Source of the DNA: Paramicrosporidium saccamoebae KSL3
Taxonomy: Eukaryota > Fungi > Cryptomycota
Length of the DNA stretch: 15,691 nucleotides
Assembly: GCA_002794465.1 (NCBI GenBank)
Contig: MTSL01000033.1
Location: 1-15,691 of the forward strand
Direction: 5' to 3'
Shown here in pieces: positions 1 through 15,691 of this stretch. Below the pieces are notes generated by a model, which worked only from the letters and a program-made list of their open reading frames with translations, was not told where the DNA came from and ran no database searches. The position numbers and the translations under genes are program-made. Numbering within the stretch: the first letter of the stretch is position 1; the number at the start of each line of letters is the position of its first letter.

Positions 1-131
1 GTGGCGGAAGATCGCCAGTTGGTTCTTCAGAGGTCGGTGGTGGCGGAAGATCACCAGTTGGTTCTTCAGAGTCCGCTGGTAGTTCTGTCCCCTTGTCAGG
101 GGCTGGTGGTGGCGGGAAATCACCAGTTGGT
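1..131. repeat. 39-bp coding tandem repeat (13-aa unit SEEPTGDLPPPPT) plus a diverged third copy
   Basis: gtggcggaagatc(g/a)ccagttggttcttcagag occurs at 1-32 and 40-71; a related copy gtggcgggaaatcaccagttggt lies at 109-131. Confidence 0.9.
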
Positions 132-316
132 AGCAACTCCTCCTCTGAGCCCTGCGATTCACTCTCAGATAATAGTCCTGTCCCCTTGCCAAGGGGCGGT
201 GGTGGCACAGTGATCGTTGATGGCTCCCCAGAGGGCTTACCTTCAGCCCCCATGGCCGTCTCAAAGAGACTCACAGAGATCCACAACACGCAGATTGCAA
301 TCGCTGTCAACTTCAT
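1..316 (-). CDS. Secreted proline/acidic tandem-repeat protein, 5' part only (runs off the window); not in the ORF track
   Basis: Manual translation from ATG at 316-314 (A at -3) is open to base 1: MKLTAIAICVLWISVSLFETAMGAEGKPSGEPSTITVPPPPLGKGTGLLSESESQGSEEELLPTGDFPPPPAPDKGTELPADSEEPTGDLPPPPTSEEPTGDLPP... It has a signal-peptide-like N-terminus, and the repeat period (39 bp) is a multiple of 3. Confidence 0.78.
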   Translation of the reverse strand, partial: MKLTAIAICVLWISVSLFETAMGAEGKPSGEPSTITVPPPPLGKGTGLLSESESQGSEEELLPTGDFPPPPAPDKGTELPADSEEPTGDLPPPPTSEEPTGDLPP

Positions 317-337
317 TATTGCGTAGCCATACATCGT

Positions 338-405
338 CCACGCCCCCTATGTACGTGTGGAATGTGCACCAATCATCGCGTCCATGTGCCACGCGCCAAT
401 CCAAT
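338..405. promoter_or_regulatory. Candidate promoter of the Pro-rich secreted gene: GC box plus three CCAAT boxes
   Basis: CCACGCCCC (GGGGCGTGG on minus) at 338-346; CCAAT at 369-373, 396-400 and 401-405. All lie within 90 bp of the ATG at 316. Confidence 0.35.
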
Positions 406-583
406 CAAAAGAATCTCGCACGCTCATGGGCGAATCGTCTTTGTGATACCCCAGCCTATCAACTAAGCATTATACTGCTTTACAACTACGGCCTCACTAT
501 TACATCAATTACGCAATAAAGACATCTTTACTAAAGCCGCTAGATCATGATGAACACTCAATGATTAGAACTCGATCCACACT

Positions 584-3376
584 CTACTCGCTCGCATCAA
601 TCTGCATAGAATCGCGGGAAATTTTCCCAACAATCTCAGTTATACGATCACCAAGCGCAACCGCAATGCCCTGGGTCTTGCTTCGCAATCTCAAATGACC
701 AACGACACCAGCCGGGGACCTCTCGAGACAAATATTGGCAAGTATTTCCTCCCCAAACGTAGAGCGAGCATACATGTTGGCGGCAAGATAGTCACCAGTG
801 GCGCTGATGCCGAATCCAGGAGTCAGACAAGACATGTGGGAACCATCCAGGATGGATGTAAATACTTGTTGGAGAGACAAAGAATTGATGGCTGGCACAT
901 TGATTTTGTTCTCCCATTCAAGTGTGGTCCAGGTTGAGCGAAACTCCAAATCTGAAACGGACATGGGACGGACATATTCACAAATGTCAATGGGAATGGA
1001 ATTCAGAATAATGCTCTGCACATCGGTGATTCCGTAGGAAATTGACCCAAACACCAGACCATTGTCGGTGGACCTGACCTTGATGCCAGCCTTGGCAACT
1101 GCAAAGCCCAGTGGGGAAAGATTAATAGGAGCCGGCTTTTCATTCACCTTTAAATCGCCGCTTGTGGACAAGTCAATTGTGACATTTTGCAAAGTTTCCT
1201 CCATCTGGTTGACCAGCAGAATGTCCAGGATAATGTCCGAGTGACTGATGGTGACATAGGTCTCGGCATAGATTTCGTCAGAGAATCCAGTGAGCTGCAC
1301 AACTTTGGACAGCACGGAAACAATTTTGGATTCAGCAGCGTCAGATTCCACCGCCAAGCCAAGATCCTTTTCATAATATCCTTCGGGAATGGCAATTTTG
1401 CTGGTCCTTTCAAGGGCGGAGAAGCGAAAGGCAAGCAAATCATCGACCTTGGCCACAGCGTGCAAAATGGGCGCATCCCTCTTCTTGTCGAGGTGTGCAT
1501 CAAAAGCACTGCGACAATCGGAAGAAAATGCCTGTTGCAGAGACGGAGTAGGCTTGGCTAACACCCGCACAAAGAGCAATAATCGATCATAAGAGTCCTT
1601 GTCAATTTGGGACTTTACCACCCGCGAGAGTCCAGCCCGAAGAACTGAGGTGATGATGAGCATTACGGGCGCCTTGTGAGCTGCGTCTTGGGACTGCAAT
1701 GCGAGCTTTGTCAATGTTGCGCCAAGGGCCACAGCCACCCCATACTGTCCAGCGAGAATGAATTCTCGCAGAATGGGCACATCTGAACATCTCCCACCAT
1801 TGGCCACGGTGGTTAGTGCCGTTTCGGTAGCATAAGTACCATCGGGATTCAGCTTCCGGGTAGCCAAATTTGTCGTCTTTGATTGGCTATTATCAGATTC
1901 ATCCACAAGACGGGCCTTTTCCTCCACCTCTACAATAGGGAGCTGACCAATGCATCGTGTTAGGGTTGCAAAAGCCTCGTCGAAATTGTTGGAGAATTCT
2001 CCAATAATCCACAGCAGTCCGGCGGCGGCGTTGGCATTGGTCGTAGAGTTTTCGAGAATGTCGAGAAATTGAGCCACCTTTGCGATGCGGAGAGGCGGAT
2101 TCCGGTCGAGAATGACTTTAGCGTAGCGGATGGCATCGTGCACAATCGTAGCGTCAGCGTCTTTGAGCAGTTCCACAAAGCAATCAATTGCCAAAGAGTT
2201 GACGGGAGGGAAGCGGAAGGCACAGACATCAATGGCAGCCAACAGTGTCTGCTTGTATTCGGAGGCGCGATCATAGTCTGACAGCCTTCCAAGTTCCTTG
2301 ACCAGAAAAGACACTAAATCGGAAGCATGGCGAGCTGTGACTCCGGACATGAGAATTTCCAACGCCCTTTGCTTGACCGCCAAGTCAGAGGCGCCCAGAA
2401 CACGAAGAACGTCGAGAATCATTTCATTGACGACGCTCCCTTGGCTCTGCTGGAGTATTTTGAATCGGTCCAACACCATCAATTTGGCATTGTTGTCAGT
2501 CTCCTTGACGGCAAGTTCAATGTAACAATTGGCCACGGCGCGAATAGCCACGGGAGAGTTGGAGAGTTGCATTAGGGCTGTGGCTGCCTCAAATTGGACC
2601 ACTGTGGAATTTGATTCAAGCAAATTGACAATGCTCTTGACGTTTCTTGCAACGTTTTCCTGGAAACGGGCTGAATCGGCACGGATGAATTCAATGATGG
2701 CGAGTTGCAGGAGGGGATCCAGAGTGCAGATTTGGTCATTGAGCGTGTCAAAGAATTGCGCAGCCCGGGCCGGATCAGTGTGGCTCAGCATGATAAAGGC
2801 GTTTCGTTGACAGGCAGCATCAGTTTCGGTAGACATTAATGCCTGCACGACTTCGGGAGCGTCGGGGATAAGGAAATCGTTGGTTTGGTAAATGCTCAGA
2901 ATGGCAAAGATGGCATTACGACGCACATAGGCGTGACGGTGCTCCAGACACGCACGGACGGAGGGGAGGAGAGGCTCAAGAATTTCTGCTTCTCGGATGC
3001 GGGTGAGGAAACGCAGAGTCACACCGCGGACATATTCGTTGGGATGTTGCAGGTCGTTTCGGAGGGCATTGCAGAGGAGAATCATTTCGCTCAACAGTCT
3101 TCCCTCATTGTCCAGCTTGGGCACCAGTTCTACAAAGAGCAGGACCAGCTTTTTGAGCAGCTTGTTTTTCTGGTTGGGCAAGACAAAGCGGATAATGGTC
3201 ATGAGGAGGGCGGGTCCCATTCCCGCATGACCTGAGGAGAGGAGGGAGACGGCACTCTTCATGGCTGAAATGCGCGCCGTTTCATTGCCAGTTTCCAAAA
3301 TTCGACGAAGCTCGCTCACCTCGACATTAATGTTATTGCCTCCCACAATAATTGAGCATTCGGCCGCGACGGTCAT
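584..3376 (-). CDS. SEC26: Coatomer (COPI) subunit beta, ~930 aa
   Basis: Beta-COP signature stretches LLMTIIRFVLP, EMILLCNALRNDLQHPNEYVRGVTLRFL, LEPLLPSVRACLEHRHAYVRRNA, DGTYATETAL, QLTGFSDEIYAE, EFRSTWTTLEWENKINV and GHLRLRSKTQGIAVALGDRI. The first true ATG is at 3376 (the ORF-track start at 3406 is TTG); stop TAG at 586-584; no intron is needed. Confidence 0.97.
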   Translation of the reverse strand: MTVAAECSIIVGGNNINVEVSELRRILETGNETARISAMKSAVSLLSSGHAGMGPALLMTIIRFVLPNQKNKLLKKLVLLFVELVPKLDNEGRLLSEMILLCNALRNDLQHPNEYVRGVTLRFLTRIREAEILEPLLPSVRACLEHRHAYVRRNAIFAILSIYQTNDFLIPDAPEVVQALMSTETDAACQRNAFIMLSHTDPARAAQFFDTLNDQICTLDPLLQLAIIEFIRADSARFQENVARNVKSIVNLLESNSTVVQFEAATALMQLSNSPVAIRAVANCYIELAVKETDNNAKLMVLDRFKILQQSQGSVVNEMILDVLRVLGASDLAVKQRALEILMSGVTARHASDLVSFLVKELGRLSDYDRASEYKQTLLAAIDVCAFRFPPVNSLAIDCFVELLKDADATIVHDAIRYAKVILDRNPPLRIAKVAQFLDILENSTTNANAAAGLLWIIGEFSNNFDEAFATLTRCIGQLPIVEVEEKARLVDESDNSQSKTTNLATRKLNPDGTYATETALTTVANGGRCSDVPILREFILAGQYGVAVALGATLTKLALQSQDAAHKAPVMLIITSVLRAGLSRVVKSQIDKDSYDRLLLFVRVLAKPTPSLQQAFSSDCRSAFDAHLDKKRDAPILHAVAKVDDLLAFRFSALERTSKIAIPEGYYEKDLGLAVESDAAESKIVSVLSKVVQLTGFSDEIYAETYVTISHSDIILDILLVNQMEETLQNVTIDLSTSGDLKVNEKPAPINLSPLGFAVAKAGIKVRSTDNGLVFGSISYGITDVQSIILNSIPIDICEYVRPMSVSDLEFRSTWTTLEWENKINVPAINSLSLQQVFTSILDGSHMSCLTPGFGISATGDYLAANMYARSTFGEEILANICLERSPAGVVGHLRLRSKTQGIAVALGDRITEIVGKISRDSMQIDASE

Positions 3377-3453
3377 GTTCGCGGTAAAGTAGTTTTGTTT
3401 AACCAAAGTAGCCGTTTTATGAGGTGTAATTACGAGTGCGACCGGTCAGTAAC

Positions 3454-3525
3454 GGCCGCTTGGTTTAGTGGTATAATTCTCGCTTCGGGTGCGAGAGGTC
3501 CCGAGTTCGATTCTCGGAGCGGCCC
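3454..3525 (+). tRNA. tRNA-Pro, anticodon CGG, 72 nt, intronless
   Basis: Acceptor stem GGCCGCT/AGCGGCC; D arm TGGTTTAGTGGTATAAT; anticodon arm CTCGC-TTCGGGT-GCGAG (CGG at 3486-3488); T arm CCGAG-TTCGATT-CTCGG. The sequence matches the typical eukaryotic tRNA-Pro pattern. Confidence 0.97.
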
Positions 3526-3528
3526 CTG

Positions 3529-3533
3529 TTTTT
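3529..3533 (+). terminator. RNA polymerase III terminator (T5) of the tRNA-Pro gene
   Basis: TTTTT starts 4 nt after the tRNA 3' end. Confidence 0.8.
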
Positions 3534-3561
3534 GACAATTTCCAATAAAAAAGAGATAAAT

Positions 3562-3569
3562 TTTGGCGG
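3562..3569 (+). promoter_or_regulatory. Candidate E2F site upstream of MCM2
   Basis: TTTGGCGG fits the E2F consensus TTTSSCGS and lies ~30 bp upstream of the proposed MCM2 ATG; a CCAAT occurs at 3542-3546. Confidence 0.5.
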
Positions 3570-3598
3570 CAATCCTTAAACCCTGACGAGTGAGTGAA

Positions 3599-6289
3599 AT
3601 GGTAAACGAGGTGGTGCTGGGTGTTTATTATGGAGTAGAGTGGTCGCAAGCGTGGAAATGCGATTGATAGCGACTCGGATGCTCCCCCAGAGCCCTCCCA
3701 GGATTTGTTCCCCCGTGGCAGTGGGGACTTGTATGAGAGTGACGAGGTGGAGGAGGAAGACTTGACAGACCCACGGGGAGGGGAACTGTATGCGAGTGGA
3801 GACCAACCGAGCGACTTTAACGAAGACAGTCTCCCCCCGCCCCTCTCCGATGAGGAGGAGATGGCGACGACTGCTGAAATGCCGTATTTTCCAGATATAA
3901 TTCATGCTGTAGGGCCACGAATGAATTGCCCACTTCCACTCCCAATCCGATCATTTACAATTATGTAGTGCCGCCGCTTGCAACTGCCTCTGAAATCTCT
4001 TATCCGGATTACTGCGACTGGGAGGGACTGGACAGCGCTTTGGGAATGCACCGTACTGCGCCCCCCGTCATGACGGATCTGCGATTGGAGGATGCGACAC
4101 TGACAGAGTTGGAGACGGCGGGTTATACACTGACAGAGATTGTCAGCGAGGCAAAATTCCGCCGACGCATTGCCCGCGATTATCAGCGCTTCCTGACGAC
4201 CTTTACCGACGAAGTGGGCCAATCAGTGTACAACTCGCGTATCCGAGCCATGTGCGCAGCCAACTCTGAGAGTTTGGAGGTGAGTTATTTGCATTTGGTG
4301 GAGACGAATGCCTTTTTGGCCAAACTGCTGGCCAATGTTCCACTTGCCACCTTGGCCATTTTCGACGAAGCCACGATGCGAATTGTATTGCGACTCTTTG
4401 AGGAATATGACAAGATTAAGAGCGAAATTCATGTACGGATCACTGACTTTCCCACCCTCGACAGTCTGCGTGATCTGCGCTATAATCATTTGGGCACTAT
4501 GATAAAGGTGTCGGGGGTAGTCACTCGCCGCAGCGGCGTCTTTCCACAACTGAAGCTCGTCAAATATGACTGTGGAAAGTGCGGAGCCATTCTGGGACCA
4601 TATGTACAAGACTTGAATCAGGAGATTCGCATCAGCGCCTGTTCTGAATGTGAAGCACGTGGGCCGTTTACTATTAATGCGGCACAGACAGTCTATCGGA
4701 ACTATCAGAAATTGACCCTGCAGGAGAGTCCTGGATCAGTGCCAGCTGGCCGTCTGCCTCGTCACAAAGAAGTCATTTTGCTGTGGGATCTTATTGACTG
4801 TGCCCGACCCGGAGAACTAGTTGAGGTTACGGGAATCTACCGAAACAACTTTTCCTACATGCTCAACAGCAAGAATGGCTTTCCCGTCTTTTCCACTGTC
4901 ATTGAGGCCAATTGGATTGGGAAGCGCGCGGATCAGTTTGCCGAGTTCCGCTTGACTGAAGAGGATCAGCGCGAGATTCGCCGATTGGCCGAGGATCCTC
5001 ACATTGGCCTTCGTATCATCCGCAGCATCGCTCCTTCCATTTATGGTCATCAGGACATTAAGACGGCCATTGCTCTGGCTCTGTTTGGCGGACAAGCCAA
5101 GAATGCCCAGGGAAAACATGTGATTCGTGGAGATATTAATGTGCTCCTCCTGGGTGATCCAGGAACGGCAAAGAGTCAGTTCCTAAAGTATGTAGAAAAG
5201 ACGGCACATCGGGCAGTGTACACTACTGGCCAAGGCGCCTCGGCGGTGGGTCTGACGGCCAGCGTGCGCAAGGATCCCCTTACCCGGGAATGGACACTGG
5301 AAGGAGGTGCACTGGTATTGGCAGATAAGGGAGTATGTCTTATTGACGAGTTTGACAAGATGAACGACTCGGATCGCACCAGCATCCACGAGGCCATGGA
5401 GCAGCAAAGCATTTCCATCAGCAAAGCAGGCATTGTCACCTCTCTTCAGGCGCGTTGTTCCATCATTGCGGCAGCCAATCCCACTCGCGGAAGATATAAC
5501 TCGGCCCTTCCCTTTTCGCAAAATGTCCATCTGACAGAGCCCATTTTGTCTCGTTTTGACATTCTGTGCGTAGTGAGAGACACGGTGGATGCAACTATTG
5601 ACGAGAGATTGGCGCGTTTTGTGGTGGGCAGTCACATTCGCAGCCATCCAGAAGCGGACACTATACTGGCAGACACTCTCCAGGCCGACACACTGATCCA
5701 GACGGTGGAGCCTTTGCCGCAGCCGCTGCTTAAAAAGTATTTGCTGTATGCCAAGTCGCGTATCCGTCCTGAGCTCAGTCAGATGGATGTGGACAAGATT
5801 GCGCGGTTGTATGCAGATCTCCGCCGTGAATCGCTGGCCACGGGTTCGATCCCCATCACTGTGCGTCACATTGAGTCTTTGGTGCGTATGTCTGAGGCAC
5901 ATGCGCGTATGCATCTGCGGGATCATGTGCGCAGCGACGACATTGATCTTGCCATCCGGGTAATGCTGTCCAGCTTCATTCAGTCCCAGAAATACTCTGT
6001 CATGACCCATCTGCGTCGTGCCTTTGGCAAATACATTACCCATCGCAAGGAACACGGCGAGCTGTTACTGTTTGCCCTCCAGGAACTTGTCAATGAGCGT
6101 ATTAAGTTGCTGTCTGTCCGCTACTCTGATGAGCTTCCTGGCGAAATTGAAATTGACATGCCCGATTTTGAAGCGCGGGCCAAAGAGCTAAATGTGTATG
6201 ATATCAAGCCTTTCCTCTCCAGTCGCTTCTTTACTGCCTCGGGATGTCGTGTTGATCTTGACCGTCGTGTCATTGTCAAGTCTCTTTAA
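3599..6289 (+). CDS. MCM2: DNA replication licensing factor MCM2, proposed join(3599..3601,3639..3883,3913..6289), 874 aa
   Basis: Zn finger CGKC...CSEC; QESPGSVPAGRLPRHKEVILL; Walker A GDPGTAKS; Walker B CLIDEFDKM; Arg finger SRFD; RRESLATGSIPITVRHIES. The acidic N-terminus is in a different frame (track ORF 3705..3968) and joins through two short GT..TAG introns. The core (~4100-6289) is certain; the 5' exon model is inferred. Confidence 0.95.
3602..3638 (+). other. Proposed 37-nt intron directly after the MCM2 start codon
   Basis: ATG|GTAAAC...GGAGTAG|AGT GGT CGC AAG CGT gives MSGRKRG...; removing it bypasses the TAG at 3636-3638 that closes the N-terminal frame. Confidence 0.6.
3884..3912 (+). 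other. Proposed 29-nt phase-2 intron of MCM2
   Basis: GTATTT...CTGTAG; a length of 2 mod 3 is exactly what joins the N-terminal frame to the main frame. A longer alternative acceptor at 4035 is also in frame. Confidence 0.55.
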
Positions 6290-6300
6290 CCGCATGGCCT

Positions 6301-6384
6301 GGGGGGGGGGAATAATCATGAAGTTGTGATCATCGTAAAGTTGGGATAATCATGAGGTTGAAATAATCGTAAAGTTGAAATAAT
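6301..6384. repeat. G10 homopolymer followed by a ~4.4-copy 17-bp tandem repeat
   Basis: Units gaataatcatgaagttg / tgatcatcgtaaagttg / ggataatcatgaggttg / aaataatcgtaaagttg / aaataat at 6310, 6327, 6344, 6361 and 6378. Confidence 0.8.
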
Positions 6385-6475
6385 TTATTCAAGTATTGTA
6401 TGCATGTATTGTGTTGTATGTGTGTATTATGAAGGTGCGAACGAAAATACGGGTACTGTGGAGAGTAGTACGAAT

Positions 6476-6590
6476 TTATGGATCGACTCACTCATAGTTC
6501 AACTTATGGATCGACTTTTATATCAACTCATGGATCGACTTTTATATCCACTCATTTCTATAGCAATTCACTTTATGGACCGACTCATTT
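6476..6590. repeat. Four-copy ATGGA(T/C)CGACT repeat
   Basis: The core starts at 6478, 6506, 6530 and 6575; copies 2 and 3 form a 24-bp tandem (atggatcgacttttatatc(a/c)ac). Confidence 0.8.
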
Positions 6591-6620
6591 ATTTGAACCA
6601 TGTGATATATGTTCCTACAC

Positions 6621-8838
<2,218 letters not shown>

Positions 8839-8982
8839 TAATTTATCCATAAAACTTTGATCCGGTTTATATCGTGTAATGTGTAGTGTGTAGTGGGTGG
8901 AGTATAAGGCACAATAGAACGGGTATCCCTGGACCATCTGCATAATTAATTAGGGTGGTTAGCCAGGGTATCGCTGTACGAG

Positions 8983-9972
8983 ATGAAGTCGACACTATTG
9001 TTCTTCCTGTCGTTCTGTATGACTTATGCCGCCTCTACCTCGAAAAAAATCAAAAAGCTTCCTGGTAAAGAAGAATCAGAGAAGGCCTCTAGTGGGTTTG
9101 ATTCGATGGAGCTTGAGCTTAGCCTAGCCCGCCTGGGAAAGTTGTACGCGTCTGGGGCCTTTTGTGGGAGCTCAAGCAACTCTGTCTCCTCTCACTCTCA
9201 ATCCCCCTCTCGCTCTCGCTCTCGTTCCCCTTCTCCCTCTTACGACGTCTCATCCCTTCTCCTCTCTTCCTCCTCCTCCTCAGTTGATGCTCGTTCACCG
9301 CCCAGAAAGCGTCGTAAGACGGTCGATGAAAGAGATGCCGGTGGGTTTATCGTATACACGGACAATTCTAGCTTTGCTCCTTTGAGTTCCCAGGCGCTCC
9401 CACCGCTCCCAAAAGTAGTTGTGCCCAGCAAGGAAATTACTAACAAGTATACGCCGTTTTTGAAGGAGCTTATTGCCGGAGGAGACGACAGTCTGAAGGT
9501 TGTCTATGCGAGCGTTTCTGGCCTTAAGCATATTCAAAGCGAACTGAATGGAATTCCAGAATACATCAAGGCCGACCTTATTCTCAGTTCAATCCCCTTT
9601 AAAGGCCTCCCTCTTAAGGATTTGAAAAAGCTGGAGGCTGCTTTGAATGCTATTTCGGGAAAACGCATCTCTAAAAGGCTCCAAAAGATGCTAACTTCCG
9701 CAATGGTAGTCCTGAAAATTTTCAAAAAGAATTTCCCAAGGGGCCTCACTATTGCCGAGACAGAAGACTTGTTTACTCTATTAAAGTATACGTTGCTTAC
9801 CGCCTTTCCGTTCTACAGGCGCACCGATGCCATGGAATACCGAGATGGCGACTACCAAGTGATGACGGATTGGCCCGTCAAGTATACTGGGCGGGATCAT
9901 GAAATTCGGGCCTTTAGAGAATCACTCCGAGAAATGTATGGCGAGCAAGTGGGGAAAAACCAATCCAAATAA
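8983..9972 (+). CDS. Hypothetical secreted protein, 329 aa, with Ser-rich/RS tract and classical NLS
   Basis: Long ATG ORF in otherwise free sequence; N-terminus MKSTLLFFLSFCMTYAAS is signal-peptide-like; SPSRSRSRSPSPS at aa 74-86; PPRKRRKTV at aa 106-114. No family was recognised. Confidence 0.8.
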   Translation: MKSTLLFFLSFCMTYAASTSKKIKKLPGKEESEKASSGFDSMELELSLARLGKLYASGAFCGSSSNSVSSHSQSPSRSRSRSPSPSYDVSSLLLSSSSSSVDARSPPRKRRKTVDERDAGGFIVYTDNSSFAPLSSQALPPLPKVVVPSKEITNKYTPFLKELIAGGDDSLKVVYASVSGLKHIQSELNGIPEYIKADLILSSIPFKGLPLKDLKKLEAALNAISGKRISKRLQKMLTSAMVVLKIFKKNFPRGLTIAETEDLFTLLKYTLLTAFPFYRRTDAMEYRDGDYQVMTDWPVKYTGRDHEIRAFRESLREMYGEQVGKNQSK

Positions 9973-10384
9973 ATTAGACAGTTTAAGATGGGATAAATTG
10001 TAAATAGGTGGCTAATGCGGCGCACTAAGCAAACACGAAATCCAAATCTGCGAAATAGGTGACATTGTCCACGACTTGGATAAAGTGATTTCTGATGAGC
10101 TGGAACGCCATTTTCAAGACTGTAATTGAAGTAGAGGGTGACTCTTATCATCGCTCAAGTCGTTTTATAGGCTCTTCAATAAACCTGTAATGTAGAGGAT
10201 TGATTAGTTGGGTATTTGAGAATAATGTCATGGTCTGGAGAAGACATTGCGTGATAGAGTGGGTCGATTAGCCGGGTATTTTATGATTGTTACGTTATTT
10301 GTGAGACTATGAAAAAGTTATTGGATCAACAGCGAACGGGCTTCCGTACGACTTGGGTCGCGGTGATCTCCACTACGTGACACT

Positions 10385-10619
10385 TATACCCCGCTTTACA
10401 TGTGCTCTTATCAATGCCACTAGAGCCTGGCCTATCCGGCGACAGTGATCCAAGATTTGTCAATCAGTGCATCTCATCGATGGCGATGACTGCAGTCACT
10501 CTATAAATAGCCCGGAAATTTGCTAGAGTTGACCAACACGAGCACCCAGCGTCTTTAGTGGTGGCGTCCCATTATCCACGGGAATTGAAGCCGCTGTCCA
10601 TCATGGTGATGATTTATCG
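10385..10619 (+). pseudogene. Truncated relic of family X (paralogue of 12785..13453)
   Basis: 10551-10619 reads VFSGGVPLSTGIEAAVHHGDDLS vs AFDNSIPLSKRIEAMLPFDDELA in the intact copy. The start appears to be lost (ATA where copy B has ATG), with frameshifts and the 3' part missing. Confidence 0.6.
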
Positions 10620-10900
10620 TTACGTTGCCGTTGGGTGGGTCATGTTCGCCATGTCATGGTGGGCTAAGCTGGATCATTGATAGAAGGTAGTGCACTCACA
10701 ATTTTCCCCTCGGACCACGGTCGTTAAACCAGCCAGGTGAATCGCTGGACAAATCGGCACAGGAGCCAGTCTTTAATCATTGTGTATTTGAGTGAGCGGT
10801 TAGGGACGAATTCGACTTTGGGCGTGCTTGCAAGATGTGACAATGCAGCTTCCGCTGTAGTTGGCAAAACCTCAGTGTCTCCCTTGGTCTCTTAGATATA

Positions 10901-11005
10901 CTACTCGCATCGATCACGGTGTATCGGCATGAAGCCACATGTAGCAAGTTGATAAAGGCTTATGCATGGGTCTTTGTGTCGATACGCCGCGATCGATGCG
11001 AGTAG
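10901..11005 (+). ncRNA. Candidate long-stem hairpin RNA, copy A
   Basis: 10901-10943 pairs ungapped with 10963-11005: 43 positions, 35 Watson-Crick, 5 G-U, 3 mismatches, 19-nt loop. Transcription is not shown. Confidence 0.5.
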
Positions 11006-11010
11006 CACGG

Positions 11011-11629
11011 CTATATCAGTATAGTGACTATCAGCTCACTATTCAAATCTTTGGCCAATGCACCTACAATGATGGCGGCAATACAGTCCAGGAACACTTT
11101 AGCAAGCCTTTCGCGTCGGACAGGTATTATTTTGCATTCAGGGTGTAACCTGGGAAAGAGAGTGCTAGTACTCTGAAAGGTCTTCTTGATTAAAGACTGA
11201 TTGCTTGATCTAATCAAATGTGTACATGTAAACACGATCCACAAGGACGAGAAAGTCAACAACGCGGTTAGCGTCTTTGTAGTATCTCGGAAGTGCGGTG
11301 CGCCTAGGAAAAGCGATACCCAAATCCATGCCACATGAATCCTAAATTTTGGACCCATTACTTGGCGTATATGGATGGCGAAAACTTCAATAATTGCTAC
11401 GACCATCTTGCTAAAAACCGTGGACGGCCCAATGGATGGTACAAATGAACTCCCTACAATATCAGTCAATAACGGGAGATTTGCGTACCAATGACTTTAA
11501 GCAAGTGGAGCGAGATTAGTACGATATTTACGCTCGACATCAAGGCTGAGGCCCACTGTAACAGCGCTTTAGTAATGGGACATGGATTCCTACTAATTCA
11601 AAAGGTCGGCTGGCACGAAGCTAACGCAT
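11011..11629 (-). pseudogene. Decayed hydrophobic (membrane-like) gene Y, copy A
   Basis: Minus-strand frame GPKFRIHVAWIWVSLFLGAPHFRDTTK matches copy B GPKLRIYVAWIWLFLFTDAPHFRNTTK. There is a 1-nt deletion near 11480 and a stop right after the boundary ATG. Confidence 0.5.
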
Positions 11630-12739
11630 AAATTACCCAATCAAGAAGGGCGAATGACACGATAATGCACCACACTTTATTAAAAGAGCTAACAGGACGG
11701 CACGAGACTCGTGCATCTGATTAGCAGTAAACGCGTTCTCTTCCTAACTGGCCTGGTCGTGGCATTTTCCCCACTACGCGGCAGTAGCATCCTTACTACA
11801 CAACACCATTATTACACGACCGAACAACGTCATAATCATGTCGCTTATTTATTATGCTGTCATTTGCACGCATCTCGACAGAATCGTTCGATACAGATCA
11901 AAAGTTTGATGGCGTGGAATCTCGCGCTCTATTTCGTGTATTTCTGCAAAGAGGATTCCCCCACTGGACCTCACTGCTACAGCCACCGTAATCATTCTCG
12001 ACTATCACTCGGATTATAGGGTACACCCACCCAATGATCACATAAATTAGAGCGATTTGATTCGAGAATAATATCGAAACGATAAAGCAACAGAATACTC
12101 CCCAAACCTCCGACAAGACTCTTTTCCCAGCGGTAGCTATTTTCGTTTTCCGGTAAAGGGCCTTCCTTATGTGTTTAGAGCTTGCCAAAAGTTTGCCATC
12201 TGTGAATTTCAGTATGGCGAACCGCGCGGAATTTAAGAATTGCCCATAAGATGTGCGGCACCACAAAACAGGTAGACCTCCGCTCTAGTCCGCGTCCTTT
12301 TGCTGAACCGACTAGAATGGCCATCTAAAAGATGGCAATGGAAGATAACGCAAGCGTGGCATTATGAGGTACATTGCTTATGCGCGTTGTGATGTGCTCA
12401 GAATGACACATCAGATTATATACACACACCAATAGTGGTTAGTCCCCTTTGAGGACACAAATAAAACGCTCTATTTGCGCCTGCTAATCCCTTGGCGGTG
12501 CGGCTTAATCGGCTCATGATAGCTTGAAAGCAATGGTATATCGGCGGAGAAACTTATTTAATGGCATCCCACCTGCTCCGTGGTGATAGTAGGCTCCTGC
12601 GACACCACACTACGCGGCGTTACGGACCAAAGATTCCAGTAAAGGGTTTTTACTATTAGTATAATGGTGTGTCAATAAATTACTCACCTCGGCAGCGCTG
12701 TCGGGTTGGTTAGGGCGATCGGCGTATATGCGGTGCGGA

Positions 12740-12747
12740 TATAAATA
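12740..12747 (+). promoter_or_regulatory. Candidate TATA box of the family X gene
   Basis: TATAAATA lies 38-45 bp upstream of the ATG at 12785. Confidence 0.4.
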
Positions 12748-12784
12748 GAATTACGAGTCTTACCGGGGGTCACCCGAGTCGAGC

Positions 12785-13453
12785 ATGGTGAAGGCAGGCC
12801 GAGCTCCCATAATACCCACTCTTCGTCGAGCCAAAGCCAAGGTTGAGTCTCGGTATCCCAATGCGTTTGATAATAGTATCCCACTATCAAAAAGAATTGA
12901 AGCCATGTTGCCCTTTGACGACGAGTTGGCAGAACTGTTTCAGCTTATCCACGTCTTTCTGGCTACCGGCTATGGTGACTGGCGCAAATTTCAGGAAAAG
13001 AACATTCCCCTATACAATATCCACGATGGGTTCGTCATGATATATGACGGGAAAATCGCAGAGTGCAAGGCGCTGATTAATAGGAAACTTCTCCCCCCTT
13101 CTAAGCCTGTTTCTTGGACAGGGCTCACGTTTTCAAAGATGAGAAGCATGAATAAGCTTATACCCGACCATCTTTTAACATCGGGGTCACTCGCCAGGGT
13201 GTTTTTTCAGGTTGCTAATTTGCAGCCAGAAGGTTGTCCCGAATTCTGCCAAACATACTATTGCCTGTCCGTTTATGAAAAGCTTACAAGAGATAGGATG
13301 GTTCCCTCTGAAAAGCTTGACCGAGGACTGCAACATGCTTGGAAATTATTTGCCACCCAGTCTTTGTATTTCACGCTTTACAACAAATTGGTGACCAAGA
13401 CTCCCGAGGAATTTGTAGGGTTTTTGGATATTGTCGTGGGACAAGCACCCTGA
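12785..13453 (+). CDS. Hypothetical protein, 222 aa, intact member of local family X
   Basis: ATG in good context (agcATGG). Protein-level conservation with the copy at 13940..14769 (IPDHLLTSGS/IPRHLLVTGS, YYCLSVYEK identical, TPEEFVGF/TPEEFVRF) supports a real coding history. No known family was recognised. Confidence 0.75.
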   Translation: MVKAGRAPIIPTLRRAKAKVESRYPNAFDNSIPLSKRIEAMLPFDDELAELFQLIHVFLATGYGDWRKFQEKNIPLYNIHDGFVMIYDGKIAECKALINRKLLPPSKPVSWTGLTFSKMRSMNKLIPDHLLTSGSLARVFFQVANLQPEGCPEFCQTYYCLSVYEKLTRDRMVPSEKLDRGLQHAWKLFATQSLYFTLYNKLVTKTPEEFVGFLDIVVGQAP

Positions 13454-13939
13454 GGCGCACTCGTAGGCAAGAGCTCTTGGCTATTTGGAGAGTCTCTTTT
13501 GTAGTGCTGCATATTGATCAGTATTTTTCCCCAGTCAGCTGATCCATCACACAACCGCCCACTTGCTAACCGAGAAAATGGCTATAGGCGATTAACAGAT
13601 CGGCATTGCAGGACTTGACAGAAGATTCCGTCGCAAATTCTCGCCCATCACCTGATACGAGCGTGTAGGCAGAACTTTGGTTTATTAAAGTGTCGTGTTA
13701 ATTGGAAGTTAAATGTATTAAAGGACGTAGCATCTTTATAAACATCTATTCTCAATGACAGATAGGTATCGTGGGATAGCTATCAGGCGCCGGAACACCG
13801 ATCACGAACGGGCAGCTCTATACCTCGCTTTATGTTATCGCCGACGCTACTAGGGTCTGGCCTATTCGGGACAAAGATCCAAGATCTACCAATCAGCACA
13901 TCTCATCGATGGGGGATAATCGCAGTCATCCTATCATCA

Positions 13940-14769
13940 ATGGCCTCAAAATTCGCTGGGGTTAGCTAGCACGAACCCCTCGACTAAGCCAAGACCCGAG
14001 TCGAAGCTCAAGTCTCGGATGCCTTTAACGGTAATGTTCCGTTACCCGCAAGGATTGATGCTATTGCGCGTTGTGGTAATGATATATTCCAACTGTTCCA
14101 GTACATCGAAATCTTTTCGGTCATCGGCCACGATAACTGGCAGGAATTCAGGACTGGCTATCTCCCGCAGAAACTCTCGATAAAGGATTCTTGCCGATGC
14201 TTGCTAACAGATTGGATGAACACAAGGCGTTTATAACCGAGAAGCTCCATCCCATCATTGTTGAACCACCTCACTTACCTCAATTAGCCTTTTTGGAAAT
14301 GAGAGCGATGAACGGACACATACCCCGTCATCTTTTGGTCACAGGATCACGTGCCAAGATATTCTGCCGTATCTCTAACTTGATGCCGGAGGATCATTCT
14401 GAGCTTTGCGAGTCCTACTATTGCCTATCTGTATATGAGAAATTTATAAGAGGCATGGTATCCACCGAGGAGCTTGAGCAAAGGTTAGAGCAGGTATGGA
14501 ACTCTTTAATATCCAAAAACCTGCACAGCGTATTTTATAGCGAACTGCTATGTGGAACTCCCGAGGAGTTTGTTAGGTTTGCAGATGGCCTCATAACCCA
14601 AGTACCGGGACACGTTGTATGTGACGACTCCCAAGATCCGTTCAGGCTTTTAACATACTTCTGCTCTTACCCGATCTCATTGTGCCGGTCTGTGTCTGCA
14701 AGACAGTTTGAGGAAGGGAAGGGCATAGGATTCGGCTGTTTGCGGGCGACTAATGAATGTTGGGGATGA
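13940..14769 (+). pseudogene. Disrupted family X paralogue
   Basis: ATG at 13940, then TAG and TAA (13985) within 16 codons. AKTRVEAQVSDAFNGNVPLPARIDAI aligns with AKAKVESRYPNAFDNSIPLSKRIEAM. A 1-nt frameshift near 14171-14181 leads into track ORF 14191..14769 (TTG start). Confidence 0.7.
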
Positions 14770-14858
14770 ATTCGACTTTAGTCGTGCTTGCAAGGTGCGA
14801 CAATGCAGCTTCCGCTGTAGTTGGCAAAGTCTCGGCGTTTCCTCATAATTTTTTAGAT

Positions 14859-14969
14859 GTGCTACTCGTATCGATCACGGCGTATCGGCACGAAGCCACA
14901 TATAATGCGTTAATGATATCTTATGTATGGGTCTTTGTGTCAATACGCCGCGATCGATGCGAGTAGCAC
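14859..14969 (+). ncRNA. Candidate long-stem hairpin RNA, copy B
   Basis: 14859-14904 pairs ungapped with 14924-14969: 46 positions, 38 Watson-Crick, 4 G-U, 4 mismatches, 19-nt loop. Transcription is not shown. Confidence 0.5.
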
Positions 14970-15621
14970 GGTTACCAGGATAATGTTTATCGGCTTACTA
15001 CTGAAATCTTTGGTAAATGCTACTGCAACAATGACAGCGATACAGTCCAAGAAACCTTAGCAAGCCCTGAGCAGGTATTATTTTGCATTCATGGTGTAAC
15101 TTGGGAAAGAGAGTGCCGATGTTTTAAAAAGTTTCCTTAAACCAAGATCAGTTACTTGATCTAATCAGGTGTGCGCATATAAGCACGATACACAAGGGCG
15201 ATAAATTAATAATGCAGTCGGGGCTTTTGTAGTATTTCGAAAGTGGGGAGCATCAGTAAAAAGAAATAACCAGATCCATGCTACGTAGATTCTCAGTTTT
15301 GGACCCGGTATATGGCAAACATGGATGGCAAGAACTATGAGAATCGCCACAGCCATTTTCTAGGAATCGTGGTCGGTACAACGAACGGCACAGATGAACC
15401 CACTACAATGCAGATTAATAGCAAAAAGTTTTGCGTACCAACAGCTTTAAGCAGATGTAGTAAGATCAATACAGTGTTCACGTTCGACATGAAGGAGGGC
15501 TGAGACTCACTGCGGCAATGCTTTAGTAATGGAGCATTAATTCCGAATTCAAAAAGTCGGCCGACACGGCAATGGTGCGTGATTTCTTGATTAAGAGTCG
15601 GCTGGCACGAAGTCAACGCAT
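14940..15621 (-). pseudogene. Decayed hydrophobic gene Y, copy B
   Basis: Track ORFs 15335..15616 and 15165..15356 are successive frameshifted pieces that align with copy A; internal stops occur near 15100-15150. Confidence 0.5.
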
Positions 15622-15691
15622 AATATGGAAAGTTTGACGAAAGAATCTGACTGCATCTGGGAATCCATTACACAATGATGATAAAAGTTTC

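Follow-up and report, generated by a model that had tools for sequence, protein, structure and literature searches.

The left end of contig MTSL01000033.1 of Paramicrosporidium saccamoebae KSL3 likely carries a truncated gene that has been annotated on the wrong strand and whose product would be secreted, an acidic repeat protein rich in proline and of a kind known in parasites. The window analysed is the whole contig (15,691 bp, assembly GCA_002794465.1), so that its base 1 is the physical contig end, and this end falls inside a 39-nt (13-codon) repeat. An open reading frame on the minus strand runs into that end. It has a signal-peptide-like start followed by VPPPP, DFPPPPAPD, DLPPPPTSEE and a cut DLPP, and as a whole this observation, made in a first-pass annotation of the bare sequence, was confirmed. 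That annotation took the motifs for ligands of Ena/VASP EVH1 domains through which a parasite might hijack host actin, in the manner of Listeria ActA, and offered a structural proline-rich protein of the spore wall or polar filament as the alternative. The structural reading accounts for the data no less well than the EVH1 reading.

The KSL3 strain was sequenced under accession MTSL (PMC5701793). P. saccamoebae is an obligate intranuclear rozellid parasite with the amoeba Saccamoeba as host, its spores carry a polar filament and its lineage is sister to Microsporidia (PMC5701793, PMC6282948). The trophic stages (meronts) are unwalled and touch the host contents directly (PMC6282948), which could allow a secreted protein to encounter proteins of the host. 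A eukaryotic parasite had been guessed as the source from the letters alone, and the source proved to be an obligate intracellular parasite of amoebae that forms spores and bears a polar filament; the free-living organism that would have spoken against the guess therefore does not come into play. Extension leftward past base 1 was ruled out, since the window already spans the entire contig. Searches with both the Pro-rich and the Gly-rich frame for the rest of the protein among the annotated products of other contigs returned only the window's own model, and no flanking proteins were found on any second contig in the indexed collections; the left-hand sequence is absent from the assembly.

From position 316 down to base 1 the minus strand presents 105 stop-free codons that run off the contig (translation MKLTAIAICVLWISVSLFETAMGAEGKPSGEPSTITVPPPPLGKGTGLLSESESQGSEEELLPTGDFPPPPAPDKGTELPADSEEPTGDLPPPPTSEEPTGDLPP). 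Two ATG codons lie in frame, at 334-332 (MYGYAIMKL...) and at 316-314 (MKLTAIAICVLWISVSLFETAMG), and a TAG stop is placed directly 5' of the former, which gives a length of 105-111 codons. The ORF had been described as missing from the list of open reading frames for want of a stop in the window. The stop is indeed wanting, but the locus is not absent, as it has been called on the opposite strand. On the right the ORF is followed by the coatomer beta gene, and the intergenic stretch between its start and the coatomer-beta stop at 584 (335..583, minus strand) is where a promoter might sit. A TATAAT is seen about 140 nt upstream of the ATG at 334, a weak match to the consensus only.

The start of the ORF and the segment that resembles a signal peptide occupy 248..334 on the minus strand. 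The N-terminus shows an n/h/c layout made up of MK, 16 uncharged hydrophobic residues and ETAMG|AE, with small residues at -3 and -1. Judged by these heuristic criteria, it looks like a cleavable signal peptide, with cleavage likely after A-M-G (residue 23, window 250-248). A null set of 9,648 ATG-initiated ORFs of at least 50 codons was drawn from shuffled copies of the window, and the 12-residue hydrophobicity of the N-terminus was matched by 0.2% of them (p about 0.002) and its 16-residue uncharged run by 0.07%. In a single-sequence AlphaFold2 model, residues 3-23 form a helix with pLDDT values of 81-85. The signal peptide claimed beforehand is thus backed by a hydrophobicity beyond chance and by a helix modelled over the same residues. 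A putative intron starting at AAG|GTAAGC (window about 243-235) was considered and discarded: the sequence downstream remains in frame and already includes a diverged repeat unit (VPPPPLGKGTGL versus FPPPPAPDKGTEL), and the best 3' site shifts the frame into a stop.

The visible mature part (2..247, minus strand) comprises 82 residues and has a pI of 4.05. Proline accounts for 25.6% of it, glutamate for 14.6% and glycine for 12.2%, followed by serine, threonine and leucine with 9.8% each (serine plus threonine 20%), while tryptophan, arginine and cysteine are absent and phenylalanine occurs once. After residue 23 the AlphaFold2 model contains no secondary structure and the pLDDT lies between 53 and 69; the visible mature part is predicted to be intrinsically disordered. 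Its repeats are degenerate and arranged around PTGD-[F/L]-PPPP. The first and most diverged unit, VPPPP-LGKGTGLLSESESQGSEEELLPTGD, has its VPPPP at residues 37-41 (194..208, minus strand) and gives no FP4 match. It is followed by FPPPP-APDKGTELPADSEEPTGD within DFPPPPAPD (residues 66-74; 95..121, minus strand) and then by a near-perfect 13-mer, LPPPP-TSEEPTGD, with DLPPPPTSEE at residues 89-98 (23..52, minus strand) and a third motif copy, DLPP, cut by the contig end (2..13, minus strand). The coordinates first given, 121-119 for the D codon of DFPPPP and 52-23 for DLPPPPTSEE, were correct; VPPPP occupies 208-194 and the cut DLPP 13-2. The best conserved part of the repeat is the core PTGD-[F/L]-PPP(P).

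At the DNA level the terminal repeats form a tandem array (1..78, repeat family D3) of about two 39-nt units (EEPTGDLPPPPTS; 1.7 at the contig end) that are 90% identical. The P. saccamoebae genome was assembled with Velvet at k=53 from 80-nt reads, and we infer that the 39-nt array continues past the contig end and broke the assembly at this point.

Over nearly the same positions the public record holds a plus-strand gene model (3..326) of 107 aa, Gly-rich, beginning with GGRSPVGSSEVGGGG... and with its start codon absent from the contig. This model was judged to be an antisense shadow of the minus-strand ORF; the public annotation has probably put the left-end locus of P. saccamoebae on the wrong strand, and we are fairly confident that the minus-strand gene at the contig end is real. 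A codon model trained on the genes for coatomer beta, MCM and ATP synthase beta of the same contig gave a log-likelihood of -11.7 for the minus frame versus -25.0 for the annotated plus frame, about 13 bits in favour of the minus frame. The C-terminal tail of the plus-strand product is featureless, whereas the reverse reading of the same bases yields an ATG and a textbook signal peptide at the p value of about 0.002 given above. The opposite view, in which the real gene is the frame with Gly/Ser-rich GGGG[R/K]SPVGS repeats and the signal-peptide-like and Pro-rich frame is its shadow, appears unlikely. Its model stands in the public record, but the annotation pipeline was run with keep_preds=1, a setting by which unsupported ab initio predictions are retained. 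Its reading frame is open throughout, but it lacks the start codon. On the plus strand its stop is followed, after about 180 nt, by an AATAAA, but this signal is not used consistently after the other genes of the contig, and the comparison of poly(A) signals and start contexts across these genes was uninformative. Gly/Ser-rich repeat proteins such as EcSWP1 are known from microsporidian spore walls (PMC10381864), although the Gly-rich frame has no homologues either.

The repeats themselves leave the two strands level. The spacings of the DNA repeats are 39, 69 and 93 nt, each divisible by 3, which favours coding but no particular strand. Between repeat units 5 of the 18 differences fall at third codon positions, with no enrichment, and the substitutions amount to 3 synonymous and 10 non-synonymous in either open frame; since both open frames have common wobble positions, these substitutions suit both equally and cannot tell the strands apart. 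The synonymous codon score of the minus-strand ORF was -19, as compared with +16.6 +/- 6.8 for the true frames of the reference genes, and every frame of the locus is atypical on this measure, so that synonymous usage carries no strand signal. CCA supplies 13 of the 21 proline codons of the ORF and is the rarest proline codon in the reference genes. Neither synonymous usage nor the substitutions between repeats gave proof of coding, and these observations would also suit a non-coding, GC-rich minisatellite at the contig end that is open in several frames by chance: three of the six frames are open or nearly so, the synonymous codon usage resembles that of antisense or non-coding DNA, the unit-to-unit substitutions show no third-position bias, and no homologues were found. 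However, the unique, non-repeat 5' part encodes an ATG and a signal-peptide-like segment, and every unit length is divisible by 3, which makes the absence of any gene highly unlikely.

The minus-strand ORF is an orphan and probably represents a lineage-specific gene. The Pro-rich frame had no relatives among 5.8 billion clustered proteins, and an exhaustive phmmer search of 1.84 billion representatives found none; it returned a single match, P0002 (E 1.2e-4), which was set aside as a low-complexity coincidence, as this protein of 1231 aa bears about ten YVPPPPGGLWV repeats and only VPPPPLG was aligned. Six peptide patterns gave 534 matches in the JGI metagenomes, 0 of which were confirmed by tblastn, and the ORF protein had no match in Pfam or in sequence searches of the PDB. 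No significant match to ActA was obtained in the 5.8 billion clusters or the 1.84 billion representatives, and the likeness to ActA is confined to the level of the motif.

Ena/VASP EVH1 domains recognise the motif [FWYL]PxΦP (PMC8789275), and acidic flanks strengthen it (PMC8789275, PMC4165403). Two complete FP4 cores match in the ORF, FPPPP at residues 67-71 (118-104) and LPPPP at residues 90-94 (49-35), in addition to the cut LPP at the edge. All motif copies have D at -1, with D or EE no further than three to four residues downstream; they are spaced 23 and 13 residues apart and lie inside the predicted disordered region. The regular-expression scan therefore bore out the tandem, acidic-flanked [F/L]PPPP motifs (two complete, one cut) of the first-pass annotation. 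The repeats offer EEPTGDLPPPPTSEE and LLPTGDFPPPPAPDK as candidate EVH1-ligand peptides, their binding being putative.

A null was built by keeping the PPPP runs fixed and shuffling the remaining residues, and at least one [DE][FLWY]PPPP appeared in 9.7% of these composition-matched shuffles; the motif is not beyond what the composition provides. The two or three FP4 instances go back to a single DNA unit that was duplicated and count as a single event, for which reason the nominal value of 0.3% for two matches is inapplicable. The human proteome holds 4,994 FP4 motif instances, mostly non-functional (PMC8789275), which makes a regular-expression match weak evidence. LPPPP, the form in most copies of the ORF, is a weaker variant than FPPPP (PMC4165403). 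On the other hand, the LPPPP motifs of fly Abi work as EVH1 ligands and the tightest known ligand of ENAH, PCARE, uses LPPPP (PMC8789275, PMC4165403). The VASP tetramer gains avidity on clustered motifs (PMC4165403). Ena/VASP occurs in those amoebozoans that were sampled, whereas the four sampled fungi are reported to have lost it (PMC3748353), so the parasite is probably without a reader of its own while the clade of the host has one.

In the ActA-like scenario the secreted protein would reach the host cytoplasm or nucleoplasm, where its FP4 array would bind the EVH1 domain of amoeba Ena/VASP; this we regard as unlikely, and equally so the proposed outcome, namely that the actin-elongation machinery is drawn to the parasite or to a site defined by it. 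Several features would suit it: two full cores and a cut one in a disordered region, with D directly before them and acidic residues behind, an array that probably continues and would offer avidity to a tetrameric VASP, the function of LPPPP in Abi and PCARE, a reader in the host clade, unwalled meronts in contact with host contents, and the conservation of PTGD-[F/L]-PPPP, which is best preserved in the repeats, as a selected ligand motif would be. Against these stand the chance level of a motif whose instances are not independent, the abundance of idle matches in the human proteome and the prevalence of the weaker leucine anchor. Furthermore, the threonine and serine residues next to the motif would likely be O-glycosylated on passage through the ER, the parasite grows in the nucleus whereas Ena/VASP acts in the cortical cytoplasm, and among the 82 mature residues no WH2, basic actin-binding or acidic-Trp Arp2/3-activating segment is visible.

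Both Listeria monocytogenes ActA and the FP4 proteins of hosts (zyxin, vinculin, lamellipodin and Abi) resemble the ORF product in their repeated, acidic-flanked [F/L]PPPP motifs and their disorder. ActA is exported by a bacterial parasite, and the ORF product would likewise be carried by an intracellular parasite, through a predicted eukaryotic secretory signal. They differ in that there is no homology and in that the ORF has mostly Leu instead of Phe; moreover, the Arp2/3-activating N-terminal module of ActA is not visible in the ORF, whose parasite is intranuclear. Of the actin mimicry first put forward, the parasite source, the signal-peptide-like start and the FP4 cores stood, while the motif itself fell within chance and no Arp2/3 or WH2 segment appeared in the visible residues. 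Nothing in the sequence raises actin hijacking over the background rate of motifs of this sort, and it is quite improbable, going by the motifs, that a rozellid FP4 array captures the Ena/VASP tetramer of an amoeba host in convergence with ActA.

A disordered host-directed effector might also address other proline readers, such as SH3 domains, profilin, the WH1 domains of WASP-type proteins or the nuclear EVH1 domain of the PP4 subunit PPP4R3/SMEK (FxxP/MxPP). PPAPDK fits the class II SH3 pattern PxxPx[KR] and FPPP fits FxxP, ELM documents the motif classes of the PP4 EVH1 domain, and proteins that carry short linear motifs are typically disordered and acidic. As the parasite is intranuclear, nuclear readers would be more reachable than cortical VASP. 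At the level of regular expressions the fit of these other readers is about as good as that of Ena/VASP. However, each of these patterns is seen once only and all the support is at the level of regular expressions. The motif scan of the visible protein found no PPxY or PPLP WW motifs, four consecutive prolines make a short stretch for profilin binding, and a nuclear localisation signal and basic residues are absent. An effector of this type is unlikely.

The reading we favour is that of a secreted structural or surface repeat protein whose mode of action would resemble that of PTP1, of repeat proteins in the spore wall or of a surface coat; we consider this a serious possibility, though we stop short of calling it probable. 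In this proposal the minus-strand stretch from 334 or 316 to 1 would be the 5' part of a lineage-specific P. saccamoebae gene annotated on the wrong strand. It would encode a cleavable signal peptide and then an acidic, disordered, Pro-rich chain built of degenerate and later near-perfect 13-residue tandem repeats (EEPTGD-L-PPPP-TS), and the short-read assembly would have broken within the repeat array, cutting off the C-terminus. After entry into the secretory pathway the protein would probably be O-mannosylated on its Ser/Thr-Pro-rich repeats, and it would serve beyond the plasma membrane of the parasite as an extended chain of polyproline-II type with a structural or surface role. Its destination would be a part of the spore apparatus, be it the polar filament, the spore wall or the coat, and by composition it would be an analogue of PTP1. 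The DFPPPP and DLPPPP strings would then be a by-product of the repeat composition and not selected host ligands. The conserved core PTGD-[F/L]-PPPP counts against this by-product view, in that a selected ligand motif would look alike.

PTP1 is tabulated as an acidic proline-rich protein with tandem repeats, O-mannosylation and a signal peptide (PMC10381864 Table 2; PMC7040029), and the PTP1 of two species as being without tryptophan and arginine (PMC10381864 Table 2). All tabulated compositional descriptors are found in the fragment, cysteines excepted. The ORF product is thus like EcPTP1, EiPTP1 and EhPTP1 in its signal peptide (by resemblance), acidic pI, high proline content and tandem repeats, as well as in its abundant Ser/Thr, available for O-mannosylation, and its lack of Trp and Arg; in addition, its source belongs to the sister lineage of Microsporidia and has a polar filament. 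It differs in having no detectable sequence similarity to PTP1 and in holding its prolines in strict PPPP runs, and it is known over 105 residues. PTP1 proteins contain cysteines and are disulfide-linked, whereas 0 Cys are present among the 82 visible mature residues of the ORF protein, the remainder of which is missing. PTP2 is disulfide-bridged to PTP1 (PMC10381864). Neither the protein searches nor Pfam gave similarity to known PTP1, a family that evolves too fast for this to be a decisive test. The term PTP1-like accordingly refers to composition only, because the searches found nothing similar in sequence, and we do not claim that the ORF protein belongs to the PTP1 family.

In microsporidia the genes for PTP1 and for PTP2, a Lys-rich protein of about 30 kDa, are adjacent. 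No PTP2-like neighbour is found on the visible side of the ORF, where the adjoining gene is coatomer beta; the other side lies past the contig end. The ORF at 8983-9972 was considered as a PTP2-like partner and rejected, having no Pfam match and being 8.6 kb away. The polar filament protein HMMs of the genome authors found nothing in the predicted P. saccamoebae proteome, for which fast evolution was blamed. The proteome that they searched held the Gly-rich antisense model and not the minus-strand ORF, because the locus had been modelled on the opposite strand.

A further comparison is offered by NbSWP16, a proline-rich tandem-repeat spore wall protein of Nosema bombycis (PMC7040029, PMC10381864). 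This protein and other acidic repeat surface proteins share with the ORF product, which would be secreted as well, lineage-specific Pro-rich repeats and an origin in a spore-forming intracellular parasite. NbSWP16 differs in being basic (pI 8.42) with a heparin-binding motif (PMC10381864), and it shows no sequence similarity to the ORF.

The left-end gene model needs to be re-stranded and the repeat needs long reads, which is a modest practical lesson. To our knowledge, no polar-filament, spore-wall or host-directed protein is known for Paramicrosporidium. Were the motif reading right, the locus would offer one of the rare instances in which a eukaryotic parasite directs short-linear-motif mimicry at a protist host, and no effector acting on the host cytoskeleton would have been described earlier for the rozellid parasites of the microsporidian lineage; an FP4 effector might aid the travel of the sporoplasm to the nucleus or its entry into it. 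For the structural reading, a signal peptide followed by acidic, Trp/Arg-free, Pro-rich repeats is the profile to seek for an early analogue of PTP1.

Directly after the signal-peptide-coding part of the main open reading frame (ORF), whose acidic proline-rich repeats run off the contig end, the minus strand carries a good look-alike of a 5' splice site (AAG/GTAAGC, positions 235–243). Splicing at this position was judged to be unused, because the sequence downstream stays in frame and already includes a repeat unit.

The interval between the coatomer beta and MCM genes contains a tRNA-Pro with anticodon CGG on the plus strand (3454–3526), predicted by ARAGORN and matched in Rfam with 58 bits. 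Because the MCM database gene model (3419–6289, 851 aa) has its start upstream of the tRNA and runs across it, the first exon of that model is probably wrong; the long MCM ORF begins at 3926.

The right-hand part of the contig contains a diverged segmental duplication (10385–11617 versus 13819–15568), with about 75% identity across 826 nt and an additional piece of 160 nt. Its first copy lies in a stretch of 2.8 kb (9973–12784) devoid of any database gene model, which is unusual with respect to a genome for which 76% gene space has been reported. Antisense ORFs could be seen in both copies, alike in their hydrophobic start (MVVAIIEVFAIH... and MAVAILIVLAIH...). Within the duplicated segment, two arms of 41 nt (10901–10941 and 10965–11005), 83% complementary and separated by a loop of 23 nt, form an inverted repeat whose counterpart in the partner copy is placed at 14927–14966.

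Two tandem paralogues of an orphan family, both on the plus strand (12785–13453 and 13988–14769), share 43% identity across 134 aa (E 7e-36), and the Pfam search gave no match for either. The second is broken across two frames near 14140–14190, the break being a frameshift or a short intron. A single database model of 421 aa begins in this region at 12785 and may join both paralogues into one.

The orphan ORF at 8983–9972 (plus strand, 329 aa), likewise with no match in the Pfam search, displays a signal-peptide-like N-terminus (MKSTLLFFLSFCMTYAAS), which is lost in the database model (317 aa) as this starts at the second ATG (9019). Its product is basic (pI 9.64) and contains 15% Ser, a SRSRSRSPSPS stretch and an NLS-like PRKRRK patch. 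It is a candidate for a secreted, nucleus-directed protein of this intranuclear parasite.

Follow-up and report, generated by a model that had tools for sequence, protein, structure and literature searches.

The stretch of DNA analysed here (the window, 15,691 bp) is the entire contig MTSL01000033.1 of the Paramicrosporidium saccamoebae assembly GCA_002794465.1. MTSL00000000 is the accession series of the P. saccamoebae genome paper (PMC5701793), and the organism is an intranuclear parasite whose host is the amoeba Saccamoeba (PMC5701793). An initial annotation, made from the DNA letters, had guessed at an intracellular or intranuclear parasite and was right, as P. saccamoebae grows inside Saccamoeba nuclei. 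The gene of interest (8983..9972, plus strand) is a single exon that encodes a 329-aa orphan protein of secretory type, and all the peptide strings quoted in the initial annotation are present in its translation. The neighbouring genes are ordinary eukaryotic housekeeping genes: coatomer beta (584-3406, minus strand), MCM2 (3419-6289, plus strand), mitochondrial ATP synthase delta/epsilon (6621-7013, minus strand) and mitochondrial ATP synthase beta (7306-8838, plus strand). At the left end of the contig lies the gene previously called “ActA-like”, a minus-strand ORF with a signal-like N-terminus of its own and repeated (F/L)PPPP motifs, and there is a diverged duplication in its right-hand third. 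No paralogue of the 329-aa protein was found within the window by tblastn, and its comparison with the duplicated ORF pair (12785-13453 and 14191-14769) gave an hhalign probability of 0.6%.

We searched for relatives of the orphan protein in sequence collections of increasing breadth. Pfam gave no match at E values up to 10 for the whole protein, for either half or for the orthologue described below, NCBIfam gave no match to the 329-aa protein, and a single-sequence query of PDB sequences gave no significant match. Word-index protein searches with the whole protein, with a profile of the C-terminal domain and with the N-terminal 125 residues found only the protein itself and one other, P0002. 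The same protein emerged from an exhaustive phmmer search of aa 101-329 against 1.84 billion representatives as the one true relative (191 aa, 53% identity, E 4e-57). Two further phmmer matches were rejected; both are internally repetitive proteins aligned over six short stretches each, where chance similarity is inflated by repetition. Two metagenome DNA scans with different peptide patterns yielded no additional locus. Homology to a housekeeping nuclear protein, which would have spoken against the host-directed role first proposed for this gene, was thus found neither in Pfam, NCBIfam, the PDB and the word index nor in the exhaustive search. Based on these searches, the gene is known only from Paramicrosporidium and one close metagenome relative, that is, from two sequences.

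A 3,086-bp contig from a JGI metagenome (L002) encodes the relative, whose gene immediately follows the 3′ end of a gene for ATP synthase beta. The ATP synthase beta of L002 and that of the window are 98% identical in protein and 88.6% identical in DNA. This identity, together with the same gene order, indicates that the locus is syntenic and that the L002 organism is a close but distinct relative; synteny ceases right after the stop codon of the orphan gene. P0002 itself is a truncated gene call. The full ORF (L002:925-1815) encodes 296 aa and aligns with the window protein over its full length at 47% identity (alignment A1). Kept in the orthologue are Met1-Lys2 with the hydrophobic N-terminus, a basic cluster at aa 21, a basic island of the form SPPRKR-x-K and a C-terminal domain of ~190 aa. 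The gene is therefore real and conserved, with an architecture of signal-like N-terminus, linker, basic island and C-terminal domain.

The deposited gene model (P0001, 317 aa) starts at the second methionine, Met13 (9019), which removes the hydrophobic core from the protein. In the L002 orthologue Met13 is replaced by Leu, whereas Met1 is kept in both, and position -3 is a G (purine) at the first ATG and a T at Met13. Upstream, blastn again finds similarity between L002 and the window from position 8960 onwards, 23 nt before the first ATG, with 76% identity over 62 nt into the coding start. A conserved non-coding block detected by blastn and MAFFT (8960..8982, plus strand), a promoter or 5′ leader, thus abuts the first ATG; in the MAFFT alignment of the two contigs, two upstream motifs are conserved and the rest of the intergenic region does not align. 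The window has a stop codon in the same frame 12 codons before the first ATG. From the retention of Met1, the Leu in place of Met13, the upstream similarity and the base at -3, the first ATG (8983), rather than Met13, is the conserved and better-supported start. Splicing is not needed to explain the gene, since each orthologue is one uninterrupted ORF and their ends match, so that the concern of a different true start reached through splicing did not materialise. The deposited start is a practical pitfall: it clips the candidate signal peptide and hides it from secretome prediction, so that analyses of the deposited proteome would miss the protein.

We then compared the rates of substitution at the two adjacent genes, using Nei-Gojobori (NG86) estimates of dN, dS and omega between the window and L002, two sequences in all. 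For ATP synthase beta, dN was 0.014 and dS 0.64 (omega 0.02). The whole orphan gene had a dN of 0.48, ~30 times that of its neighbour, and a dS of 1.17 (omega 0.41). Within the gene, the linker (aa 20-104) was the most divergent part, with dN 1.43, dS 2.11 and omega 0.68, and the C-terminal domain had dN 0.36, dS 0.98 and omega 0.37. The lowest omega, 0.19, was that of the block at aa 105-135, comprising the basic island and the start of the domain (dN 0.33, dS 1.74). By these estimates the orphan gene is under purifying selection (omega ~0.4) and fast-evolving, and high dN with omega below 1 is a pattern typical of host-exposed parasite proteins.

The N-terminus (aa 1-19; 8983..9039, plus strand) has the top hydropathy of the protein and is its only candidate for a membrane span, and the orthologue has the same architecture. 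As in the n- and h-regions of a Sec signal, a Lys at position 2 is followed by a hydrophobic core, of 9 residues in the window protein and 16 in the orthologue, within an uncharged stretch of 18 residues. Several sites at aa 14-20 agree with the (-3,-1) rule in both orthologues. What had been described initially as a cleavable-looking N-terminus is thus a signal-like layout that has been kept at a dS of ~1. The 15 residues past the hydrophobic stretch have a net charge of +3 in the window protein and +5 in the orthologue; positive charge after an h-region is unusual beside a cleaved signal peptide and could change the topology. The predicted mature protein is basic (~34 kDa, pI ~9.7) and has one Cys, which is not conserved. 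It has no conserved N-glycosylation sequon, no C-terminal retention motif and no hydrophobic tail. This set of properties weakly suggests a soluble protein of a reducing compartment rather than a wall or apoplast protein. Overall, we consider that the protein probably enters the secretory pathway, and that the chances of its being exposed to the host are about even.

Downstream of the N-terminus is a Ser-rich basic linker (aa 20-104; 9040..9294, plus strand) that is poorly conserved, with 0-4 identical residues per block of 10. It opens with a K(K/R)X(K/R) cluster at aa 21-25, and a basic cluster at aa 21 is found in both orthologues. Half of the residues at aa 61-104 (50%) are Ser. This part includes an RS stretch (aa 74-86; 9202..9240, plus strand) that is encoded by a CT-rich microsatellite, detected by TRF as arrays with periods of 6, 12 and 24 at 9185-9240, and that falls in an alignment gap in L002. 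The longest alternating RS run is 7 residues in the window protein, or ~3 consecutive RS dipeptides, and 2 residues in the orthologue. RS domains are tens of residues long. An SR/RS domain is also conserved among orthologues and is usually accompanied by an RRM, and Pfam detected neither an RRM nor another splicing-factor domain here. The suggestion in the initial annotation that this tract directs the protein to splicing speckles is not upheld, the tract being too short, microsatellite-borne, absent from the orthologue and unaccompanied by an RRM.

The linker ends at the basic island SPPRKRRKTV (aa 105-114; 9295..9324, plus strand), a sequence that agrees with the classical monopartite NLS consensus and equally with an extended Kex2-type site. 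The island had been singled out from the start, and its core is indeed kept in the orthologue at a dS of ~1: SPPRKR-x-K is identical in the two proteins, and the surrounding linker is almost unalignable. The monopartite NLS consensus, K(K/R)X(K/R) (PMC6989684), occurs at aa 21 and 109 in the window protein and at aa 21, 80 and 83 in the orthologue. Classical NLSs are in use among Amoebozoa (PMC11269297). Composition-preserving shuffling of the mature window protein produced a run of 5 basic residues in 2.2% of cases, and the run of 4 basic residues of the orthologue arose in 14% of shuffles; K(K/R)X(K/R) is expected 0.5-0.7 times per shuffled sequence, 0.7 times in the case of the window protein, and was observed 2 times (window) and 3 times (orthologue). 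The basic run by itself is thus mildly unusual. Its coincidence with a signal peptide proves little, since this pairing is not rare across a proteome. The evidential weight is rather in the conservation of its position inside a divergent linker, which is above chance.

The same island can be read as a protease site. PRKR lies at aa 107-110 in the window protein and at aa 78-81 in the orthologue, with Pro at P4, Lys at P2 and Arg at P1 in both, at about one third of the protein length and ~10 residues ahead of the conservation of the folded domain. Proteins of the K2PP class have a signal peptide, a disordered N-terminal pro-domain in their first half, and either KR/RR or an extended motif in which P4 is Pro or an aliphatic residue (PMC8528282), and this layout was found in both orthologues. 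The original argument that a signal together with an NLS only makes sense in an exported protein is therefore not upheld, since the island also fits an extended Kex2 motif positioned where the end of a pro-domain would be expected. Judged on the two sequences, NLS and Kex2 site are nearly equal readings of the island, with the NLS slightly ahead.

The remainder of the protein is the C-terminal domain (aa 121-329; 9343..9969, plus strand), which is mostly helical by prediction and accounts for the 53% identity to P0002. The initial annotation had proposed a globular domain of ~200 aa belonging to no recognised family. Its conservation and its lack of a family match stand, and its compact helical fold is a prediction of low confidence. 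AF2 with a single sequence gave a model too poor for use (pLDDT 42). With the two-sequence alignment, the model of aa 115-329 reached pLDDT 58 and pTM 0.55, with a helical core at ~aa 145-274 (pLDDT 65-85) and a low-confidence part at aa 275-312. Foldseek searches of the PDB and BFVD with this two-sequence model gave no significant match; E reached 0.37 and 0.14 at best, with TM scores of at most 0.28 (0.25 for the result at E 0.37). Structure prediction followed by fold search, a route proposed initially, thus produced no fold match for a model at pLDDT 58.

The best-conserved stretch of the domain (aa 269-315; 9787..9927, plus strand; 8 of 10 residues identical in the block at aa 271-280) has a weak likeness to bromodomains. 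A profile search (A2) of PDB sequences matched only the second bromodomains of BRD2 and BRD3, at a non-significant best E of 0.37, and these belong to one redundant family and so count as one independent match. The match is ungapped over ~47 residues and places aa 269-315 on a segment that runs from the end of helix Z through the ZA loop into the beginning of helix A. We regard it as a lead only, and a bromodomain identity is not supported. Pfam gave no bromodomain match at E up to 10, there was none among the top 50 Foldseek matches, the exhaustive phmmer search lent no support, and one signature Tyr is an Asn in the orthologue. Furthermore, the protein ends ~15 residues past this stretch, too soon to accommodate helices B and C or the Asn that binds acetyl-lysine.

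Our combined findings make the orphan protein a reasonable candidate for release into the nucleus of the host, though not a candidate speckle factor. The reading that we tentatively favour is that of a secreted, host-exposed protein whose basic island is a classical NLS functional in the host. In this scenario, the N-terminal 16-19 residues would be a cleavable signal peptide, and the basic, Cys-poor mature protein of ~34 kDa would be exported by the wall-less intranuclear stage into the host nucleoplasm. The PPRKR-x-K motif, lying in an exposed and disordered linker, would then serve as an importin-alpha-type NLS that keeps the protein in the host nucleus, or returns it there, the protein being small enough to leak through the pores. 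The conserved helical C-terminal domain would carry the activity.

Several observations fit this reading. The signal-like N-terminus keeps its first Met and is accompanied by no second span, retention motif, conserved Cys or conserved sequon. Both orthologues carry K(K/R)X(K/R) at two matching positions, and the island stands alone as a patch of identical residues, with an omega of 0.19 against 0.68 in the linker. A protease site would not require the conserved Ser-Pro that precedes it, the conserved Lys that follows it or the second conserved cluster. Amoebozoa, the group in question, use classical NLSs (PMC11269297), a 34-kDa protein would otherwise presumably leak out through the nuclear pores, and effectors with a signal peptide and an NLS are proven in the sister lineage Microsporidia, as in the case of EnP1 (PMC11348272). 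On the other hand, the net charge of +3 or +5 after the hydrophobic stretch is atypical for a cleaved signal peptide, the deposited model starts at Met13, and only two sequences exist. The consensus is short enough to be expected 0.5-0.7 times per shuffled sequence, and an NLS on a secreted protein is not strictly necessary for a parasite that already resides in the nucleus. Finally, the island equally satisfies the extended Kex2 motif, and a Kex2 cut would leave just 2 basic residues on the mature window protein and a weaker K(K/R)X(K/R) match on the mature orthologue.

A bolder extension of the NLS reading would have the protein held in the host nucleoplasm by its NLS, with the helical domain acting on host chromatin as a truncated or remodelled bromodomain-like mimic of a chromatin reader. 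We regard this as a long shot. If it were true, intranuclear rozellids or early microsporidians would have their first described effector.

Somewhat doubtful, yet the closest rival, is that the protein is made as a prepro-protein. Its signal would be removed in the ER, and a kexin-type convertase in the Golgi would cut after PRKR, removing aa 20-110 as a pro-domain and releasing the C-terminal domain (~aa 111 onwards). Given the intranuclear habitat of the parasite, this domain could arrive in the host nucleoplasm all the same. The arrangement of the site is what this predicts, with Pro at P4, Lys at P2 and Arg at P1 in both orthologues, about a third of the way along and ~10 residues before the domain, and the putative pro-region is almost neutral (omega 0.68). 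Such a site is found in ~30% of surveyed fungal effectors (PMC8528282), and kexins are near-universal in fungi, although their presence in the sister lineage Microsporidia is doubtful, or they are absent there (PMC5371821). Kex2, however, requires neither the Ser-Pro before the site, nor the Lys two residues after it, nor the basic cluster at aa 21, and the released domain would be without conserved cysteines.

It is unlikely, in our view, that the protein is not secreted at all, its N-terminus being no working signal or else an anchor that leaves the bulk of the protein in the parasite cytosol, as a nuclear or membrane-associated factor of the parasite itself. By the charge-difference rule, positive charge just after a hydrophobic stretch favours a cytosolic location of the C-terminal side, and such charge is found here. 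The deposited start at Met13 would also accord with this, and the NLS consensus would serve the parasite's own nucleus. Met13, however, is unconserved, whereas Met1, the upstream block and the hydrophobic character are kept; a purine precedes the first ATG at -3 and a T precedes Met13. In addition, the short core (9-16 residues) suits a cleaved signal more than an anchor, and no nuclear housekeeping homologue was found in 1.84 billion representatives.

About as unlikely, or slightly more so, is a structural role in the spore, in which the signal would send the protein to the polar filament and extrusion apparatus or to the wall, and the basic clusters would bind acidic polymers rather than importin. 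A signal-bearing, basic, lineage-specific and fast-evolving protein is compatible with such a role. The spores of P. saccamoebae have a polar filament, but polar filament proteins were not found by HMMs, for which the authors blame rapid evolution (PMC5701793), and EnP1 had been described from the spore wall before a role in the nucleus was demonstrated for it (PMC11348272). Against this, the window protein has no Pfam match at E up to 10, microsporidian spore-protein families included; its conserved domain has no repeats, conserved Cys or Pro-rich pattern and is predicted to be compact and helical, not fibrous. An analogous role is still conceivable for a protein outside the described polar tube and spore wall families of Microsporidia, to which no Pfam match was found at that threshold. 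Least probable is that the tract is an RS domain, phosphorylated by SRPK/CLK and targeting the protein to the splicing speckles of the host, for although an alternating S-R stretch does exist at aa 74-86, it has only ~3 RS dipeptides in a row, stems from a hexanucleotide microsatellite, is missing from the orthologue and is not joined by an RRM or other splicing-factor domain.

The genome paper contains no discussion of secreted proteins (PMC5701793), and our literature search found no paper on the P. saccamoebae secretome. In this setting, the orphan gene is a concrete and conserved candidate for a host-exposed protein of Paramicrosporidium. The gain is a candidate and not a new principle, as effectors that combine a signal with an NLS are already established in Microsporidia and other parasites.

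Comparison with known systems places the protein as follows. With SR/RS splicing factors it has in common a short alternating Ser-Arg stretch within a Ser-rich region, but it has no RRM, and its 7-residue tract is unconserved and microsatellite-encoded. With the second bromodomain of BRD2/BRD3, the likeness is that aa 269-315, also the best-conserved block of the protein, resembles the ZA loop with the flanking ends of helices Z and A; unlike bromodomains, it has no space for helices B and C, its signature Tyr is unconserved, the match is at E 0.37, and Pfam and Foldseek are silent. K2PP effectors such as SnTox3 (PMC8528282) are closer, having a signal, a disordered stretch closed by a dibasic site whose P4 residue is Pro or aliphatic, and a folded lineage-specific domain. 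They differ in being typically Cys-stabilised and apoplastic; moreover, the basic island of the orphan protein exceeds the length that a Kex2 site requires.

The nearest counterparts of the favoured NLS reading are effectors that enter the host nucleus. For EnP1 of Encephalitozoon hellem, secretion, NLS dependence and a histone H2B target were shown experimentally (PMC11348272). NbRBL28 of Nosema bombycis is another experimentally established microsporidian effector with a signal peptide and an NLS (PMC9224602), and proteins with this pairing that enter the host nucleus have also been reported from nematodes, mycorrhizal fungi and other fungal pathogens. Neither EnP1 nor NbRBL28 resembles the orphan protein in sequence or domains. 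The function of EnP1 is established by experiment, whereas the orphan protein is known from sequence, and its setting differs in that the parasite is already intranuclear and the host is an amoeba. The candidate, whose C-terminal domain is an orphan represented by two sequences, has architecture rather than sequence in common with these effectors. [quoted passage not shown]

The deposited model of the orphan gene at 8983-9972 (+) begins at the second methionine (9019) rather than at 8983, and the hydrophobic N-terminus is thereby lost. Secretome predictions built on the deposited proteome would therefore miss this protein, and possibly others too. Upstream of the gene, the intergenic stretch at 8839-8982 was unalignable with the corresponding stretch (672-924) of L002, the metagenome contig that carries the sole known orthologue, apart from two conserved motifs, both of which lie within ~65 nt of the ATG. 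Synteny between the two contigs stops immediately past the gene's stop codon and thus, judged from this comparison, the gene borders a variable region.

The right part of the contig contains a diverged duplicated segment at 10385-11617 and 13819-15568 (71-75% nucleotide identity), as well as a short inverted repeat at 10901-11008. A paralogous ORF pair in the duplicated segment (12785-13453 and 14191-14769; 43% amino acid identity), for which no match was found in Pfam, is fused in the deposited annotation into a single 421-aa gene (12785-14576). Considered as possible kin of the orphan protein, these ORFs proved unrelated to it (hhalign probability 0.6%). The deposited MCM2 model (851 aa, 3419-6289) reaches upstream of the long ORF, which begins at 3926, and this would imply an intron or upstream exon in the stretch from 3419 to 3925.

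The “ActA-like” gene with which the initial annotation paired the orphan gene is a minus-strand ORF at 2-322, truncated where the contig ends on the left. Its signal-peptide-like N-terminus is followed by an acidic Ser/Glu-rich tract containing four (V/F/L)PPPP motifs, and the ORF had no match in Pfam. The deposited annotation instead places a gene on the plus strand here, at 3-326.

Neither Pfam nor Foldseek supported a bromodomain likeness in the C-terminal domain of the orphan protein. The likeness itself, weak and non-significant (E 0.37), is between the protein's best-conserved block (aa 269-315; 9787-9927) and the helix Z/ZA-loop region of the second bromodomains of BRD2 and BRD3.
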